IMG/VR virus record: IMGVR_UViG_3300028549_003029
Location: 91 to 64,090 of that record
Direction: 5' to 3' (one strand)
DNA length: 64,000 nt
Origin: a virus
Each line of letters opens with the position of its first letter. The first letter of the stretch is position 1. The notes under the pieces were generated by a model. It searched no databases. It was not told where the DNA came from and worked only from the letters and a program-made list of their open reading frames with translations. This document shows, one piece after another, positions 1-64,000 of the stretch. Both the position numbers and the translations under genes were made by a program.

Positions 1-101
1 TCCGCTGCCATATCGTATCCCATCTCATTACAAGCATACTGAATACTATGCTTTTTTAACATAGCAAGATATTCACTAACCTTCTTCATGTTTCTCCTTT
101 T

Positions 102-126
102 AAAAAGCCCGGATTTTACACCGGGC
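102..126 (-). terminator. intrinsic terminator (GCCCGG hairpin family)
   Basis: gcccgg(107-112)/ccgggc(121-126) preceded by an A-run; nearly identical to the hairpin at 25189-25208. Confidence 0.75.
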
Positions 127-148
127 AATATTACAGTTCAGACGCAAA

Positions 149-715
149 CTAAGACAATGCAGTTAACTCTGCCGGAGTGAAAAAGTTTTTCATATCGATA
201 TACGACTTGTTGACAACTCTATAAAGATCAAGGTGCTTTATCGAGTCATTATCGTACCCGAACTCTGAGCAGAAGTCTTCGAATTTACCTGGATCCCAGT
301 ACTGTAAGCACGACACAATATCTCTAAGGCCTGGCGTCTTAGGCGGTATTCTGACCATCTCTCCAATCGCTGTACCCCAGTTTCTCAACCTCTTATTTGA
401 GTCACAGAGCATATCTCCATTAAGCTTGAAGATCTTTCCGAAGTACCTGCTTTTTCTGAATTTCCCAGCATCAATAAGTCTTCTGATCGCTGAGCCATCG
501 AAAAGATCAATCGTCTTCATGTAGAACAAGCTACCATCATTAATACTTTGCCCAAATTCAATCGAGAAGGTCTTTGTGTTACCTCTCGTGAACCTTATGT
601 GAAAAATATCTCGGAACGTTTCCTCTTCCCTCCTAAGAAAAGGGCTGCTTATGTCAATATTGACATCAGGCGGCATTGGAACTGTTTGGTCCATGTCTTT
701 GCATTTCATCGACAA
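149..715 (-). CDS. hypothetical phage protein
   Basis: 188-aa ORF; C-terminal DPGKFEDFCSEFGYDNDS resembles a motif I recognise from uncharacterised phage proteins. Confidence 0.6.
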   Translation of the reverse strand: MSMKCKDMDQTVPMPPDVNIDISSPFLRREEETFRDIFHIRFTRGNTKTFSIEFGQSINDGSLFYMKTIDLFDGSAIRRLIDAGKFRKSRYFGKIFKLNGDMLCDSNKRLRNWGTAIGEMVRIPPKTPGLRDIVSCLQYWDPGKFEDFCSEFGYDNDSIKHLDLYRVVNKSYIDMKNFFTPAELTALS

Positions 716-1145
716 CTTCCTTTACGAAACAAATTACTTGCCCACACTTATGCTTGTGGCCAGCCCAGTCGTCCCAGTCTCTTATATCGTTCGAGTAATA
801 CGATGCGAACCCGTCACAACTTGTGTACCGCTCTTTAATAAAAAAAGACCAAGCGCTTTCGTGCTCGGCCAATATTTTATCAATAGCTTCTTCATCAAAT
901 CTTACCGTAACATAGATCTCATCTCCACAAACGCTATAATCCTTTGATCGGACTATCTTTTCGAGTCTAACTGATATCAGGCCAGGGATTGAAGCCTGGC
1001 TACAAGCTTCTACCGCCTGCCTTCTCGTTACCTGCAGCCCATAATCCCCTGGCAGCCAGGTTTTCAATACTGGACCAAGCATGTGACACCTCCATGTCGC
1101 TACAATCAACAACTGAACCATCTGGGCAAATGACCTTGTCTTCAC
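666..1145 (-). CDS. hypothetical phage protein (start uncertain)
   Basis: C-terminal part FIKERYTSCDGFASYYSND looks protein-like; overlaps both neighbours. Confidence 0.45.
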   Translation of the reverse strand: MKTRSFAQMVQLLIVATWRCHMLGPVLKTWLPGDYGLQVTRRQAVEACSQASIPGLISVRLEKIVRSKDYSVCGDEIYVTVRFDEEAIDKILAEHESAWSFFIKERYTSCDGFASYYSNDIRDWDDWAGHKHKCGQVICFVKEVVDEMQRHGPNSSNAA

Positions 1146-1362
1146 CCTTTTTAGCTATGTACATTCCTTTTCCAACTCTTAGAAGGTCGAGGAAGAACGA
1201 GAGTGATCCACCGAGTTCGGCACGCTTCTTTACCAGGTAAAGCCGCGCTTTGATGTTCGGGATTATCGACATTATTTCGTCATGGTGCATTACCATGTCT
1301 GGGTACAAAAGGTAGTCTTTACCTGTGTAACCTTCAGGTCGCTTGATACGGGTTAGCTCCAT
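1000..1362 (-). CDS. hypothetical protein
   Basis: 120-aa ORF with GAGG SD upstream, part of a tight minus-strand gene run. Confidence 0.55.
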   Translation of the reverse strand: MELTRIKRPEGYTGKDYLLYPDMVMHHDEIMSIIPNIKARLYLVKKRAELGGSLSFFLDLLRVGKGMYIAKKGEDKVICPDGSVVDCSDMEVSHAWSSIENLAARGLWAAGNEKAGGRSL

Positions 1363-1628
1363 ATAATTTCCTCGTAGTCTTCCTCGATATGGGATTTTAC
1401 CTTTCCATGAAGTGGAAGAGGGCTTGACTCTAATTCTTCAATACAATCTTCTTCTTCGACTATGATTGCATTTGAGTGAATGACGATATTCATCGGAAGC
1501 CCATCTCTGTAGAACTTCTTTCCGAAAAGGAAACATTTTTTTGTTGTTGTAAATGCTCTCGTTCTTATCACTGCCTCATCAGTGTGAAGTACGGAGTTGA
1601 CACCATTCATCGTTACAATAACATTCAT
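1353..1628 (-). CDS. hypothetical protein
   Basis: 91-aa ORF, GGAGG SD upstream. Confidence 0.6.
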   Translation of the reverse strand: MNVIVTMNGVNSVLHTDEAVIRTRAFTTTKKCFLFGKKFYRDGLPMNIVIHSNAIIVEEEDCIEELESSPLPLHGKVKSHIEEDYEEIIWS

Positions 1629-1680
1629 CTTAATCCTCCATGGATTTTTTTAATAGTTTAAAAAGTAGCCTTCATAATAG

Positions 1681-2211
1681 TTATTCCTGCATATTGCTTT
1701 CAATAACAGAAACCACATTTCTTGCAGAGTATGATAGATTGTTCAAAGTTCTCAAAAGCTCCTCATTTTCCTTGAGGAGTCTTTCGTTTTCAGTCGTAAG
1801 CATTGCTATCGATTCCATGTAAATTGCATAGTCTTTATCGACCATCTTGATAGCATTCGCCGATCTCTTTGTAAGGATTTCTTCGGCAGCGTCAGGGTTA
1901 AGGATTAGGCCTACGAATAGATCTCGCAATCCACCTGATGTGTCGATAGTAATCGAAAGGAACGGGAGTGTTATCATTCTGTAGTTAACTCCGTACACAT
2001 TTGTGAAGACTCTGTTGTTGAACGCTATCTTCGGGATGAATTCAAAGAAGACCTTCTTACCCAAAGATAACCTCATTGAATAAGTGAATTTGCATACAAG
2101 TGTCAAGCACCTCAGAGTCCCAACTACAAGGGTCTTCGTAGTCATAATTTCCGTACAAGAAGATTTGGTCTGTTTCCACCATCTCAATGAACTTTTCAAC
2201 TGTTTTTGCAA
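1681..2211 (-). CDS. hypothetical protein with C-terminal coiled coil (true start probably ~2076)
   Basis: ORF track; heptad-like C-terminus LTTENERLLKENEELL. Confidence 0.45.
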   Translation of the reverse strand: MQKQLKSSLRWWKQTKSSCTEIMTTKTLVVGTLRCLTLVCKFTYSMRLSLGKKVFFEFIPKIAFNNRVFTNVYGVNYRMITLPFLSITIDTSGGLRDLFVGLILNPDAAEEILTKRSANAIKMVDKDYAIYMESIAMLTTENERLLKENEELLRTLNNLSYSARNVVSVIESNMQE

Positions 2212-2392
2212 ACTCTTTAGCAGTAACTGTTGCGTCTACAATAACACCTTCCCGGTTTTCGTGACGGAAATCGTAAGAGCCATTTTCGTAATCGTAACCA
2301 ACACACCGGATCCAATGGCTTGAATATTCCGGGTAGTTTTGCAAAACCTCAGTAGCAAGTGATATGGTATCCATCTTCATCCACCTCATCAT
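2057..2392 (-). CDS. hypothetical protein
   Basis: 111-aa ORF in a co-oriented run. Confidence 0.5.
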   Translation of the reverse strand: MMRWMKMDTISLATEVLQNYPEYSSHWIRCVGYDYENGSYDFRHENREGVIVDATVTAKEFAKTVEKFIEMVETDQIFLYGNYDYEDPCSWDSEVLDTCMQIHLFNEVIFG

Positions 2393-2500
2393 TAAGTAAA
2401 AGTTTTTCGTAAATGTGCTCAGGTAAAATATCTTTCAACTGTGTCAAGCTGAAGTCACCACACGAGTCAGGACAATCATAGTCATCGTGTCATGTGTATG

Positions 2501-2869
2501 TCAGCCCACAATCCTTGTCAAGCTCGCCCAACATACGTCCTCTATCTTTTCGTAGTACTTCTTACCCTCGATACCGAAGTTCGGGTCAAACACTTTTATC
2601 TCGGAATCTCTAGCATCGATCGCGATACAATGAAGGCCTCCATGATTGTTCAATGAAGGAACAGTGGCAACGTACTTGTAGCCATAGTTAAGTTCATTGT
2701 ATTCCTCTTGCTGACTGAAGAACCCAAGCTTGTCAAGAGCTTCAACTTCATCACGCTTGTTTGCCGGAGACGGGCAGATCTTTAGAACTGTCTCAATATC
2801 TTCACCGGTTACCATTGCAATGCTTGCTGCAACACATGATGAGTCACAGATTTGATTTACAAGTCTCAT
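2501..2869 (-). CDS. C39-like papain-fold cysteine peptidase
   Basis: NQICDSSCVAASIAM (Gln and catalytic Cys) plus LHCIAID...VFDP (His/Asp), as in the C39 family. Confidence 0.7.
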   Translation of the reverse strand: MRLVNQICDSSCVAASIAMVTGEDIETVLKICPSPANKRDEVEALDKLGFFSQQEEYNELNYGYKYVATVPSLNNHGGLHCIAIDARDSEIKVFDPNFGIEGKKYYEKIEDVCWASLTRIVG

Positions 2870-3141
2870 ACTCTTTCCATCCAGTGATAAAGGTCGATAA
2901 AAAGCTGTCCTCTCTGCAATCCGGGAACACTTTTGCAGATGTTGAAGTCGTAATCCTCATCTACAATAAAGCTAGAGCATAGCGTCTCTATCTTGTTTGA
3001 GCCTTCTCTTTTTACAACAAGGAATGGAGCAGTTTTAACATCTCCTGCTATCCCAACAATAGTCAGACCATCACTTGTAACCGCACCTCTGAATGCATCC
3101 ATAACCCCAACTGATTGAGGACAGATATCAATTCTAACCAT
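2866..3141 (-). CDS. hypothetical protein
   Basis: 91-aa ORF, GGAGG SD, 4-nt overlap with the next gene. Confidence 0.55.
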   Translation of the reverse strand: MVRIDICPQSVGVMDAFRGAVTSDGLTIVGIAGDVKTAPFLVVKREGSNKIETLCSSFIVDEDYDFNICKSVPGLQRGQLFIDLYHWMERV

Positions 3142-3294
3142 TCACTTCCTCCACTTTCGCTCCGTTTTTATTTAGGCACACAGCATTCGCTGATTCAACA
3201 TTATCAAACCTGTGTGCCTCGCCTTTGTTCAAAGTTACAACTGTAAAATTTCTTTCGCTTGTTACATAATAAGGGCCGATGCTTACAATGTGCT

Positions 3295-3780
3295 TCATTC
3301 AAGCCACCTTTTTACAAATCCATTAGAAGTCTTTTTAACGTGCTTTCCGCAGAATGAACAGAACGAAATAGGAACTGTTTCAATAGAATCCTGTTGAGAT
3401 CCATCGAACAAAGTTCCTTCCAATGTAACAGTTGACAAGAACCCTAGTTTTTCAAATTCATCGCAAGAACAGTATTCTGTTCTGTGAATCTCTTTACCGC
3501 AATCAGGACAGAATTTCCACTGTTTATCACTATGTCCATGACTTGTGCATTTGAAAGCTTTTATGTTGTTGGCTTCGATCTCACTGTCACTAACGCCGTC
3601 TTCAATGTACTTGTAAATAAGGCCTCTTTCGTCTATGAACATATCTGACGAAGCTATTTTAATCTTTGTTCCGTCATAAGTCTTGTATCCAGACTTAAGA
3701 ACACAAGCTATCCTTACCTTGCACACTGGGAGGTCTTTTGACATCAGATATATAACGCTTCCAACTTTTAGTTCCATCAC
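3295..3780 (-). CDS. hypothetical protein with Zn-ribbon motifs
   Basis: CPDCG, CSC and CSFCG motifs; GAGG SD. Confidence 0.6.
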   Translation of the reverse strand: MMELKVGSVIYLMSKDLPVCKVRIACVLKSGYKTYDGTKIKIASSDMFIDERGLIYKYIEDGVSDSEIEANNIKAFKCTSHGHSDKQWKFCPDCGKEIHRTEYCSCDEFEKLGFLSTVTLEGTLFDGSQQDSIETVPISFCSFCGKHVKKTSNGFVKRWLE

Positions 3781-3839
3781 TAACCTCGTATCTCTTTCTT
3801 AATCTTTTGTCTCTTATTACGAATACTTCGTGAGACATT

Positions 3840-4061
3840 TTAACTGCGTTTTCGCTTAACATTCTTCCTTCTCAACACCCAATACTTTACTGTTAAATCG
3901 TTTGGCGCTTTGTATACCTCTGGAATTGCACCACTCAGAAAAAACTCGCCCTTTTTTGGTAGCCCGAAGCGATCCACAACATACTCAATACCTTTGGCGT
4001 CTTTGTACGTCTTATACATGCTCAAGCTCTCCAGGGTCAATAGTTCCGATGGTATCAACAA
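3840..4061 (-). CDS. hypothetical protein
   Basis: 73-aa ORF (likely start MYKTY) in a co-oriented run. Confidence 0.45.
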   Translation of the reverse strand: MLIPSELLTLESLSMYKTYKDAKGIEYVVDRFGLPKKGEFFLSGAIPEVYKAPNDLTVKYWVLRRKNVKRKRS

Positions 4062-4248
4062 GCACCATCATACCTCTTACATCTACAACAGTGCCTTCTG
4101 TGTCACTGTTTCTGCAAAGTACTTTATCACCAACTTTAAATGTTGTAAAAATTGCATGTTTATCGATAGTGTCTCTTATCAATCTCTCTGCAAATTCTAC
4201 GGAGTTGGCCTTCATATAAACAACAGAGACGCTATCTAAAACTGCCAT
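4012..4248 (-). CDS. hypothetical protein (SH3/KOW-like C-terminus)
   Basis: FKVGDKV...GTVVDV pattern. Confidence 0.5.
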   Translation of the reverse strand: MAVLDSVSVVYMKANSVEFAERLIRDTIDKHAIFTTFKVGDKVLCRNSDTEGTVVDVRGMMVLVDTIGTIDPGELEHV

Positions 4249-4640
4249 TTGTTCACATCTCTTTCCATCATAGATTTAATGTTGTGCTTAGTGTAATACG
4301 GAGTAGAGCACTCCTTCTCAAGAGCCATGTGAATAGCCGCGGTTATCGAGTGACCGATAGCCTTTGGCCTTTCACCTACCCATGAGTTTCCGTCAAACAC
4401 GACTTCGAGAGTGAAGTCGCTTTCCAACCTGTAGACAACCACTTTGTACCCGTCACTTGCTGTAACATGGAACCCGGGGTTGAATGGAAGAAGGGCGTGT
4501 CTACCATTAACACTATCGAACACAGAAATGGCAGGCAGCGCGAAGCCGCCTCCATTAGATATTATGATTGCCTGGCCATTGCCACCAAATTCATAAGCGG
4601 CAGACCCGCCATTATGAGTTTGGATTATCTCTAAGCGCAT
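4236..4640 (-). CDS. hypothetical protein
   Basis: 134-aa ORF, short overlaps with neighbours. Confidence 0.55.
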   Translation of the reverse strand: MRLEIIQTHNGGSAAYEFGGNGQAIIISNGGGFALPAISVFDSVNGRHALLPFNPGFHVTASDGYKVVVYRLESDFTLEVVFDGNSWVGERPKAIGHSITAAIHMALEKECSTPYYTKHNIKSMMERDVNKWQF

Positions 4641-5304
4641 TTATGATAGACCTTCCCAGTCCTTCGACCATTTCAATATCTTTAAAAGGAGGCAAGAGAC
4701 TTGCGCCGGCGCCTCCAGGAAGAGTAAGGAAATTTTCACACACTCTTGGGCCAATTGACGACGTTATCATACATTTTGCAATGTAACCAGCGCTCTCAAC
4801 CGGTGAAATCCCGTACTCCATAACCATGCTGTTAAGGAACTCTTCAATTACAGCTTCAATCGACTCGACTGCTTCATCATAGTTAGTGGAAGGGCCTTCT
4901 GGTTTAGTCTTAGACACAAAATCGAGCAGCTTCTCGTTAATGAACTTCTGATCTCTGTATCTTGTTATCTTCTTCCCAATCTCTGTATTAACCGGGAAGT
5001 TAGAATCCTTGCTTGACATAAGATCAGTAAGCATAGTATGGTTATCAGAAGCTATGTAAGATGCCATTCTAACAAGCTCGATTGGTCTAACGCTGCCTAA
5101 TTGTGGAATCTCTGATGCTATGAATAACATCGCAGCACACTCATCAGACATAGCTTCTACATTCCAGTCAACTATCGCGCTGGCGTTTCTTCCATCGAGC
5201 AACATCATTTCACAGACATACTCAGTCTGGTCGATCATTAGTGCATTAGCAATAGCAGCTCTAACGCTAAGATCTTCTTTAAGTTTTCCAATAAACTCTT
5301 TCAT
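4612..5304 (-). CDS. hypothetical protein
   Basis: 230-aa ORF, coupled to the helicase stop, GGAGG SD. Confidence 0.65.
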   Translation of the reverse strand: MKEFIGKLKEDLSVRAAIANALMIDQTEYVCEMMLLDGRNASAIVDWNVEAMSDECAAMLFIASEIPQLGSVRPIELVRMASYIASDNHTMLTDLMSSKDSNFPVNTEIGKKITRYRDQKFINEKLLDFVSKTKPEGPSTNYDEAVESIEAVIEEFLNSMVMEYGISPVESAGYIAKCMITSSIGPRVCENFLTLPGGAGASLLPPFKDIEMVEGLGRSIINALRDNPNS

Positions 5305-7601
5305 ACCAAACCCTCCATAAAATACTTGAGATTAAATTTTTTAATAAACTCAGGATCCTTACTCTTCTTGATCAAATCAATGAGCTTGACATCCTGTATA
5401 ATTGTAAGACCACTATCATCATCTGACCGCATCACACGACCGTACATCTGAATAACATTCATCCAGATTATCCTGTCAAGGAATGTTGGATCATTCGACA
5501 AACGCTTCTTCACATACGGATCGCCCATATAAGGTATCGGGCTTTTAACTATGATCTGAGCTCTCGCGCGATCGCCTTTGAAGTCAACCCCCTCTGTAAG
5601 AGATGGGGAGAATATCACAACACCTTTTCCGAGTGACTGGTTCAGAGCTGCCTCTTTTGTAAAAGGCTTTATAAACTGCTTAGTCGGACCATTTCTCAAT
5701 GGAGAGTTGTCGTTCAAGTGGAAGACGAATTTACCTGGAACATAGTTAGGCAAATTCTCCGCGAGAAGCTTCACGATTTTAAAACTATTGCAGTGAACAA
5801 GCACGTTGCCATGTGTCATGGCTTCGTCAATGTTTCCGGCAGTAATTTCTGCGAACTTTTTACAGTTCGACTCGTAAAGATACTTCCCATTCTGGTCCTT
5901 CCTTGACATGTCAAACGTCTTGTCCGCGGCTTTGATCGGTCTCTTTGCCTTGTCGAATGTAGATTCGATTTTGACAGCTCCAATCTTCTCGCGACTATCA
6001 TCTCCGTAGAGTACGCCGATCTCTCTCAAAGTGCTCTCCCACCCAATCCAAGTACCAGTGCTTAACACAATGATCTTTGAGCTCGAGTAGAAAAACTTAT
6101 TCATCAGCTTCCCAATATTGTAAGGAGTAAACCTAATACAATCCACCAGGTCACCACGCTTACCGCTAAGATAATTGAGTCTAAGCTCTTCATACTTTGC
6201 TTTGTTATGGCTGACAATGTAATCCCCTTTGTCTGAGTAATTGAAAATCGTTTTGCTCATCGATTCAAACACTTCGTTAATGTGAGGAAGGTTGTCCATC
6301 TCAACATGGTGAAGCATTTTCGAAATCTCTTTTCTATGAATAGGTTCTACACCATCGAAGAACGCTTTACTGAACATGTTTGGACTACCGTTCAAATGAT
6401 CCTCGATATACTCTCTTGGCATTTTCCCGTTAAGAGTTCCAGCAAGCTTTGCATCGCCAGAAAGCAGGTTCATCAGAAGAGACCCCTGATCTTTTGCTGT
6501 GAACAGCTTGTACATTGCTGCCTCAGCCATTCTCGATGTCACCTTGTAAAGCTCTGTTGCAAGCTCTGGGTGGATTGACCCATGGAAAACATCGACACCA
6601 AGCTTTTCAGTGAACTCCTTGTAAGGAACGTCAACTGTGAAGATTCTATGAATTACGTCAGTTATCTTATGAGCTTCGTCATAAACGAGAATCTCATGAT
6701 TTCTGACCTCATCATACACCTTTCCAAGAAGCAGCATAACATCAGGATTCATTACCTTCACGTTAGAGTTTCTCAGGATCGCACGATGAGATTTGATAGG
6801 ACATTCGCACTCTGAGTGAGAGCACCCAATCTCGGCGTAAAGATCATTGTCACCTGACAGTATCTCCTTGAAAATGTCTGGTCGCTCTTTAATGAGCTTG
6901 TCAGAGAATCCGCTCACTTTTTCAAGCTCGACCGGATTGAACCCATACTTCTTGATAACACCTTTTATGATGTTCTCAAGCTCTTTTGAATCACCCACTG
7001 TTTTCGTCGTGTCATCGTTTCTACACATTTGAATATCGTACCCATCATACCCGCAAGAGATATCAGGACGACCAAGGCTCTTCGCGTGATTACATGTATA
7101 GGCATTCCTACCTTTAATGTTGTGGAGAGTTGGCCACTCCTCACGCATTAACTGGTCTTGTAGCTGTTTGAATGGGGTGATATAAGCACCTCCACCAAAC
7201 GTTTTGAGAAGAGCGTAGTTAATAGCTGACTTACCTGATCCTACAGGGCCATCTATAATGATGAACTTCTTACCTTTGTAAACAAGGTCGATCGCCTCAT
7301 TAATAGCCTTTACCTGGTTCGGTCTAGGGGTGTGCTTAGGGAAACTCTTTAGAGCAAGCTCCTTTGCTTCTTCTACAGGGATTCTTTCCTGCTCATCCTT
7401 TACCTGCCTTTTGCTTTCGATAAACTTCTGAAAAGCATTTTTTTGGCCTTCTTCTTTTGACACTATTACCCTCAATCCTGGTCTTTCAGACCCGTAAATT
7501 TTGTAAACCTTATCAATGTTGTTGTTCCAATAAACTTCAAAAAAGAACATGTGTGACCTAATGTAACTATTGCACAGTTGAAAGTGTGATTGCAATATCA
7601 C
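5301..7601 (-). CDS. DinG/XPD-like SF2 helicase with probable Fe-S cluster
   Basis: Q motif PRPNQ, Walker A GPVGSGKS, GRNAYTC plus further Cys, DEAH, SPSLTEGVDFKGD, QMYGRVMRSDDDSG. Confidence 0.88.
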   Translation of the reverse strand: MILQSHFQLCNSYIRSHMFFFEVYWNNNIDKVYKIYGSERPGLRVIVSKEEGQKNAFQKFIESKRQVKDEQERIPVEEAKELALKSFPKHTPRPNQVKAINEAIDLVYKGKKFIIIDGPVGSGKSAINYALLKTFGGGAYITPFKQLQDQLMREEWPTLHNIKGRNAYTCNHAKSLGRPDISCGYDGYDIQMCRNDDTTKTVGDSKELENIIKGVIKKYGFNPVELEKVSGFSDKLIKERPDIFKEILSGDNDLYAEIGCSHSECECPIKSHRAILRNSNVKVMNPDVMLLLGKVYDEVRNHEILVYDEAHKITDVIHRIFTVDVPYKEFTEKLGVDVFHGSIHPELATELYKVTSRMAEAAMYKLFTAKDQGSLLMNLLSGDAKLAGTLNGKMPREYIEDHLNGSPNMFSKAFFDGVEPIHRKEISKMLHHVEMDNLPHINEVFESMSKTIFNYSDKGDYIVSHNKAKYEELRLNYLSGKRGDLVDCIRFTPYNIGKLMNKFFYSSSKIIVLSTGTWIGWESTLREIGVLYGDDSREKIGAVKIESTFDKAKRPIKAADKTFDMSRKDQNGKYLYESNCKKFAEITAGNIDEAMTHGNVLVHCNSFKIVKLLAENLPNYVPGKFVFHLNDNSPLRNGPTKQFIKPFTKEAALNQSLGKGVVIFSPSLTEGVDFKGDRARAQIIVKSPIPYMGDPYVKKRLSNDPTFLDRIIWMNVIQMYGRVMRSDDDSGLTIIQDVKLIDLIKKSKDPEFIKKFNLKYFMEGLV

Positions 7602-7659
7602 GCAAATTGAGTGATATTACCGTCACACTTTTTAAGTATACCAAAATAGTGTCGGTTAT

Positions 7660-8085
7660 AAAAAGTACTGTACAGGTAAAAATTGGGTATACTGTACAAT
7701 ACTGTACAAGCAAAAATAAATGACCGAAAATGGGGTTTTTCAAAAATAGGAAAAACGCAAAAAGTACTGTACATTTGTATAGAAAAATCTTTTTTGGCCA
7801 TTTTTTCAATGAAATCGAGAAAATTGACACCGAGAAGGTTAAGTGTTTTAATAGAAAAAAGTCGTTTTCAAATCACAAAACAGCACCTAAGTCGTTGATT
7901 ATTTTTTGGCATGGATTTTGCTATAGACATCATAAGAAGTTCTTATATATAATATATAGATATCTACATAGTAATATATAATATATAATATATACTGTAT
8001 ATCTATGCTTACATGGTGCATAACATTGCACATCCGCATCGCCTCACACACATACACACCCATCCACACACCGCCACACAAACTT
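7660..8085. other. non-coding origin- or terminus-like region: TACTGTACA repeats, A/T tract, CA-rich tract
   Basis: TACTGTACA at 7666, 7690, 7700, 7765 (variant at 7993); almost pure A/T ~7944-8004; CACAC repeats 8045-8080. Confidence 0.45.
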
Positions 8086-8154
8086 TTAAAAACCGTGCAC
8101 ACGATAAGCAGATAAACTGTATGTTTCGTAATTTACGCCTTCATTGACAGCTCG

Positions 8155-8457
8155 TTAACTATAAAACATTTTTAGGTAATCGACAAAATCGCCACTCAGA
8201 CCGTCAAAATCGGATTCGACAAACCCAAACAGGATCGCTGACTTGACCATCTCGTAAAAATCGAAATGTTCTCCAGACGCAATCGACTGCATGATCGTTG
8301 CGGCGTTGAACAGGTCTGCCGGGCTCATGACGGCCTCGTTCGTTGCCAAGCAGTGTCGAACTAGCTCTGTGACCTGTTCACGAGTTCCTGACAGCGATAC
8401 GAGCTCTGCGTATTTCTTTTTAAAATTCATTTTGACCATCCCTTGAGACACTTGCAA
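8155..8457 (-). CDS. hypothetical protein
   Basis: 100-aa ORF (probable ATG at 8430). Confidence 0.5.
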   Translation of the reverse strand: MQVSQGMVKMNFKKKYAELVSLSGTREQVTELVRHCLATNEAVMSPADLFNAATIMQSIASGEHFDFYEMVKSAILFGFVESDFDGLSGDFVDYLKMFYS

Positions 8458-8603
8458 ACACTCTCAGACTTCGAGAGAGGGCCGTGAGCATCGGTTAAAG
8501 TAAAAACACATACCTAGGCAGCAAAAAATAAAATCAATGGCCTTAAACGGCCTCTCTCGCGTTCAGATCTAAAATCAAATACTGTTTCTCATTTTTTGAA
8601 TAT

Positions 8604-8771
8604 TTAGTAATTAAACCTGTTCCCAACACTGTTAAAAAACTTGTATTCAGGAACTTTTGGAACCGGTTCAAAAACCTTTGCAACGACACGTTTATTGAAC
8701 GCATCTTCAACCAAAACTTTATCGATGTCAACTCCGTACTTCTCGTACAAAGAAACTATCTCTTTTCTCAT
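8604..8771 (-). CDS. small hypothetical protein (55 aa, not in ORF track)
   Basis: GGAGG SD then MRKEIVSLYEKYGVDIDKVLVEDAFNKRVVAKVFEPVPKVPEYKFFNSVGNRFNY*. Confidence 0.6.
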   Translation of the reverse strand: MRKEIVSLYEKYGVDIDKVLVEDAFNKRVVAKVFEPVPKVPEYKFFNSVGNRFNY

Positions 8772-8850
8772 TATGAACAACCTCCTTTACGGGTAAAAAA
8801 ATAGCGCCACACGATTAAGTGTGACGCCGTTTGAGTGTGGTGATGTTGCC

Positions 8851-8886
8851 TTAGTTAATCGCAATTGCGATGTCTTCTAATGGCAT
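8851..8886 (-). CDS. 11-aa micro-ORF MPLEDIAIAIN
   Basis: strong SD AAGGAGGTGA upstream; followed by a hairpin and U-tract (~8796-8827). Confidence 0.3.
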   Translation of the reverse strand: MPLEDIAIAIN

Positions 8887-8919
8887 AGCATCACCTCCTT
8901 TTCTGTTGGAAAACACACC

Positions 8920-9387
8920 TTAATCATTGGAACAAAATTCAGTTTGGCAGTATTTTTCAGCGTCCTTTTTGTACATGAATATTGCAATCCCGGAACTATG
9001 TGGAACCGGATCTGTACCCCAGTCACCAGCCCCAAACACACCGTCGAAACCGACTGACCACCACTTCTCCTCTTCAGAATGGAGCTTGAACACCTCTCTT
9101 ACCGCATCTCTTAGCGTGGCAGCGTCAAGATTACCAGGGTCTGTCATTTCGCTACAACCACTCTTCCGGTCTATCTCCCCAAGGACGCTCCACCAATCTT
9201 TGTCGAGCAGTGGCGTGCTCTTGGTTGTCCACGAGTACAATCGTGGTTGTAATCCGTCAAGGAAAAGCTGGCAAAAAGTGCCATCATATTTCAATGTGAC
9301 ATTAATTTTCCGGTTCGGTAATACTACTACTGCTGTATTCATACAAGCTCCTTGATAGAATAATAACACCATGTAATTCTTCTTCAT
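8920..9387 (-). CDS. hypothetical protein
   Basis: 155-aa ORF directly downstream of an extended -10 promoter. Confidence 0.55.
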   Translation of the reverse strand: MKKNYMVLLFYQGACMNTAVVVLPNRKINVTLKYDGTFCQLFLDGLQPRLYSWTTKSTPLLDKDWWSVLGEIDRKSGCSEMTDPGNLDAATLRDAVREVFKLHSEEEKWWSVGFDGVFGAGDWGTDPVPHSSGIAIFMYKKDAEKYCQTEFCSND

Positions 9388-9391
9388 TGTA

Positions 9392-9400
9392 GTTATACCA
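9392..9400 (-). promoter_or_regulatory. sigma70-type extended -10 promoter (TGGTATAAC)
   Basis: heads the leftward block; similar TGnTATAAY at 56308-56316 and 63011-63019. Confidence 0.55.
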
Positions 9401-9460
9401 GAAATTCGAGAAACATAACGCTTATGCAGATTGTATTTTAAGCCATACTTGGAGGTAAAT

Positions 9461-12400
9461 ATGCAAGATAAGATCTTAGCGCAACTCGCCCAGATGAGCT
9501 ACGACAAGCGTCAGAACACAATGATGAACGCTACAGTGTCAACCACTGTTAATCATGTTTTAAATAATGTTGAAAATGATAAAATTAAGCTTGTTGCAGA
9601 TAATGTAGAAGTAGTTAAAAAATACGAGCATGACGATCTGGCTAAGCAAAAAGACATCGCAGACAAGCAGCAAGTTTTTTCTGACGAAATCAGAGCTGAC
9701 CTGAAGCTTATCAGCAAAGAGACCGGTGAAGTTATTGACACTGCACTCGGCGTTAAGATCGCAGAAATACCGAAGGTGACCGATCGAATGACTTACTTGA
9801 TCAAAGGTAACGAATACCAGACAAGTATGCAGCCTCGACTCAAGTCCGGAGTTTATACAAAGACTCAAAGCAATGGTGAGATCAGTTCTTATTTCAACGT
9901 TGATAAAACCGTTGACTTTGACCGCGGTTTCAATAACGACTTCAGAATCGACTTTGAACCAGAGTCGAAGATTTTCAGCATGAGATACGGCGGGAAGAAG
10001 ATACCCCTTCTGAGCACGTTAAAAGCTCTAGGCGTATCATCGCGTGACCTTGAGGCTAAATGGGGCAAGGAAGTGCTAGATGAGAACGAGAGAATGTACG
10101 GACGCCATGAAGAGAGAGATATCAAAAAGCTTTACAGCGCGGTGTTCGGGAAAGAGTCTGGTAAAGACGAAAAGCTTGCCGACCTTTCAGCCGCAATAAA
10201 AGAGCGACTTTTTGACACGAGACTCAATCCAGAGGTAACATCGATCACTCTTGGAAAAGCTTATGACAAAGTGAACGGAAGCGCAATACTCGATGCGTCA
10301 AAGAAAATCATCGATATCAACCGTGGAGTTGAAGATGAAGATGACCGCGAGTCTCTCATGTTCAAGAACATCGTAGGGATCGAAACTCACATCAAAGAGC
10401 GACTCGTAAAAAGCTCGAAACAAATCGCGAACAATATCGCTCACAAGCTCGGGAAAACCGGGAAGATCAACTCTTCCATCTCATCGCAGATGTTCCGTCC
10501 TTACATCGAGGGAGTGATCACAGGATCTCAGATCTCCAACCCGCCAAACCAGACGAACATCATGTCGATCATTGGTGAATCAACGAAAATCACTCCTATG
10601 GGAGAAGGCGGTATTGGATCGGCAAACGCGATTACAGATAGTATGCGTGTTCTGTCGAACACCGAAGCCGGATTTGTCGATCCTTTGCACACACCTGAAG
10701 GTGGAGGTATCGGTATTTCTAAGCACCTTTCCAATGGTACTGTCGTTGTAGAAGGTACACCTTACAGTACTTTTATCAACCGCAAGAGCGGGAAGAAAGA
10801 GATGAAATCTCCTTCTGAACTGTACAGTAAGTACCTTTCATTTCCGGACCAGTTTGACTCTAATGGTAAGCCGAAGAATAAAAAAGTGTCTGTAATCCAT
10901 AAGGGTAAAATGACCACTGTTGACGCTTCCGAAGTTGACTATGTGATCCCTTCATCTGAGTTCATGTTTGATACCGCTGCTGCGTCCATTCCTTTCCTTG
11001 ACTCAATCCAAGGTAACCGTGGTCTTACCGCTTCGAAAATGCAGGAGCAGTCAGTGTCTCTTACGAACAGAGAGAAACCGCTGTTCAACATTATGGCAGG
11101 GAACGGGAAGTCGCTTTCAAAAGCTCTCGGATCTTCGATCGCGGTTCCAAAGTCTCCTGTTGATGGAGTCGTAGAGAACTTGACTGACGAGCTTATGGTG
11201 ATAAAAGGAAAAGACGGTAAGAGTCATGAGATTCAACTGTACCACAACTTCTCACTTAACTCAGAGTCGTTCCTGAACAATGACCCGCTCGTTAAGATTG
11301 GTGACAAAGTTGAAAAGGGCCAGATTCTTGCAGACAATAACTTCACGAAAGATGGCCACGTTGCCCTCGGAGCAAACCTTCGAGTTGCTTACATGCCTTA
11401 CCGCGGATGGAACTATGAAGACTCAGCAGTGATAAGTGAGTCTGGAGCTAAAAAGCTTCAGTCGCAGCACATGTATGACTTCAAAGCAAGAAGAAGCTCT
11501 GGTGGTACTTTCGACAAGAAGAAATTTGCCGCTTACTATCCTGAAGAGACTTCTTCAAAGACAATGGCAAAGCTCGATGCAAACGGAATTATCAAAGTGG
11601 GCCAAAAGGTTGAACACGGAGATATTCTCATTGCTCACATGGAACCAGTAGCTCCAACTGCTGATGATATCGCTGTAGGAAGACTTGATAAGCAGCTCAA
11701 AAGAGACATGGCTAACAACTCAGTAAAATGGGATAAAGGCCACGTTGGAATTGTTACAAGCGTGACTAAGCACGGTAACAATGTCGTTGTGAACGTGAAG
11801 ACAAAAGAGGATATGAAGAAGGCTGACAAGATCGCTGGACTCCACGGTAACAAGCACATCATCTCGGAAATTCTTCCTGATGACCAGATGCCTTTTGACC
11901 CGGTCACCGGTAAGCATATTGAGCTTACAATGTCACCGATCGGTGTGTCTAACCGAATCAACACTTCTCAGCTCCTTGAGAATGCTGCTGGTAAAATTGC
12001 CGAGAAAACCGGTAAACAGTATGAAATTCACAACTTCGAAGACACAGATAACTCAAGAAAAGTTATGAGAGCTCTAAAGGAGAACGGTCTTTCAGATAAA
12101 GACAAGTTGATCAACCCAGAGACTGGGAAGCCTTTCAAGAGTGAGATCGCTAATGGCGTGTCTCACATCCTCAAGCTTGAGCACACTATCGATCACAAGT
12201 TCTCATCTCGATACAGAGGTGGGTACGACTCAAATGAACAGGCATCAAGCGGAGGGCATCATGGTGGCAAAAACGTCGGAAGAATGGAATCAGCGGCTCT
12301 CCTTGCCCGAGGTGCAACTGCAAACCTTGAGGAGATATTCGGAGTTAAAGGACAGCGGAATGATGAGTATTGGCGAAACATGGAAATGGGCATACCTACC

Positions 12401-15400
12401 CCTACTCCTAAGAGCCCTGCTTTCGTATGGGATAAATTCCTTGCGATGTCGAAAGGAGCGGGGGTAAATATCGAGCGTAAAGGCAAGTCTTTCACGATGA
12501 AGCCTATGACCGATGAAGATATCATGAAGATCTCTGCCGGCGAGCTTACTCGTCCAACTGAGACTTATCGTAAAAAGAACTTTGAGCCTGTAAATGGTGG
12601 ATTGTTCGATCCGAAAATTGTAGGAGGTATGAGAGGTGACAAGTATTCTCACATCCAACTTCCTGAGAGTATTCTTAATCCGATAACAGCGAAAGCAGTC
12701 GCCGGGATTCTTGAGATGCCAGAGAGCAGACTCGAAGCAATCGCTGAAGGGACTCAGTTCATAAGCAAGAAGACCGGTGAAAATGTCTCAAAAGGACACG
12801 CTGATGGGTACACTGCAAACGAAGCTATTAAGAGCTTGTTGAAAAACATAGATCTTGATAAGGAGTATGAACAGGCTAAAAAACAGTCTGAGTTAACCCA
12901 TAGCACTGCTGATCTCAATAAGCTCAACCGTAAGATGAATTACATCAAAGGGCTTAAAAAGAACGGTCTTGAAGCAAAAGATCTTATGATAAGCAAAGTA
13001 CTTGTCACTCCTTCAAAGTTCAGACCAATGATCCAGATGGGAGCGGATGGTACCGTTATCATCGCTGATGAGAATGAACTGTACCAGCAGGTTGCTCAGA
13101 CTTCTAAAGCTCTCGAAGACCATAAAGATGCTATGAAGGATCTACCTAAAAGCGTTCTTGGCATTACAGCAGCTGAAGGACGTGGACAACTGTACAAAGA
13201 CGTTCGCGCTCTTCAAGGGTTGTCTGAACCAACTGCATACCTTCACAAGATCAAAAAGAAAAAAGGGTTCCTTGCTCAGATTGACGGTGGAGACAAGCAG
13301 ACAAAAGAAGGGTACTACCAGAACAAGGTGATGGAGCGCCGTCAAGACTTGGTTGGTCGTTCTACCATTACTCTTAATCCATCTCTTGGTGGTGACCAGA
13401 TGGGTATTCCAGAAGAAATGGCGACAGACATTTTCCGTCCGTTTATCATGCAGAAACTCGTATCTTGGGGGTACAAGCCTCTTGATGCGAAAAAACAAGT
13501 TGACGATGACAGCAGTGTGTTTAAAAAGGCTCGCGAAGTTGTCGCTGGAGAGAGACTCATAATTGCAAACAGAGCACCTTCTCTTCACAAGTGGAACATG
13601 ACAGCTTTCCATCCTGTTCTTACAAAAGGAAAGTCAATTGAGACTCCAGCTGTTGTGATCTCAAAGAACTTTGATGGTGACTTTGATGGTGACACATTTC
13701 AGATCCACGTCCCTGTAAGCAAGAAAGCCCTTGAAGAAGCCTACACAATGCTTCCGTCTGTAAACATGCTTAAGACCGGGTACGGATCTGTTCTTAACAT
13801 GCCTGACATGGACATGATTGCAGGAGCGTACCTTGCATCAAAAGGTGAGGGTAGCGACGGGAAAGTTCACGAGTTCAAAACTCTTGAAGAGATGCAGAAG
13901 GCTATAAAAAGCCATAAGATCGATCACTCTGACATGGTAAAAATAGGCAAGAGAACCGACAATGCAATCATGCATGATATCAACAGTACTCTTCCTGAAA
14001 AATTCCATAAATGGGGCCATGATCTCAACAAGAAAAATGTTGAGAAGTGGATTGCTGATGTCAGTGAGAACGGACCAAAAGGAACAGGTTTAGACCTTGC
14101 AGACAAGATTAAGGAAGTCGGTAATGATTACATTACGAAATTCGGACTCACACTTGGCGTCTCAGACACGCTTGTTGACACTGAAAAGAGAGACGATATT
14201 GTCAAAAAAGCATGGGAGAAAGCAAAAACAGAAGGTGTGGTATCTGCATTCTCATGGGCAAAAGAAGAAGCTAAAAATGAACTTGCTTCTAAGCACGGGA
14301 TCAAGTCGCAAGTTGGGATTCCACTTATCTCAGGAGCAGGTAAAGGCATTGGAAACACGTCTGACATCGCAATGTTCCCAGGAATCCTTGCCGACGCAAA
14401 TGACAATCCTATCGAAATCCCGATCCTTCGTTCTTATTCTGAAGGTCTCGATACTTTTGGTTACTGGGCGGCTGCTCACGGAGCACGAGGTGGTAACATC
14501 AAAAAATCTGTCCAATCGTTCAAGCCAGGGTACCTGACAAAGAAGATGATCAACACAATGTACGAAACTCGTATCGCGAGCGAAGCTCCGATGGATACTG
14601 AAGGTGTTGAGTACAAAGTGTCAGATAAGAAAGGTATTGTAAACAGATACCTTGCTCAGGATGCAGTTGATAAAAAAGGCAAAGTTGTTGCGAAGAGAAA
14701 CGATCTGATCGATGCTGCTCTTATCAATAAATTCCACATTACAGGAACGAAGAAGATCTATGTTCAGTCACCTTTAACAGACCCTACTCCTGGAGAAGGG
14801 TTCTCAGCTTGGTCGTATGGAGTTTCTGACAACAATCGTAGAATGAACCGCGGTGACCATGTCGGGGTAATATCTGCACACACAATCACGCAGCCATCTC
14901 TTAACCTTGCGATGAAATCGTTCCACTCAGGTGGTAAGATAGATGCAAAAAGCGCGAAGAGAAAGGTGAATACCGGTTCTGCGTTTGACGAGATGGACAG
15001 AGTATTCAGCTTTGTTCAAACACCTCCAGACAAAGCAACTTTGGCAAAAATTGACGGTGTTGTCGAAAGTGTGAACCGGTCCGGAGTTGGCGGATTTGAT
15101 GTCGTGATAAGTGGCACCAAACACTACGTTTCTAAAAATGTTGACACCGAAGTAAAAGTTGGTGACAAAGTTAAGAAAGGCCAGCAGATATCAACTGGCA
15201 CTCCTAACCCTCACGAAGTTCTAAGTCTTCGCGGGATGAAAGAGACCCAGAAGTATCTCGTTGAAAAGCTTAGTGATATCAACGAAGGGAACCTCGATAA
15301 GAGAAACATCGAGACGATTGTAAGAAGTATCACGAATACAACAAGAATTACCGATCCAGGTAAAAGTGATTATGTTAAAGGTGACACGGTAGCTCTTACA

Positions 15401-15628
15401 ACTGTTGAGCATCTCAATAAGAATGGGCTTGGGATTAAACACTCTCCATTCCTTGTTGCGATGGGTATCGGTGGCAAGCCGGCGTTGTCAAAAGACTTCA
15501 TTGGAAGACTTGGCCACAACAGACTTAAAGACGTGTTCCAAGACGGTTCTGTGATGGGTTACGAAAGCAAAATTGATAGAGACTCTGGCAACCCTATGAC
15601 AAGACTTGTCAGCGGCGTTTACGAATAA
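9461..15628 (+). CDS. rpoBC: DNA-directed RNA polymerase, fused beta-beta' single chain
   Basis: beta motifs HTPEGGGIG, GNRGLTASKMQEQ, GWNYEDS, DKIAGLHGNK, GGKNVGRME; beta' motifs RQDLVGRS, NRAPSLH, FDGDFDGD, GYLTKKM, LAMKSFHSGG; GGAGG SD before ATG 9461. Confidence 0.97.
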   Translation: MQDKILAQLAQMSYDKRQNTMMNATVSTTVNHVLNNVENDKIKLVADNVEVVKKYEHDDLAKQKDIADKQQVFSDEIRADLKLISKETGEVIDTALGVKIAEIPKVTDRMTYLIKGNEYQTSMQPRLKSGVYTKTQSNGEISSYFNVDKTVDFDRGFNNDFRIDFEPESKIFSMRYGGKKIPLLSTLKALGVSSRDLEAKWGKEVLDENERMYGRHEERDIKKLYSAVFGKESGKDEKLADLSAAIKERLFDTRLNPEVTSITLGKAYDKVNGSAILDASKKIIDINRGVEDEDDRESLMFKNIVGIETHIKERLVKSSKQIANNIAHKLGKTGKINSSISSQMFRPYIEGVITGSQISNPPNQTNIMSIIGESTKITPMGEGGIGSANAITDSMRVLSNTEAGFVDPLHTPEGGGIGISKHLSNGTVVVEGTPYSTFINRKSGKKEMKSPSELYSKYLSFPDQFDSNGKPKNKKVSVIHKGKMTTVDASEVDYVIPSSEFMFDTAAASIPFLDSIQGNRGLTASKMQEQSVSLTNREKPLFNIMAGNGKSLSKALGSSIAVPKSPVDGVVENLTDELMVIKGKDGKSHEIQLYHNFSLNSESFLNNDPLVKIGDKVEKGQILADNNFTKDGHVALGANLRVAYMPYRGWNYEDSAVISESGAKKLQSQHMYDFKARRSSGGTFDKKKFAAYYPEETSSKTMAKLDANGIIKVGQKVEHGDILIAHMEPVAPTADDIAVGRLDKQLKRDMANNSVKWDKGHVGIVTSVTKHGNNVVVNVKTKEDMKKADKIAGLHGNKHIISEILPDDQMPFDPVTGKHIELTMSPIGVSNRINTSQLLENAAGKIAEKTGKQYEIHNFEDTDNSRKVMRALKENGLSDKDKLINPETGKPFKSEIANGVSHILKLEHTIDHKFSSRYRGGYDSNEQASSGGHHGGKNVGRMESAALLARGATANLEEIFGVKGQRNDEYWRNMEMGIPTPTPKSPAFVWDKFLAMSKGAGVNIERKGKSFTMKPMTDEDIMKISAGELTRPTETYRKKNFEPVNGGLFDPKIVGGMRGDKYSHIQLPESILNPITAKAVAGILEMPESRLEAIAEGTQFISKKTGENVSKGHADGYTANEAIKSLLKNIDLDKEYEQAKKQSELTHSTADLNKLNRKMNYIKGLKKNGLEAKDLMISKVLVTPSKFRPMIQMGADGTVIIADENELYQQVAQTSKALEDHKDAMKDLPKSVLGITAAEGRGQLYKDVRALQGLSEPTAYLHKIKKKKGFLAQIDGGDKQTKEGYYQNKVMERRQDLVGRSTITLNPSLGGDQMGIPEEMATDIFRPFIMQKLVSWGYKPLDAKKQVDDDSSVFKKAREVVAGERLIIANRAPSLHKWNMTAFHPVLTKGKSIETPAVVISKNFDGDFDGDTFQIHVPVSKKALEEAYTMLPSVNMLKTGYGSVLNMPDMDMIAGAYLASKGEGSDGKVHEFKTLEEMQKAIKSHKIDHSDMVKIGKRTDNAIMHDINSTLPEKFHKWGHDLNKKNVEKWIADVSENGPKGTGLDLADKIKEVGNDYITKFGLTLGVSDTLVDTEKRDDIVKKAWEKAKTEGVVSAFSWAKEEAKNELASKHGIKSQVGIPLISGAGKGIGNTSDIAMFPGILADANDNPIEIPILRSYSEGLDTFGYWAAAHGARGGNIKKSVQSFKPGYLTKKMINTMYETRIASEAPMDTEGVEYKVSDKKGIVNRYLAQDAVDKKGKVVAKRNDLIDAALINKFHITGTKKIYVQSPLTDPTPGEGFSAWSYGVSDNNRRMNRGDHVGVISAHTITQPSLNLAMKSFHSGGKIDAKSAKRKVNTGSAFDEMDRVFSFVQTPPDKATLAKIDGVVESVNRSGVGGFDVVISGTKHYVSKNVDTEVKVGDKVKKGQQISTGTPNPHEVLSLRGMKETQKYLVEKLSDINEGNLDKRNIETIVRSITNTTRITDPGKSDYVKGDTVALTTVEHLNKNGLGIKHSPFLVAMGIGGKPALSKDFIGRLGHNRLKDVFQDGSVMGYESKIDRDSGNPMTRLVSGVYE

Positions 15629-15657
15629 TGTATTTTTGCTTAAAAGGCTGGTGAAAT

Positions 15658-16194
15658 ATGAATAGTTTTGTTTCCGGGGCTCTCCCCGGTTTTTACACAT
15701 ACGATGATGCAAAAGACAACCCATACTCTAGCAGGGCTGGGAATGTTGCAGGGGCGTTCGTATCTGGGGCTGTAGTTCCTGTTGCAACAACCGGATTAAT
15801 AGCAGCGGCAGCAGCTAAAATGCTAAAAGATAAGAATCCTGTAGTAGCCAAAAATCTGAAAGACGCAGCTCTTTCTCAGGTTGATATTCTCAACCCTTCA
15901 ATGATGACTAAGCATGTCAAAAGTATTCCACTGATGACTAAGGCGACATTGAATATGAGCAAGGCTGAGACAGCGAAGAATATCTTTGCCAAAGCTCACG
16001 CCTACTCAAAAACGATGAAGAACGCGAAAGACATTTCCAAGCTTTACGGCATTGGTGTCACCAAAGTAGCCCCAATGTCTGCAAGAAGTATTGGAGCTCT
16101 CACCGGAGTAGTCGGAGGAGTTGCTGCTGGAGTTGCAAACGCAATGCTTGTTAACGGAAATTACACCCGTGGAAAAAGAGATGGGATGCTATAA
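15658..16194 (+). CDS. hypothetical Ala/Gly-rich probable virion protein
   Basis: 178 aa with two hydrophobic small-residue segments. Confidence 0.65.
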   Translation: MNSFVSGALPGFYTYDDAKDNPYSSRAGNVAGAFVSGAVVPVATTGLIAAAAAKMLKDKNPVVAKNLKDAALSQVDILNPSMMTKHVKSIPLMTKATLNMSKAETAKNIFAKAHAYSKTMKNAKDISKLYGIGVTKVAPMSARSIGALTGVVGGVAAGVANAMLVNGNYTRGKRDGML

Positions 16195-17519
16195 TGGAAT
16201 TGCAAGATCACCAAAAGGAAGCTATAAAGAGACTTAATGGTGGAATGATCTATTACCATGGTCTCGGAACAGGTAAGACTTTTACGTCTATTGCTGCAAC
16301 AGGCAAGTATGACAAAGTGAATGTTGTAACCCCTGCATCTCTTCGAGAGAACTACAAAAAAGAGATCGTGAAGGCCGGTGTAAAAGCTGAAAACTACAAT
16401 GTCGGGTCATACGACCAGGCGCAGAAAAAAGCTCCACCTACAGCCGACGCGATCATAGTTGATGAGGTTCACAGGATTTCTGAACCTTCAAGCAAAAGAT
16501 CAAGAGCGATACTTGACATAGCAAAATCGCACAAAACAAGAATCGGTCTTACAGCGACTCCAATCGTGAACAGGCCATCAGACCTCGCCCCGCTTGCCCA
16601 CTTCGTTGACCCAAACTCCGACATCCCAATGTCAAGAAAAGAGTTTGACAAGCGGTACATTGGGACGCACAAACCTAATGTCGTTGCAAAGCTATTTGGA
16701 GCGAGAGACTCTAATTTTGTAAGCAACAAAAAGGAGTTGAAGAAGGCGTTCAAAGGAAGAATGCACTACGTTCCAGGTGGAGAGAAAGACTTTCCTGAAG
16801 TGAAGACTGAGTATGTTGATGTTAGAATGACAAAGCCTCAAGAGCGTCTTTACAAGACACTTGCTCACACGGCAAACCCGTTGGTAGCATTCAAAGTAAG
16901 GCACATGATCCCTCTGTCTTCACAAGAGCTCAAGACTGCAAACTCTTTCATGTCTGCAACAAGACAGGCATCGAATGACCCTCAGAAATTCGGGAATCAT
17001 GGAGAAGGGTCGAAAGTCAAAAGAGCTATAATAGACATGGTTGAAGCGAGTAAAAAGGATCCTAACTACAAAGGTCTTGTCTACTCGAATTACATCAAAA
17101 GTGGTACGTCCCTCATGACTAAAGAGCTTGATGCAAACGGGATTCCGTATCGAATATTCAACGGATCTCTCGGAGATGAAGTTCGTAAAAAGGCTGTTGC
17201 TGACTACAATAGCGGAGCCGCTAAAGCCTTGTTGATTTCATCTGCCGGAGCAGAAGGACTTGACTTGAAAGGCACCAAGATGGTTCAGGTTCTTGAGCCT
17301 CACTGGAACAATAACCGTATCAGACAGGTTATCGGAAGAGCTGCTCGATACAAGTCTCACGATGCTCTCCCAGAAAAAGAGCGTAAAGTTGTTGTAAGAA
17401 GATACCAAAGCACACTCCGTAGAGGTGCAAGTGCTGATGTATATTTGAACGACATGGCGAAGAAAAAAGACGAGCTTAATGATAAGTTCCTCGAAGTTTT
17501 GAAAGAGGTTGGCAAATGA
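16194..17519 (+). CDS. SNF2-family helicase/ATPase
   Basis: YHGLGTGKT, IIVDEVH, LTATP, SAGAEGLDLK, EPHWN, QVIGRAAR. Confidence 0.9.
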   Translation: MELQDHQKEAIKRLNGGMIYYHGLGTGKTFTSIAATGKYDKVNVVTPASLRENYKKEIVKAGVKAENYNVGSYDQAQKKAPPTADAIIVDEVHRISEPSSKRSRAILDIAKSHKTRIGLTATPIVNRPSDLAPLAHFVDPNSDIPMSRKEFDKRYIGTHKPNVVAKLFGARDSNFVSNKKELKKAFKGRMHYVPGGEKDFPEVKTEYVDVRMTKPQERLYKTLAHTANPLVAFKVRHMIPLSSQELKTANSFMSATRQASNDPQKFGNHGEGSKVKRAIIDMVEASKKDPNYKGLVYSNYIKSGTSLMTKELDANGIPYRIFNGSLGDEVRKKAVADYNSGAAKALLISSAGAEGLDLKGTKMVQVLEPHWNNNRIRQVIGRAARYKSHDALPEKERKVVVRRYQSTLRRGASADVYLNDMAKKKDELNDKFLEVLKEVGK

Positions 17520-17986
17520 GTAAGGCGTCTGAATATATTCTCCAAAAGATTGCCGAAGACAGGGAGTACACTTACAGAGGTGAGATTGTAAGAAGTGTTC
17601 CATTTGTTGGCGCTGGAGTCGCAGGAGGAGCTGTTGCTGAGTGGGCAAAGACTCATGTTCCAGTTAAAGCTGTTGGAAGAAAAGCAGTTCTTGGAGCTGC
17701 TGCTGCCATCGGAGGTTACGGTGTGTCAAATGCGGTTGTAGGTGGAAAATTCGACAACAACACAATTCCAGTTGCAATAGGCCTAGGTACCGGAGCTATA
17801 GGAAACGGAGTTTATGAAGCTGTAAATATGAAGCAGTATGTCAAGAAGCACCCGCTTATTTTGCCTAAAAACGTACCAGTCAATAATTATCACAAGGGGA
17901 TAGCTGGTGCGACATCAGCTCTTCTTGGAGGCCTTGCGTCAGTTGCAGTAATGAAAGGAATTAAAAAAGATGAACGAGAATCTTGA
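17516..17986 (+). CDS. KxA-motif Gly/Ala-rich probable virion protein
   Basis: ILQKIAED near the N-terminus; several GxxxG hydrophobic segments. Confidence 0.65.
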   Translation: MSKASEYILQKIAEDREYTYRGEIVRSVPFVGAGVAGGAVAEWAKTHVPVKAVGRKAVLGAAAAIGGYGVSNAVVGGKFDNNTIPVAIGLGTGAIGNGVYEAVNMKQYVKKHPLILPKNVPVNNYHKGIAGATSALLGGLASVAVMKGIKKDERES

Positions 17987-18614
17987 AAACACGATCGCTT
18001 TAACAGGCGCTGGAGCACTTGGGTACGGAGCGTACAAAACCGATGGCTTTAAAAATGTCAGAGACAGAGCGTCTGTGTTGATGAACAACATGGCTAATAC
18101 CGTTGAATCAAACCAACTGTTCAAGAGCAGACAAGCCGCAATAGCAGCGCAAGAACTCAAAAGAGCATCTGCTCAAAAGATTGCGTCAAGAGCAATTGCT
18201 GCGGCGTCTATCCTTGGCACAATAGGAGCCGGCAACAGTCTCTACAGAAGTGTTGCAGCAACCAAAGACACTGTAGCTGCCAACAAGTCGAACATCAATA
18301 ATATCTTCAGTAATGTGTCGTCTGCAACTGGAGCCGTCAAGGATATGGCTGCAAACGCAGGTGCTGGGTCAAGGAAGATTTTTGACAACCTTGTGTCAGC
18401 AAGTGACACTGTAGTTGAAGCGGCTAAAGATACAAAAACCGGAGTTGGCAGCATTGTTGACAATGCTATCGGAGCGTCTAAAAATGTTGCTGACACGACT
18501 GGAAGTGTCGCTTCAGGCGCCAAAAGCGTAGCAGGAGTCATGTCCAAAGGCTCAAGCCTTGCCGGAATTGTTAAAATGGTAAACGGGGTCGCAAGACCTA
18601 TGTTCAGAAAGTAG
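17970..18614 (+). CDS. KxA-motif Ala-rich probable virion protein
   Basis: AQKIASR; quasi-repeated helical C-terminal half. Confidence 0.6.
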   Translation: MNENLENTIALTGAGALGYGAYKTDGFKNVRDRASVLMNNMANTVESNQLFKSRQAAIAAQELKRASAQKIASRAIAAASILGTIGAGNSLYRSVAATKDTVAANKSNINNIFSNVSSATGAVKDMAANAGAGSRKIFDNLVSASDTVVEAAKDTKTGVGSIVDNAIGASKNVADTTGSVASGAKSVAGVMSKGSSLAGIVKMVNGVARPMFRK

Positions 18615-18621
18615 GAATACT

Positions 18622-19161
18622 ATGGAAGCTATGTTTTATGAATCTCTCAAGGATGTCCTGGCGTTTGAAGGAGGGTATTCAAACGACCCTAAAGACCCAG
18701 GTGGAGAGACGAACCTTGGAATTACAAAAGCTGTTTACGATGCGTACCGTAAAAGCAAAAAGCTTGCGGTAAGATCTGTTAAGTTCATCGATAAAAAAGA
18801 GGTTGAAGACATTTACTACAACCTCTACTGGTTGAAAACTGGATGTGACAAGGTGCCTGCAAAATGGGGCTACATGATGTTTGACACTGCTGTTAACTGC
18901 GGAGTGTCAAGATCTGTCAAAATTGCTCAAGAATCACTGGTTCGTCTAGGTGTAAAAACTACTGTTGATGGCAAGATTGGTCCAAATACGATCAAAAGCA
19001 TTAACTCTGTAGTTGACGTTGATAACTCATCGGTGAAGACTTATATTAAGGTCAGAAACGAATTTTATGACTCGATTTGCGTTCGTAATTCGAACCTTCT
19101 CAGGTTCATAAAAGGGTGGAAAATCCGTACTAAAAAGATCGAGGACAAACTTTGCAAGTAG
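18622..19161 (+). CDS. glycoside hydrolase family 108 lysozyme with C-terminal peptidoglycan-binding region
   Basis: EGGYSNDPKDPGGETNLGIT signature; FDTAVNCG; DGKIGPNT; RFIKGW. Confidence 0.92.
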   Translation: MEAMFYESLKDVLAFEGGYSNDPKDPGGETNLGITKAVYDAYRKSKKLAVRSVKFIDKKEVEDIYYNLYWLKTGCDKVPAKWGYMMFDTAVNCGVSRSVKIAQESLVRLGVKTTVDGKIGPNTIKSINSVVDVDNSSVKTYIKVRNEFYDSICVRNSNLLRFIKGWKIRTKKIEDKLCK

Positions 19162-20447
19162 TTCATACAATAGTTCCTTCTATATGCTTTGGGAAGATCG
19201 TTAAAATTGTTGACAGTGCTACTGTTGACGTCAATCTTTCTACAACACCAGTAGGCGGAATTATTGGGAACACGAGAATGCAATTTCTCCAAGATAATAA
19301 GTACCGTGTAGGGGATGCTGTTGCTGCCCTATGCGGTTTTCTTTTTGATGCGACAAGAGGCAGGTATGTTGATATCGACACTGCCTACAAGATGATGGTG
19401 ATTGGTCACCGTACAGGATCCGTCCTCGATGGAGACGACTTCAAAGACGGTAACGCTCTCACAAAAGATCGGTACGATGAAGACAACGTCTCCTACACGA
19501 ACAGAAGGAATGGGGCAGGAACTATTGTCTATGACAGTGGAAAGGTAAGAACTGCAACTTCTGATGTCGTCTTCTCAGACATGATCCCTGGCGGGATGAA
19601 GTCTTACCAGAACTACAAGTTTGACCATGCTCAAAACTACCATAAGGTCGTCGCTTGTGACGCTCCTCTGATAGCAACAAGGGAACACTTCGGGTTTGAC
19701 GGTAGTAATTTCGTCTATAGAAGATTTGTGTCAACAGATCTGAAAATGACAAAGTACACCGCGGTATGCGAAGGAGCATTTGCACCTTTCGTAGGAGGCA
19801 ATGGCGACTCAGACACTCTTCCGAAACCTGCAAGAGACACGATTTATTACAGAACTGTTCAAAGCGGATTGAACAGAGTCACTATCGATATTGGTAAAGA
19901 CTATGTGATCAGAACTGACAAGGTTATCACAGATGAGATGTGCCCGGGTGGGTTTGCAACGCCAGCAGTCGTCGGAAACATCTCAATGATATCAATGGGT
20001 GCCGACGGGTCATTCTCAATCAAGGCTGATGCCGCTGGGACTCCAGGAGTAGCTCTTCATAAGATGGTGATCGATTACGATCCTACTAATGGATTGAGTG
20101 TCATGTGTGGTGGGAAGATTACACTTGCCCACGGAACCGGATCTGAGTCTATCAACTCGATAGTAATCGATCCGAATGCAGGAGTCGATGTTACTGCAAT
20201 GAACGGGTTCAGGGTTAATGGGAAAGCAGTTGTGACAGAGGATTTCCTTGCATGGCTCGATACCAATAAGACAAACCTTTGCATGGTAACACAGATCGGT
20301 GGACCTGCACCAATATTCCCATCAGCGCTTGCAACACTTGCTATTGGGGCAGAGTCTCCACAGATAGCAGGTGGATTCACAACTATGAACGCCGGCGCTC
20401 CTGCGATCGGGATAAATACAACGCCAGATGTTTACGCTACGGCATAA
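19152..20447 (+). CDS. probable baseplate hub/spike-type protein
   Basis: N-terminal OB-like FGKIVKIVD...VDV, beta-rich C-terminus, located next to the lysozyme. Confidence 0.35.
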   Translation: MQVVHTIVPSICFGKIVKIVDSATVDVNLSTTPVGGIIGNTRMQFLQDNKYRVGDAVAALCGFLFDATRGRYVDIDTAYKMMVIGHRTGSVLDGDDFKDGNALTKDRYDEDNVSYTNRRNGAGTIVYDSGKVRTATSDVVFSDMIPGGMKSYQNYKFDHAQNYHKVVACDAPLIATREHFGFDGSNFVYRRFVSTDLKMTKYTAVCEGAFAPFVGGNGDSDTLPKPARDTIYYRTVQSGLNRVTIDIGKDYVIRTDKVITDEMCPGGFATPAVVGNISMISMGADGSFSIKADAAGTPGVALHKMVIDYDPTNGLSVMCGGKITLAHGTGSESINSIVIDPNAGVDVTAMNGFRVNGKAVVTEDFLAWLDTNKTNLCMVTQIGGPAPIFPSALATLAIGAESPQIAGGFTTMNAGAPAIGINTTPDVYATA

Positions 20448-20458
20448 AAGGAGATTTT

Positions 20459-21304
20459 GTGAGTTTTGTAAAAGAAGCAGCTAACAGATTAATGAAAGAG
20501 TTTTGGAAGCTTAAGCCTGAGACAAGAGCCAGTCTGCATGAAATTCCAGGCATGTTCAGACCAATGGAAAGATATTCCGAAGGGTTTATAACTAGAGCTT
20601 ACAAGAATGCTAAAAAACACAATATCCCTATAGAAGTAAGCAAAAAAGGCGAAGGAAGTCATCTTAATACAAACCTAAAAAAAGATGGGACTCTTGACTT
20701 AAAATCAACTAAAATGATTTTGGAGCCAGCAAAAACATCACAAAGTAATGATGTATTAAACGCAGCTGCTGGTGCAGCACATGAGTCTGACGAGCTGAGC
20801 GCAATTATGAAGCTTGATGGTAAAATTTATAATCCACCAACCGTAAAAATGCAGGTTCCAGAAGGGTACATTCCTCTTTCAAAAAAAATTGAGGTAAATG
20901 AAAAAGCTATATCAATGGTTGAATCTGCAAGAAATAGAATCAAAAAAATTCCTGTTGTTAATAAGCTTGATAAATTTATGGGTGCAGTTTCAGGAAGAAT
21001 TAAAGATAAGAATGACGAAGTAAAAAAAATCAGTTCAAAAATTTTGTCAGACGGAATGTCAACATCTTCACATGCAAACTTCGGAATTCTTGGTAAAGAG
21101 TCGAACTTGCAGGCTAGAACTCCATACAAACTTTCTAATGGAGACTTTAGAATGGGTTCTGGAGAAGCTGAAATGGTAAAATCAATTACAGGAGCTAGAT
21201 ACGGAATTGACTACATAAAGCCTAAAGATATGAAAAAGTTGATAAACAGAAAAGAGCACTTTCAAGTAGAGTTGAATAAAACATTCTGGGATAACTGGAG
21301 TTAA
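20459..21304 (+). CDS. HExxE-family paralog A (KEAA leader)
   Basis: GTG start after AGGAG; FVKEAA, EFWKL, HESDE, SHANFGILGKESNL shared with 32691 and 33643. Confidence 0.7.
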   Translation: MSFVKEAANRLMKEFWKLKPETRASLHEIPGMFRPMERYSEGFITRAYKNAKKHNIPIEVSKKGEGSHLNTNLKKDGTLDLKSTKMILEPAKTSQSNDVLNAAAGAAHESDELSAIMKLDGKIYNPPTVKMQVPEGYIPLSKKIEVNEKAISMVESARNRIKKIPVVNKLDKFMGAVSGRIKDKNDEVKKISSKILSDGMSTSSHANFGILGKESNLQARTPYKLSNGDFRMGSGEAEMVKSITGARYGIDYIKPKDMKKLINRKEHFQVELNKTFWDNWS

Positions 21305-21307
21305 CAA

Positions 21308-21577
21308 ATGGCAGTTCAATCATACGTTGAGAGCATGCTCAAGCCTATCCTGGTTGCCAAAGCATCAGCTGCATCCGCTAAGACAAGTGCAACTGCAATG
21401 GACGGAATTGACGACCTTGCAGAGGCGATCGCATACGGTGTAACCCTGGCTCTAACTGACCCAGGCTTACACGCTTCAATATCTTCTGTGGTCGTTACTC
21501 CGCTCGGTGGTCCAGTCGGAACGCTTTTAAGTGCGGCCATTATGGGTCAATCAACAGCCGTTCCTCCAACACCGTGA
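21308..21577 (+). CDS. small probable baseplate-associated protein
   Basis: 89 aa; similar to the next ORF (AEAIAYGVTLAL vs SKAVAYAMALAL). Confidence 0.55.
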   Translation: MAVQSYVESMLKPILVAKASAASAKTSATAMDGIDDLAEAIAYGVTLALTDPGLHASISSVVVTPLGGPVGTLLSAAIMGQSTAVPPTP

Positions 21578-21586
21578 TATATTTTT

Positions 21587-21838
21587 ATGATTAAAGAAGC
21601 AGTAAAAGCATTTCTTGTCCAGTACACTACGGCACACGCCGGTGATGCACTTGACTCGAGTGACATGATATCTAAAGCTGTTGCGTATGCAATGGCGCTT
21701 GCCTTGTCGAATGTCTCAATGCATTCACAGATGGCATCAATAATTGTGCCTCCTCCAGTGCCTCCCGCGACTGGTACAGTGGGTCTTCCTACTTTCGGGG
21801 TTCAACTTTCAGCAATAATTATGGGGAGCGCTAAATGA
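21587..21838 (+). CDS. small probable baseplate-associated protein, paralog of 21308
   Basis: 83 aa, MIKEA start, Pro/Gly-rich C-terminus. Confidence 0.55.
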   Translation: MIKEAVKAFLVQYTTAHAGDALDSSDMISKAVAYAMALALSNVSMHSQMASIIVPPPVPPATGTVGLPTFGVQLSAIIMGSAK

Positions 21839-23715
21839 AAAGTGTTATCGCAAAGCCGGTCTTCGAGAAGATCGCAGGAATCAAAGTGTCAAAGAACTCC
21901 GCAGAGTGGAAGGAAGCTATCATTAAGAGCTTCATTGAAACTGTCGGAGAGAAACTTCCTCAAAACGTGTCTTATGACGCGGTTGTTGACAATAATGACG
22001 AAAACCAAGGCTTCGCAGCTGGAAGTATCGTTGTTTGGAACGGGAGTAAGAAAATAAACTTCCCTGTGATCATCAGAGATTATGAGCTGTGTCCATTCGA
22101 CACGTTCATAATCAGAAGCAATGGGAAGACTGTTTACAGTCATGCAAACAAGGACAGCATTGCAAAAGCTCTCATGACTCAAGAACTCTTCGGAGAGTAC
22201 AAGAAGGAAGACCTTTCAAACAAGTTCATAAAACTGCCAGGCGGAATGCCAATGGCAAATGCCGTAATGGTTGAAAAGCTTGCGAGCGAGCTGACTCCTG
22301 AAGTTCTTTCGAATTTCGCTGTGAACAGTGGATCAGCTATCAACACTTTCGTCAACAGCAATCTCTCGCTTTATGAGACTCAGAAAGCTCCTGTTGTAAT
22401 GGCGAATCAGATGTCAACAATGTTTGAATCTGAGATCCTTGATCCAAATGAACTCACCCCAATCCCGATCGGGTTCCCTGGAGAAGTTCGAATCAAGACT
22501 TATCCAACACTCGAGGATTTCTCTGGAGACCCAACAAACGGCGTGATAGCTAAAAAAATTGGAAAAGCTTCAATTGGTCTTTCTGTTGTTGCGAAGAGAC
22601 TTCCTTCTGACAGAGGTAGAGATTACAACGAGGTTCAATACTCTTTCATCTCTGTTGACGGTTTCTACTCTGGAATGATGTGGGATGGCGAAGGTATGCC
22701 TTTCGGTACCACTATGAGCAAAGAAGTTATCCCAACGATAATGGAAGCTCTTAAAAAGTACGAAATAACGTCTTACGGCTACAACCAAGACAGCAGTTAC
22801 AAGCGATCAAGAGATGGCTACTCTTCTTCAGAATACCAGTGCGACAGAGACGATGACATCGTGATCGTAACAAGCAGTGGAGAGATCTATAAGAATCACA
22901 TGCACAAACTTAAGACTATTCACTCTGGAAATGATAGAATTTTCATTTTGAATGAAAGTATTGCGTTCATCCCTGCTGACACTGAAAGCATTATTCGAAT
23001 CGAAGGTGTGAAGGACGCAACTTTGAAATCTCTTATCGGTAACATGAATAATACTTATGTCTACCCAAGAAATTCACTGTTTCTTAAAATGTATCAGAAG
23101 AATGACTTCATAACTCCTTCAACTGATATTATGCGCGATCTCATAAATCTTGAGCGCATCAAAGTTGAGGTGTCAATTGGCGAGTCTGGCCTCTCAATCA
23201 AAGGGTATAGCGCAAAAGAGATCAACAATTTAATGGGCGGCGTTTACACTGTTGAAAGCATGAAGAATGCGATCAAGATGCTTGGGTTCAGCGAAGCTAA
23301 TTACAAAAAGATCGCTTCAGAGCTTATTTCAAAAGGGTCATGCACAGTCTACGGAGCATGCCCTCCTGACTTTAGCAAGGTTGCATCTGAGTTTAACAAT
23401 GTTGATGAAATTGACGAAGCTCTCGGAACGCTTGCGAAATTTGTTGAGAGAAACCTTATCAAAGAAGCGAGTGAGATCCAGGATCCTAGATCTGTCGAAG
23501 CTGTCTTAAGCCTCAACACTGTCAACAAGGATACAGTTCTCAATGTTGTCGAGAATATCGACCTCTACAAAGAGACGGCTGATAAAATTGCGGAGATGCT
23601 TGTAATGTCTCGCATGGGGATGACAACAGTAAATGAAGACGCGCTCAAACGTGTCATGGAGAATCTTACAGATGTCATAAATGGTGTCGAAAAGGTTAAG
23701 TCGATTATTGGCTAA
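21835..23715 (+). CDS. large KxA-motif probable virion protein
   Basis: 626 aa; FEKIAG, EKLASE, KKIASE, SKVASE, IKEASE, DKIAEM. Confidence 0.75.
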   Translation: MKSVIAKPVFEKIAGIKVSKNSAEWKEAIIKSFIETVGEKLPQNVSYDAVVDNNDENQGFAAGSIVVWNGSKKINFPVIIRDYELCPFDTFIIRSNGKTVYSHANKDSIAKALMTQELFGEYKKEDLSNKFIKLPGGMPMANAVMVEKLASELTPEVLSNFAVNSGSAINTFVNSNLSLYETQKAPVVMANQMSTMFESEILDPNELTPIPIGFPGEVRIKTYPTLEDFSGDPTNGVIAKKIGKASIGLSVVAKRLPSDRGRDYNEVQYSFISVDGFYSGMMWDGEGMPFGTTMSKEVIPTIMEALKKYEITSYGYNQDSSYKRSRDGYSSSEYQCDRDDDIVIVTSSGEIYKNHMHKLKTIHSGNDRIFILNESIAFIPADTESIIRIEGVKDATLKSLIGNMNNTYVYPRNSLFLKMYQKNDFITPSTDIMRDLINLERIKVEVSIGESGLSIKGYSAKEINNLMGGVYTVESMKNAIKMLGFSEANYKKIASELISKGSCTVYGACPPDFSKVASEFNNVDEIDEALGTLAKFVERNLIKEASEIQDPRSVEAVLSLNTVNKDTVLNVVENIDLYKETADKIAEMLVMSRMGMTTVNEDALKRVMENLTDVINGVEKVKSIIG

Positions 23716-23739
23716 AAAAAGGGGAAGTTAATCTTCCCC
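23714..23739. terminator. terminator at the convergent plus/minus junction
   Basis: ggggaag/cttcccc hairpin preceded by A7. Confidence 0.75.
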
Positions 23740-24345
23740 GATTTTAAGCAGTCTTCCGAGGTGGGCTTTTATAAGTCCGCCTCTTTCAGATCTAACACTA
23801 TCAATTTCGAATATCGCATATACCCCTTTACCTTTCCCGGCTTGAATCTTGACTATCTTCGGATCCCTCATCCATCGTTTAGACCAATACGCCTTGTCAG
23901 CAGTAGCTACAGACCCTTCAAGTCCACACACCGCAGACTTGACGAAGCGTTTATTGGCAGGGATTATTATCTTGTAAGTGTTTTCTATGTAGCAGTCTAT
24001 GAGCCCTGCAACATCGTTAAGCCTACCATCAACTTGAAAACGACCTGAAATTAACCGAGTCCTTTCCCCGACATGCACAATCCTGAACCATTTGAAATTA
24101 CGATTGTTGCTCATTATATCGCTTGTTGCCGCAAAATTGTCCCACCCGCCATGCTGAATCATATTCCTAACGGAATCACTTGCCGGAATGAAGAATTCCC
24201 CCAAAATATTATTGGAGAAGCTCTCAAAAATATTTCTGGCAGACCTAGGAGTTGAAGCGTATACTTGGGTCGCATATGCAACGGCATCAGCAGCATCTCT
24301 CCAGTTATGATTCAAAAGTGTACCCGTCACTTCTGATGTAATCAT
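23728..24345 (-). CDS. hypothetical protein
   Basis: 205-aa ORF. Confidence 0.6.
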   Translation of the reverse strand: MITSEVTGTLLNHNWRDAADAVAYATQVYASTPRSARNIFESFSNNILGEFFIPASDSVRNMIQHGGWDNFAATSDIMSNNRNFKWFRIVHVGERTRLISGRFQVDGRLNDVAGLIDCYIENTYKIIIPANKRFVKSAVCGLEGSVATADKAYWSKRWMRDPKIVKIQAGKGKGVYAIFEIDSVRSERGGLIKAHLGRLLKIGED

Positions 24346-24673
24346 CTGTGTGCTTGTCTCTCATGAGAGCATACACGCTTACTGAAGATCCTGAGAACCA
24401 TTTAAACTCTGTACCAACAAACGCAGGGCAGAACGTCTCGGAGAAGTCATCTTCGCTTATTGGACCATCTTCGCCGTGCATTTCCCAAAGCTTGTCTTTT
24501 ACAATTATTGAATCGACATTGCCAAGTATCTCGGCGTGCTTCATGATATCAACAGCGCGGTTCCTTATCACACTTTCGTCAAACCTGAACTCATAGTGGT
24601 CAGGAAGATCGTGATACTCGTTACTTGAAAACCCCGGTCTAATCTCCATTTTCAATCCACCCTTCAATTGCAT
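24305..24673 (-). CDS. hypothetical protein (likely start MEIRPG ~24649)
   Basis: acidic 122-aa ORF. Confidence 0.55.
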   Translation of the reverse strand: MQLKGGLKMEIRPGFSSNEYHDLPDHYEFRFDESVIRNRAVDIMKHAEILGNVDSIIVKDKLWEMHGEDGPISEDDFSETFCPAFVGTEFKWFSGSSVSVYALMRDKHTDDYIRSDGYTFES

Positions 24674-24899
24674 CCTTTGTCACTTTCCAGTTCAAAATCA
24701 TTCCAGTGTCGATATCGACAGTCAGTCTGAGATCATCTCCACCTCCACCTGGTAGGAATGATGGCAGATACCCATCTCTTTCAAACAGCGTCTTCCCGCT
24801 GCTGTCCTTCAGCTCGATCACATTCATGTCTCTCGAGTGAGACGTTATCTCCATCGTCTTTACGTTCAGCATTTCCGGTACGTTCATTTGAACCATCAT
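24639..24899 (-). CDS. conserved phage hypothetical protein
   Basis: GYLPSFLPGGGGDDLRLTVDIDTGMILNW resembles a common small phage family. Confidence 0.6.
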   Translation of the reverse strand: MMVQMNVPEMLNVKTMEITSHSRDMNVIELKDSSGKTLFERDGYLPSFLPGGGGDDLRLTVDIDTGMILNWKVTKDAIEGWIENGD

Positions 24900-24978
24900 T
24901 CCAGTTTATCCTTTGGTGATTGTTTCTAAAATCAGAAGCAGAGCCTCTTGGTCTGCTAGTCTTTCCATTCCAAGTCAT

Positions 24979-25164
24979 TTACACCTCCTCCAGCTTCTTC
25001 AGATACTCCCGTACTTTGGCATAATCATTTTCAGCCTCCTTCCTGAGCACCTGAATGCTTCCTTCTTTTTTCCTCAAAATTCTCTCGATAGCTGTGTGAG
25101 CTTCTTTTCCTGAAATGAGACCAATCTCTTTAAGAGCGTAAACTCTTCTTGTTTCTCCGAACAT
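24979..25164 (-). CDS. small hypothetical protein
   Basis: 61 aa, GAGGTG SD. Confidence 0.55.
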   Translation of the reverse strand: MFGETRRVYALKEIGLISGKEAHTAIERILRKKEGSIQVLRKEAENDYAKVREYLKKLEEV

Positions 25165-25176
25165 TGAACACCTCGT

Positions 25177-25208
25177 AAAAAAATAAAAGCCCGGTTTTTA
25201 CACCGGGC
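25177..25208 (-). terminator. intrinsic terminator closing the RT operon
   Basis: GCCCGGU/ACCGGGC stem followed by UUUUAUUUUUUU on the minus strand. Confidence 0.8.
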
Positions 25209-25213
25209 TAATT

Positions 25214-25296
25214 CTGCAAACATACCTGGCGTGACCAGGGCAGTAACTCTCCAATTCGAAACGAATTGGTTACGCTTGTTGAGCGCTTCTTTGCAG
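25214..25296 (-). ncRNA. candidate retron msr/msd-like four-stem RNA
   Basis: closing inverted repeat CUGCAAA/UUUGCAG enclosing three hairpins, with an unpaired G right after the 5' arm; lies between the RT-linked ORFs and the terminator. Confidence 0.6.
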
Positions 25297-25300
25297 TAGA

Positions 25301-25483
25301 CTACTTCTTTTTCGCACCTCGGTACTTGCGTAAAATTCTCTCGTCCTCTTTTGCTTTCCATTTCTCGTGGATTTTGTCGAACAGGTCGATTGCACCAGAG
25401 ATCATGTCGGCAACCATAGGAATAATTTCAAGAGAGTTTGTCGCGACCTTGCGAAAACCATCCATAGTCGGCTTCTTCGGCAT
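25301..25483 (-). CDS. 60-aa amphipathic/basic peptide overlapping the RT 3' end
   Basis: GGAGG SD inside the RT ORF; IIPMVADMISGAIDLFDKI helix and basic tail. Confidence 0.6.
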   Translation of the reverse strand: MPKKPTMDGFRKVATNSLEIIPMVADMISGAIDLFDKIHEKWKAKEDERILRKYRGAKKK

Positions 25484-26555
25484 AAGTATCCTCCATATTA
25501 ACGTTCTTAAGCCCTGGCTTGGCTGTCGCTAACATGTCCATATACTTCTTACCTTTGACTTTATCGATACTCATCAAGTAACTGCACCAGCCACGAAGTT
25601 TCATAAGTCTTTCAACTGTCAATTTCTCAGGGTGTTTCACTACAGCGTGGTGAACCATTGCCCTGAACATTTTCATTTGGTACTTTGAAACTGATAGCTT
25701 ATCATTCACAACAACCCCACAAACTTCAAGTCTTGCACCGCGGTGTCTGAACCTTACCTTCTTTGGATTCACTTCAAACCCGTATGCCCAAAGCATTGAT
25801 TTAGCCTTTGGAACAACGATGCTTGCAAGCTCTGAAGAAGACATTCCATACACCTCATTTTCATCGGTCACACCTCCATGAGAGAACGAAAGGTCGTCTG
25901 CATATCTGGTGTAATTGATTTCTCTTTCTTTACACCATTTCGCAACGCGATCATCAAATCCTCTCATGATGATATTTGCAAGAATCGGAGATGTCGGGAA
26001 CCCTTGTGGAGTGTAGCCCTTGTACGTTACAAGTTTCACAATCTTTGAAAGGAGCGGATCATAATCGGATTTTTCGCAGAAGTCAGGAATCAACATGGCC
26101 TTGATCTCTGGACAGACTCCGATATATTCACCGGACTGATTCTTGTACAGGGATGGACTACATTTACCAGCCTTCATACTACTGTGCATCGTACATGCTT
26201 TGCACACCTTCTTGTTTCCAAGGAGACAGTTTTTCAGGTGGTCTTCATTGATCGAATCAAAGAAGTCCTTCACATCGATCGTCCCAAGAGATCTTGACCG
26301 AAGGTGAGGCTTTGCATTTGTTACGATGCTTCTGTTGATCTTGAACCCGTGAGCAGCATCGTGAGTGTTGTACTCCAAAAGGAAGAATGAGATCGATTTT
26401 AGAATTGTCTTGTATTCACCAACAGGCTCAACAATCTTTCTAAATCCACCTCTCTTCTTAGGGATTTTTATCTCCCTGACCCACTTGCTCTGATCCGAGA
26501 TTATCCGACCCGCTAGATCCCAGTCGATGTTCAGAAGCTTTTCCTTCGTAATCAT
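25428..26555 (-). CDS. retron-type reverse transcriptase
   Basis: IPKKRGGFRKI, AHGF, NAKPH (retron region X NAxxH), DVKDFFDSI, PQGFPTSP, YTRYADDLSFS, EVCGVVV (VTG-like region Y). Confidence 0.93.
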   Translation of the reverse strand: MITKEKLLNIDWDLAGRIISDQSKWVREIKIPKKRGGFRKIVEPVGEYKTILKSISFFLLEYNTHDAAHGFKINRSIVTNAKPHLRSRSLGTIDVKDFFDSINEDHLKNCLLGNKKVCKACTMHSSMKAGKCSPSLYKNQSGEYIGVCPEIKAMLIPDFCEKSDYDPLLSKIVKLVTYKGYTPQGFPTSPILANIIMRGFDDRVAKWCKEREINYTRYADDLSFSHGGVTDENEVYGMSSSELASIVVPKAKSMLWAYGFEVNPKKVRFRHRGARLEVCGVVVNDKLSVSKYQMKMFRAMVHHAVVKHPEKLTVERLMKLRGWCSYLMSIDKVKGKKYMDMLATAKPGLKNVNMEDTYAEEADYGWFSQGRDKLS

Positions 26556-26614
26556 TTACAGCACTCCCTCTCTCTGATCCTTGTTTAACCATCTCTTCAA
26601 CTGGGTCACATTCA

Positions 26615-27523
26615 TCAATCGCATACTTCTCCATCGATTCTCTCCAAGTTCATGATTATTGCCGACGTTACTTCAAATTCGTCAGCCTCATCGATCTTGC
26701 CTCCTGCAATACCTTTGTGGCCTCCGACACCTTTTTCTCCGATTACTGACCGCAGAACATCAACAGCGTCAACCTTGCTTTCAATCCACGGGCTAACGCT
26801 GAGTCTGACAGACAAGCTGTTACCTTTTCCGTAAGTGTACCGAATGCAATATCGCATATTTCTGTAGATGTAGAACTCAGCGTATCTTGCGATCGGAGCC
26901 TTGTCATGTTGGAAAATTACACCAACACCATTAATGATCGTAATGTCGTTCATCGCTGACTTCGATGCATCGATATCATGATTAATGATCTTATCGATAT
27001 CAACACCTGAAACAACTTTTTCGACATCAAGATCATTGATTACAAGGCTGCCGACGATTGCGTTCATAAAATGTTTGTTTACACCAGCATTCTGAGCAAC
27101 CCATATCCGCAGGATGTTTATCGGATCTCTTGATTCAAACGGTTCAGAAGGAGACTTGTACGTTGCAGTGTCAACATCTCCGATTGCTCTGATAAGGTCC
27201 TCGCTTATTACGCGGCCTTTCACAAGAGCATAAGACGCAAGGATCTGAAAGCAGCTTCTTGCATCAACGTTGAACAGGTCACCTTCGACTGGAACCGAGT
27301 TGGACTTGTGGTGGTCAAACCAAAGATCAACACCAGGAGCTCTGTCAATATCAATCGCAACAACTGTTGCGCCTTTGATCTTTTTGGTGAGCTTTGTATA
27401 GACCTGTCTGTCTGCAGAACGAACAGGCTGCAAGTTGAACTTACAGCCTGGATTTGATAATACAAATAGAGCGGCGCTCATGGCGCCGTCTACGTCGTTG
27501 TGGTAAAATACTTGATAGAACAA
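26615..27523 (-). CDS. DHH/DHHA1-family phosphoesterase
   Basis: YHNDVDG, AIDID, FDHH, C-terminal GGHKGIAGG; TTG start with GGAGGT SD. Confidence 0.88.
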   Translation of the reverse strand: MFYQVFYHNDVDGAMSAALFVLSNPGCKFNLQPVRSADRQVYTKLTKKIKGATVVAIDIDRAPGVDLWFDHHKSNSVPVEGDLFNVDARSCFQILASYALVKGRVISEDLIRAIGDVDTATYKSPSEPFESRDPINILRIWVAQNAGVNKHFMNAIVGSLVINDLDVEKVVSGVDIDKIINHDIDASKSAMNDITIINGVGVIFQHDKAPIARYAEFYIYRNMRYCIRYTYGKGNSLSVRLSVSPWIESKVDAVDVLRSVIGEKGVGGHKGIAGGKIDEADEFEVTSAIIMNLERIDGEVCD

Positions 27524-27588
27524 AATACCTCCAATAAGTTAAATGCTACCTTTCATAGTAGTTGTTCCTTAATTGGAGCTAGAATAAC

Positions 27589-28293
27589 TTAGCTTCCGCC
27601 GTATTCGTCGAACGTAGAGTTCTTGATAGCACTGTTGAACGCTACACCTCCACCGATCGCTCCGGTGACTCCGACGCCAACAACAGCATTCCCGAACTTT
27701 TTCTTTCGGCTATCAAATTTCGCCTTCTTTGCAGCAAGAGCGGCGTCTCTCTCGGCGGCAGCAGCAGATATTTTCGCAGCCTCTCTTTGAGCAGCAGTGC
27801 TGTAACCTTTTACACCAAGAGTCCCGCCTACTTCATGAAGGAGATTGTTAATGCCGCCAGTGATGCGATCATCTTTTACGGCAGCTTCTGCCGACCCTTT
27901 TACTTTATCAACTTCGTTGTAAAAGTTTTTAGCTTTTCCGAAAAGAGAGTCTCTACTGCCTTGGAGCTTTTTAAGATTGTTGTCGTGCCGAGCATATTGT
28001 TCAGTACCTTTTTCAAAAGCGTCTCTTGCTTGAGCGCGTTGTCCAATAAGCTCGTCGTAACGAGCGTTTCTCTTCTTGTTAGCACCCCAAATGCTTTTCA
28101 CGCCCTCAATCAACTCTTCTCCGGCACTTGTTTGCTTGATGTCATCGAATGTAGATTTTACGGCGTCTTTCAGATGGGCAGCAGTCTGTGTTCCGCCCAC
28201 GGCTTTACCGACTGCGTCGAACCCCTTTTTTGTGTATTCGCTAACAAGCTGGCCCCAGCCCGCATTCTTCTCTATCATGTGTCCACCTTCCAT
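27589..28293 (-). CDS. KxA-motif virion-type protein on the minus strand
   Basis: IEKNAG near the N-terminus, Gly-rich hydrophobic C-terminal segment; divergent from 28327. Confidence 0.65.
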   Translation of the reverse strand: MEGGHMIEKNAGWGQLVSEYTKKGFDAVGKAVGGTQTAAHLKDAVKSTFDDIKQTSAGEELIEGVKSIWGANKKRNARYDELIGQRAQARDAFEKGTEQYARHDNNLKKLQGSRDSLFGKAKNFYNEVDKVKGSAEAAVKDDRITGGINNLLHEVGGTLGVKGYSTAAQREAAKISAAAAERDAALAAKKAKFDSRKKKFGNAVVGVGVTGAIGGGVAFNSAIKNSTFDEYGGS

Positions 28294-28297
28294 TAGT

Positions 28298-28314
28298 TAT
28301 ATTTTAAAAATATA
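28298..28314. promoter_or_regulatory. A/T quasi-palindrome, candidate divergent phage-RNAP promoter
   Basis: tatattttaaaaatata reads TATATTTT on both strands between divergent genes. Confidence 0.4.
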
Positions 28315-28326
28315 TCTGGGAGGGAC

Positions 28327-29319
28327 ATGGTTCCGTTCAAACGTTTTATTATAGCCCATCTTTTTAGAGGTGATAGCGCACAGCAAGTTGTTGTGCGGTT
28401 AAACACGCTCGGCTACAGGGTTGTAGAAAGCGAAGTAATATCAATATTTAGAGATGTGAAAGAACTCCTTCCAGAATCGATCATGGACTATGTAAAGCTA
28501 GATAAGCCTGTGCCTTGTGAAGCAGGGTCTGCATGGTTCAAGCATTATGACATTCTTGATTACATGGAATTTCTTGAGCTCGGAAGCCATGCTGACAGGT
28601 TCAACTCAATACTATGGCCTCACACATATAGTGAGGTTGCAGTCATAATAAACACACTTCTTTACAACAATGAAGATCACAAAGTTATATCAAGCGTTCT
28701 TGACTACAAGTACCATCACAATATGAGTCAAATTGCAATTGAGTGGTACAAGAAAATATTCTGGGAGACATACGGAATCCAGGCTCAGGAGATTCTCAAG
28801 AGATTTAAGCCTTTCGAGAACAATACACTCGTGTTGTCTGAGGAGGGCCAGGAAGAGTCTGACGACAGATCGAGCATGGCAATAATCTTCAGAGACAACG
28901 AGTACATAAAGTGGAAGGTTGGCTACAATGTGAAGCCTCCAAAAGCTCGTGACTTCATGGACAAAGTGAAGGCTGATGCGTCGTTCATGTACGAGGAAGC
29001 CAAGACTATTGTTCAAAGCGTGAGCCGATCAATATCTCGAGGAACAGTCATAAACCCAGAGACCGGCGAGCCTATGGAGACAGAAGGGTTTAGTAAGTCA
29101 TTCAAGAACCTTCGCTCTGCACAGATGTCAAACATGAAAGCAGCTGTCGATCTTTACATCAAAGCTGACCGTGCAATACCTGAAGAAAGCGACAGCTCAG
29201 AGGTCGATCGCTTCTTTGAAAGAATTGAGCAGATGAACTTAACATACGACGTTAACGAAAGAGACAAAGTTGTCTCTGGAGAAGATGCAAAAAATATTTT
29301 ATCCGAACTTGTGAGGTAG
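28327..29319 (+). CDS. hypothetical protein upstream of terL (possible packaging/DNA-binding role)
   Basis: 330-aa ORF with SD; function not recognised. Confidence 0.7.
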   Translation: MVPFKRFIIAHLFRGDSAQQVVVRLNTLGYRVVESEVISIFRDVKELLPESIMDYVKLDKPVPCEAGSAWFKHYDILDYMEFLELGSHADRFNSILWPHTYSEVAVIINTLLYNNEDHKVISSVLDYKYHHNMSQIAIEWYKKIFWETYGIQAQEILKRFKPFENNTLVLSEEGQEESDDRSSMAIIFRDNEYIKWKVGYNVKPPKARDFMDKVKADASFMYEEAKTIVQSVSRSISRGTVINPETGEPMETEGFSKSFKNLRSAQMSNMKAAVDLYIKADRAIPEESDSSEVDRFFERIEQMNLTYDVNERDKVVSGEDAKNILSELVR

Positions 29320-29323
29320 AAAA

Positions 29324-29572
29324 ATGTATCATTCGATTGCCCTTGAGAAAATCGCTTCGAGCGGATCGGCAATGCTTCTTGCAGCTGTAGAAAAAGACCA
29401 CAGTCTTATATCAAGAGCTAAAAAAATGGCTTCAGCTTCTGTAATGCGAAGATTGAAGCAGGATGGCGCCGGTGACATGGTTAACGCTGGGAAGCGATTG
29501 ACTGACATAATGGACACAAGAAACTCCATCAACCGCCTTTCAGCAAACATTTTAAATGGAACTATTAAATAG
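29324..29572 (+). CDS. small KxA-motif protein
   Basis: MYHSIALEKIASSG. Confidence 0.6.
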   Translation: MYHSIALEKIASSGSAMLLAAVEKDHSLISRAKKMASASVMRRLKQDGAGDMVNAGKRLTDIMDTRNSINRLSANILNGTIK

Positions 29573-29580
29573 GAGTTGTT

Positions 29581-30327
29581 ATGAATCAGTATTACGAGGC
29601 GGCGTACATTAACGCTCTTGAGAAAATTGCTGAAGATGGCGAAGGGTTCAACCCTATGCCACTTGTAGGAGTTGGTCTTGCTGGCGCAGGTGGATACGCC
29701 GCTTACAAGCACTTTAAGCCAGGTGCTGCTGTACCAGTTGCTGAAGTTGCTAAAGCTGCGCCTAGAATCTCAGGAAAAGCTGGAGCAATAGCCGCAGGAG
29801 TTACCGGAGTTGCAGGAATCGGAGCTATTGCTGCAAGAGCGATTATGAAGTCGAGAGCTGCATCTAAAGCAGCTACAAGAGGAACTGCAAGACAGGACAT
29901 AATGGCTACCGCAAGAAGCGGAGCACAGGCTCCATCTGTTGTGAAGTCATTTGACGTAGCTGAACAGGTTAGAACAGGTACAAGAGACAAGATCATGTCA
30001 ATGGCTAAGGCAACACTTGGCCAGCCTGGTGTCGTTAGATCATTTGACAAAGCTCCAGTATCACAAAAGGCTGTTGAAATTGTAAAAGCAAGATCAAATG
30101 CAACTGCTCAAGCAGCTGCTGCAAACAAGTCTGTCGATTACGCTAAGTACCTTCGCGGACTCCACGCTGATGGCGCTGTTGAACCTGCAACCCTTAAGAG
30201 ATTTAGCGATGAAGCTATCGATAATGTTCGTGGATACAATGCAGCTCGAATGAGTTCTGCAAACGTAAAAGAAAGATTCCGTGGAGCAGACGCTGTACAG
30301 AGATTTGAAAATAAGATGGGAGCTTAA
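29581..30327 (+). CDS. MNQYY-leader Ala/Gly-rich probable virion protein
   Basis: MNQYYEAAYINALEKIAED followed by GxxxG hydrophobic segments. Confidence 0.75.
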   Translation: MNQYYEAAYINALEKIAEDGEGFNPMPLVGVGLAGAGGYAAYKHFKPGAAVPVAEVAKAAPRISGKAGAIAAGVTGVAGIGAIAARAIMKSRAASKAATRGTARQDIMATARSGAQAPSVVKSFDVAEQVRTGTRDKIMSMAKATLGQPGVVRSFDKAPVSQKAVEIVKARSNATAQAAAANKSVDYAKYLRGLHADGAVEPATLKRFSDEAIDNVRGYNAARMSSANVKERFRGADAVQRFENKMGA

Positions 30328-30328
30328 A

Positions 30329-30730
30329 ATGAATCAGTATTACGAAGCTGCGTATATCAATACGCTTGAAAAAATTGCATCTGAAGGTGGAAACAACACC
30401 GCAGTAGGTCTTGGTCTTACAGGTCTTGGCCTTGCAGGCGCAGGTGCAGGAGTTTACGCTTACAATCGCAACAAAGCTGCTACAGTAGCCCCTGAAATCG
30501 TTCAGGAAGTTGCTGAAGCTATCAAAGCGAACAAAATGGGTACCGCTGGTAAAGCCGGACTCGCTGCTGCTGGTCTTGCCGGCCTTGCAGGACTTTGGTA
30601 TGCCGGAGTAAAATCAATGGGCGCAAAAGGGATGGCTGAAGCTGCTAAGATGGATGGGATTTCAAAAATCATCAAAAAAGTAGAATCTGACTTTATGTCG
30701 AAAACTCACTCGAACATTAAGCCGCATTAA
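30329..30730 (+). CDS. MNQYY-leader Ala/Gly-rich probable virion protein
   Basis: MNQYYEAAYINTLEKIASEG; two hydrophobic segments; start at ATG 30329. Confidence 0.75.
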   Translation: MNQYYEAAYINTLEKIASEGGNNTAVGLGLTGLGLAGAGAGVYAYNRNKAATVAPEIVQEVAEAIKANKMGTAGKAGLAAAGLAGLAGLWYAGVKSMGAKGMAEAAKMDGISKIIKKVESDFMSKTHSNIKPH

Positions 30731-30737
30731 TCAAAAA

Positions 30738-30763
30738 CTCCCGTCAGAGTTTTCTGGCGGGAG
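30738..30763. terminator. intergenic hairpin
   Basis: ctcccgtcag/ctggcgggag stem. Confidence 0.55.
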
Positions 30764-30780
30764 ATATATTCGGAGGAACA

Positions 30781-31002
30781 ATGAATCAGTTTTATGTTGC
30801 TGCATACGAAAGAACTATCGAAAAGATTGCTTCTGGAGAGATGACTAAAGAAGCCGGACTTCCTGAGATTACTGCAAAAGTACTTGCAAGCGTAAGATCT
30901 CATGCGAACAAGGTTACAAGCCCAGCAAAAGAAAAGAGCCTTATTGAGATGATCGCAAGATCAGGAGATTTCATGGGGACTCTAGGTAAAAGAGGACACT
31001 AA
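30781..31002 (+). CDS. small MNQFY-leader protein
   Basis: MNQFYVAAYERTIEKIASGEMTKEAG; GGAGG SD. Confidence 0.7.
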   Translation: MNQFYVAAYERTIEKIASGEMTKEAGLPEITAKVLASVRSHANKVTSPAKEKSLIEMIARSGDFMGTLGKRGH

Positions 31003-32691
31003 GTGAAAATTACCCCGTTCGATGTAGCTCAGTTACTTTTCTATCTCGACGGGTCTCCTCTTGAAATGCCAAGAGAGAAGATGCGACACCTCGTACCTAT
31101 TTATGACGCTCCGGACAATGAGATGCTTCTCATGTTCGGTCGTCAAACTCACAAATCAACTACAGTTGGTTTCAAGCTTGTAACACCAGGCTTGATGATT
31201 CCAAGTTACAGATCTCTTTATGTTGCTCCAACGATGCAGCAGGTTTCTGTATTCTCAACAGACAAGCTTGACGGAACCCTTAGGGAATCTCCGATCATCA
31301 AGCAGATGTTCCTAAGCAATAAAATCGCAAGCCAAGTTTTCTACAAAGAGCTTCGTAACGGTTCGAAAATCTACCTTCGATCCGCTTATAGAAACGCTGA
31401 CTCAATTCGAGGTATCTCAGCTGACCAAGTCTTCTTTGACGAGGTTCAAGATATTATGCGTGACAACATCCCTGTTATCCAGCAGTGTATGGGTCACTCA
31501 ATGGAGCATGGAGAAGCTCTTCGTAGAAAATTCCCGAACATCCCGGTCTCGCTGTTCAGAAGAACTTTGTACGCCGGAACCCCGAAGACAATGGAGAACA
31601 CTCTTACCGGACTGTGGAACAAGAGTTCGCAGAATGAGTTCGTTGTCAAGTGCGAGTATTGCAACAAGCATAACTACATCGATGAGCAGAATATTGGTGC
31701 AACTGGAGCAATCTGTAGAGTCTGCGGGAAGCCTATTTGGTACCATAACGGTCAATGGGTTGCTACAAAATTCGACATGCCTATCAATGGGTTCAGACTT
31801 CCTCAAATCATTCTTCCTTGGATCAACAATCCAAAGAGACCCGATGCTTGGAAGGTGAACGTAATCAACACTCAGATGCTTTACAGTGTCGAGAAGTATT
31901 ACAACGAAATCCTCGCTCTTCCGTATGCTAATGCTCGCCACCCAATCAATGAAGAACACATTGTATCATGCTGTGTTCCTGACCTGACATGTGCAAGGGA
32001 AGATACTGGACTTGCAAGTATTGGCATTAAGCCTGGAGCGGTAACTTGCGTTGCCGGAATCGACTGGGGTAAAGGAGATACCGCATCTGGAACATCTTAC
32101 TCAGTGATATCAATAGGTGCATTCATCAATGGTAAATTCACTACGATATTCATGAAAAGATACACAGGTCGCCAAAACTCAGAGGCGCTGTACCAATTGC
32201 AAGATATGATCACTTTGATCAAAAGGTTCAATTGTAAACTTGTCATTGCCGACACCGGTGACGGAAGAACATCGAATGCTCACCTTGTTAAAGCTCTTGG
32301 TCCACAAAGGTTCACGGAGATCTACGAGAATGGCGTTCAGAAGACTTTGATCAAATGGTCAACTGATGGTAAATATGTGATCTCAAGAACTCAGATGATG
32401 ACCAATCTTTTTATGGAGATCCAGCGCCAACAAGTGAGATTCTTCAGATTCGATGAGTTCAAAAACTTCATGCCTGACTTCACAGGTATCTACACAGAGT
32501 ACAGCGATCGAACTCGATTGACTATGTACGACCATAATATCCCTGACGATGCATTTCATGCCTATATGTACTCTCGTATCGCATCAGGTATATTAAGAGG
32601 AGAATTTGACCGAATGCTCGGTGGCGGCGAACAGTCTAACGAGCCGGAAATCGACTTTGGTAATTACAATGTAAACGAGGGATTCCTCTGA
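31003..32691 (+). CDS. terL: terminase large subunit
   Basis: GRQTHKST (Walker A), VFFDEVQD (Walker B), YAGTP, CEYC/CRVC Zn knuckle, AGIDWG nuclease Asp, DDAFHA. Confidence 0.9.
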   Translation: MKITPFDVAQLLFYLDGSPLEMPREKMRHLVPIYDAPDNEMLLMFGRQTHKSTTVGFKLVTPGLMIPSYRSLYVAPTMQQVSVFSTDKLDGTLRESPIIKQMFLSNKIASQVFYKELRNGSKIYLRSAYRNADSIRGISADQVFFDEVQDIMRDNIPVIQQCMGHSMEHGEALRRKFPNIPVSLFRRTLYAGTPKTMENTLTGLWNKSSQNEFVVKCEYCNKHNYIDEQNIGATGAICRVCGKPIWYHNGQWVATKFDMPINGFRLPQIILPWINNPKRPDAWKVNVINTQMLYSVEKYYNEILALPYANARHPINEEHIVSCCVPDLTCAREDTGLASIGIKPGAVTCVAGIDWGKGDTASGTSYSVISIGAFINGKFTTIFMKRYTGRQNSEALYQLQDMITLIKRFNCKLVIADTGDGRTSNAHLVKALGPQRFTEIYENGVQKTLIKWSTDGKYVISRTQMMTNLFMEIQRQQVRFFRFDEFKNFMPDFTGIYTEYSDRTRLTMYDHNIPDDAFHAYMYSRIASGILRGEFDRMLGGGEQSNEPEIDFGNYNVNEGFL

Positions 32692-33632
32692 TGTTCATAA
32701 AAGAAGCTGCTGAAACCATTCTTGAAAAAATTGCATCGAGCAGAGCATCGAGGGAATTCTGGAAGCTTTCAGATGTTGCAAGGTCTAAGATACTTGAGTC
32801 TGGAGCTTTAAAAGACAGAAGATCGTATTCAAAAGGTATCGAGCTCGGAAATAAAAACATTATTAAAAAGATGGGTATAAAAGAATCTATCACAAGCAAC
32901 CCGACCTCATACAATGTAGAGAACAGGGTTATCAATACTGAAGCTAATTCAAAAGATGGTCTTGAAAGAGCTGTTTCAAGAAGGCATGAGATATTCGAAG
33001 CTATTGAGAATGACCGAATCTCAAAAGGTAGATACAAAGGCGGAACCGTAGGCAGCAGTTCAGCAAAAGGCGGTTACATTGCTTATGGAAGACAGCCTAT
33101 GACTAAGGGCGATCACTTAGAGCTTATGAAGCTAAGAAAAAATGTCAACGAGTCTGAATTTAGCTATGACCTCAAGTCTTCTGTAGCGAACAAAGTTATT
33201 AATAAGAACCGCGACGACCTGTATGGCAAAGTCGAATCATTGCTTGACAATACAAGTGAAGCAGGAGAAGAGGCGTACCAAAAGATACTCTCAATAAAGA
33301 AAGTTGCACCAATAGGAGCAGCAGCTTATAGTCACGCAAACTTTGGCGTTCTCGCCAGGGAGTCAAATCTGGTCAACAGATTGCCACACAGTTCAAGTCT
33401 TCATGAGTACCGGACTTCTGGGCCGGTGTCAGAGGCTGGAATTGTAAAATCATTGTTTGGCGGCGCAGAGTACAGAAGAGACAGAATAAAAAATATTGAT
33501 AAGCACCTGAAAAGAAAAGTTGACCATGGTAACATCCATAAAGATTTGACTGCTGGGTCTAAAAAATATGTTGGAGACAATGGCGAGCGAGTTGTCAGTG
33601 TTGAGCCAACTAACGTATTTACATCATTTTAG
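32691..33632 (+). CDS. HExxE-family paralog B
   Basis: MFIKEAA...LEKIAS, EFWKL, HEIFE, SHANFGVLARESNL. Confidence 0.75.
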   Translation: MFIKEAAETILEKIASSRASREFWKLSDVARSKILESGALKDRRSYSKGIELGNKNIIKKMGIKESITSNPTSYNVENRVINTEANSKDGLERAVSRRHEIFEAIENDRISKGRYKGGTVGSSSAKGGYIAYGRQPMTKGDHLELMKLRKNVNESEFSYDLKSSVANKVINKNRDDLYGKVESLLDNTSEAGEEAYQKILSIKKVAPIGAAAYSHANFGVLARESNLVNRLPHSSSLHEYRTSGPVSEAGIVKSLFGGAEYRRDRIKNIDKHLKRKVDHGNIHKDLTAGSKKYVGDNGERVVSVEPTNVFTSF

Positions 33633-33642
33633 TAGGTATAAG

Positions 33643-34617
33643 ATGTTCATAAAAGAAGCTGCAAGCAAAATACAAAAGATGCTTTCAACACTATCTCCTG
33701 AAGATATAAACAGATGGATAAGGTCAGGAGCCGAAGGAGGGGTTAGATCTAAGTCTACTCTTGCAACAGGCCAATCAAAAGGGTTGCAAGAACTGTATCG
33801 CAAACGCGGCATAAAAGTAAATCACATAGAAGGCGGAGCGTTAAAGTCTCGCGCGGATGCCGGTGGAATACACATCTCACCTTCGTCAAATAAAAAAGAC
33901 AGGCTTTTGAAAAACCTTATAAAATTCCATGAGGTTGATGAAGTTACAGCCTTGTCAAAAGGGGTAGAAAAAACCCCGTTTGTGACAGCGAATCCTGGCT
34001 CGATAGATTATGCGATATCATCCATGAAGTCAGACAAGATTCAAACAAGAACAAGAGCGGTAAGAGATGCTTACTTCAATGCTAAGTTGACAGGTGCCTC
34101 TCAAGATGATTTAAAGAGAGTTGTCTCTAAAGCTAAGTCTGACTCGAAAAAATCAATGAGACACTTGTTTGGTGAAGGACAAACTTTCCTTTCAGATGCG
34201 TCAATGTCTCACCTGAGTACAAGAGTCCTGACAAATGAAGCGAGGAATATCAACAACATTGGGATACATGCACTGTCATTTAATAAGTCGAGTCTTGGAA
34301 GAATGCTTAAGAAGTCAAGGTTAGATGAGTACAGTGCGATCGGGATTGATCGACCTATAACGACAAGAGCAGAGTCAGTTGCAGCATCAAAGGTTAAGCC
34401 TTATGCAGAATACTCTGGCACGAAATTCTACGGGAACACGTATGGCGGACAACTCGGCGGAAACGTATTGAAGACATATATCGGAAGTTCGATACCCGCC
34501 AGAATTGGCCACAATAACAATGTGAGAGCCGATGCATTTTTAAAAAAGATTGATTACCCAAATCTTAGTGCAATCATAGACAAACATTACAACAAGAGAC
34601 TTGTTAAAGAGGTGTAA
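33643..34617 (+). CDS. HExxE-family paralog C
   Basis: MFIKEAAS start at 33643, HEVDE, SHLSTRVLTNEARN. Confidence 0.7.
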   Translation: MFIKEAASKIQKMLSTLSPEDINRWIRSGAEGGVRSKSTLATGQSKGLQELYRKRGIKVNHIEGGALKSRADAGGIHISPSSNKKDRLLKNLIKFHEVDEVTALSKGVEKTPFVTANPGSIDYAISSMKSDKIQTRTRAVRDAYFNAKLTGASQDDLKRVVSKAKSDSKKSMRHLFGEGQTFLSDASMSHLSTRVLTNEARNINNIGIHALSFNKSSLGRMLKKSRLDEYSAIGIDRPITTRAESVAASKVKPYAEYSGTKFYGNTYGGQLGGNVLKTYIGSSIPARIGHNNNVRADAFLKKIDYPNLSAIIDKHYNKRLVKEV

Positions 34618-34618
34618 A

Positions 34619-35098
34619 ATGTCGCTATTTGATAACGAAAAAGAACCGCTTCCTAGCCCTGAAGATGCGCTTCAGTCAGCTATAAACGATGCAAAGTCAG
34701 AACACTTAAGTGGTGGAAGCAGAATTGCACAAAGAAATGCTCTTACAGCAAGAACAAAGGGGATTGTAAACGTGAATAAAAACACAGAGAAAATTGCGTA
34801 TGATGAAACTGGGGTCAGCCCTATTGTTATGGCCGGTGGAGCTGGGTTAATTGGGGCTGGTGGGGTTGCAGCTTACTCTAATCACATGAAGCAAAAAGCT
34901 GCTAAAGCTGCTGCTGCTGCTGAACTACTCAAGGTTACAAGAATCAGAAATGGTGCGATCGCTGGAGCTGCATTGGGCGGAACTGCTTTGACTGCAAATG
35001 CAATTAGAAATGCTGTCAGAAACAGAGGTCATCTTAAAGGTGTTGCTCTCGATGCTTATAACAAAGCGGCTGTCGAGAACAGAATGTACCACATTTAA
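34619..35098 (+). CDS. KxA-motif Gly/Ala-rich probable virion protein
   Basis: TEKIAYD followed by two GxxxG hydrophobic segments. Confidence 0.65.
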   Translation: MSLFDNEKEPLPSPEDALQSAINDAKSEHLSGGSRIAQRNALTARTKGIVNVNKNTEKIAYDETGVSPIVMAGGAGLIGAGGVAAYSNHMKQKAAKAAAAAELLKVTRIRNGAIAGAALGGTALTANAIRNAVRNRGHLKGVALDAYNKAAVENRMYHI

Positions 35099-35101
35099 GA
35101 T

Positions 35102-35130
35102 AGGCGGGATTTCTCCCGCCTTTATTTTTT
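35102..35130. terminator. intrinsic terminator
   Basis: aggcggga/tcccgcct followed by a T-tract. Confidence 0.75.
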
Positions 35131-35494
35131 AGAGTCTTTGCCCGTTGAGATCAACCAGAGTGTTGCTACCGCAGGTTACCAGGTTCCCACCGCCGTGGCG
35201 AGATCCGCAGAACTCAAGAATAGCCTTGATTTCATCTTCAAAAATGCTCTCATACTCTTCTACAGAATGCTGTCCTTCATCAAGACTTGCGGCCCGGAAT
35301 GCTGCTATCATTACATTTTTAGATTCTGTGTAAGCGTCGAACTCTAGGCCATCTTCTTTTTCACTATTACGCTTCATTGCAATGATAGTATCGACGACAC
35401 CCATTTTGAAAATGTCTTTTACCATTTCTCTTTTATCGCCTGCGTATCCTTTGATTGCTTTTTCAACCATTGCTTTTACTTCATCATAAATCAT
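35129..35494 (-). CDS. isolated antisense hypothetical gene
   Basis: 121 aa, AGGAGG SD, inserted in the plus-strand block. Confidence 0.65.
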   Translation of the reverse strand: MIYDEVKAMVEKAIKGYAGDKREMVKDIFKMGVVDTIIAMKRNSEKEDGLEFDAYTESKNVMIAAFRAASLDEGQHSVEEYESIFEDEIKAILEFCGSRHGGGNLVTCGSNTLVDLNGQRL

Positions 35495-35545
35495 GGGATC
35501 CTCCTATTGTTTGCAGTAATATATTTTAATGAAGGAGGATATACA

Positions 35546-36331
35546 ATGAAAGAGACTATTGATAAAATTGCCTATGCAGTATCGTCATTATTTATTAATG
35601 GCAAAATCAATCTCAATGACTCTATTAGGCTGAGTTTTCAGCAGGGTCTTATTGAGAATCAAGAGGTCCTTAAGAGAGTTTGCGAAGAGGCAAACAAGCA
35701 AGTTTACCTTGCTCTCTTTCATGGATCCGAAGATAAAAGTAACATCAATTTCGACCTTGCGTCGCCGGAGAAAGTTATGTCAACACCAAATTCAACTTTG
35801 GACTACCAGAAGGCTCCGGCAAATTTTAACGCCAGTGTCGTACCGGTGGCTACCGAGATGTCAAAGGTTGCAAGCGATGACGAATATCGCGTTGCTGTTA
35901 GCGGGATGGCTGACCAAGCTCGTCGTTTTGCTTACTACACAAACAGCGAAAAACTCGCAAGTTATCAGCGTGCTGAAAAGCTCATGGATAAAGTTGCTTC
36001 GCTTGCAGAATCTATGGCTATTGTAGACCATGACTCTGCATTTGACATCTGTAAAATCGCTTCAGATGTTTTCATGGAAGAGACCGGAAGTCCGGTGGTA
36101 TCCCTTGGAATCGTAAGCCATATCTCTGAGCATCTCGAGAAAAAAGCTTCTGAAGGTCACAAAATCGAAACAATGGCAACGAAGCTTGCAAGCTCATATC
36201 AGCTCAATGATAATGACCCGTTCGTAACTGGCCTTAGAAAACTTGCACAGGAAATTATATTGACAAGCGCATTTAATGACATTGAAGGCTCGTATAACCA
36301 GCTTTCAAAGGGAATCGCAAATGCCAAGTAA
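35546..36331 (+). CDS. KxA-rich probable head protein
   Basis: AAGGAGG SD before ATG 35546; DKIAY, SKVASD, DKVASL, CKIASD, EKKASE, TKLASS. Confidence 0.75.
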   Translation: MKETIDKIAYAVSSLFINGKINLNDSIRLSFQQGLIENQEVLKRVCEEANKQVYLALFHGSEDKSNINFDLASPEKVMSTPNSTLDYQKAPANFNASVVPVATEMSKVASDDEYRVAVSGMADQARRFAYYTNSEKLASYQRAEKLMDKVASLAESMAIVDHDSAFDICKIASDVFMEETGSPVVSLGIVSHISEHLEKKASEGHKIETMATKLASSYQLNDNDPFVTGLRKLAQEIILTSAFNDIEGSYNQLSKGIANAK

Positions 36332-37028
36332 TTTCGACAGGGCGTCCAAGATAGTTAGAGGGCTCGATGAGTCCTTTAATGGGTACGTTAGCAAGATCCG
36401 CGGAACTCCTGAAAAAGTGGTTGAAAAGGTCAAGCCTGTCAGGAATAAGTCGGTGGCAAAAGCTGTCGTTAAAGGTGCTATTTCTGGAACTACAGGAATG
36501 CTCGAATCTGGATCCGGTCTCCTTGGGGCTGGCGGAGAAATCTTGGGTCACATTGGCAATGGTGTAACTCAGATCGGTAGAGCTGTTAGAAGCGGCCTTG
36601 GTCCCGCTGGAAACACGGTTGGAGAAAAGGTCTGGGGAGCAACAGTTAAGACAGGTGTTGTCGGAGGAGCTATTGCAACAGGGTTAAGTCTTTCAGGTGG
36701 GATGAATAGCCTTGTTTCAAGGTACTACGTCTCTCCTACATATAGGAACCAGGTCAGAAATCAAGTCATAAAGAATGAGCGCCCATTTGAAACTCTTTCT
36801 GCCGAAGACAAAGCCATGCTTAACAAGACGGCTAGTCTAGGCTCTATGGTTGGCGGAGCTGTTGGCCCTGCTCTTACATTCGCATTTATCCCTGGTGATA
36901 AGAAGGCGATTGCAGGGAAGTTGTCGGCAACTAAGCTTACAAATGGCGGAAGACCTTTGCCTTCCAATCTCAATCCGGCAGAGAAGATGAACAGTTTTAC
37001 AAACAGCGGAAGCAACAACTTTTTTTAG
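36321..37028 (+). CDS. Gly/Ala-rich probable virion protein
   Basis: ATG at 36321; NKTASLG; hydrophobic segments. Confidence 0.65.
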   Translation: MPSNFDRASKIVRGLDESFNGYVSKIRGTPEKVVEKVKPVRNKSVAKAVVKGAISGTTGMLESGSGLLGAGGEILGHIGNGVTQIGRAVRSGLGPAGNTVGEKVWGATVKTGVVGGAIATGLSLSGGMNSLVSRYYVSPTYRNQVRNQVIKNERPFETLSAEDKAMLNKTASLGSMVGGAVGPALTFAFIPGDKKAIAGKLSATKLTNGGRPLPSNLNPAEKMNSFTNSGSNNFF

Positions 37029-37036
37029 GAGAATAT

Positions 37037-37732
37037 ATGAATTTCAACAGAGGTTTTGACAGGGCTAACGATGTCCTTGGAAATCTTATGACAAATCTAA
37101 AAGGTCATAGCGCGGCTTCTATAAAAGAAGCAATTGCTATTGGAAAAGGTCTAAATGATCTTGCTCCAAGCACAACCCTCAAAGATGGATTGTCTATGGC
37201 TCAGTCTGCGGCTGGAGCTCTCAACTCTGGAGCAGGTGCTCTTCAGACTCTTACAGGAACCTTGTTCGGGAAGAAAGTTCTCGACAAAGGTATCGTAAAC
37301 GCTATCAAAAATCGGAATGCTAAACCAAGCAAACTCCAGAGCATTGTTGATGGCGTCAAAACTTACGCACTCCCAGTTGCTGCACTTGGAGCAGGCGTAA
37401 CGCTTCTTAGCGATGCTGCAAGCCCAGCAAAGCAGGCTATGGTTGAGCTTGGTACGTATCATGGAATGATCAAGAAATTCGGTCTTCCTGATGATGCTGA
37501 GACTCGTGACTACTTCAATGTGGTTAAGACATACTCACCAATGGCTGCTCGCAACCCAATCGTTGCAGGTACAATGGTTAGCCGTATGAGAGAGTTCAAC
37601 GGAATCGATCCAAACATGGTTACCGCGCTTGGAAATATCAAAGACAACTCTAAACCAGCAATGTCAAGCACACTTGTAAACAGTGCTATCAGAGACATTG
37701 TAGGATTTTCTTCAGGAGCTTATAATGGATAA
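37037..37732 (+). CDS. probable virion protein
   Basis: 231 aa, AGGAG SD, hydrophobic LPVAALGAGVTLL. Confidence 0.7.
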   Translation: MNFNRGFDRANDVLGNLMTNLKGHSAASIKEAIAIGKGLNDLAPSTTLKDGLSMAQSAAGALNSGAGALQTLTGTLFGKKVLDKGIVNAIKNRNAKPSKLQSIVDGVKTYALPVAALGAGVTLLSDAASPAKQAMVELGTYHGMIKKFGLPDDAETRDYFNVVKTYSPMAARNPIVAGTMVSRMREFNGIDPNMVTALGNIKDNSKPAMSSTLVNSAIRDIVGFSSGAYNG

Positions 37733-37949
37733 GGTTGCACAACCAGCAGCATTCATGGCTGCAAAAGCTGGATTGAAAAATGAATCAACTCTCAGCAGAG
37801 CCATGGATATCTTGGCTCGCGCGAGAGATCGCCGTATGCAGGCTGTACAGTTTACTAATACTCCTAAAGCGAACTACAGAGCTATCGCTGCTCAGCAAGC
37901 TTTGAGTAACATTTCTCACTATAAGTTAAACCAAATTCTAGGACGGTAA
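37725..37949 (+). CDS. small hypothetical protein
   Basis: 74 aa starting MDKVAQ. Confidence 0.5.
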   Translation: MDKVAQPAAFMAAKAGLKNESTLSRAMDILARARDRRMQAVQFTNTPKANYRAIAAQQALSNISHYKLNQILGR

Positions 37950-37950
37950 A

Positions 37951-38763
37951 ATGTTACAGAAAATCGCAGAAGAAGCGTATATCAACACGCTTGAAAAAAT
38001 CGCAGGACAAGAAGAAATGGGCATTCTTCCAGGAATGTATGCACAAGCTGCTGGCCCTGGAGCCGGCGCTGGCCTTGGAGCATTAACTGGCGGAGCTCTC
38101 GGGGCTTCAGCAGGAGCAATCCTCGGAAGAATCGCTTCAATTGGAATGAAGAAAGCTCACGTCCCTTATGCCGCTGCAATCGGTGCAGGAGCTCTCGGAC
38201 TTGCCGGAATGTCTGCCGGTGGTATCTACGGAGAGATGAAAGGTACAAACGCTCTTATTGAGCATCGTACAGGGAAAACTCCTAAAAACACAATTGGAGC
38301 GTATGCTTCATACAAAGGCAACACTACTGGATCTACTATTGGATCAGGAATCCTCGGAGGTCTTGGTGGAGCTGCCGGAGCTGCTGGAGCTGCTGGGCTT
38401 GCAGGAGCTGGCATTATGGCTGCTCTTAAACACAATGACACTAAAGGTGCCACAAAAGTCTTAAAAAGCATTGCCGAAGCTTACAGAGCAAGAGCTGGAG
38501 AAAAAGCTGGCATTCTTGAGAACGTCTTTACTCTTGGTCAGGCTAGTAAGATCAGAAATGCTCAAGCAACAGGTGCTGAGTTTGCCAGTGAAGCTGCAAA
38601 TATTCTTGCGAAAAAAGAAATTAAAGATTCTGCGTTACAAGGTCTCGCTTACGGGGCTGGTGGTGGAGCTGCTATCGGAGGAGGCCTCGGTCTTGCTGCT
38701 GGTGCGATCGCAGGTAATAATCGCGGACTTAACAGAACTCTTCGCGAAGAAGCTGGCAAATAG
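37951..38763 (+). CDS. EAYINTLEKIA-leader Gly/Ala-rich probable virion protein
   Basis: MLQKIAEEAYINTLEKIAG; four to five glycine-zipper-like segments. Confidence 0.75.
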   Translation: MLQKIAEEAYINTLEKIAGQEEMGILPGMYAQAAGPGAGAGLGALTGGALGASAGAILGRIASIGMKKAHVPYAAAIGAGALGLAGMSAGGIYGEMKGTNALIEHRTGKTPKNTIGAYASYKGNTTGSTIGSGILGGLGGAAGAAGAAGLAGAGIMAALKHNDTKGATKVLKSIAEAYRARAGEKAGILENVFTLGQASKIRNAQATGAEFASEAANILAKKEIKDSALQGLAYGAGGGAAIGGGLGLAAGAIAGNNRGLNRTLREEAGK

Positions 38764-38788
38764 TATTTTTTAGGGAATCAAGGAGATT

Positions 38789-40573
38789 GTGATGATAAAA
38801 TATTTTGAAGTAGACTCGTTCGATGACAGTATGGGGCAGAGAATCGTATCAATTAATGACGACAGTCTCACCAAAACTGCCAGCTTAGGATTTGCTCCTG
38901 ATATCTTGTCATACATCTCCAAGATGACCAAACGCGAAGATCGCTACTATGTAGTGATCAACGCTGTTGGGGCATTTGAGTCTTGGGGAGCCAACAATAA
39001 TGGCGACTCATTCCCTAGAGAGAGTCTCAGTCACGTATCTCTTAGAAGTGCAATGGGCACTCCTAATGACTACGGGTACAAGACGTTCGAGTACTACGCA
39101 AAGCTCTTCAAACACCATGCAAATAAAAACCACCATCCTTCTTTTGGAGAGGTATTGTATGCGTATTGGAACGCTGATATGGACCGTGTCGAACTTATTG
39201 TTGCTATCGATGTTGTTAGCGGTAGCGACATTGTGGTGGCTCTTGAGGCGGGTGAGGCTGTTGCCGTAAGTATGGGGTGTCGAGTAGTTGCTGATGAGTG
39301 CTCAATTTGTGGCAAGCAAGCAAAAACTCGAGCTGAGTACTGCACTCACCTTACAAGTCATTTGAGATCTGTTGTCACACATGAACAGGCTAAGCTGTGG
39401 TCTACACAGGTTGGTAGACAAGTTCTCCCAGGAGAAAAGGTCTATGCAAGAAACATTAAGCCTAAGTTCTTTGACATTTCAAGAGTTCGTATCGGTGCGG
39501 ACCGCACTGCTTTCGTTCTTGGGAAAGTCGCGAGTGAAAACAGTTTTATCGGGTCAGCTGACCTAGGAGAGGTTTACGGTGTTACAGATTCGCAAATTGA
39601 TAAATTGGCTGAAATTTACAAGGAGATCGGGACTTCTGTTGGCGATACAGACGGTAGCGTTATATCCGCTGATATGCTTGAAAGATCCGTTAACGGGCAC
39701 GCGCTGGCTGCTATTGAAAGCGAGCTGGAAATTCCACAGAATATCCTTGAATCAATATCAGCATTTGGCGCTCGTAATTGCATCGATTCTCTTTTGGGCC
39801 TTGGTATCCATCCTAGTCCTCGTGAGTTTCAGTATGTAATGCTTGCGAGCAATGGGGAAGGAGCTCTTGCAAAAAGACTTCTCGATTCGAACATTTGTTT
39901 TGATCCGAAAAGCTCTGATGCTATTGATGTGAAAGCTAAGCCGTCTATAAGTGGGTCAATCTTCAGCATCATAAAAGATCTCATGATCGAAAGGTCTTCA
40001 AATTCTCCTTTCATTCTCAACAGTATGAATCCGGTTATGATAAAAACTGCTCCTGAAATAAACCAGCCGACTATTCCGGTTCCAATGGCAATGTCTCATT
40101 TCTATGACCAAGCAATGATCTTCGGAGCACTTGCTGGATTGTACCAAGGTCTCAAGCTGAAAGCCACAGGAATGACAGGCGGACAGATATCAAGAGCAAT
40201 CATAAAGAATCCTGCCGTTGTACTTATGATTGGTGGAGGCGCTCTTGCTAAGCTTCATGAAGCTCAAGCGAAAAACCTTATTTCATCTTCGTATGTTCCG
40301 GCTATGAGCTACGCTGGCATTTTAAAAACTCCTGAGTTTATGAAAATTGCTGGGTACAAAGAGCAAGCTGCTGGCAATACCATTATAGCGGCTGCAACAT
40401 TGTTCCCTCTTGCCTATGTAGCGCATTCTTACAACAAAAGCAATATGGCAAAAGGCGGGGTGTCGTCGCCTACTGCATCTACTATTGGAAACCCAGTTGT
40501 GCCAGTTGTTGGGACAGCAGGTTTTGCAGGACTTCCGATTCTTAAAAATAAGTTGATCAAGTCGCTGCAATAG
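38789..40573 (+). CDS. HK97/assemblin-type prohead protease with C-terminal extension
   Basis: NNNGDSFP, FKHH, VELIVAID, AVSMGC (Ser), CSICG, FFDISRVRIGAD; upstream of scaffold and capsid genes. Confidence 0.8.
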   Translation: MMIKYFEVDSFDDSMGQRIVSINDDSLTKTASLGFAPDILSYISKMTKREDRYYVVINAVGAFESWGANNNGDSFPRESLSHVSLRSAMGTPNDYGYKTFEYYAKLFKHHANKNHHPSFGEVLYAYWNADMDRVELIVAIDVVSGSDIVVALEAGEAVAVSMGCRVVADECSICGKQAKTRAEYCTHLTSHLRSVVTHEQAKLWSTQVGRQVLPGEKVYARNIKPKFFDISRVRIGADRTAFVLGKVASENSFIGSADLGEVYGVTDSQIDKLAEIYKEIGTSVGDTDGSVISADMLERSVNGHALAAIESELEIPQNILESISAFGARNCIDSLLGLGIHPSPREFQYVMLASNGEGALAKRLLDSNICFDPKSSDAIDVKAKPSISGSIFSIIKDLMIERSSNSPFILNSMNPVMIKTAPEINQPTIPVPMAMSHFYDQAMIFGALAGLYQGLKLKATGMTGGQISRAIIKNPAVVLMIGGGALAKLHEAQAKNLISSSYVPAMSYAGILKTPEFMKIAGYKEQAAGNTIIAAATLFPLAYVAHSYNKSNMAKGGVSSPTASTIGNPVVPVVGTAGFAGLPILKNKLIKSLQ

Positions 40574-40618
40574 ATATATATTTTTTAACGAAATGATTCT
40601 TAACCAAAGGAAAATTCT

Positions 40619-41557
40619 ATGACTAACAATCTTTCTGCGCATATGGCTGCAAGATTATCAGGTGCAGGGCACGCTAAGGTCGCCTCTGACACCGGCTCTC
40701 TGAGTGAGCAGATCATGGCAAAACTTGCCGCATCTCTCGAAGCGCCTATGGGTGAGCCAGCTGCTCTTCCTGAGGCTCCTAAAAGTCAAGCTGTAATTAC
40801 CCCTACAGCAACGCCTGTAACCGACCCAACTGTTGTTGCGGCTACCGCTGCTGTTTCTGACCAGGGCCTTGCTGCTGCTGGCGGAAATCCTGATGTTGTT
40901 GCTGCAATGGCTGCACAGCCTGCTATGGGTGACGCTGGAACTCCTGGTGCTTATGGTACTGGTGAAAACGGCGACATGTCACGTAACAACACAGACATGA
41001 ATAAAGTTGCTCTCGATGCAACAGTTGCTGCAGACATGGAAGCTCGCGGGATTGCTCTTGCGAACGCTTACTCTAATCAGATCGAAAAAATCGCGATGGA
41101 AAAAGCTGCTGAAGATGCATTCGCAATGCTTGCTTCTGAAGGCCTTGTAAATCCTCGCTACATCGACCATGAAAAAGTTGCAAGTGACAACGATGGTTAT
41201 GTATTCGGTGAGACTCTTGAAAAACTTGCTTCTGGAACTCTCGAAGCTCCTACAGCATACGATTTAATCGTTGCTCATAATGAGTATGTAAAAATCGCTA
41301 CTGATATCGCTGAAGCAGAAGCTGCTGGCGAAGCACAGGCTATCGCAGACGTTGAAAAACTTGCTGCTGAAGCTGAAGCTGAAGCAATGGCTCAGGAGAA
41401 TACTTCTACAATGGAAGCACAGATCGCTGCTGCAATTGAAGAAGCTTACGCTCTTGGAGTATCAGAAGCTCAACAGGCTCCTGACGCATCTCTTGCTGCT
41501 CTCAAAAAAGATCCTGACTTCCTTAAGCTTCTTGCGAAGCACGGAATTGCTGGTTAA
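40619..41557 (+). CDS. capsid scaffold-like protein
   Basis: acidic Ala/Glu-rich, nine KxA motifs, lies between protease and capsid genes. Confidence 0.6.
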   Translation: MTNNLSAHMAARLSGAGHAKVASDTGSLSEQIMAKLAASLEAPMGEPAALPEAPKSQAVITPTATPVTDPTVVAATAAVSDQGLAAAGGNPDVVAAMAAQPAMGDAGTPGAYGTGENGDMSRNNTDMNKVALDATVAADMEARGIALANAYSNQIEKIAMEKAAEDAFAMLASEGLVNPRYIDHEKVASDNDGYVFGETLEKLASGTLEAPTAYDLIVAHNEYVKIATDIAEAEAAGEAQAIADVEKLAAEAEAEAMAQENTSTMEAQIAAAIEEAYALGVSEAQQAPDASLAALKKDPDFLKLLAKHGIAG

Positions 41558-41558
41558 T

Positions 41559-41930
41559 ATGAACGTAGCACGAATTGTACGGCTTGAAGTCGGTTTGGAA
41601 AAGATTGCTTTTGATGCGTCGGCGCTCGACGGATCAAACGATCCTCTCGTCAAACAGGCTGCCGAACTTATTCGCGCTCTTGACCGCAAAATTGAAGATA
41701 TGGTTAAGGCGGCCTCTGTAACAGAGACCGTCACTGACCTATTCAACCGGGGACTCTTGGACGATTCTGAAGTTCAAGAAAAAGTGGCTGAACTTTTTTC
41801 TTCTGGCAATATTGCCGGAGAGACGGTTAAGATCGCATCCCACATGGGTAGTATGTTTGACGGAGTCAGTCAGAGTACCCCAGTAAAAAAAGAAATGCAC
41901 GATTTTATTAACGAAAAACTCGCGAGGTAA
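41559..41930 (+). CDS. KxA-rich probable head protein
   Basis: ATG at 41559; LEKIAF, VKAASV, EKVAE, VKIASH, EKLAR. Confidence 0.65.
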   Translation: MNVARIVRLEVGLEKIAFDASALDGSNDPLVKQAAELIRALDRKIEDMVKAASVTETVTDLFNRGLLDDSEVQEKVAELFSSGNIAGETVKIASHMGSMFDGVSQSTPVKKEMHDFINEKLAR

Positions 41931-41933
41931 CTC

Positions 41934-42377
41934 ATGGCTCTTGATATTTTTACGCCAATCGCTCTTATCGACCAGTCTTCACGACTGCTTGTAGATGTTG
42001 ATACTTTCACTGGTAAAGCTGGTCAGTTCGTTGAACTTGTCGGTGGTAAAGTTAAAAAAGTAACAACTGGATCTACAATCAAAAACGTTCGTATGCTCCG
42101 CACAACTGTGACTGGTAGCGCTTATGAAGGTTTCGATATAAAAGGTGGACGTGTTTCTGTAATTGAAAGTTTCATCCGTGGAACCGTTGGCGACGATTGT
42201 ATCGACGCAACTGGTCTTGCTGATGGTGACTACCTTACAGTAAGCTCTGCTGCTGACTCTGAAGGTATGATGATCAAGGCTACTGCTGGCAAAGTTGTTG
42301 TTGCTCAGCTTGTAACCATTGACGCTGCGGCATCAACTTACGAGATTCGTACAGTTTCTCCGTTCATTGCTGCTTAA
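41934..42377 (+). CDS. probable capsid decoration/cement protein
   Basis: 147-aa beta-rich ORF immediately before the major capsid gene. Confidence 0.55.
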   Translation: MALDIFTPIALIDQSSRLLVDVDTFTGKAGQFVELVGGKVKKVTTGSTIKNVRMLRTTVTGSAYEGFDIKGGRVSVIESFIRGTVGDDCIDATGLADGDYLTVSSAADSEGMMIKATAGKVVVAQLVTIDAAASTYEIRTVSPFIAA

Positions 42378-42387
42378 TGATTTTAGA

Positions 42388-42409
42388 CTAAGGGGAGAAA
42401 TCCCCTTAG
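42388..42409. other. hairpin between decoration and capsid genes (stability/processing element)
   Basis: ctaagggg/ccccttag stem. Confidence 0.5.
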
Positions 42410-42447
42410 CCAAAAAAGAAAAAATTACTTTATTATAGGAGCTCTTA

Positions 42448-43470
42448 ATGCTTGATATGAACAATCCTGCCCTTTTCAATGCTGAGATCATTGATCGTAT
42501 GGAAAAAAACGCTTCAGACGTATCTGAAGGTATCCGTGAGTACATCCATACAGAACTTGTAGAAGGCTCTTTTGCCCGTACAGTTCTTAAACCTGTACCA
42601 ATTACAGCTGCTGACTGCCAGGTTAACCTTGCAGACAACTCTCTGTATATGATCAAAGAAATCGAAGCTGGCGCAGCTGCTGTTGCAGTTGACAACCTCG
42701 GTGTGCCTAACGGTCGTTACGTTAAGGGTGAGCGTTATATCATTCCTATCGTAAACTTTGTTACTGACCGTTTCCAGATCACTGAAGAAGACCTTCGTGC
42801 GTATCGCCACCCGATCACCAAACGTATCCAGGAAAAATCTGTTCCGATTCTTCATAAGCTTGAAGACACTTATTTCCTCCGTCTCGTTGGTGCTGCTCTT
42901 GCTGCTCAGTCCGCTCTCAATGCAACTGGCGTAAAAGCTGTAAAAGGCCACGCTACAAACGATCTCGAACTGAACGAACGTGACTTCATTTCTTTGAAAA
43001 ACGCTCTTTCATCTGGTATCAAAGGTTCTGACGACAAACGCAAAGAAACTGCGTTGATGCTCATGACTCAGGAAGATTACGAAACTGCAGTACTGCTTCC
43101 AAACGCAGCTGATAGCTTCGGTACCGACCGTATTATCAACGGTCTCCGTTCTGAAACTCTCTACGGTACTCGTATCGTTAAGACTATCAAATCGAACGTT
43201 CTTCCTCGTGGACACGTTATGGCCTTCACTACTGAAGATTTCCTCGGACATGCTTTCACCCTTGGTGAAACTCGTTTCGAAATCAAAAAAGAGTTTGGTC
43301 TCCTTCAGTGGGAAACTAAAATGTCTGTTGGTTACGGTATCGGTAATGCTCTTTCTGTAGCCCTTCTCACGCTTCCTGGCGCGTCAATGGGTGGAAATGA
43401 CATCACTGTTGCAACAGATGGTGTTCTCCCTCAGAACATCAAGAACTACTACAAAGGTCTTACTTGTTAA
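42448..43470 (+). CDS. major capsid protein (HK97 fold, inferred)
   Basis: 340 aa after protease/scaffold/decoration genes; strong high-expression codon bias; followed by a terminator. Confidence 0.8.
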   Translation: MLDMNNPALFNAEIIDRMEKNASDVSEGIREYIHTELVEGSFARTVLKPVPITAADCQVNLADNSLYMIKEIEAGAAAVAVDNLGVPNGRYVKGERYIIPIVNFVTDRFQITEEDLRAYRHPITKRIQEKSVPILHKLEDTYFLRLVGAALAAQSALNATGVKAVKGHATNDLELNERDFISLKNALSSGIKGSDDKRKETALMLMTQEDYETAVLLPNAADSFGTDRIINGLRSETLYGTRIVKTIKSNVLPRGHVMAFTTEDFLGHAFTLGETRFEIKKEFGLLQWETKMSVGYGIGNALSVALLTLPGASMGGNDITVATDGVLPQNIKNYYKGLTC

Positions 43471-43498
43471 TCAAGTAGCCTAGTAGCTGTTCAAATAA

Positions 43499-43541
43499 AA
43501 GGCTCAATCGGACACTCTTCGATTGAGCCTTAATTTATTTT
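43499..43541 (+). terminator. terminator after the capsid gene
   Basis: aaggctcaatcg/cgattgagcctt 12-bp stem followed by a T-rich tract. Confidence 0.75.
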
Positions 43542-43563
43542 TGTAATAACCTAGGAGGGTTTT

Positions 43564-43968
43564 ATGTCATTTAATATGAAAAATATTACAGACCAAGTCC
43601 GCGAAATCTACAAAGAGAGCGGTATCGTTTCTGTAAAACCTGGAGATACTGTTCGCGTGTCTGCTACAGATATCATCAGCACAGGTAGTTCGATCGTTCA
43701 CTTTGTAAGAGCTGCAAAAGATGTGATCGAAGACATTGTTGAAGTGGTAGAAGACATCATCGATGACATCAAAGATCATCGCGATGAACGTGACGCTGAA
43801 CGCGCTGCAAAAGAAGCGGAAGAAGCTGCTGCAAAAGAAGCGGAAGCTGCTGCTGAAGCTGAAAAGAAAGCTGCTGAAGAAGCTGCTGAAGCCGAAAAGA
43901 AAGCTGCTGAAGCTGCAGAAAAAGCTGCAAAAGCTGCTGCAAAGAAGGCTGCTAATGCTGCTGAATAA
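43564..43968 (+). CDS. hypothetical protein with Ala/Glu/Lys repeat tail
   Basis: AAKEAEEAAAKEAEAAAEAEKKAAEEAAEAEKKAAE; AGGAGG SD. Confidence 0.65.
   Translation: MSFNMKNITDQVREIYKESGIVSVKPGDTVRVSATDIISTGSSIVHFVRAAKDVIEDIVEVVEDIIDDIKDHRDERDAERAAKEAEEAAAKEAEAAAEAEKKAAEEAAEAEKKAAEAAEKAAKAAAKKAANAAE
43800..43965 (+). repeat. coding low-complexity repeat (gaagctgctg / gaaaagaaagctgctgaag)
   Basis: imperfect tandem codon repeats encoding a helical A/E/K tail. Confidence 0.7.
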
Positions 43969-44102
43969 TACTGGTGAAAGCAAGACAGTAATGCTTGATG
44001 ATGGTTCTTCCGTTGTTGTTCCTCATGGGATTTCTTCTCATGGCGACAAAAACGTTTTGATCGCAACCATCATCCATAGCTGCATCAGCGAAGTTAAACA
44101 AG

Positions 44103-44588
44103 ATGAGGCGACAGATGACACAGACGGAGTATGTGGAGAAGCTGAGAGCGTTCCTGAAGGACAAGGAGGAGTTGAACAGACTTCTGGAGTTCAGGGAAGA
44201 AAACAGCGAGCTGGATCTAAGTCTGTATCTTGATATGGCTATGGCGGAATTAAACTCTATGGCTCCGGTCATAGGGTTTTACTCTTACGAGGGATTTCCA
44301 ATCCCTCAGCTAGTCATTCTTCTTGCTACGATACACTGTTTGATATCAAACAACATTCTCAATGCAAGAAACGACCTACAGTACAATAACGGCGGAATCA
44401 CTGTTAAGTTCCAGGATGGAAACAAATACCTTCCGCAGATTCAGCTACTTCTTAGTATGATGGAGTCTCTCAAAAAGAACTTCTATCAAATGAAATTAAG
44501 TGTAAATATTGCAAGAGGTTTCGGAGGATGTCCGTCTCCTTACGCATATATAACCGGGGGACCGTATGAACCACCAAGTTACAGTTGA
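44103..44588 (+). CDS. probable head-tail adaptor
   Basis: 161-aa helical protein shortly after the capsid gene; ARNDLQYNNGG pattern and position. Confidence 0.5.
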   Translation: MRRQMTQTEYVEKLRAFLKDKEELNRLLEFREENSELDLSLYLDMAMAELNSMAPVIGFYSYEGFPIPQLVILLATIHCLISNNILNARNDLQYNNGGITVKFQDGNKYLPQIQLLLSMMESLKKNFYQMKLSVNIARGFGGCPSPYAYITGGPYEPPSYS

Positions 44589-45192
44589 CTCTCTTGACTC
44601 TTTCATTTTGAAAGTTGCGGCAGAGTCTAAAAATACAGAAGTTTTCAATGAAGCAGTTCCTGAGGAGAATCCTGGACAAGAGACTGGTCAACAGCCTGCT
44701 CCTGCAAAGGAAGATCCAGAAGCTATCCCTACTGAAGAAGAGATGCCACAGAGCGACCCTGTTGCTGATGCGATGCATTACGGAGCTCTCGCTGCGCAGG
44801 CATTTTTGTCAGAAGAGTTGATGCAAGCAGCATTGTCTGGCCACCCTGAAGCGATCAAGATCGTTGCAGCTACAGCTGGTGAAATCGCTGCAAAAGTGTC
44901 AAAAGGAATGCTTGAAGGTGGATCTGTTCCTGCTGCTCCAGCTGATGCTGCTCCAGCTCCAGTAGAACAGGCTCCAGTAGAAGCTGCACCGGAAGCTCCA
45001 GTAGCGCCTGCTGCTCCTGCTGCTCCAGGCAAAGATGGTGCCGCTGAAGAACAGCTCGCAGCTCAGATTGCTCCTGCTGTAAGCAACGAAGGAACAGCTG
45101 ACGATATCAGCGCATCTGGACTCGATCCTAAAAAGCAATACACTGCCGCTGAAGTTATTCAGTTTGCGAAGTCGTATGCGAATAAAGGCTAA
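44566..45192 (+). CDS. acidic Pro/Ala-rich KxA-motif protein
   Basis: ILKVAAES; APA repeats. Confidence 0.6.
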   Translation: MNHQVTVDSLDSFILKVAAESKNTEVFNEAVPEENPGQETGQQPAPAKEDPEAIPTEEEMPQSDPVADAMHYGALAAQAFLSEELMQAALSGHPEAIKIVAATAGEIAAKVSKGMLEGGSVPAAPADAAPAPVEQAPVEAAPEAPVAPAAPAAPGKDGAAEEQLAAQIAPAVSNEGTADDISASGLDPKKQYTAAEVIQFAKSYANKG

Positions 45193-45970
45193 TGTAATAT
45201 CTGATGGAAACGACTCCCGTGTAATATCATGGGAGCCTGTAAACACCTCGGCTTATGCTGAGGTGCTTTTCAGCTTTAACCCTGAAAGTGGTTTTTCTGT
45301 CCTTAGTCCAAATTGCACTGATACTCAGTACACCGACAACAGGATCATAAGAAACACGAACAGGACTGCCTATTATAAAATCAAGGTCTATGATGCTCTT
45401 GGTGTAATGATAGCAGACTCTGGAATAGTCCATCTCGAATCAAATTACGACGGCGTCCTCGGAACAATAATCTATAACGAGACAACTCTGAACAGACTGT
45501 TCCAAGGGAACCCTTACTGGATTGTTAAATCTGCAAAGTCAGGAGCAAGATGCCCAGTTTGCTGGGATCACTTCAGAGACGAAGCGAAGTTTAGCAATTG
45601 TCCAGAGTGCCACAGCACTGGGTATGTTCTTGGTACCTACGAAAAGATATCTGCTTTTATATCGGTAAGTTCTGACCCTAAGAAATCCGGTGCAATCCCG
45701 GAAGGCGAAATGGTCACCGATACGCTTCAAGGCAGGTTGTCAAACTATCCTCTTGTCGATACAAACGACTATGCAATAGAAGAGATGACCGGGAAGAGAT
45801 TCTTAATAACTTCTGTTGAAGTAACAAAATTACCGGTTATTTCAAGAGATAATTCTGGATCAACTTCAAACCATGTTGCGAGCCAAATTATAACTATGGT
45901 TGAACTCGAGAGAGATCATGAATTCTATAAGATACATGAATTTATAACATCTCCAGAAGAGGTAATGTGA
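45176..45970 (+). CDS. probable neck/head-closure protein with Zn knuckles
   Basis: CPVCWD...CPECHSTGY as in neck proteins of large myophages; position. Confidence 0.55.
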   Translation: MRIKANVISDGNDSRVISWEPVNTSAYAEVLFSFNPESGFSVLSPNCTDTQYTDNRIIRNTNRTAYYKIKVYDALGVMIADSGIVHLESNYDGVLGTIIYNETTLNRLFQGNPYWIVKSAKSGARCPVCWDHFRDEAKFSNCPECHSTGYVLGTYEKISAFISVSSDPKKSGAIPEGEMVTDTLQGRLSNYPLVDTNDYAIEEMTGKRFLITSVEVTKLPVISRDNSGSTSNHVASQIITMVELERDHEFYKIHEFITSPEEVM

Positions 45971-46899
45971 TGGAAGCTTGGTTTTTAGAAACCCTCGGAA
46001 AGGTAGATATTTCAGATACTCATAAAATGATCATCTTCCTTGTTGCATCGATAGCATATGCTATTTTCAATGAGGTTAGAAGAAACCGGACTGTTACCGA
46101 TAGAAACTCAAAGATAGGGTCAATATCTTTGGAGCTCACATCTGTAAAGTCTTCTCTTGATGCTGAAATAAAGATCTTGAAAAACGATCTTTCTCAAGCC
46201 GAAGAGAAGCTCATTGAAAAGGAAGAGCTTCACCTTATTGAGATCATGAATCTTCAAAAGACACATGAGCGTCACATTGACAGTATCATAAAAGTTCTTT
46301 CGTACAAAACAGATCTTGTAATGCTTCAGAGAGACGCTTTTGAAGCATCTCGAAGAACTGCCACGATCGATACTCTTACCTCGATCAGGAATACGATCAA
46401 AGGTAAGTTTAAGACTATGAAATACGACATGATGTACATCTTCAGACAGGACATGATGAAACGCCTCGGCAGCATCGATTGTCTTACCGGAGAAGGTGGA
46501 GTGTGCTCCAACAAGACCATCGTAAACGACTCTCAGCTTAAAGGGTACGAGTCGCTTTTGATCGAATCGATTGCTGAAGGCGAAGAACTTTGCCATGCAA
46601 TAGTCGAAGACTTCAAAGACGATCTTGCTCCAGCAGCATTTGATCAGTGGTGCTCTGAGGCAAACCGGTTAATCCATCATATTGTGTGGGACGGCATGCT
46701 TTTGAAAATCCCAAGCTCATCCAATATGGCGCCTAACATCAACATGATAACAGAGAAGTACACAATTTCGTACTTCACATCTATCATGGAAAGTGTCAAG
46801 CAGATCAGGAAGAACGAGAAGGCTGCTATTGAAAAAGCAAAAGACCGATATGAATTTGAAGTGAAAAAGATTTACGGAGACAGACGGTCTGCGCAATAA
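45967..46899 (+). CDS. N-terminal TM plus coiled-coil protein
   Basis: MIIFLVASIAYAIF then heptad repeats. Confidence 0.65.
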   Translation: MMEAWFLETLGKVDISDTHKMIIFLVASIAYAIFNEVRRNRTVTDRNSKIGSISLELTSVKSSLDAEIKILKNDLSQAEEKLIEKEELHLIEIMNLQKTHERHIDSIIKVLSYKTDLVMLQRDAFEASRRTATIDTLTSIRNTIKGKFKTMKYDMMYIFRQDMMKRLGSIDCLTGEGGVCSNKTIVNDSQLKGYESLLIESIAEGEELCHAIVEDFKDDLAPAAFDQWCSEANRLIHHIVWDGMLLKIPSSSNMAPNINMITEKYTISYFTSIMESVKQIRKNEKAAIEKAKDRYEFEVKKIYGDRRSAQ

Positions 46900-46916
46900 G
46901 TATTTTATTTGAACGA

Positions 46917-47775
46917 ATGGGGGTTAATTTTGTTCGATATGCCATCTGGTAAACTGACGAGTATGCTTATAAGCTATCTTCAGCACATCTTTTCTGATGA
47001 GGAGTTGGTGACCCCAATGTACTTGTGGAACAAGGACCAGAAGGTATCGAGAATTAGAATTAGCTCTGTATTCGTCGTAAACAATGAGACTCCATTAAGC
47101 TCTCCTTACATAACTGTCAGAAGAGGGTCTCATAACTTTCTTCGAGTTGGTATCGACGATTTCATTGAAGGTGATAACATCACTCTCGAAAGAAAATCCG
47201 CTCCACTTGAGGGTAATGTAATGTTTACAGTTGGAGCAAGATCTTCTATCGAAGCATCTAACATTGCTCAATTCATAGCAGAGTATTTGCAGACTGAAAG
47301 ACACGGGATAATCCACAAGTCAGGATTCTTGAGAAATTTCAAGATAATCGGCGTTGGAGAAGAGGTTCCAAAGGTTGTGGATTCAGTAGTTCATAGATAT
47401 GAAGTGTCTGTTCCTGCATTCTCTTCTTCAATGTACATAAGCAGTCGTGACTACACCGCAGGAGACCCGTTCAATATGACCGAGTTTCTTGGATACGACA
47501 AGATATCTGACAAGAGCTCTTGCGTGTTAGATGCGAATGTCTTAACTGATTTGAACAAGACTTTTGGTGAGAGCTACTCTTACGACTACTTCCTTGAACC
47601 AGGGAAGCTTTACTACGCAAATATCGATGGAACAAGTTATGAAATAATAAGCATTTTGAGCGATCATAGCATTTTACTTAAAGATGCAACGTTCGCACCT
47701 AGTACTACGAAAAATTACAATATAATCTGGAATACCAGTGGAATTCACTGGATAGCTAAAAAGGAGAATGTATGA
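46917..47775 (+). CDS. probable tail terminator/completion protein
   Basis: directly upstream of the sheath gene; PYITVRRG pattern. Confidence 0.5.
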
Positions 47776-50117
47776 GTAATTACCAAGGCCCTAATGTGGC
47801 CGTTGAGCAGACCTTCAGCTCTGCGCCTGGCGCGGTTGCAGTAGAAGGTCTTCCGGCGGCTATCATTGGTACTTCTTATGAAGTTTTTGAAAATGATTCC
47901 GTTGGAGAAGTTGGATCTGCTTTCGACACAATTCTTAAATACAACACTGATAAAAAAGTGGTGTTCGATAAGACTGTTGCCGGACAGCGTATTCTTGACT
48001 TCTATGCACCAACAGTAGTAGTATCAACAAATGGTGCTCAGTACCCTGTTGACAATGCTACATTCTCTGCCACTGGAATCAGTATTCCTAAAAACCTGTC
48101 TTATGACATTAGCGGAACAGTATTGTCTGCATCAATGCCGTACTTCGGAACAGACTCAGCTGTATCTACAGTTGTAGGTGGAAAAGTTGTTCTTACTCAG
48201 AGTATTACTGGATACGAAATCTTTGCTGGTCTCGAAGTTATTCGCGACGGAGTATCGATTGGCCGTGTCAAAACAGTATCTACTGATGGATTGACAATCG
48301 AGCTTGAAACTGCTGCTACGAACGATGCGACTGCGAAGAAGATCGTTATCGGAGCAACAAGCACTGCGCCAACTGTTGCAAACACAATTTTGCTTAACTC
48401 TCCAATCTCGTCTGTAAAAACCGGTGATATCATTAAGTTCACTTCTAATATTTCTGGCGTAAATGTTGAATACAAAGCTTCTGTGAAGCGCGTTTTCAAC
48501 AACGGATATGCAATTGAGATCAACACAGAAGCATCTTACACTACAGACGTGTCTTACTTGGACATTTCAAAAGTGTTCGGATTCACTGCAAGCTGTGGCG
48601 GATCAACTGTTGTTATCACAAGCGTAAAAGCAGCTCGACTTGCAGGTTTCGCTAAATTCATCTCCAATGTTGCTTTCACAGCAGTTGTAGGCGAAAACAA
48701 GCTTACCGTAGCGGCTGGAACAGCATCTGTTGGCGACACTGTTAAAATCGGCACTTCTTACTTCAAAGTAATTGGTGTTAACCCGGCTAGAACAAACGTG
48801 TTTATCAGCGGAGTTGCTACAGCAACCTCCGGAAATTATGACCACTTTAAAACCACGGTATCTTCTCAGATCCGCGCTTCTTATCGTGCAATTAATGTTG
48901 GAGAAGTAGAGAACGTCCGTCGCATTACAGGTCTCAACGATGTTGAAAAGTACTTCGGTACAGTTTCTCCGTTCAACGAACTTGCATTCATGGCATCTCA
49001 GGCTCTCGCTGGTAACGGCGGCAAAGTTATTTATGCGTTCAACCTGTCTTCTGCAATTGCGACAATTTCTGCTGAATATACAAAAGCTCTCGCAGCTATG
49101 AAAATGTTCGATGTTTACTCGCATGCATTCGGGACCGACTTCTCGATCGCTTCATCTGTTCTGTCTTATGTAAGTCAGCAGTCTGAATCATATCAGGCTC
49201 ATGAGCGTATCGCTCGCTTGACATACGAGCAGAAGAGTTTGTACGCTCTTGGGGAAGTAAACGGGACTTACGCTTCCGGCGTTCTTACTATGGTTGCCCC
49301 TGCTGGAACTGACATTGACGATATCGTAATCCTGAAAGACTCTGCTGGTAAAACTCTTGCAACTACAAAAGTTGTCGGAACACCAGGAGCCACATCTGTT
49401 CAGGTTAAACCTGTCACGTTCACTGGATCAGTTGCTTCTGCTGAGTTCTCTATCGGAACAGCATTTGCAAAATCTCAGCGTGTAAAAGCTCTTGGAGCTC
49501 TTTCAAACAGACGTGCGAAGATTATCTGTCCAGGATACTTCACTGGCACAGTAAACGGTAAAGAGATGACTCTTCCTCCATACTTCATCACAGCTTACTA
49601 CGCTGGTCTTGATGATGGTCAGAAGCCTTCTCAGTCGTTTACCAACCTCGGTGTTGCTATCGGTTCAATCACGAACATTTCACTTGCAACAGACACCTAC
49701 TGGGATGTTGATTTGCTTGACGAGATCGGATCTGGCGGTATCGATATTATCGTTCAGGATGGGATTACCACTACAAACGTAGTTAAATCTCGCCATGACC
49801 TTACAACCGATATGGAAGACGTTCTCACTCGTGAGTGGTCTATCACCAAGCAGGTTGACATTAGCGCGAAAACTCTTCGCGGAGTTGCTCGCAAGTTCAT
49901 CGGTGTGTACAACATTACTCCTGAGCTTATCAAGAACCTCAAAGCTTCTTTGGTAATTGCAGCAGGCGCTCTTGTTGATGGCAAAAACATTTCCGGACTT
50001 ACTATCGTTAGCATTAACCGCGACGAAAAAGTAGCTGACAAAATCGTTATTGGAGTAAAAGGAACGGTATTCGTTGCTGGTAACTACTATGACATCACAA
50101 TAAATGTGGGAGTATAA
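47772..50117 (+). CDS. contractile tail sheath protein
   Basis: YQGPNVAVEQ N-terminus, PAAIIG, LPPYFITAYYAGL, RHDLTTD, C-terminal YYDITINV; 781 aa with beta-rich insertions. Confidence 0.85.
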   Translation: MSNYQGPNVAVEQTFSSAPGAVAVEGLPAAIIGTSYEVFENDSVGEVGSAFDTILKYNTDKKVVFDKTVAGQRILDFYAPTVVVSTNGAQYPVDNATFSATGISIPKNLSYDISGTVLSASMPYFGTDSAVSTVVGGKVVLTQSITGYEIFAGLEVIRDGVSIGRVKTVSTDGLTIELETAATNDATAKKIVIGATSTAPTVANTILLNSPISSVKTGDIIKFTSNISGVNVEYKASVKRVFNNGYAIEINTEASYTTDVSYLDISKVFGFTASCGGSTVVITSVKAARLAGFAKFISNVAFTAVVGENKLTVAAGTASVGDTVKIGTSYFKVIGVNPARTNVFISGVATATSGNYDHFKTTVSSQIRASYRAINVGEVENVRRITGLNDVEKYFGTVSPFNELAFMASQALAGNGGKVIYAFNLSSAIATISAEYTKALAAMKMFDVYSHAFGTDFSIASSVLSYVSQQSESYQAHERIARLTYEQKSLYALGEVNGTYASGVLTMVAPAGTDIDDIVILKDSAGKTLATTKVVGTPGATSVQVKPVTFTGSVASAEFSIGTAFAKSQRVKALGALSNRRAKIICPGYFTGTVNGKEMTLPPYFITAYYAGLDDGQKPSQSFTNLGVAIGSITNISLATDTYWDVDLLDEIGSGGIDIIVQDGITTTNVVKSRHDLTTDMEDVLTREWSITKQVDISAKTLRGVARKFIGVYNITPELIKNLKASLVIAAGALVDGKNISGLTIVSINRDEKVADKIVIGVKGTVFVAGNYYDITINVGV

Positions 50118-50119
50118 TA

Positions 50120-50806
50120 ATGGCTGAAACTACTAGCATTTCAGGATGGGATTGGGATACCAATCACGTCAATACTACAGCAACAGCAACAGGTGGGACG
50201 TTCAAGCCTGAAGACTTTGTTGAAGCTGGGACTGTACTGATTCTTGCCGGCCCTTCTAAGCTTGCAGAAAATGACGTAGCAATTAAAACAACACAGCTTA
50301 TCCCAATTGGTCTTGTTGACCAGTTCTCTGTTTCACAACAGAAGAACATTCAGCAGATCTTTGAGATTGGGTCTAAGTTGAACTACGTTGTGCCTGGTCG
50401 TACAGTTGGCCAGATTCAGATTGCAAGAGCATTCTTTGACGGAGCTTCTCTCATGAAGGCTCTAACAGCTCAAAGAGGCGGGACAGAAAACCCTTCAGCT
50501 GCAAATGCTGCAGGAGGAGGTTTGTACTCTATTACTGACAACTTCACTAAAGCAGGCGTGGCTCAGGTTGGTTCAGGTAATTTCTATGCAAACCTTGCTT
50601 CTTCTTTCTTTGATATCTCTCATGGGATTTGTCTCATGTTCAGAGATCAGAAGAAGGATAACGTTGCAATGTTGTACTTCGAAGACTGTCTGATCTCAGC
50701 ACACAACTTCGGCATTAGTGCTCAGCAGAATATTATTCAAGAAGCGTGTTCAATCACGTACTCTCGAATCGTACCTGTTGCAGTTGCGGCGACTGCGCTT
50801 AAGTAA
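50120..50806 (+). CDS. tail tube protein
   Basis: follows the sheath gene; PIGLVDQFSVSQQ...QIFEIGS, YFEDCLISAHNF. Confidence 0.8.
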   Translation: MAETTSISGWDWDTNHVNTTATATGGTFKPEDFVEAGTVLILAGPSKLAENDVAIKTTQLIPIGLVDQFSVSQQKNIQQIFEIGSKLNYVVPGRTVGQIQIARAFFDGASLMKALTAQRGGTENPSAANAAGGGLYSITDNFTKAGVAQVGSGNFYANLASSFFDISHGICLMFRDQKKDNVAMLYFEDCLISAHNFGISAQQNIIQEACSITYSRIVPVAVAATALK

Positions 50807-50812
50807 ATAGCT

Positions 50813-50850
50813 AAAAAAAATGGGAGTAGATTAATCTACTCCCATCACTT
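50813..50850. terminator. terminator at the convergent junction
   Basis: tgggagtagat/atctactccca 11-bp stem preceded by A8. Confidence 0.8.
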
Positions 50851-50940
50851 TTGCTTTGAACGCCGGATCTCCGGCGTTTTTTATTGCATTGAAGTTGCCT
50901 ACGAGATTTATGAACTTGTCATAAAAATCCTCGTGAACTT

Positions 50941-51459
50941 CTACTGTAACCACTCTCCGTCTACCATGGACGCGATCTTCTTCCCGTGGTGTACCACCGT
51001 CGGATTCCCTTCCAGGATTTTGCATAGCTTCATCCCCCCTCCAGGAGTTATCGCGAGATACTTCCCGTCGGTGAACCGCGCTTTGACCGACTCAAGGTTG
51101 TGAGCGGTGTTATCATTGACAGGAGTGTAATTCCCGTCAATTTCTACAGCGAAACCAGACAAGTTCATTCCAGTATCGATTACCGCTTTTTGCGGAAGTC
51201 TTGGACCTCTTTGCGACCCCGTCGAAAGAACCCCGCCGAAGTTTCCGCCGACTTCGTCTTCGTGATCTCTTGTTCTTTGGACATAGACCGACTCTGAAAC
51301 TTCCAGATCAGCTCCGCCGTAGCCGAGATCGCTAAGATCACTGTCGTTACCATCTTTATTGCGTTCAACCGCTGCTCCTTCAGTTTTGAGTTCTTCAAGA
51401 ACTCCCATTTCTTCATAATTCATAATTTCTCCGTATCTTCGTGCAATCAAGACCTTCAA
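50941..51459 (-). CDS. hypothetical protein (likely start MNYEEMG)
   Basis: acidic ORF following the exonuclease. Confidence 0.5.
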   Translation of the reverse strand: MKVLIARRYGEIMNYEEMGVLEELKTEGAAVERNKDGNDSDLSDLGYGGADLEVSESVYVQRTRDHEDEVGGNFGGVLSTGSQRGPRLPQKAVIDTGMNLSGFAVEIDGNYTPVNDNTAHNLESVKARFTDGKYLAITPGGGMKLCKILEGNPTVVHHGKKIASMVDGEWLQ

Positions 51460-52039
51460 TTTTGAGGGACTTGTTCACGGTATTGTTAAGGGTAATTGAC
51501 GCAACAATATCAGACAATGAGTTGTGCGCTTCAATAGGGATTCCATAGTGTTTGCACACTGTTCCAAGTTGCAAGTTCTCGATGTCCTGCGGGATCACTT
51601 CAGCGGCCCAAAGATACTTTACAGGAGCAAAGATATCAAGGTCGTATGTTTTAACATAAGCCCCAGATCCATACCCTGTAAGTCTGTGGAACCAATTCCA
51701 CAAAACATCTTTATCAAATCCGCTGTTGTAACCCATCGGGATGAAGAACTGGTCTTTCTTGAACTTTGACACATACTTCCCAAGCATAGGGACGAGATGA
51801 TCGTTAAGCACTTCCAAAGGGTCAGGCCAAGTAAGGCACTCGTCCTTATTGATCCCTGTAACTTCAAAGGCCTTGTCATTCATTGAGCACCCTTCGTGAG
51901 GTCTCATTCTGAAGTCAAAGAACTCTTGTATCACTTTGTCAATTACGATTGCTCCGGATATTGTGAGAAGACCACAAGTCGCAGCATTTGAGTCTGTTGT
52001 TTCCGTGTCAAACGGAAGAATTCTACTCGGCATTTGCAT
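51413..52039 (-). CDS. DEDDh 3'-5' exonuclease (DnaQ-like)
   Basis: FDTET (ExoI), GYNSGFD (ExoII), HNSLSD (ExoIII). Confidence 0.9.
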   Translation of the reverse strand: MQMPSRILPFDTETTDSNAATCGLLTISGAIVIDKVIQEFFDFRMRPHEGCSMNDKAFEVTGINKDECLTWPDPLEVLNDHLVPMLGKYVSKFKKDQFFIPMGYNSGFDKDVLWNWFHRLTGYGSGAYVKTYDLDIFAPVKYLWAAEVIPQDIENLQLGTVCKHYGIPIEAHNSLSDIVASITLNNTVNKSLKIEGLDCTKIRRNYEL

Positions 52040-52289
52040 ACTCCATGAGTATCTCAGCGTGACACTTTACAGGGGCGCAATAACAGACAAGGTCTTTACC
52101 CTTGAGCTCTTTTATCGCAGCCTCTTTCAAGCTGTCGTTCGCGTAGAAATACTCTTTAAATTTTTCGATAACTTCAAGCCTGTCTCCGTCAACGCCTATT
52201 ACAAAAGGGTTTCCGAACTTTGAAGGCCTAGCGACAAAAACGCAACCCTTTGGGATTGCGTCTCTTTTTGCATTGTAGATTTTATTTAT
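52023..52289 (-). CDS. DUF4326-like protein (absent from ORF track; no canonical start)
   Basis: manual translation VFVARPSKFGNPFVIGVDGDRLEVIEKF...LKGKDLVCYCAPVKCHAEIL. Confidence 0.7.
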   Translation of the reverse strand: MNKIYNAKRDAIPKGCVFVARPSKFGNPFVIGVDGDRLEVIEKFKEYFYANDSLKEAAIKELKGKDLVCYCAPVKCHAEILMEYANAE

Positions 52290-52290
52290 G

Positions 52291-52659
52291 TTAACAACCT
52301 TTTACAAAATCGCCCTTCGGAAAGAGCCCTCGATTCTCAATCATACTTGTTGGCCCATTAACATCTTTTGGTTCAACATCTTTAATACTCGGGATCCGGT
52401 CAGAATTAATATTTGAATCGGCTTTGTTTTCCCATCCAACATCTTTGTCTTTCGGGTCTTTATCCGATACAGGAACAATCTCTCTGGAACTGTCGATCAA
52501 ATAGTTTACACTATCGATGACACTGTCAATCTGAGACACTGATGTGTCAACAGAATCGACCACAATGGTAATACTGTCGCCCACAGGAACTTTTCCAGTG
52601 GATTCGATCTTTGCGCAGCTTGCAATTAAAAGCAAGATGGCGAGAATAATAAATCTCAT
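52291..52659 (-). CDS. putative lipoprotein
   Basis: MRFIILAILLLIASC lipobox-type signal. Confidence 0.6.
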   Translation of the reverse strand: MRFIILAILLLIASCAKIESTGKVPVGDSITIVVDSVDTSVSQIDSVIDSVNYLIDSSREIVPVSDKDPKDKDVGWENKADSNINSDRIPSIKDVEPKDVNGPTSMIENRGLFPKGDFVKGC

Positions 52660-52793
52660 ACGGTAACCTTTCCGGCTATTTAGCCAATTACAATGCAAAA
52701 CTAAAATATATGCGGAGCGCCACTCTTGCGTATGTTTTCCATTTGGCCCATACCGGGTAGCGGGTTTGCGCGTGGTGCGCTCCATAGTTGTTA

Positions 52794-53162
52794 TTACATA
52801 TTACTCACCGGTATAACACCGGCTAACTTCAGCTCTCTGAAAACGGCTGTCTGATCTTCATCAGTTGCATCGTCGAGGAGCTTCCATAAAGCATCGTACT
52901 TTGTAATCTCCCCGCCTTTGTCAATAAATGCTCCGCTGTCATATCCTCTTCCTTCAAAGTAGAACATGCTGCTTTTGTCAAAGACGTTGTCGAACTTAAT
53001 CGACACAATCTTATCTTCGAGCTTGACAGAGACTACGCTGTAGCCATTACGTTCCTGTATGTCCAAAGCCACCTTTGCGCTCCGTTTCATCAAGTGATTC
53101 AACCTTTTCAAAATCAGCTTGAACATATTCAGCGAACACAAACTGACCAATTCGTTCTCCAA
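52794..53162 (-). CDS. hypothetical protein (start uncertain)
   Basis: ORF overlapping the dUTPase 3' end. Confidence 0.45.
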   Translation of the reverse strand: MENELVSLCSLNMFKLILKRLNHLMKRSAKVALDIQERNGYSVVSVKLEDKIVSIKFDNVFDKSSMFYFEGRGYDSGAFIDKGGEITKYDALWKLLDDATDEDQTAVFRELKLAGVIPVSNM

Positions 53163-53469
53163 TATTTATGTGGAAATCTTTCTTTCCATGATTGATAAGG
53201 ATTACGCCAACTTCATTTCTGTAGTCACTGTCAATTGTACCCGGGGTGTTCAGTACGGTGACACCGTGTTTTGCAGCAAGTCCAGAGCGAGGTCTTACTT
53301 GAGCTTCATACCCTTCAGGGATTGCCATCATAAGACCTGTTTTAAGGACTTTTGACTCACCAGGGATGAGATTGTATTCCTCGGCTGAACAAATGTCGCA
53401 CCCTGCGCTCCCAGGAGTCTGGTAGTGCGGGATCATGTCTCCGATAATGAGAACTTTAATTTTTTCCAA
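53047..53469 (-). CDS. dut: trimeric dUTPase
   Basis: AGCD, PRSGLA, GTIDSDYR, RIGQ, RKGGFGHTG (motifs 1-5); likely TTG start. Confidence 0.95.
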   Translation of the reverse strand: MEKIKVLIIGDMIPHYQTPGSAGCDICSAEEYNLIPGESKVLKTGLMMAIPEGYEAQVRPRSGLAAKHGVTVLNTPGTIDSDYRNEVGVILINHGKKDFHINIGERIGQFVFAEYVQADFEKVESLDETERKGGFGHTGT

Positions 53470-53743
53470 AATTGAACCACTTCTTTCTTTTGATCTTTGT
53501 TCCAGCGATATTTGACGCAGCCTCATGGTACCAACCAATGTAATCACCTTTGATAACATGGAACGGATACTCACCTTCGTTTAACAGGAGAATGTCAAAC
53601 TCGTTAGCGTCAATAATACTGACTCTTCTGTTTCTAAGATGGACTTCAACCTCTTCAACTCTAGGATGAGTTAGTGTAACCCACTCAAAATCTCCAGGCT
53701 TGATTTCAACCGAGTTATCGGCTCTTACTAATTGCATAAACAC
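53456..53743 (-). CDS. hypothetical protein
   Basis: 95 aa, GGAGG SD. Confidence 0.55.
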   Translation of the reverse strand: MFMQLVRADNSVEIKPGDFEWVTLTHPRVEEVEVHLRNRRVSIIDANEFDILLLNEGEYPFHVIKGDYIGWYHEAASNIAGTKIKRKKWFNFGKN

Positions 53744-54053
53744 CTCCTTCTTTCATTAGCGGAAAATAGCTTTCAGGCTCTGGTAATTCAAGCGCTTTTT
53801 TTACATCGTATTTTGACGCATACTTAACACCTGAATGAGCACGCTTTTCATTGACAGCTCTGATTATTTCAGGGGCTTTAATCGTAGAGAGCGTACCGAA
53901 TTTTCCGTACAACCCATTAGTCTCAAGCATCACCTCCTTTCCATCTATCATTCCAAAGCAAGCTTTCACTGTAAAGTGTGATTTGATTTCAACAATGAAA
54001 AGTGTGAAATCGGCATTCACACGCTTCACACTCTTGATCTTTAGTTTACGCAT
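53715..54053 (-). CDS. hypothetical protein
   Basis: 112 aa, GGAG SD. Confidence 0.55.
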   Translation of the reverse strand: MRKLKIKSVKRVNADFTLFIVEIKSHFTVKACFGMIDGKEVMLETNGLYGKFGTLSTIKAPEIIRAVNEKRAHSGVKYASKYDVKKALELPEPESYFPLMKEGGVYAISKSR

Positions 54054-54244
54054 TTTTCTCCAGTCTCTACGTTGTAGTCGATATGTTCAAAGTTGCCGCA
54101 TCCAGGACATTCTATGATTACAGTGGAGGTCTCTGAAACGGGGTAATAGCTGTCCCAGTTATCAAGCCGGCTCGATTCAACTGCCTCGTCAAATTCTTCT
54201 TCTATGTCGCGATCACAATTGTGACAAGTTACAGTTTTGTCCAT
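54041..54244 (-). CDS. small Zn-ribbon protein
   Basis: CHNC...CPGC. Confidence 0.6.
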   Translation of the reverse strand: MDKTVTCHNCDRDIEEEFDEAVESSRLDNWDSYYPVSETSTVIIECPGCGNFEHIDYNVETGEKCVN

Positions 54245-54543
54245 CCGACAACATCTCCCCTTTTTAATGAAAGCTTTGAAGCTACTCTGAAACTGTCTAG
54301 CGCCTCAATACCAGGATTGCACTCGAAGTCTTTAGTGTTAATCCTTGAGACTGAGAATACGCCTTCTCCGATCACACCTGTAACTCTAACACTTTTCTTT
54401 GTGCAAGACTTTATGGATTTTGCGACATCCTTAATGCTTCCGGCTATATTATAATACTTCTCTTCAACCATTGCTTCAGATGCGTACTTTAAGTACCGCA
54501 TCACCTTCTCATAGTCTGTATCTGAAATTACTATCTTTTTCAC
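54229..54543 (-). CDS. hypothetical protein
   Basis: 104 aa; C-terminal LKRGDVV. Confidence 0.5.
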   Translation of the reverse strand: MKKIVISDTDYEKVMRYLKYASEAMVEEKYYNIAGSIKDVAKSIKSCTKKSVRVTGVIGEGVFSVSRINTKDFECNPGIEALDSFRVASKLSLKRGDVVGWTKL

Positions 54544-54899
54544 TTGAACACCTTCTTTAATTCTTCGTAGAAGTCTGGGTTCATTTTCATCGAACCAATC
54601 TTCCCTGTTTTCATGACTTCGATAAGGTACTTCTCCTTATCGGCCTTCTTTGAAAGCTCACTCTTGAGACAGTTCTTCCACCATCTGAAGTCGTAATGCC
54701 TTGAGTGAAGATTGAGGTCGTCAGTCAAGTCGGACACATTGATAGTGTAAGAGTTGCCATTTACGTTCTTTATCTTTGGATTCTGCCCGATCGAATCTAT
54801 TGCATTTTCTACAATGGTGTCGATTCTTTCCGATAGTATCATCATCTGAGATTTAGACGTGCTTATCTCAGCGAAAATTTCTTTCATTCCCATTTCCAA
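54540..54899 (-). CDS. hypothetical protein
   Basis: 119 aa, 4-nt overlap. Confidence 0.55.
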   Translation of the reverse strand: MEMGMKEIFAEISTSKSQMMILSERIDTIVENAIDSIGQNPKIKNVNGNSYTINVSDLTDDLNLHSRHYDFRWWKNCLKSELSKKADKEKYLIEVMKTGKIGSMKMNPDFYEELKKVFK

Positions 54900-55236
54900 G
54901 AGCCCCTTTCGGTCCTATCCACTGCGAAGGATTTCCGCAGCATTCTTCAGCTTTTTCTCCTGACCCGCACTTGCACAGGTCAATACCCCACCCGTTAACA
55001 CAGTGGTTACACTGGAACCACCTTCCAGAGAACATGTCGCTATTGATCATGTCAATTGTAAGCTCGCACCCTAACTTGGACTCAAACTCGCTCGTAGGCA
55101 TTGATGCAGAAGTTCCATCTGTAAACGAGATTGTTACGGCGCCGCACTCGCAAATTCCAAGGTTGTCGATAAGACCTTCAAGTATTTGATTCAACCCATT
55201 TTTTGTAAATATCTGAATCACCTCTAGTTTCACCAA
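54868..55236 (-). CDS. SEC-C-motif metal-binding protein
   Basis: CKCGSGEKAEECC plus CNHC. Confidence 0.65.
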   Translation of the reverse strand: MVKLEVIQIFTKNGLNQILEGLIDNLGICECGAVTISFTDGTSASMPTSEFESKLGCELTIDMINSDMFSGRWFQCNHCVNGWGIDLCKCGSGEKAEECCGNPSQWIGPKGALGNGNERNFR

Positions 55237-56005
55237 GAGCTCCTATTGACTTTAGGTAAATTGCATATTTTATGTGAGATTCCTTGCACTCCTTCTCCCA
55301 AATATCTGGGGAAAATTTGCACGATCGGTTCCAGTCTCCTGAATCATCACGAAGCTCCCTTGGACTGCAAGATGAACACTCAGTTCTAAATGCATTCTTT
55401 TTAAACATAGCTCCGCACTTACACTTTGAGCTTGTTCTTTTCAATGAAACTCCCATAACTTTTGCTGTTGAAACTGATCCTAAAGAGTCTTCAAATAAGT
55501 TAAGGTTCCCTGTCCATTTTTTAAGCCTAAGCTTTGTAGTGCATTCAATACATACTTCGGACTTGTTTAATTTTCCGCAGTACTTGCAATTTTTAGAGTG
55601 GCGCGAACACACCCCATTTTTATAGGCGTAATTATCACACCCTTCAATACTGCAGCTTGATTTTGCTCTCTTTTTAGGAGCGTAAGATGCGAGCCTCTTG
55701 TGATCCTTGCAGAATACAAAGTCTTCTAAAGCATCTTCTCCGCAAAAGCACTTACCTTCAATTGCAAGTGATCTCAGCTCTTTTACCTTGTCAGTAAGGC
55801 TGTCGGACTTTTCGCATGATATTAAAAAGGTACATCTTGACCCGATAATGTAATGATTTTCAGGAGTTGTAACTTTCCTTTCTGAGCATATTTTACATAG
55901 ACTTGAATTTGCAATTGTAGACCTTTTACTGCAAGCTATACATTTCATAGTAAGATCCTTAAAAAAAGGAAGATTAGCATCTGGCGTGTTACTTACTCTT
56001 CCCAT
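55178..56005 (-). CDS. multi-Zn-finger Cys-rich protein
   Basis: CIAC, CKIC, CFCG, CKDH, CSIEGC...GVCSRH, CKYC, CIEC, CKC, CSSC. Confidence 0.65.
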   Translation of the reverse strand: MGRVSNTPDANLPFFKDLTMKCIACSKRSTIANSSLCKICSERKVTTPENHYIIGSRCTFLISCEKSDSLTDKVKELRSLAIEGKCFCGEDALEDFVFCKDHKRLASYAPKKRAKSSCSIEGCDNYAYKNGVCSRHSKNCKYCGKLNKSEVCIECTTKLRLKKWTGNLNLFEDSLGSVSTAKVMGVSLKRTSSKCKCGAMFKKNAFRTECSSCSPRELRDDSGDWNRSCKFSPDIWEKECKESHIKYAIYLKSIGALGETRGDSDIYKKWVESNT

Positions 56006-56010
56006 TAAAC

Positions 56011-56244
56011 TTAACGGTAGTAGCTATTCAAAATTCTCGTAGAAGCGAGGCTGAGTGAGTTGGCAGCGAACCGAGTCTCTCTAAGCTTCTTAATCTCTTT
56101 TTCAGAGATGTCGTTAGGGGCAAGGGAGCTTGTCATCTTCTCAAGGCACATGCGAAGCGCATTGCTTGCGATCGTTTGGTCCTTTACAGCCATTTGTTCA
56201 GTAGAAGTCATTGTTGACGTCACAGGTTTCTTTTTAGCAGCCAT
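56011..56244 (-). CDS. hypothetical protein
   Basis: 77 aa, AAGGA SD. Confidence 0.55.
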   Translation of the reverse strand: MAAKKKPVTSTMTSTEQMAVKDQTIASNALRMCLEKMTSSLAPNDISEKEIKKLRETRFAANSLSLASTRILNSYYR

Positions 56245-56267
56245 TCCAAAATCCTTTTATAGAAATT

Positions 56268-56297
56268 AAAAAAGCACCTGATCATTTAATCAGGTGC
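56268..56297 (-). terminator. intrinsic terminator after groES
   Basis: gcacctgat/atcaggtgc stem with A-run. Confidence 0.7.
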
Positions 56298-56336
56298 CAT
56301 CAATATAGTTATAACATTTTTCACTGACGCATAACA

Positions 56337-56579
56337 CTATTCCTTAGCGATAACCTCGTTCTCGTGCAGGAATAAATATCCGGTATCTTTGAACTCTGTG
56401 CCAGAGTATCTGTCGAAGTAGATTTTATCGCCTTCAACGATATGCTTAACGTCTGGACCAACTCCAAGCACGATTGCATATTCTTCTCTTCTCACCAAGT
56501 TCTGAGGTATGATAAGAGCCGTCTTGCTCTTCTCATCAACCTGTTTAACCATCACCCTGTCACCAAGCGGCTTCATCAT
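56337..56579 (-). CDS. groES: GroES/Cpn10 co-chaperonin
   Basis: MKPLGDRVMVK, IIP mobile loop, VLGVGP, GDKIYFDRYSGTE, LHENEVIA. Confidence 0.9.
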   Translation of the reverse strand: MMKPLGDRVMVKQVDEKSKTALIIPQNLVRREEYAIVLGVGPDVKHIVEGDKIYFDRYSGTEFKDTGYLFLHENEVIAKE

Positions 56580-56581
56580 TT

Positions 56582-57277
56582 TTACTCCTTGTAAGCAATT
56601 ACATCTGGCAATTTTCCACCTGAAATATACTTGTCAACAAGGCTTTGTACGGTAGAAAGTGCGCTTGTGTCATTCCCGATCTCACTAATGAGAATTTCAG
56701 TTTCAACACGCATGATCACCTCGTCCATGTTATTAAGCTTTTTCTTGAGCTCGTTTATCTCGTTTCTGGCTTTATCGTACCTGTCTCTGTTGTCATACTT
56801 GCTGGCAATCACCTTGAGCTCTTCATCGGAAAAGCCTACATCGAAAGTGAAACTCTGTGGTTGGATAAAGCTGATGTAACCTGTTTTAAACGTGTAGTGC
56901 AACGTATACGAATAAGGAGCTTCGTCACCTACTCTTCTGATTCTGGCATCAATCACAGATGAAGGCGTTATTATGAAATCGCTAGAGCTTCCATTGCCAA
57001 ACTCTGCTTCAAACTCATCTTCATCAATATCTTCAGGATCAATACTGTGAACATACTCTTGCAATGCAAGGTAAAATTTGTACGCAGCTCTGTTGCCAGC
57101 AAGAGCATCTGAACAGTACGACTCAGATATCTCATGTACCCTTTTATGGAGAGTGTTATCCTCACGATTCAGATCGTCCATGAAACTGTCAAGCTCTTTA
57201 ATGCGGTCGCTGATTTGGATCTTCATTAAATTGCGTGCCACTTTTACAGTTTTGCTAAGCATTGTTTCGTCTGACAT
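56582..57277 (-). CDS. hypothetical coiled-coil protein
   Basis: 231 aa, GGAG SD. Confidence 0.65.
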   Translation of the reverse strand: MSDETMLSKTVKVARNLMKIQISDRIKELDSFMDDLNREDNTLHKRVHEISESYCSDALAGNRAAYKFYLALQEYVHSIDPEDIDEDEFEAEFGNGSSSDFIITPSSVIDARIRRVGDEAPYSYTLHYTFKTGYISFIQPQSFTFDVGFSDEELKVIASKYDNRDRYDKARNEINELKKKLNNMDEVIMRVETEILISEIGNDTSALSTVQSLVDKYISGGKLPDVIAYKE

Positions 57278-57280
57278 TAT

Positions 57281-57583
57281 TTACTCCAGTACACTTTTTA
57301 ACATTTCAATTGTTCTATCAACTTTTCCAGTCTGCGCATAGAGGATGGCAGATCTAATCCGGCCCTCGACAGATATCTCTTCTCTTCCGGTGCCGTTGCA
57401 TAGGTCACACCCTTTTCCGGAACATATCGTGCAAGTCTCTACTCTAACTATCAACGAACCTCCCATTGACCGCTTTTCTGTAGAACACGATCCCACTGTC
57501 CGTGGCGAAATGATGTTTTCCACACAGGTTACACTCAGAAGAATCTCCACCAGGTCTGCACACGGCTTCTCCTCCGCAGTCAC
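57281..57583 (-). CDS. DnaJ-type Zn-finger protein (start uncertain)
   Basis: CTICSGKGCDLCNGTG. Confidence 0.5.
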   Translation of the reverse strand: MTAEEKPCADLVEILLSVTCVENIISPRTVGSCSTEKRSMGGSLIVRVETCTICSGKGCDLCNGTGREEISVEGRIRSAILYAQTGKVDRTIEMLKSVLE

Positions 57584-57725
57584 AATGAGACACTATTACC
57601 GGAGATCCGTTAAGCGATTTTATTAAAAGTCCACATTTACACCCGACAACATCAGTCAAAGGTGTTCCGCACCGAACGCAGTTTGCAAACTTCACCTTCT
57701 TCTTTTTCTTAAATGGCCACTTCAT
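57444..57725 (-). CDS. Cys-rich hypothetical protein
   Basis: CVRCG, CKCG, CDCG, CNLCG. Confidence 0.5.
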   Translation of the reverse strand: MKWPFKKKKKVKFANCVRCGTPLTDVVGCKCGLLIKSLNGSPVIVSHCDCGGEAVCRPGGDSSECNLCGKHHFATDSGIVFYRKAVNGRFVDS

Positions 57726-58105
57726 CTTAGCTCCAAATTCTCGAGAGAGTAGTCCCCCTCGACTTTTGTTATTACCTTCATTCCATACGGTATTTTTCCA
57801 ACGAACGCCTCCCAGACAAGGTCTCGGATCTTCTTCGTCTTCTTCGTTTTTCCGTAGAACACTGACACAGTTCCGTATCGCTCATCGACAAGCTTTAGAG
57901 AACTTGTCTTGCCATCGTTGTCAACCATGACAACGCCTTCTCTTGACACTGTGTACCGCTTCTCTGCATCGACAACCTGGCGAAGTGTCTCTTCAGGAAG
58001 CGTGACCGCTGTAGGCCACTTGAAACCTTTTTTCTTCACGATAGCAATAGCGTCTCTGTAAGACTTTGCCTCAACATCGATCGTTGCTGATATTGCGTAC
58101 TTCAT
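57722..58105 (-). CDS. degenerate NUMOD4/HNH-like protein
   Basis: YTVSREGVV and RDLVWEAFVGKIPYGMKV, but no HNH His/Asn. Confidence 0.55.
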   Translation of the reverse strand: MKYAISATIDVEAKSYRDAIAIVKKKGFKWPTAVTLPEETLRQVVDAEKRYTVSREGVVMVDNDGKTSSLKLVDERYGTVSVFYGKTKKTKKIRDLVWEAFVGKIPYGMKVITKVEGDYSLENLELR

Positions 58106-58153
58106 AAATAGTCCTTAATGCCGTGCAAGAACAATTCCTGCACGTCGTATTAC

Positions 58154-58522
58154 TTAAGAGTCTTTGTAAACTTCTTCACTGTAGTTATTGGGCTTGTTTA
58201 GAGCACTACTTCTGTCTGTTATAACAGAGTACCCTTTGCTGCATTTTACGATTCTTCCGTTGTTTATGTACTCAACTTTTTTATCGTAGCAGTGCGCAAC
58301 GCGATGTCCGTCGCCACCTCCGTGTATGTGGGTACCTCCACAGAACGGGCAGATGGTAGTTTCCGAATTGTCTGAAACGCGGTACAGAATTGGAAACCCT
58401 TCATCGTCATAGTCGCAACGATTACGGATTCTTTCCATGCTTTGCGCCTTTGTTTTTTCCGCCGCCAGCTTCCACAAGCACCTCAAGATCTTCAATGAGC
58501 TTGTTTGAAACTTCTGAGGCAA
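58154..58522 (-). CDS. His/Cys metal-binding hypothetical protein
   Basis: CPFCGGTHIHGGGDGHRVAHC. Confidence 0.55.
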   Translation of the reverse strand: MPQKFQTSSLKILRCLWKLAAEKTKAQSMERIRNRCDYDDEGFPILYRVSDNSETTICPFCGGTHIHGGGDGHRVAHCYDKKVEYINNGRIVKCSKGYSVITDRSSALNKPNNYSEEVYKDS

Positions 58523-59153
58523 TCGGACTTGCGAATGCGCTCATAGAAGCGATATCAAGAGTTCTTCTAGTGAACTCAATGAATTCTACGAGCTCATCCT
58601 TGCTTCTGACCATTAACCCTACATTTACCCCGCCGATTCTGAAAGCGCCCATAGCAATCCTTGATTTGATCGCTCTGAAGATGAGTGTGAACAATTCAGA
58701 CTCGTTTGCAACAACAGATCTGATACTTTTCAAAGTATCAATAAATGCGTCGATCTCATTTTCATTAATGAGTTTGTCCAGCGCTTTTACCGCGACTTTC
58801 TCAGTAACAGTACCAGATAGAATTTCTCCTTCAAGAGCTTCGTACTCAGCTTTTGATCCGTTAACATAATCCATAATAACCTCCTCGTTATCGTTTGTAA
58901 CCTCAATACACAAATCTTCTTCTACCGGGATAGAGGTAATGAAATACCCGATCCGGTTTACCAAGTGATACCCGCTTAATATGTAAGTACCATTATCACC
59001 GTCTGCGTATGTCACTACGCACTTAGGATGTGCACTCAAAACATACTCAAGCTCTTCTCCGAACGTCTCGAACATGACGCCTTCAAAGCTTGCGTTGTTA
59101 TCGATGTGGTTTTCAATCGGTTTGTACACATCAAAAAATTCTTCAAATGTCAT
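58422..59153 (-). CDS. conserved phage hypothetical protein
   Basis: N-terminus FEEFFDVYKPIENH...MFETFGEELEYV resembles a common phage family. Confidence 0.65.
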   Translation of the reverse strand: MTFEEFFDVYKPIENHIDNNASFEGVMFETFGEELEYVLSAHPKCVVTYADGDNGTYILSGYHLVNRIGYFITSIPVEEDLCIEVTNDNEEVIMDYVNGSKAEYEALEGEILSGTVTEKVAVKALDKLINENEIDAFIDTLKSIRSVVANESELFTLIFRAIKSRIAMGAFRIGGVNVGLMVRSKDELVEFIEFTRRTLDIASMSAFASPIASEVSNKLIEDLEVLVEAGGGKNKGAKHGKNP

Positions 59154-59890
59154 TTAGTCTCCCTTTGTGCCATTAATTCAAGAAATTCCTCCTCGGTCAG
59201 AGTTATCGACCGTTTACCGACCGTGTATTTTCGCTTAGAAGTGAACTCTCCGTCTTCAAACTGAACACGGTGCTTCATTTTGAATTCGTGAAACACTCCT
59301 GAGCACGTAGCGATAGACCCTGCATTTGCACCCACATTGACTATGCCTTGGTTACCAATGATTGATACTGTGCAATTTCTGTTTGCAGCAATAGACGATT
59401 CTCTGTGAGCAGATACGATCGACTCGTCACCTGTGTCAATTGACACGTTTGCGAAAGATTTGATTGCACTTCTGTTTCCAGTTACAACTTTTGAATCGCA
59501 CGCTACATGAACGAGGCATTCATCACCAATAGCAACGTCTGCTCCGTCAAGAGTTGACACAAGATTGCCGACACCTTTAATGGCGATCTTGCACTTCTTC
59601 CCGGCTACTATCATAGCGCCATTCATGGCCCCGTTGATATGACAATTGTGCCCAACTGAAACGATATTATTGGCCCCACCAATTGTAATTAGTCTAACGT
59701 AATCTCCACCCTTGATCACATTGTCACTTCCGTTGATAGAAATTGTCGTCATAACATTGCTTCCAATAATGATCGTTGCGCCATCAGCATTCATGAACAA
59801 TGGATTGTCAATATCTGACATTGTTACAACATCACCTTTGCGAGCAACGCCATTAGCAGCTGTTACCGGTTCACCATTTATCTTAACCAT
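59150..59890 (-). CDS. beta-solenoid-like repeat protein
   Basis: regular ~10-aa I/V-x-I-G repeats. Confidence 0.65.
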   Translation of the reverse strand: MVKINGEPVTAANGVARKGDVVTMSDIDNPLFMNADGATIIIGSNVMTTISINGSDNVIKGGDYVRLITIGGANNIVSVGHNCHINGAMNGAMIVAGKKCKIAIKGVGNLVSTLDGADVAIGDECLVHVACDSKVVTGNRSAIKSFANVSIDTGDESIVSAHRESSIAANRNCTVSIIGNQGIVNVGANAGSIATCSGVFHEFKMKHRVQFEDGEFTSKRKYTVGKRSITLTEEEFLELMAQRETK

Positions 59891-60095
59891 TTCTCCACCT
59901 TTGGTAATAAACCCTGTTCATATTCATACTGCTCTCAATCTGAGACTTGAGAACAATATCCTTTTTCGGATCGTACACTTCTTTAAGTCCGAAATACTGG
60001 TCGTACCAGAAATCTCCGCGCTCAGGATATGCGTTAAGCTTTGACGCATACGCTGACATCTCGGCGTAGCTCTTCATCAGAGGATACTGTCTCAT
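59883..60095 (-). CDS. hypothetical protein
   Basis: 70 aa, coupled overlaps. Confidence 0.5.
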   Translation of the reverse strand: MRQYPLMKSYAEMSAYASKLNAYPERGDFWYDQYFGLKEVYDPKKDIVLKSQIESSMNMNRVYYQRWRNG

Positions 60096-60439
60096 GCAAG
60101 AGCCATCAGGTTTTTAAGTTGGAAGTTCTTGTCAAACCCATTCATCTTCTTGAGGAACGAGGCATTATTTCTGTTTACTGCAGCGCTGTAAAACATTGTG
60201 CATCTACACTCCTTTTTGAACGGTTCCCCGTCTGAGAGCCTAATGCATTTCCCGCTAAGTCCGTAAGTTAGGTTACCAACATTTATCACAACGGAATCAA
60301 CAATGATAGCGTTGCAGTCATCCCTTACTTTGAGACCTATCATCTGCCGCTCAACTTCCGGCATCCTTCTTTCGAGGATCTCGATAGAGGCAGCCTTGTG
60401 TCTTGCAAGCTCTGCTTCTAGTTCTTTCCTGATATTCAC
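60092..60439 (-). CDS. hypothetical protein
   Basis: 115 aa, 4-nt overlaps. Confidence 0.55.
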   Translation of the reverse strand: MNIRKELEAELARHKAASIEILERRMPEVERQMIGLKVRDDCNAIIVDSVVINVGNLTYGLSGKCIRLSDGEPFKKECRCTMFYSAAVNRNNASFLKKMNGFDKNFQLKNLMALA

Positions 60440-60789
60440 ATGGCCTCCAATATTTTCATCTCAAGAGCCTTTGAAATCTCATCTGTATTGATATCTCTAA
60501 TCGAGTCATCGAATACAGGCTGGAGATTCTCGATGATGTACGGCTTAAGCTCTTCAGCAGTAAGCTTAACACTCTTGACTCCAGACAAGATGTTTTTCTT
60601 GATAACTTCAGCCAACTCCTCATAGTTTATCCTGTCAACAACAGACTGAGCAAGGTCATCTAAGTCGAGTGAGCTTGAGATCAGATTGACATTCTGAACT
60701 TCATTGACAATCTTATCTTCGAACTCTGATAAGATTCTTTTTTTCTGAGCTTCTGAGAGCTCGTTGTATAACCATTTTTCAATATTCAT
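60436..60789 (-). CDS. hypothetical protein
   Basis: 117 aa, GGAGG SD. Confidence 0.6.
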   Translation of the reverse strand: MNIEKWLYNELSEAQKKRILSEFEDKIVNEVQNVNLISSSLDLDDLAQSVVDRINYEELAEVIKKNILSGVKSVKLTAEELKPYIIENLQPVFDDSIRDINTDEISKALEMKILEAM

Positions 60790-61578
60790 TTAATCCTCCT
60801 CGATAATATTTTGATAAGCGAGATCCCCGTAGAGTTCTCGAGCTTTCTTATTGTAGGCGCGAGCGGCATCTTTCTCGTCAAAGAATGCTCCTAATTCGTA
60901 TACTACGCGGTTTTGGTGTATCCTTGCCCTCCACTTGCTACCTTTTAAATGAACACCTTTGTATATAGATGTTGTAAAAGATTTCTTAGGGCTGTTGTGA
61001 GCAGAAGGGGATGTTGTTTCGCAGAATGAACACGTCCTAGGAGAAAATTCTTTCGAGCCAGCTCTTGTGATATGCATGCCTTCCTTATACCCTGAAGACA
61101 TAGCCCATTCATAAAATGTAAAGAACCTTTTGAATTCTTCACACATTGGGATTCCAAAGTCTTTTGACGCACACTTCATCCCTCTGTATATTTCATGTAA
61201 ACCAGTTCTAAACATCCCGTGCTTATTCCCACAGTGCCAGCATCTTACTGTGGCTCCTTTTTTAAGGTGAGACGAATACTTTCTTTCAACCCTGCCGCAC
61301 TTACACTTTACTATCGCCTTCCTTCTACTACCTCTCTCCTCGTCCATTCCTATAACAGTAAAGTCACCGTAAACTTCACCAGTGATATCACTTCCTGACA
61401 ACCTGCAATTCTTACACCTTAGGTCTCCGACACTCCTTGTAAGCCTATATGTCGATATCCTTTCAACTGTTCCACATTCGCATTTGCATATAGCGTTGTA
61501 CTTATTCCCAACCTTTGTCATTTCAACGACTGTGAACGACCCAAACTTTTCTCCCACTATATCTATTTTAGAACCCAT
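60790..61578 (-). CDS. HNH-AP2 homing-endonuclease-like protein (nuclease site degenerate)
   Basis: two DIxGExF/YGxFTV repeats; FYEWAMSSGY; AP2 domain YKGV...KWRARI...LGAFFDEKDAARAYN. Confidence 0.8.
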   Translation of the reverse strand: MGSKIDIVGEKFGSFTVVEMTKVGNKYNAICKCECGTVERISTYRLTRSVGDLRCKNCRLSGSDITGEVYGDFTVIGMDEERGSRRKAIVKCKCGRVERKYSSHLKKGATVRCWHCGNKHGMFRTGLHEIYRGMKCASKDFGIPMCEEFKRFFTFYEWAMSSGYKEGMHITRAGSKEFSPRTCSFCETTSPSAHNSPKKSFTTSIYKGVHLKGSKWRARIHQNRVVYELGAFFDEKDAARAYNKKARELYGDLAYQNIIEED

Positions 61579-61579
61579 G

Positions 61580-62332
61580 TCAAACCACCTTGTAAGCTTT
61601 CTCTACAACTTCTGCTGTATCAGGACCTCGAAAATGAGGTTCTATAAAAATCCTTTTGTGCCCACCTTTAATAGCCGCATTTTTCCAGTGACCCCTGACC
61701 AAGAATCTAATATTCAGTGAACGAGAACCATCTTTTACTCGAACCGCTTGCCCCTTGTACTTCCGACCAACATAGATCACCTCATTAGAGATAGTTGACC
61801 GCTTCACACCCTTCACCTTCTGTGGCTTTCTATGAGCTCTCTCAAGGTCTGGCTTTTCAGAGGTAAGGTAAAGTATCATGTTTATGATTCCGCTATACTT
61901 CTCGCGGACGTCATGGTAGTTCTCGGAAGCATTAAACCTCATGAAGTCAAGCTTCCCTTCTCCATACATTCTGATCCCGCGGATTACTCCATCGATTTCA
62001 GCAATGCACCACTCTTCAATGATAAGAGCTTTGAACGGAAGTCTGATCTCTGGAATGTCTTTCGGAGTGTCGGTGCTAAAAAGAGCGTCTTTCAATTTAT
62101 CTGAAAAGATGAACTTTTTACCATGAGCTCTAGCGTGGCCGATTACAACAGCCCCGTTCGCAGTAGTTGCTATCTCCATTTCTGAGGCGGTCGGGAAAGA
62201 TGCTACAAGATCAAGGTAAGCATCTCTGTATGACATCATTGTTCCTGACGCCTGAGTCTCGATCGCATTGTAAAAAAACTTTGGATTCTCCCCAGAAGCT
62301 GTCTCTGCCGGTATCCCTTGAAACTCTTTCAT
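61580..62332 (-). CDS. VRGHW-motif phage protein
   Basis: C-terminal FLVRGHWKN...IFIEPHFRGP. Confidence 0.65.
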   Translation of the reverse strand: MKEFQGIPAETASGENPKFFYNAIETQASGTMMSYRDAYLDLVASFPTASEMEIATTANGAVVIGHARAHGKKFIFSDKLKDALFSTDTPKDIPEIRLPFKALIIEEWCIAEIDGVIRGIRMYGEGKLDFMRFNASENYHDVREKYSGIINMILYLTSEKPDLERAHRKPQKVKGVKRSTISNEVIYVGRKYKGQAVRVKDGSRSLNIRFLVRGHWKNAAIKGGHKRIFIEPHFRGPDTAEVVEKAYKVV

Positions 62333-62379
62333 ATTAACTCCATGTTAAAAAAATGGCCCCGGTTTTACCGGAGCCTTGA

Positions 62380-62652
62380 TTATTTAGACATATTCGTCTT
62401 GAGCTGAGCCTGCAGCTCCTCAAACTCAATATCCAGTTGATCCATCTCAAGCTGGTCCTGATCCTGTGCTGGAGCTACTACAACTTCTGGCGCCGGATCA
62501 GGAGCTACAGACGCTAGATCTGCAACTTCGTCTGCACCTTGTGAGAGCTTGGCTCTCATTTTTTCTACTACAACCGCTGAGAATTTTACCACAGCTATCG
62601 ATGTAACAGAGATTGCAACGATTGTTGCGATTGCTTTTCTTGTTGATATCAT
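62380..62652 (-). CDS. small membrane-anchored hypothetical protein
   Basis: hydrophobic N-terminus; GGAGG SD; hairpin terminator at ~62355-62377. Confidence 0.55.
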   Translation of the reverse strand: MISTRKAIATIVAISVTSIAVVKFSAVVVEKMRAKLSQGADEVADLASVAPDPAPEVVVAPAQDQDQLEMDQLDIEFEELQAQLKTNMSK

Positions 62653-62714
62653 TTTTGTCCTCCATGGACTTTTGAATTAGAAAAGGCCGACAAATTTTGC
62701 CGGCCATGTTGAAC

Positions 62715-62960
62715 TTAATCTTTCTTCTTCAGTTTAACCCATTCAGTAGCGTTAGGCCACCAAATGAGATTTCTTTTGCGAAGATCTTCTTCGCACGCTT
62801 TGAAGAGATCCTCACCTAAGAGGCGACGGGCCTCTTGTCTCGCTTCGTAATCCGATGTAGCCACATCGGTTATAGCAGTGAGAACGTCGCCTGCAAATTT
62901 TCCAGCTGCTTTCGCAGATGAAGCGATCCCTGTGCCAATGGCAGAGAAGAAATTACTCAT
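62715..62960 (-). CDS. hypothetical protein
   Basis: 81 aa, AAGGA SD, downstream of extended -10 at 63011-63019. Confidence 0.55.
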   Translation of the reverse strand: MSNFFSAIGTGIASSAKAAGKFAGDVLTAITDVATSDYEARQEARRLLGEDLFKACEEDLRKRNLIWWPNATEWVKLKKKD

Positions 62961-63027
62961 ACATAGTCCTTTGAATAGTAGAAGTCACCATTAACTTCCC
63001 CTTCAATACTATTATACCAGTTTTGCT

Positions 63028-63225
63028 TTAAAAATAACGCCAATAGGCATTTATGAATTTCTTCATATTCTTCATCCTTATGGCTTCTTCTGTAAGCATG
63101 AGATCATCCTTGTGCTTGTAAGGGAGTATTCCGAGATACCACATCTCTGCAAGCTTTCTTCTTGATTTCCTATTAACTATCTTAGCGAACGATATCAATA
63201 CAGCAGCTACAACAATTACTCCCAC
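63028..63225 (-). CDS. small membrane-anchored protein
   Basis: hydrophobic N-terminus. Confidence 0.45.
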   Translation of the reverse strand: MGVIVVAAVLISFAKIVNRKSRRKLAEMWYLGILPYKHKDDLMLTEEAIRMKNMKKFINAYWRYF

Positions 63226-63551
63226 ATTTCCTCCGGCTTTACATACGCTTGAGACATTTCAACGCTATTACTTAACTTGTGGTTATATGTACAAGGAGTG
63301 CAGTCTCTGAACCCATTCTCTGCAACAATACCTCCAGGACATTCCAGCTTGTAGTAATACGGGCAACGGCAGAACATGCAGTTAAACCCTTCTTTCAGAT
63401 CTACACCTTTATGGCAAGGAAAGTGGACACAGTTCCTGTTCTCAAAGTACAGATGACTGAACGGAATACCAGTTTGCTTTTCGCTTCGCTTCTTAAACAG
63501 CTCAGCTCTTTTAGGGTCTTCAAGCGTCCAGTCTTTCACACACATCTCCAA
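63216..63551 (-). CDS. cysteine-rich small domain (zf-like) protein
   Basis: CVHFPCH, NCMFCRCPYY, CPG, RDCTPC...H. Confidence 0.75.
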   Translation of the reverse strand: MEMCVKDWTLEDPKRAELFKKRSEKQTGIPFSHLYFENRNCVHFPCHKGVDLKEGFNCMFCRCPYYYKLECPGGIVAENGFRDCTPCTYNHKLSNSVEMSQAYVKPEEMWE

Positions 63552-63748
63552 GCTTGCTGATAAAATATCACCCAGCTATTAAGGTTCACAGGAGGCATTT
63601 TACCGGTGTTGTAATAATGCATTCCGTAGTAAGTGTGCATTGGATTTGAAGTGTCAGACTTTGCAGCGCTTTGCTGTTTTACGTCTCCACCTTCTCGTAT
63701 TGTTATCCCTGTCTTCTTCGCGAAATCTGCAAGTTTTTGACTTGTCAT
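63536..63748 (-). CDS. hypothetical protein
   Basis: 70 aa, AAGGA SD. Confidence 0.5.
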   Translation of the reverse strand: MTSQKLADFAKKTGITIREGGDVKQQSAAKSDTSNPMHTYYGMHYYNTGKMPPVNLNSWVIFYQQAWRCV

Positions 63749-64000
63749 AAATTTATCCTTTCAAAAAATTAATATATATTCTAAAAAAATGGGAGATAAG
63801 AAATGTAGCTATCAATTTCCGAAGAAACATTGCCATCTATGATGTCGATACTTCTTCACTATGATTTCGTTTTGACCAGAGTTGTCGTCGGAGCTTATCG
63901 AGAAGGTAAAAAAGAATTTTTCTTTAATGAATAGAGCCGGATTACCCGGCTCTACCATTATAGATTGCTACTTGATAGAGTCATACTCTTCAAGTAGGGC

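What the first reader, a model, noticed from the sequence alone, without database searches (positions are those of the whole stretch)
9461..15628. Compact, cellular-like beta-beta' fusion RNA polymerase in a phage
Seen in sequence: all main beta and beta' conserved blocks are in one 2055-aa ORF, with the junction near GVNIERKGKSFTMKPMT. This is several hundred aa shorter than a bacterial beta+beta' pair, and no alpha, omega or sigma gene is in the window. Established: phiKZ/AR9 enzymes are split into several subunits, crAss-like single-chain enzymes are highly divergent, and a lineage of tailed phages with deep-branching cellular-like RNAPs (mReC) has been described from metagenomes. Inference: a minimal, alpha-independent two-barrel RNAP whose promoter-recognition factor is unknown.
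Basis: partly seen in the sequence, partly recalled or inferred. Interest (0 to 1): 0.7.

Follow-up and report, generated by a model that had tools for sequence, protein, structure and literature searches.

The report
Single-chain bacterial-type phage RNA polymerase
One 2055-codon gene of an uncultured phage of roughly 150-180 kb encodes both large subunits of a bacterial-type RNA polymerase as one slimmed, cysteine-free chain; it belongs to a very large phage family that also carries its own sigma factor, so the enzyme is real and interesting but not unique.

Summary
Window 9461-15628 (+) is one 2055-aa ORF. It has beta domains (aa 1-1005) joined to beta' domains (aa 1006-2055) by a six-residue link after GVNIE.

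Compared with E. coli it lacks the lineage-specific inserts and the beta' zinc ribbon. It has also lost the second zinc site and has no cysteine at all. The catalytic parts are intact.

The window is only about 36% of the genome, so "no sigma in the window" says little. A 98.4%-identical 152.7-kb record encodes a 230-aa sigma-70-family protein outside the window. Homologues of it occur in 16 of 17 long relatives. A complex model places it on the beta' clamp helices (0.77 against 0.00 for controls).

No alpha or omega gene was found in three near-complete or complete relatives.

The family is large: at least 150 clusters at 50% identity, almost all fused. Some members are secondarily split or carry inteins. 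In my tree the family lies outside 29 bacteria from several phyla.

In the cultured relative Arash, the enzyme and its sigma factor were abundant in virion proteomics. Virion delivery is therefore likely here but not shown.

This scan has met the same family several times on other DNA. I found no paper describing the full fusion.

The parts
9451..9455 (+). Shine-Dalgarno GGAGG, 5 nt before the ATG at 9461
   Evidence: Read directly from the sequence.
9461..15628 (+). Fused beta-beta' RNA polymerase gene: 2055 aa, no cysteine
   Evidence: Translation. Pfam Rpb2 and Rpb1 domains. Best solved-structure matches are bacterial beta and beta', E about 1e-75. Cys count is 0.
9461..12475 (+). Beta module, aa 1-1005. 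It lacks E. coli beta 225-355 (SI1 region), 934-1037 (SI2) and 1125-1178.
   Evidence: MAFFT mapping to Salmonella and S. aureus beta.
11837..11854 (+). Beta double-psi-barrel motif GLHGNK (aa 793-798). It aligns with bacterial GRHGNK and carries the active-site lysine.
   Evidence: Alignment.
12461..12511 (+). Junction GVNIE|RKGKSF|TMKPMT (aa 1001-1017). The end of beta joins the equivalent of beta' residue ~15 with a link of only about six residues.
   Evidence: Alignment. In the AF2 model of aa 880-1460 the two sides form adjacent strands, with pLDDT about 87-93.
12476..15625 (+). Beta' module, aa 1006-2055. It lacks the zinc ribbon (E. coli beta' 65-96), SI3 (944-1130) and the C-terminal tail (1367-1407). 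The four cysteines of the second zinc site are replaced.
13049..13201 (+). Beta' clamp helices (coiled coil, aa 1197-1247), the predicted docking site for the phage sigma factor
   Evidence: Alignment. Predicted interface with sigma residues 42-58.
13679..13693 (+). Catalytic Mg-binding loop DFDGD (aa 1407-1411). It is preceded by DG instead of the usual NA.
   Evidence: Alignment. D1407, D1409, G1410 and D1411 are invariant in the 20-member family alignment.
14441..14938 (+). Bridge helix (aa ~1661-1700) and trigger loop (aa ~1801-1826), without the SI3 insertion
   Evidence: Alignment.
15674..15694 (+). Terminator-like GC hairpin followed by a T run, 46 nt after the RNAP stop codon. It lies inside the first codons of the called 178-aa ORF.
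   Evidence: Pattern scan only. Hit counts were not above the shuffled expectation.
15658..16194 (+). 178-aa ORF of unknown function between the RNAP and the helicase
   Evidence: No PHROG hit and no significant Pfam hit. No homologue in 77 related loci.
16194..17519 (+). SNF2-family ATPase/helicase, 441 aa, no cysteine. It is a homologue of Arash gp217.
   Evidence: Pfam SNF2-rel_dom and Helicase_C. 35% identical to Arash gp217, which follows the beta'C gene there and was detected in Arash virions. Present in only 7 of 17 long relatives.

Best explanation
The gene encodes the complete catalytic core of a bacterial-type RNA polymerase as one polypeptide. Beta is joined head-to-tail to beta' at the point where the two chains already meet in the cellular enzyme.

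Shown here:
- The active-site elements are intact: beta GLHGNK, beta' DFDGD, bridge helix and trigger loop.
- The sigma docking elements, the clamp helices and the flap tip, are present.
- The bacterial lineage-specific inserts, the beta' zinc ribbon, the second zinc site and every cysteine are gone.

Inferred from co-occurrence and a complex model: the core works with a phage-encoded 230-aa sigma-70-family factor that lies outside the window. That factor would give it promoter specificity for phage genes.

Inferred only from a distant cultured relative, supported by the lack of cysteine and by portal-RNAP synteny in half of the family: the enzyme, probably with sigma and in some lineages an SNF2 ATPase, is packed into the virion. 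It would then enter the cell with the DNA and start phage transcription independently of host RNA polymerase.

Inferred: the covalent tether replaces the assembly scaffold that the alpha dimer and omega provide in cells. No alpha or omega gene is found in complete relatives. Each genome has one such RNAP, so it may serve all phases of infection.
For: Identity as RNAP:
- Pfam domains.
- Bacterial beta and beta' are the top solved-structure matches.
- Motif-by-motif alignment.
- AF2 model of aa 880-1460: pLDDT 84.2, pTM 0.79. It matches bacterial beta' chains at TMq about 0.62 and rmsd about 3.5 A.

Family:
- More than 100 fused clusters at 90% identity.
- Most of 77 IMG/VR loci have a single open frame of roughly 2000-2650 aa.
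- The best 150 clusters at 50% identity are almost all fused, all with E <= 1e-118.

Not bacterial:
- The best 80 hits among 185k bacterial species are rpoBC loci at 24-30% identity.
- In the tree, 29 bacteria form one side of a branch (SH-aLRT 100) and the phage family forms a clade (99).

Sigma:
- A homologue of Arash gp10 lies at 134,122-134,811 of the 98.4%-identical record G001.
- It scores above the Pfam Sigma70_r3 cut-off.
- It is present in 16 of 17 long relatives.
- Its profile matches SigA regions 2-4 with E = 5.6e-19.
- Complex model of sigma with aa 1006-1460: ipSAE 0.77, best of 3 controls 0.00. That mark was reached by 58 of 80 solved complexes and 2 of 110 mismatched pairs. The runs agree in at least 53% of contacts and the partner's pLDDT is at least 72. 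The interface is clamp helices 1197-1247 against sigma 42-58. Sigma-beta' complexes are solved, so this pass may reflect likeness to known structures rather than binding by this copy.

No alpha or omega: PF01000, PF01193 and PF01192 are absent from G001, Arash and D69, while all 14 control genomes gave hits.

One RNAP per genome.

Virion:
- The Arash paper reports gp206 (beta-beta'N) as the most-detected virion protein. It also reports gp216, the sigma factor gp10 and the helicase gp217 (PMC10585845).
- An Arash-type portal gene lies within 3 kb upstream of the RNAP in 39 of 77 loci.
- The protein has 0 Cys in 2055 aa against 1.2% Cys in the other window ORFs, P about 2e-11.
Against: - No experimental datum exists for this phage or for any fully fused member.
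- Arash is only about 30% identical and its enzyme comes in two pieces. Apart from the RNAP, only its helicase and TerL among the 28 Arash proteins I queried are BLAST-detectable in the window.
- In the window's own subclade the portal gene is not next to the RNAP.
- MS detection in purified virions can reflect carry-over of an abundant protein, as the Arash authors themselves note.
- Absence of alpha and omega genes does not exclude use of host alpha. G001 is only 84% complete.
- The sigma gene is not in the window. It is assigned to this phage through a near-identical but not identical record.
- The SNF2 ATPase is present in only 7 of 17 long relatives.
- No excess of sigma-70-like promoter matches was found around the gene.
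Confidence: 0.6

Rival explanations
1. The enzyme is a non-virion RNA polymerase. It is made after infection and transcribes middle or late genes, like the phiKZ or AR9 nvRNAP, while host RNA polymerase reads the early genes.
For: - In the window the gene sits beside helicases and a lysin rather than next to the portal.
- There is one RNAP per genome, so there is no dedicated virion/non-virion pair.
- The Arash authors allow that abundant enzymes may merely co-purify with virions.
Against: - In Arash the two RNAP pieces, sigma and the helicase are among the most abundant virion-associated proteins.
- Portal-RNAP synteny holds in 39 of 77 loci.
- The cysteine-free composition is unexpected for a purely cytoplasmic enzyme.
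Confidence: 0.25
2. The fused chain still needs the host alpha dimer, and perhaps omega, to assemble and act. It would be a beta-beta' replacement that plugs into host subunits rather than a self-sufficient minimal polymerase.
For: - The protein is close enough to bacterial beta and beta' to align along nearly its whole length.
- No extra domain that could replace alpha is present; the only insertion over E. coli is 14 aa.
- Natural cellular RpoBC fusions are, to my knowledge, used together with alpha. Two fused CPR rpoBC frames were seen here.
Against: - Related hosts span at least Vibrio and Salmonella, and the family diverges to about 30% identity. A conserved fit to many different host alphas seems demanding.
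- Alpha-less phage multisubunit RNAPs exist (phiKZ and AR9 types; review PMC7598289).
- If the enzyme is ejected from the virion, it would have to meet host alpha before acting.
Confidence: 0.2
3. The gene is a recent capture of bacterial rpoBC from a host, or a mis-binned bacterial fragment, and not a phage-specific lineage.
For: Overall bacterial-type domain order and motifs.
Against: - Identity to any of the best 80 bacterial loci is at most 30%.
- The bacteria are monophyletic against the phage clade.
- The neighbours are phage genes: TerL, a head protease-like protein and a lysin.
- The record is a viral contig.
Confidence: 0.02

Closest known systems
RNAP of Salmonella phage Arash (gp206 + gp216) and Vibrio phages D69/D148/D181
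   Same: - Same family: about 30% identity over 95% of the length for D69.
- Same beta-beta' junction fusion.
- Same sigma-like partner gene (Arash gp10 and a D69 homologue).
- An SNF2 helicase follows the beta'C gene in Arash.
- Genomes of about 180 kb.
   Different: - There the chain is cut after the equivalent of aa ~1496 into beta-beta'N (about 1525 aa) and beta'C (about 607 aa). In Arash nine genes separate the two pieces; in D181 and D148 a homing endonuclease lies in the interval.
- Here everything is one chain.
- Virion association was measured only for Arash.
mReC phages (Weinheimer & Aylward 2020, PMC7481178)
   Same: Tailed phages from metagenomes with bacterial-like, HMM-detectable beta and beta' that branch outside cellular clades. 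Some are of similar compact size, for example beta about 1000 aa with beta' about 900 aa, or 1364 with 1005.
   Different: - In the rows of the paper's table that I read, beta and beta' are listed as separate proteins. The main text mentions fusion only for crAss-like phages, and a search of the supplementary files for 'fused' or 'fusion' found nothing.
- Its filter required NADxDGD, which this protein (DGDFDGD) fails.
- The sample of the near-identical record (3300020048) is not in their tables.
- Cultured phages whose beta and beta' sizes resemble the smaller mReC class (Carin-5, GN1) fall outside the fused clade in my tree.
Natural cellular RpoBC fusions (Helicobacter and Wolbachia from my own knowledge; two CPR MAGs seen here)
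   Same: Same order, beta then beta', joined at the native meeting point of the two chains. L118 and L123 have stop-free rpoBC frames of 2271 and 2284 aa.
   Different: - These are cellular enzymes with alpha, omega and zinc sites.
- They are about 25% identical to this protein.
- They group with the bacteria in the tree.
phiKZ/AR9-type jumbo-phage multisubunit RNAPs
   Same: Phage-encoded, alpha-less two-barrel RNAPs, with one version packaged in the virion (PMC7598289; PMC7824862).
   Different: - Those are split into 4-5 polypeptides, are very divergent, come in two sets per genome and have no sigma factor.
- Here there is one chain, one copy, a sigma-70-family partner and strong similarity to bacterial enzymes. 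PHROG matches to the phiKZ-type families are weak, 1e-8 to 1e-22.
crAss-like gp66 and YonO single-chain RNAPs
   Same: Both barrels lie in one polypeptide. The mReC paper describes the crAss-like enzyme as a beta-beta' fusion; that gp66 is virion-delivered is from my own knowledge.
   Different: Those are so divergent that the cellular beta and beta' HMMs do not detect them. This protein passes the Pfam cut-offs for five cellular RNAP domains.

Membership tests
Bacterial-type two-barrel multisubunit RNAP (beta/beta') | Beta double-psi barrel with the conserved GNK lysine motif | tested here: met
   GLHGNK at aa 793-798 aligns to GRHGNK. Rpb2_6 scores 189.7 bits.
Bacterial-type two-barrel multisubunit RNAP (beta/beta') | Beta' DxDGD Mg-binding triad | tested here: met
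   DFDGD at aa 1407-1411, invariant in the family.
Bacterial-type two-barrel multisubunit RNAP (beta/beta') | Bridge helix, trigger loop, clamp helices and flap tip | tested here: met
   All align with the E. coli and S. aureus elements. The clamp region model has pLDDT 84 and matches solved beta' chains.
Bacterial-type two-barrel multisubunit RNAP (beta/beta') | Beta' zinc ribbon (Zn1) and second zinc site (Zn2) | tested here: not met
   A 32-aa deletion replaces Zn1 in all eight family members I aligned. The Zn2 cysteines are replaced in the window's subclade but kept in three of the four more distant members aligned. The protein has no cysteine.
Bacterial-type two-barrel multisubunit RNAP (beta/beta') | Alpha2 and omega subunits in the core | tested here: inconclusive
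   No alpha or omega Pfam match in G001, Arash or D69. Use of host subunits cannot be tested here.
mReC (PMC7481178) | Beta and beta' on a Caudovirales contig | tested here: met
   TerL, a head protease-like protein and a lysin are in the window.
mReC (PMC7481178) | NADxDGD motif required by the authors' filter | tested here: not met
   The sequence reads DGDFDGD. The filter is described.
mReC (PMC7481178) | Beta and beta' listed as two proteins | tested here: not met
   Supplementary Data 2 lists different protein ids and lengths for beta and beta' in the rows read. Here there is one ORF.
mReC (PMC7481178) | Placement inside the mReC clade of the RNAP tree | not testable with these tools
   No mReC sequence could be fetched by name. 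Sample ids did not match.
Arash/D69-type phage RNAP | Sequence homology over the whole enzyme, including a fused beta-beta' junction | tested here: met
   The sequences form one clade in the tree.
Arash/D69-type phage RNAP | Co-encoded gp10-like sigma factor | tested here: met
   Found in the near-identical record G001, not in the window itself.
Arash/D69-type phage RNAP | Presence in the virion | not testable with these tools
   Measured only for Arash.

The most novel reading that the evidence does not exclude
The fused chain plus the 230-aa phage sigma factor is a self-sufficient two-protein holoenzyme with no zinc and no cysteine. It needs neither alpha nor omega, it is stored in the capsid and threaded through the tail, and it carries out all phage transcription. 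That would make it the smallest known bacterial-type, promoter-specific RNA polymerase.
Probability: 0.3. Interest if true: 0.75.

Novelty: new variant of a known kind. Interest (0 to 1): 0.55.

Why it matters
Bacterial RNA polymerase needs an alpha dimer to assemble and uses zinc sites to fold. A natural one-chain version without zinc or cysteine, working with a small sigma factor, would be a minimal model for how the two-barrel core assembles. It could also serve as a compact orthogonal transcription module.

For phage biology, it marks a very large and almost uncultured group of 150-220 kb phages that probably bring their own bacterial-style holoenzyme. That changes how their early gene expression, and host defences against it, should be viewed.

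Within one family the gene occurs fully fused, split in two, split in three, and interrupted by inteins at the catalytic residues. This is a natural experiment on where this enzyme tolerates breaks.

Tried and rejected
- Megablast of the region against the phage collection found no match.
- Pfam Sigma70_r2 on G001 found no hit. The sigma factor was found only through the Arash gp10 protein and Sigma70_r3.
- I tried to link the family to published mReC contigs by sample id and contig length. No match was found, so the relation is left open.
- A repeat search for shared promoter motifs returned only coding low-complexity repeats. Sigma-70-like promoter and terminator scans around the gene were not above shuffled expectation. 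A crude intergenic catalogue was not taken further.
- The SNF2 ATPase was considered as a universal partner and rejected. It is adjacent in the window, in Arash and in 3 of 77 loci, and present in 7 of 17 long genomes.
- A search for a T7-type RNAP (PF00940) gave no hits in the phage genomes or in the controls, so it is uninformative.
- The genome-contig scan gave no phage-family member in bacterial assemblies, hence no host clue.
- The first MAFFT run for the tree timed out. The tree uses a faster alignment and a quick LG+G4 search.
- Literature searches for a described fused form found nothing relevant. The library holds only open-access papers and bioRxiv preprints.
Full report
OBSERVATION

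Window 9461-15628 (+) is a single stop-free frame of 2055 codons. The ATG at 9461 lies 5 nt after GGAGG. Pfam places Rpb2_3 and Rpb2_6 at aa 363-926, followed by Rpb1_1, Rpb1_2, Rpb1_3 and Rpb1_5 at aa 1122-1970. The best solved-structure matches are bacterial beta and beta' chains with E about 1e-75; one beta match covers aa 65-973 and one beta' match covers aa 1120-2035.

The same protein, letter for letter, is encoded on an independent IMG/VR record of 152,686 bp, here called G001. G001 is 98.4% identical to the window at the DNA level. The long ORF is therefore not an assembly accident.

ANATOMY

I aligned the protein and seven relatives with Salmonella and S. aureus beta + beta'.

- Junction. 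Beta ends at GVNIE (aa 1001-1005), which aligns with GINIE at E. coli beta residues 1335-1339, three residues before its C-terminus. Six residues (RKGKSF) follow, and then the chain aligns with E. coli beta' from residue ~15.
- Missing relative to E. coli:
  - beta 225-355 (SI1 region)
  - beta 934-1037 (SI2)
  - beta 1125-1178
  - the beta' zinc ribbon (65-96)
  - beta' SI3 (944-1130)
  - the beta' C-terminal tail
  - These total about 665 residues. About 285 residues are missing relative to S. aureus.
- Present: GLHGNK in the beta barrel, DFDGD in the beta' barrel, the clamp helices, the flap tip, the bridge helix and the trigger loop.
- Variant catalytic loop. The two residues before DFDGD are DG instead of NA. 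More distant family members keep NADFDGD.
- Zinc sites. The four cysteines of the second zinc site are replaced in the window's subclade but kept in three of the four more distant members I aligned.
- Cysteine. The protein has none in 2055 residues, while the other ORFs of the window have 1.2% Cys (P about 2e-11). Among 141 family members of 1950-2200 aa, 50 have no cysteine and 48 have exactly four; four is the number of Zn2 ligands, though I did not check where those four lie in each member.
- Rifampicin pocket. The residues aligned with the E. coli rifampicin pocket differ. I would expect rifampicin insensitivity, but that is inference.
- Structure. An AlphaFold2 model of aa 880-1460 built on a 20-sequence alignment has pLDDT 84.2 and pTM 0.79. 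It shows the two sides of the junction as neighbouring strands. Foldseek matches bacterial beta', the cyanobacterial gamma subunit and its plastid counterpart, with TMq about 0.62 and, for the full-length bacterial beta' chains, rmsd about 3.5 A over about 480 columns.

CONTEXT

The window is a viral record of 64.6 kb that CheckV rates as 36% complete. Neighbours of the RNAP gene:
- a DEAD/Helicase_C_2-type helicase upstream on the other strand
- a 178-aa unknown ORF
- an SNF2-family ATPase at 16194-17519
- a GH108 lysin
- further on, TerL and a protein with weak similarity to a head-maturation protease

The absence of sigma, alpha and omega from the window is therefore weak evidence.

In G001, which is 84% complete, a homologue of Arash gp10 lies at 134,122-134,811, about 25 kb beyond the end of the window. 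It passes the Pfam Sigma70_r3 cut-off. Homologues occur in 16 of 17 long relatives, and in 12 of 13 that are at least 90% complete. A profile of eleven of them matches SigA regions 2-4 across its length, with E = 5.6e-19.

A complex model of this protein with aa 1006-1460 of the RNAP scored ipSAE 0.77, against 0.00 for the best of three controls. That mark was reached by 58 of 80 solved complexes and by 2 of 110 mismatched pairs. The runs agree in at least 53% of contacts and the partner's pLDDT is at least 72. The interface joins the clamp helices (aa 1197-1247) to sigma residues 42-58. Many sigma-beta' complexes are solved, so this shows likeness to the textbook interface, not that binding occurs.

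Pfam models for alpha (PF01000, PF01193) and omega (PF01192) find nothing in G001, Arash or Vibrio phage D69, while all 14 control genomes gave hits. Each complete relative I checked has a single RNAP gene.

THE FAMILY

- The word-indexed search returned more than 100 clusters of full-length fused proteins at 30-64% identity, on contigs of up to 195 kb.
- Among 77 IMG/VR loci, most have one open frame of roughly 2000-2650 aa. About 15 have a frame of about 1450-1500 aa; several of these are followed by a separate beta'C and others are cut by a contig end.
- The exhaustive search with the beta' half found 1718 proteins with E <= 1e-30. The best 150 clusters at 50% identity are almost all fused.
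- One lineage (L089/L049) has beta and beta' separated, with beta itself in pieces.
- Many members carry inteins. In the nine I examined, the main site is directly after DFDGD (after aa 1411/1412). Other sites lie near aa ~800, next to GLHGNK, and near aa ~1832, after the trigger loop.

The cultured relatives are Salmonella phage Arash and Vibrio phages D69, D148 and D181. They have beta-beta'N (about 1525 aa) and beta'C (about 607 aa) as two genes.

PHYLOGENY

The scan of one genome per bacterial species gave only ordinary rpoB-rpoC loci at 24-30% identity among the best 80 hits.

I built a tree of 59 concatenated or fused sequences using 1929 columns, LG+G4 and a quick search. It puts all 29 bacteria on one side of a branch (SH-aLRT 100). 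These bacteria include CPR, Bacteroidota, Bacillota, Actinomycetota, Chloroflexota, Planctomycetota and Pseudomonadota. All fused proteins, together with Arash/D69 and the split L089 form, fall in one clade (99). Arash/D69 is sister to the rest, and L089 nests inside the fused forms.

Fusion at the beta-beta' junction therefore looks ancestral to the family, and the splits look secondary.

Caveats: there is no archaeal or eukaryotic outgroup, the alignment was fast, and many rows have biased composition. Carin-5 and GN1, which have separate beta and beta' with (in Carin-5) an annotated sigma gene alongside, form another long branch outside the family.

RELATION TO mReC

The paper describes tailed phages with deep-branching beta and beta'. 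In the rows of its supplementary table that I read, beta and beta' are listed as separate proteins: 1000-1487 aa for beta and 887-1303 aa for beta'. The main text mentions fusion only for crAss-like phages, and a search of the supplementary files for 'fused' or 'fusion' found nothing. Its filter demanded NADxDGD, which this protein does not have. I could not fetch an mReC sequence to place in the tree. Whether the fused family is part of mReC or a neighbour of it stays open.

HOW IT PROBABLY WORKS

Shown: the gene encodes a complete bacterial-type catalytic core in one chain, with the sigma docking elements present.

Inferred with fair support: it uses the phage's own sigma-70-family factor.

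Inferred with moderate support: it is a virion protein delivered with the DNA. The evidence is as follows.
- In Arash the two RNAP pieces gave 3516 and 1210 spectra, the first being the highest of any protein. The sigma factor gp10 and the SNF2 helicase gp217 were also detected in virion preparations (PMC10585845).
- An Arash-type portal gene lies within 3 kb upstream of the RNAP in 39 of 77 loci, although not in the window's subclade.
- The chain, and the neighbouring SNF2 protein, contain no cysteine. This would suit a protein that is stored outside the cell and threaded through a tail.

Inferred only: the covalent link substitutes for the alpha scaffold.

NOVELTY AND VERDICT

The kind is known: phage-encoded, bacterial-like RNAP, with virion association reported for Arash. 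The fully fused, zinc-free, cysteine-free single chain with its own sigma factor is a variant that I did not find described in the open literature.

Earlier agents of this scan reached the same reading on several other genomes, so this is a recurrent find within the scan.

The main correction is that a candidate promoter-recognition factor exists just outside the window.

Noticed in passing
window:9461-15628 and window:16194-17519: The RNAP (2055 aa) and the neighbouring SNF2 ATPase (441 aa) both contain no cysteine, while other window ORFs average 1.2% Cys. Across 141 family members the Cys count is bimodal: 50 have none and 48 have exactly four.
   Followed up: partly
relatives P0006, P0009, P0013, P0036, P0054, P0103, P0113, P0120 (aligned to P0001 aa ~800, 1411/1412 and ~1832): Inteins of about 500-530 aa interrupt many family members directly after the catalytic DFDGD. 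Some members have further insertions next to the beta GLHGNK motif and after the trigger loop. The window's own gene has none.
   Followed up: partly
L004:16170-17446 (G001), corresponding to the point right after window 15628: The 98.4%-identical strain carries a 1.28-kb insertion with a 419-aa ORF of unknown function exactly after the RNAP stop codon. It has no significant Pfam match.
   Followed up: partly
L118:2698-9510 and L123:163-7014: Two CPR bacterial MAGs (Saccharibacteria and Paceibacterota) have stop-free fused rpoB-rpoC frames of 2271 and 2284 aa. They group with other CPR bacteria in the tree.
   Followed up: partly
L089:5649-11081 and L049: One lineage inside the fused clade has beta' as a separate 1026-aa gene and beta in at least two pieces, with a reverse transcriptase gene nearby. 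This is a secondary fragmentation of the enzyme.
   Followed up: partly
window:11291-11323 and window:15152-15184: A 33-nt direct repeat (82% identical) inside the RNAP gene encodes VKIGDKVEKGQ in the beta part and VKVGDKVKKGQ in the beta' part. These sites coincide with weak hybrid-barrel Pfam hits (RnfC_N, Peptidase_M23, Biotin_lipoyl).
   Followed up: no
window:25177-28293: A retron-like reverse transcriptase with a DHH phosphoesterase lies on the minus strand between the RNAP block and the head genes. Earlier notes of this scan describe it. L089 also has an RT gene near its RNAP.
   Followed up: no

Follow-up and report, generated by a model that had tools for sequence, protein, structure and literature searches.

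A phage-encoded module of a retron-clade reverse transcriptase, a DHH phosphoesterase and a downstream structured RNA

Retrons are understood as bacterial anti-phage systems of a toxin-antitoxin-like kind, and their non-coding RNA (ncRNA) is usually encoded upstream of the reverse transcriptase (RT). What does a retron-like RT do in the genome of a phage, where it is encoded next to a DHH phosphoesterase and followed by a structured RNA? This question is raised by a minus-strand run of genes in a stretch of viral DNA of 64,000 nucleotides (IMG/VR record IMGVR_UViG_3300028549_003029, positions 91 to 64,090), to which we refer as the window. Bacterial retrons are composed of an RT, an msr-msd ncRNA and an effector, and have been classified into types I-XIII (Mestre et al. 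2020, PMC7736814).

The ORFs, the 85-nt four-helix RNA and the terminator that a sequence-only reading had placed in the window were all confirmed at their positions (Table 1). Its list of genes was correct for the most part and lacked one member, a 58-aa ORF that belongs to the module. The KxA-type protein, which it had counted as a component, does not belong there: a phmmer search against 23 family loci found homologues only in the window sequence and a near-identical twin genome, and in relatives the same slot is filled by unrelated ORFs (clusters C4 and C6). The absence of an evident internal terminator holds for canonical terminators, the only one being at 25188-25209, but weak terminator-like hairpins are present within the DHH ORF. 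As in retrons, the accessory genes share one operon with the RT, and the transcript is predicted to carry, in this order, the DHH (with its tail peptide), the RT, RNase HI where present, the small peptide, the structured RNA and the terminator.

Table 1. Features of the module and elements of its RNA in the window.
Feature	Position	Strand	Remarks
KxA-rich protein, 234 aa	27589-28293	-	First gene of the minus-strand run; content of the slot varies among relatives
Predicted DHH/DHHA1 phosphoesterase, 302 aa	26615-27523	-	TTG start; stand-alone NrnA/PggH-like type
58-aa ORF	26458-26634	-	Begins MEKYAIDECDPVEE; overlaps the end of the DHH gene and the start of the RT gene
Retron-clade reverse transcriptase, 375 aa	25428-26555	-	YADD, NAxxH, VCG, ~45-aa four-Cys insertion
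60-aa amphipathic peptide gene	25301-25483	-	Overlaps the 3' end of the RT gene
Structured ncRNA, 85 nt, miniature form	25213-25297	-	Fold, synteny with the RNA of relatives, short motifs
RNA element a1	25296-25290	-	Pairs with a2
RNA, unpaired G	25289 (or 25286)	-	
RNA hairpin 1	25286-25272	-	
RNA hairpin 2	25269-25251	-	Conserved GUUUCG loop
RNA hairpin 3	25239-25225	-	CCUGGUCAC motif
RNA element a2	25220-25214	-	Pairs with a1
Intrinsic terminator	25177-25209	-	Operon end; 8-bp GC-rich stem (25209-25188), loop, T-run

Both sequence and fold place the RT in the retron clade. The window protein matches the Pfam RVT_1 domain at 1.9e-18 and reaches 1e-39 to 4e-59 with the retron RT models of PADLOC, and all 25 RTs of the family match the PADLOC retron models (1e-47 to 1e-66) with no single type preferred. 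When the family profile was compared with the PDB, the retron RTs Ec86 (1e-42), Ec83 (2e-39) and Kva2, Ec67 and Ec78 (1e-33 to 1e-35) scored far better than group II RTs (1e-14 to 1e-17) and DRT2 (1e-10), and every one of the best 18 Foldseek matches is a retron RT. Thus the PADLOC, PDB profile and Foldseek comparisons all favour the retron clade, to which the RT had been assigned from its motifs. It shares YADD and NAxxH with the solved retrons (Ec86, Ec83, Ec67/Eco2, Ec78/Eco7 and Eco8). The NAxxH mark of region X, rightly recognized in the sequence-only reading, is found as TNAKPH in the window RT and aligns to NAYKH of Ec67; across the family, N80 and H84 are invariant and A81 is nearly so (at least 90%). 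The region Y motif, described earlier as VTG-like, is aligned to VTG of Ec67 and keeps the V and the G of the VxG frame, but Thr is replaced and the motif reads VCG, with a Cys that is invariant in the family. The fingers also differ from those of retron RTs by a family-specific insertion of ~45 aa that carries four invariant cysteines (C118, C121, C132 and C148). Because all retron-type HMMs score about equally, the RT fits no defined retron type. The DHH, the RNase H and the Cys insertion of this module are each absent from 128 other retron-type RT loci. Two other kinds of RT element were rejected. A diversity-generating retroelement would have a template/variable repeat pair, and the locus yields only short chance-level matches (including one 31-nt arm, I4, which is 71% complementary and lies inside the RT gene); an RT of this kind also ranks far below retron RTs. 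The group II intron was dismissed on the low scores of group II RTs and on the lack of any Rfam intron match in the window.

The 302-aa protein appears, on the basis of its motifs, family profile and structure model, to be a catalytically intact DHH/DHHA1 phosphoesterase with PggH, PAP phosphatase and NrnA as nearest relatives. The window protein reaches 3e-4 at best against Pfam DHHA1, which is under the cut-off. The family alignment (A4) shows conservation of the motifs HNDVDG, DID, WFDHH, DVDT and GGH, the family profile matches PggH (7d62) over its full length at 1.3e-12, and an AF2 model (pLDDT 89) has PggH, PAP phosphatase, RecJ cores and NrnA as its best Foldseek matches. The two-domain fold, all catalytic motifs and the length of ~300 aa are shared with stand-alone DHH/DHHA1 enzymes (PggH 7d62, PAP phosphatase 8a8k, NrnA and Pde2), whereas sequence identity to them is only 13-17%, the gene sits in an RT operon, and in most lineages a C-terminal tail with the motif MEKYAVDxxDPVE is fused to the enzyme (alignment A4). 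In the window and in loci L004 and L006 this tail is encoded apart from the enzyme, in a frame that has an ATG and an SD-like GGAG/GAGG of its own (cluster C16); the 58-aa ORF of the window is homologous to the DHH tail of other lineages.

The pairing of DHH with the RT is not a peculiarity of the window. A search for co-occurrence in related phages, which had been proposed from the sequence, shows that in all 23 family loci the DHH gene immediately precedes the RT gene. The DHH partner is genuine. The view that a DHH enzyme is not among the known retron effectors also holds for the retron classification (PMC7736814), which lists neither the nanoRNase-like DHH/DHHA1 enzyme of this module nor its two other partners, RNase HI and the small peptide. 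Homologues of the DHH protein escaped a word-based protein search and were recovered by an exhaustive profile search. In cellular TIM-PGK-DHH-RNaseH operons, where no RT is encoded, a DHH gene of the same subfamily overlaps the RNase H gene; the subfamily also occurs in a replication cluster of a phage, again with no RT, and in the fusion proteins found by profile search the partner domains of DHH are MazG-like and PGK, and not RTs. From these contexts the DHH looks like a processing enzyme, not an effector. Since in cells it pairs with RNase H where there is no RT, the two are more likely to be cDNA-maturation enzymes than toxins.

In all loci inspected, a structured RNA, ~160-260 nt long in the relatives with the large form, is encoded after the peptide gene and just before the terminator, which in the relatives as well lies ~10-25 nt past a2. 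The RNA is thus the last element of the operon before the terminator, downstream of RT, RNase H and peptide, and not upstream as is usual in retrons. No Rfam family matched it, whether the gathering threshold or permissive filters were applied. The large forms consist of a1/a2-like flanking repeats, two covarying 5' hairpins, a hypervariable long hairpin, a conserved 3' domain and an invariant CCCCCGACCCC box, which occurs once per genome. The flanking repeats form covarying duplexes of at least 9 bp. Cognate a1/a2 duplexes have a mean of -13.0 kcal/mol versus -4.6 for non-cognate ones, and the cognate partner is best in 16 of 20 loci (p = 6e-13), the outer a1 sequences in this comparison being ~30% identical. 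With fixed anchors, positions 1-9 are paired in 73-100% (11-15 of 15 sequences) with at most five pair types per position; over all 12 positions pairing amounts to 70%, as compared to 43-49% when the repeats are slid. The G directly after a1 is nearly invariant (column 16 of alignment A2), and another conserved G precedes a2. In hairpins 1 and 2, 92% of cells are paired and 13 of 14 pairs show compensatory changes, a result that 0 of 500 shuffles equalled; these two hairpins are also the only ones that RNAalifold recovered from a MAFFT alignment of the full-length RNAs. Of the two helices P6 and P7 in the 3' domain, only one can form at a time, and each has only moderate support. A covariance model built from the large forms (R1) recovers non-seed members and, in ~75 unrelated loci, gives no match below E 0.5. 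The branch that has diverged most (L025, L027, L202 and L223) escaped it; there, related motifs are visible by eye only.

The downstream RNA noticed in the window is real and conserved. It is a previously undescribed structured RNA with a retron-like a1/a2 architecture: a1/a2-type inverted repeats, small 5' hairpins and, in the large forms, a long variable hairpin are all shared with retron ncRNAs, and the conserved G at the junction is a candidate for the 2'-OH priming site. DRT2 and DRT9 likewise combine an RT with a dedicated structured ncRNA, but the RT of this module is much nearer to retron RTs, and its a1/a2 architecture is retron-like. A coding template of the DRT2 kind was rejected, as a stop-free concatemer frame is absent in 21/22 RNAs.

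The window itself carries a miniature form, in which a 7-bp closing stem and three hairpins fold at -30.5 kcal/mol (z = -3.8, 0 of 200 shuffles as good) and the long msd-like hairpin is absent. Its position is syntenic with that of the large RNA of relatives. Model R1 did not detect it with default filters, and with filters off matched it at hairpin 2 only (11.4 bits, E 0.27 in 5 kb). All three miniature forms retain the closing stem, which is weak in the two other than that of the window. Because the window RNA is short and weakly matched by the large-form model, its probable homology to the large form rests on synteny and short motifs. The sequencing runs that hold the window sequence are DNA metagenomes only (microbial mat and aquatic), with no RNA runs among them.

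The module belongs to a clade that is defined by its terminase. The clade comprises uncultured phages of 150-210 kb, and the module is found at one fixed place in their genomes. All 23 family loci contain DHH and RT, and 20 of them RNase H; in the terminase census, DHH and RT occur at the same position in 21/21 assessable genomes and RNase H in 20/21, and no outgroup phage in that census has module genes. The DHH, RT and RNase H genes are inherited along with the packaging genes. Near and distant DNA and protein searches of cultured phages returned no close relative, with terminase identity of ~28% at most. The module is a vertically inherited core feature of the whole clade, not a sporadic island. 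A phage-encoded retron-like unit, as first described, is what the locus holds; the idea of a module rearranged in one phage is not sustained.

RNase HI, too, belongs to the ancestral module. The window lineage keeps this gene elsewhere, ~50 kb from the module, and for that reason it was out of sight of the sequence-only reading; the complete genomes (164-208 kb) encode exactly one RNase H, which is that of the module. The candidate RNase H remnant p122 gave no more than a marginal match of 34 aa and was set aside. A small peptide follows the RT or RNase H in nearly all loci, with a family core of F-N-x-V-V-D-A-x-x-x-F-x-K-x-I-F-P, hydrophobicity under the trans-membrane range and a net charge from -6 to +15. 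The 60-aa peptide gene of the window is real and a divergent member of this conserved family. No toxin domain or effector was found at the module in PADLOC or Pfam.

Retrons do occur in temperate phages (Ec67, Ec73), and the module could be a conventional retron borne by a phage, that is, an abortive-infection or superinfection exclusion system in which RT-msDNA restrains an effector (the DHH or the amphipathic peptide) until a competing phage triggers it. The retron-clade RT, the a1/a2 architecture of the RNA and the amphipathic core of the peptide would suit such a system, as would the pairing of RT and effector that retron systems normally show (PMC7736814). We nevertheless consider it unlikely. 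Unlike swappable defence cargo, the module occupies a fixed syntenic place in every assessable genome and its divergence parallels that of the terminase, making it a clade core and not a defence-island gene. The DHH belongs to a subfamily that in cells is a housekeeping-type partner of RNase H. The lack of an evident toxin sets the module apart from retrons, and the peptide is less hydrophobic than membrane spans are and not conserved in charge.

PggH-type enzymes hydrolyse dinucleotides derived from signalling, therefore a counter-signalling role for the DHH is conceivable, and phages do encode phosphodiesterases against signalling defences. The DHH would then degrade immune signalling nucleotides of the host (linear or cyclic oligonucleotides, pGpG-like molecules or pAp), with the RT and RNA making decoy DNA or working separately. 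The nearest solved relatives, which include the pGpG-specific PggH as well as GdpP and Pde2 types, agree with this proposal. What makes it quite improbable is the company the enzyme keeps: throughout the clade it is strictly linked to RT and RNase H by overlapping genes, its cellular homologues are linked to RNase H and not to signalling genes, and the L025 lineage keeps RT and RNase H next to a degenerate DHH without catalytic motifs. It is very unlikely, finally, that the RNA is a mere 3'-UTR element for stability, processing or termination and that the RT uses another template or none, like some defence RTs, for although the RNA directly precedes the terminator, at a position unlike that of canonical retron ncRNAs, and a CGACC motif is common to terminator loops and the RNA box, covarying repeats of at least 9 bp, junction Gs, a hypervariable long hairpin and two 5' hairpins are retron hallmarks beyond the needs of a terminator, the box is single-copy in each genome, and the RT is of the retron clade and not of the UG/Abi or DRT type.

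We favour, with a probability of roughly 0.6, the explanation that the window holds one copy of a clade-wide operon that acts as a self-contained retron-like cDNA factory and provides a core phage function. In this factory, the RT would bind the 5' (msr-like) hairpins of the RNA, prime at the G beside the a1/a2 duplex in the manner of retrons and use the 3' part of the RNA as template for a small single-stranded DNA (ssDNA). RNase HI would strip the copied RNA, and the NrnA/PggH-like DHH would clear or trim the leftover RNA oligonucleotides, yielding mature ssDNA independently of host nucleases. In the window lineage, the template would have shrunk to 85 nt, with a predicted cDNA of ~30 nt. 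Of the purposes proposed from the sequence, the one most in line with the evidence is the making and processing of a short RNA-DNA.

The least certain part of this explanation is the use to which the DNA is put. No assessable genome of the clade lacks the module, and no toxin can be recognised in it; we therefore think that the DNA may serve the phage itself, by taking part in replication or packaging or by acting as a decoy against host defences in general, and not as an abortive-infection switch. More tentatively, these phages might use a retron-like RT for their own reproduction, with the ssDNA being copied from the 3' end of the operon's own transcript and matured by a pair of RNase HI and nanoRNase captured from a cellular RNA-removal cassette. 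The phage life cycle would then require this DNA, for instance to prime replication or packaging or to act there as a cofactor, or as a general decoy for host sensors. On retrons with DHH, nanoRNase or NrnA and on phage-encoded retrons with RNase H, the openly accessible literature yielded no description of this module. If true, the proposal would make the module the first retron-type element whose core role is pro-viral and not one of host defence.

A retron-clade RT and a retron-style RNA thus form a vertically inherited core module of these phages, with partners of a nucleic-acid-processing kind and with no evident toxin. If the DNA is made as predicted, the locus would bring to light a structured RNA family and a functional pairing of DHH and RNase H that are both new, the latter also found in cells. 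It would provide a compact, host-independent ssDNA cassette (RT, RNase H, nanoRNase and a template of ~200 nt or 85 nt) relevant to retron-based genome editing, and it would mean that phages have domesticated retron chemistry for themselves.

The window derives from an IMG/VR record of 64.6 kb (CheckV completeness, 36%), and its gene content includes a terminase, helicases and a 2065-aa ORF, a giant single-chain RNAP-like protein whose PHROG matches are beta-type subunits of phage RNA polymerase. All minus-strand ORFs proposed by the sequence-only reading were recovered at unchanged positions.

Features of the window
Feature	Position	Strand	Basis or remark
2065-aa RNAP-like ORF	9431-15628	plus	PHROG matches
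122-aa ORF	24305-24673	minus	marginal RNase H match
Canonical intrinsic terminator	25188-25209		3' of RNA
Structured RNA	25213-25297	minus	folding
Small ORF, 60 aa	25301-25483	minus	ORF call
RT, 375 aa	25428-26555	minus	ORF call
Tail ORF, separate small gene	26458-26634		own start, other frame than DHH
DHH phosphoesterase, 302 aa	26615-27523	minus	ORF call
KxA-rich protein	27589-28293	minus	ORF call
Tandem paralogous genes	29581-30830, also 29324-29572	plus	shared start MNQ(Y/F)Y.AAY...EKIA

Gene order is identical in the 23 loci compared. The terminase and a ~340-aa gene lie on one strand; the module lies next, divergently, as a run of variable small genes, DHH, RT, RNase HI, small peptide and structured RNA, and beyond it, on the first strand again, is a gene of ~730 aa, or 626 aa in the window. 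DHH and RT are each encoded in 23/23 loci and RNase HI in 20/23. A terminase-based census of clade loci with enough flanking sequence (n=21) gave DHH plus RT in 21/21 and RNase H in 20/21. None of the outgroup phages (~30% terminase identity) carries the module's DHH, RT or RNase H, and no close relative was found among cultured phages. The window's tandem genes are flanked by p330 and the terminase gene, a place where large-form relatives lack them; the longer paralogues (29581, 30329) have a Gly-rich hydrophobic stretch after the shared N-terminal start.

The RT matches Pfam RVT_1 and every retron RT model in PADLOC (1e-39 to 4e-59). We scored the RT family profile against solved structures in the PDB and obtained 1e-42 for Ec86, 2e-39 for Ec83 and 1e-33 to 1e-35 for Kva2, Ec67 and Ec78, with group II RTs at 1e-14 to 1e-17 and DRT2 at 1e-10. 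The best 18 PDB matches of the AF2 model (pLDDT 85) are all retron RTs (18/18), and together these comparisons bear out the retron affiliation first proposed from motifs. The 25 members of the family alignment each score about equally well against every retron type, and the family is therefore a lineage of its own among retron RTs. Across this alignment YADD is invariant, NAxxH and CGVVVN motifs are present, and a ~45-aa insertion holds four invariant cysteines. When aligned with the Ec67 RT, NAxxH falls on NAxxH, so this motif of the sequence-only reading stands; its "VTG-like" motif is VCG at the position of the Ec67 VTG. At E<=1e-10 the family numbers 1637 proteins, many of them encoded on contigs 100-208 kb long. 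Neither a module-type DHH or RNase H nor the Cys insertion was found at any of 128 other retron-type RT loci.

Searched singly, the 302-aa protein gives a sub-threshold DHHA1 match. Its family alignment conserves all DHH/DHHA1 motifs, the family profile matches PggH (7d62) over its full length (1.3e-12), and its structural model (pLDDT 89) most resembles PggH, PAP phosphatase, RecJ cores and NrnA. The proposed DHH/DHHA1 identity is thus upheld by motifs, profile and fold, and the protein is predicted to be a stand-alone nanoRNase-type phosphoesterase. In most lineages it ends in a C-terminal tail, MEKYAVD..DPVE; in the window and the two relatives closest to it, this tail is a separate small gene in another frame and with its own start. 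One locus (L025:5881-6957, = L208) encodes a DHH homolog without the DHH/DHHA1 catalytic motifs and keeps RT and RNase H.

An exhaustive profile search for the DHH family yielded 962 representatives. Mid-range matches on cellular MAG contigs (L218, L219, L220, L221) lie in conserved TIM-PGK-DHH-RNase H operons whose DHH and RNase H genes overlap, a pairing that is apparently undescribed; a PGK-DHH fusion protein also exists (P0242). Another phage-like contig carries DHH and RNase H within a replication cluster without RT, and on a more divergent contig DHH is followed by RT, RNase H and a small ORF, in that order. Because the two enzymes are paired in cellular genomes and on a phage-like contig without RT, they look like a pre-existing pair, which would remove RNA from hybrids and clear fragments, to which a retron-type RT and RNA were joined. 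Such a pairing speaks for DHH as a processing enzyme rather than a toxin effector; a counter-signalling module centred on the DHH protein is judged less likely.

RNase HI is missing from the module in 3/23 loci: that of the window and those of the two relatives nearest to it. Complete genomes (164-208 kb) encode exactly one RNase H each, that of the module. The near-identical twin genome of the window (152.7 kb) encodes an RNase HI ~50 kb from the RT locus (G001:C1:124682-125086), which is 34% identical to the module type and matches Pfam RNase_H at 5.7e-44, versus ~1e-28 for the relatives' module-type enzyme; relocation or independent acquisition could explain it. The window's 122-aa ORF marginally matches (5.8 bits) the C-terminal 34 residues of the profile for the module's RNase H and could be a remnant or a chance match. 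The small peptide proved to be a real, conserved gene. With hydrophobicity below the transmembrane range and no conserved charge, it lends no support to a membrane-toxin role.

The relatives' RNA is ~160-260 nt long (163-262 nt in loci measured), and in every locus inspected it sits 3' of the peptide gene and is followed by a terminator. Read from its 5' end, the a1 arm and an almost invariant G lead into hairpins 1 and 2, the latter with a GUUUCG loop. A long hairpin whose sequence is hypervariable follows, separated by a conserved UCAAU from another long hairpin; the 3' domain then carries the invariant box CCCCCGACCCC (once per genome), and a conserved G and the a2 arm come last. Outer arm sequences are only ~30% identical between loci. 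Cognate a1/a2 duplexes average -13.0 kcal/mol versus -4.6 for non-cognate ones, and the cognate partner is best in 16/20 loci (p = 6e-13). With anchors fixed from unfitted alignments, positions 1-9 are paired in 73-100% of sequences (11-15/15), a single position showing as many as five pair types, and sliding the register lowers pairing from 70% (all 12 positions counted) to 43-49%. Hairpins 1 and 2 have 92% of cells paired and compensatory changes in 13/14 pairs (0/500 shuffles as good). An RNA placed between a gene and its terminator could be a mere 3'-UTR element; beside this pairing, that reading is less likely.

A covariance model of the 5' domain recovers members outside its seed and finds no match in ~75 unrelated loci, cellular DHH-RNase H loci or outgroup phages; no Rfam family matches the RNA. 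Two mutually exclusive helices in the 3' domain, each with moderate support, may reflect a switch. CGACC, the core of box CCCCCGACCCC, often recurs in the loop of the following terminator hairpin (L007, L011-L014, L016, L017, L019, L020, L022, L026, L093). Directly 3' of intrinsic terminators, including just past the RNA terminator in L007-L026, lies TTTTTTAGCTAT, found 1-6 times per complete genome (G002-G005), against 0 occurrences of the reversed control; it probably serves these phages as a terminator/promoter junction signal. The covariance model does not match the module's most divergent branches (L027 ~8650-8830, L223 ~3960-4150), where a hairpin with a GUUUC(G) loop can be seen by eye, together with a CCCCGA-like box and AATTAGCCG before the terminator; their order may be rearranged.

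The RNA of the window is a miniature, in whose fold a closing stem of 7 bp encloses three hairpins (-30.5 kcal/mol; z = -3.8; 0/200 shuffles as good). This fold and the canonical terminator confirm the multi-stem RNA and terminator proposed downstream. The miniature retains the closing stem and hairpins 1 and 2, the latter including its loop, as well as a short hairpin bearing the CCUGGUCAC motif of the large form's second long hairpin; the hypervariable hairpin and box CCCCCGACCCC are missing. The large-form model matches only hairpin 2, weakly, so homology of this RNA rests on position and motifs.

The module shares RT clade and RNA logic with retrons and differs, or is uncertain, in RNA position, VTG, effector and msDNA itself; its putative mode of working is that of a retron. 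The retron classification (PMC7736814) lists none of its partners, nor were they found in the searchable literature. From the established parts, their linkage and the RNA architecture, we infer that the RT would recognise hairpins 1 and 2, priming would occur at the G adjoining the a1/a2 duplex, and the RT would copy the RNA's 3' part, after which RNase HI and DHH would strip the RNA, leaving ssDNA. A conventional abortive-infection retron is less likely: no toxin was found, and this, with the module's fixed position across the clade, suggests that the module serves the phage itself.
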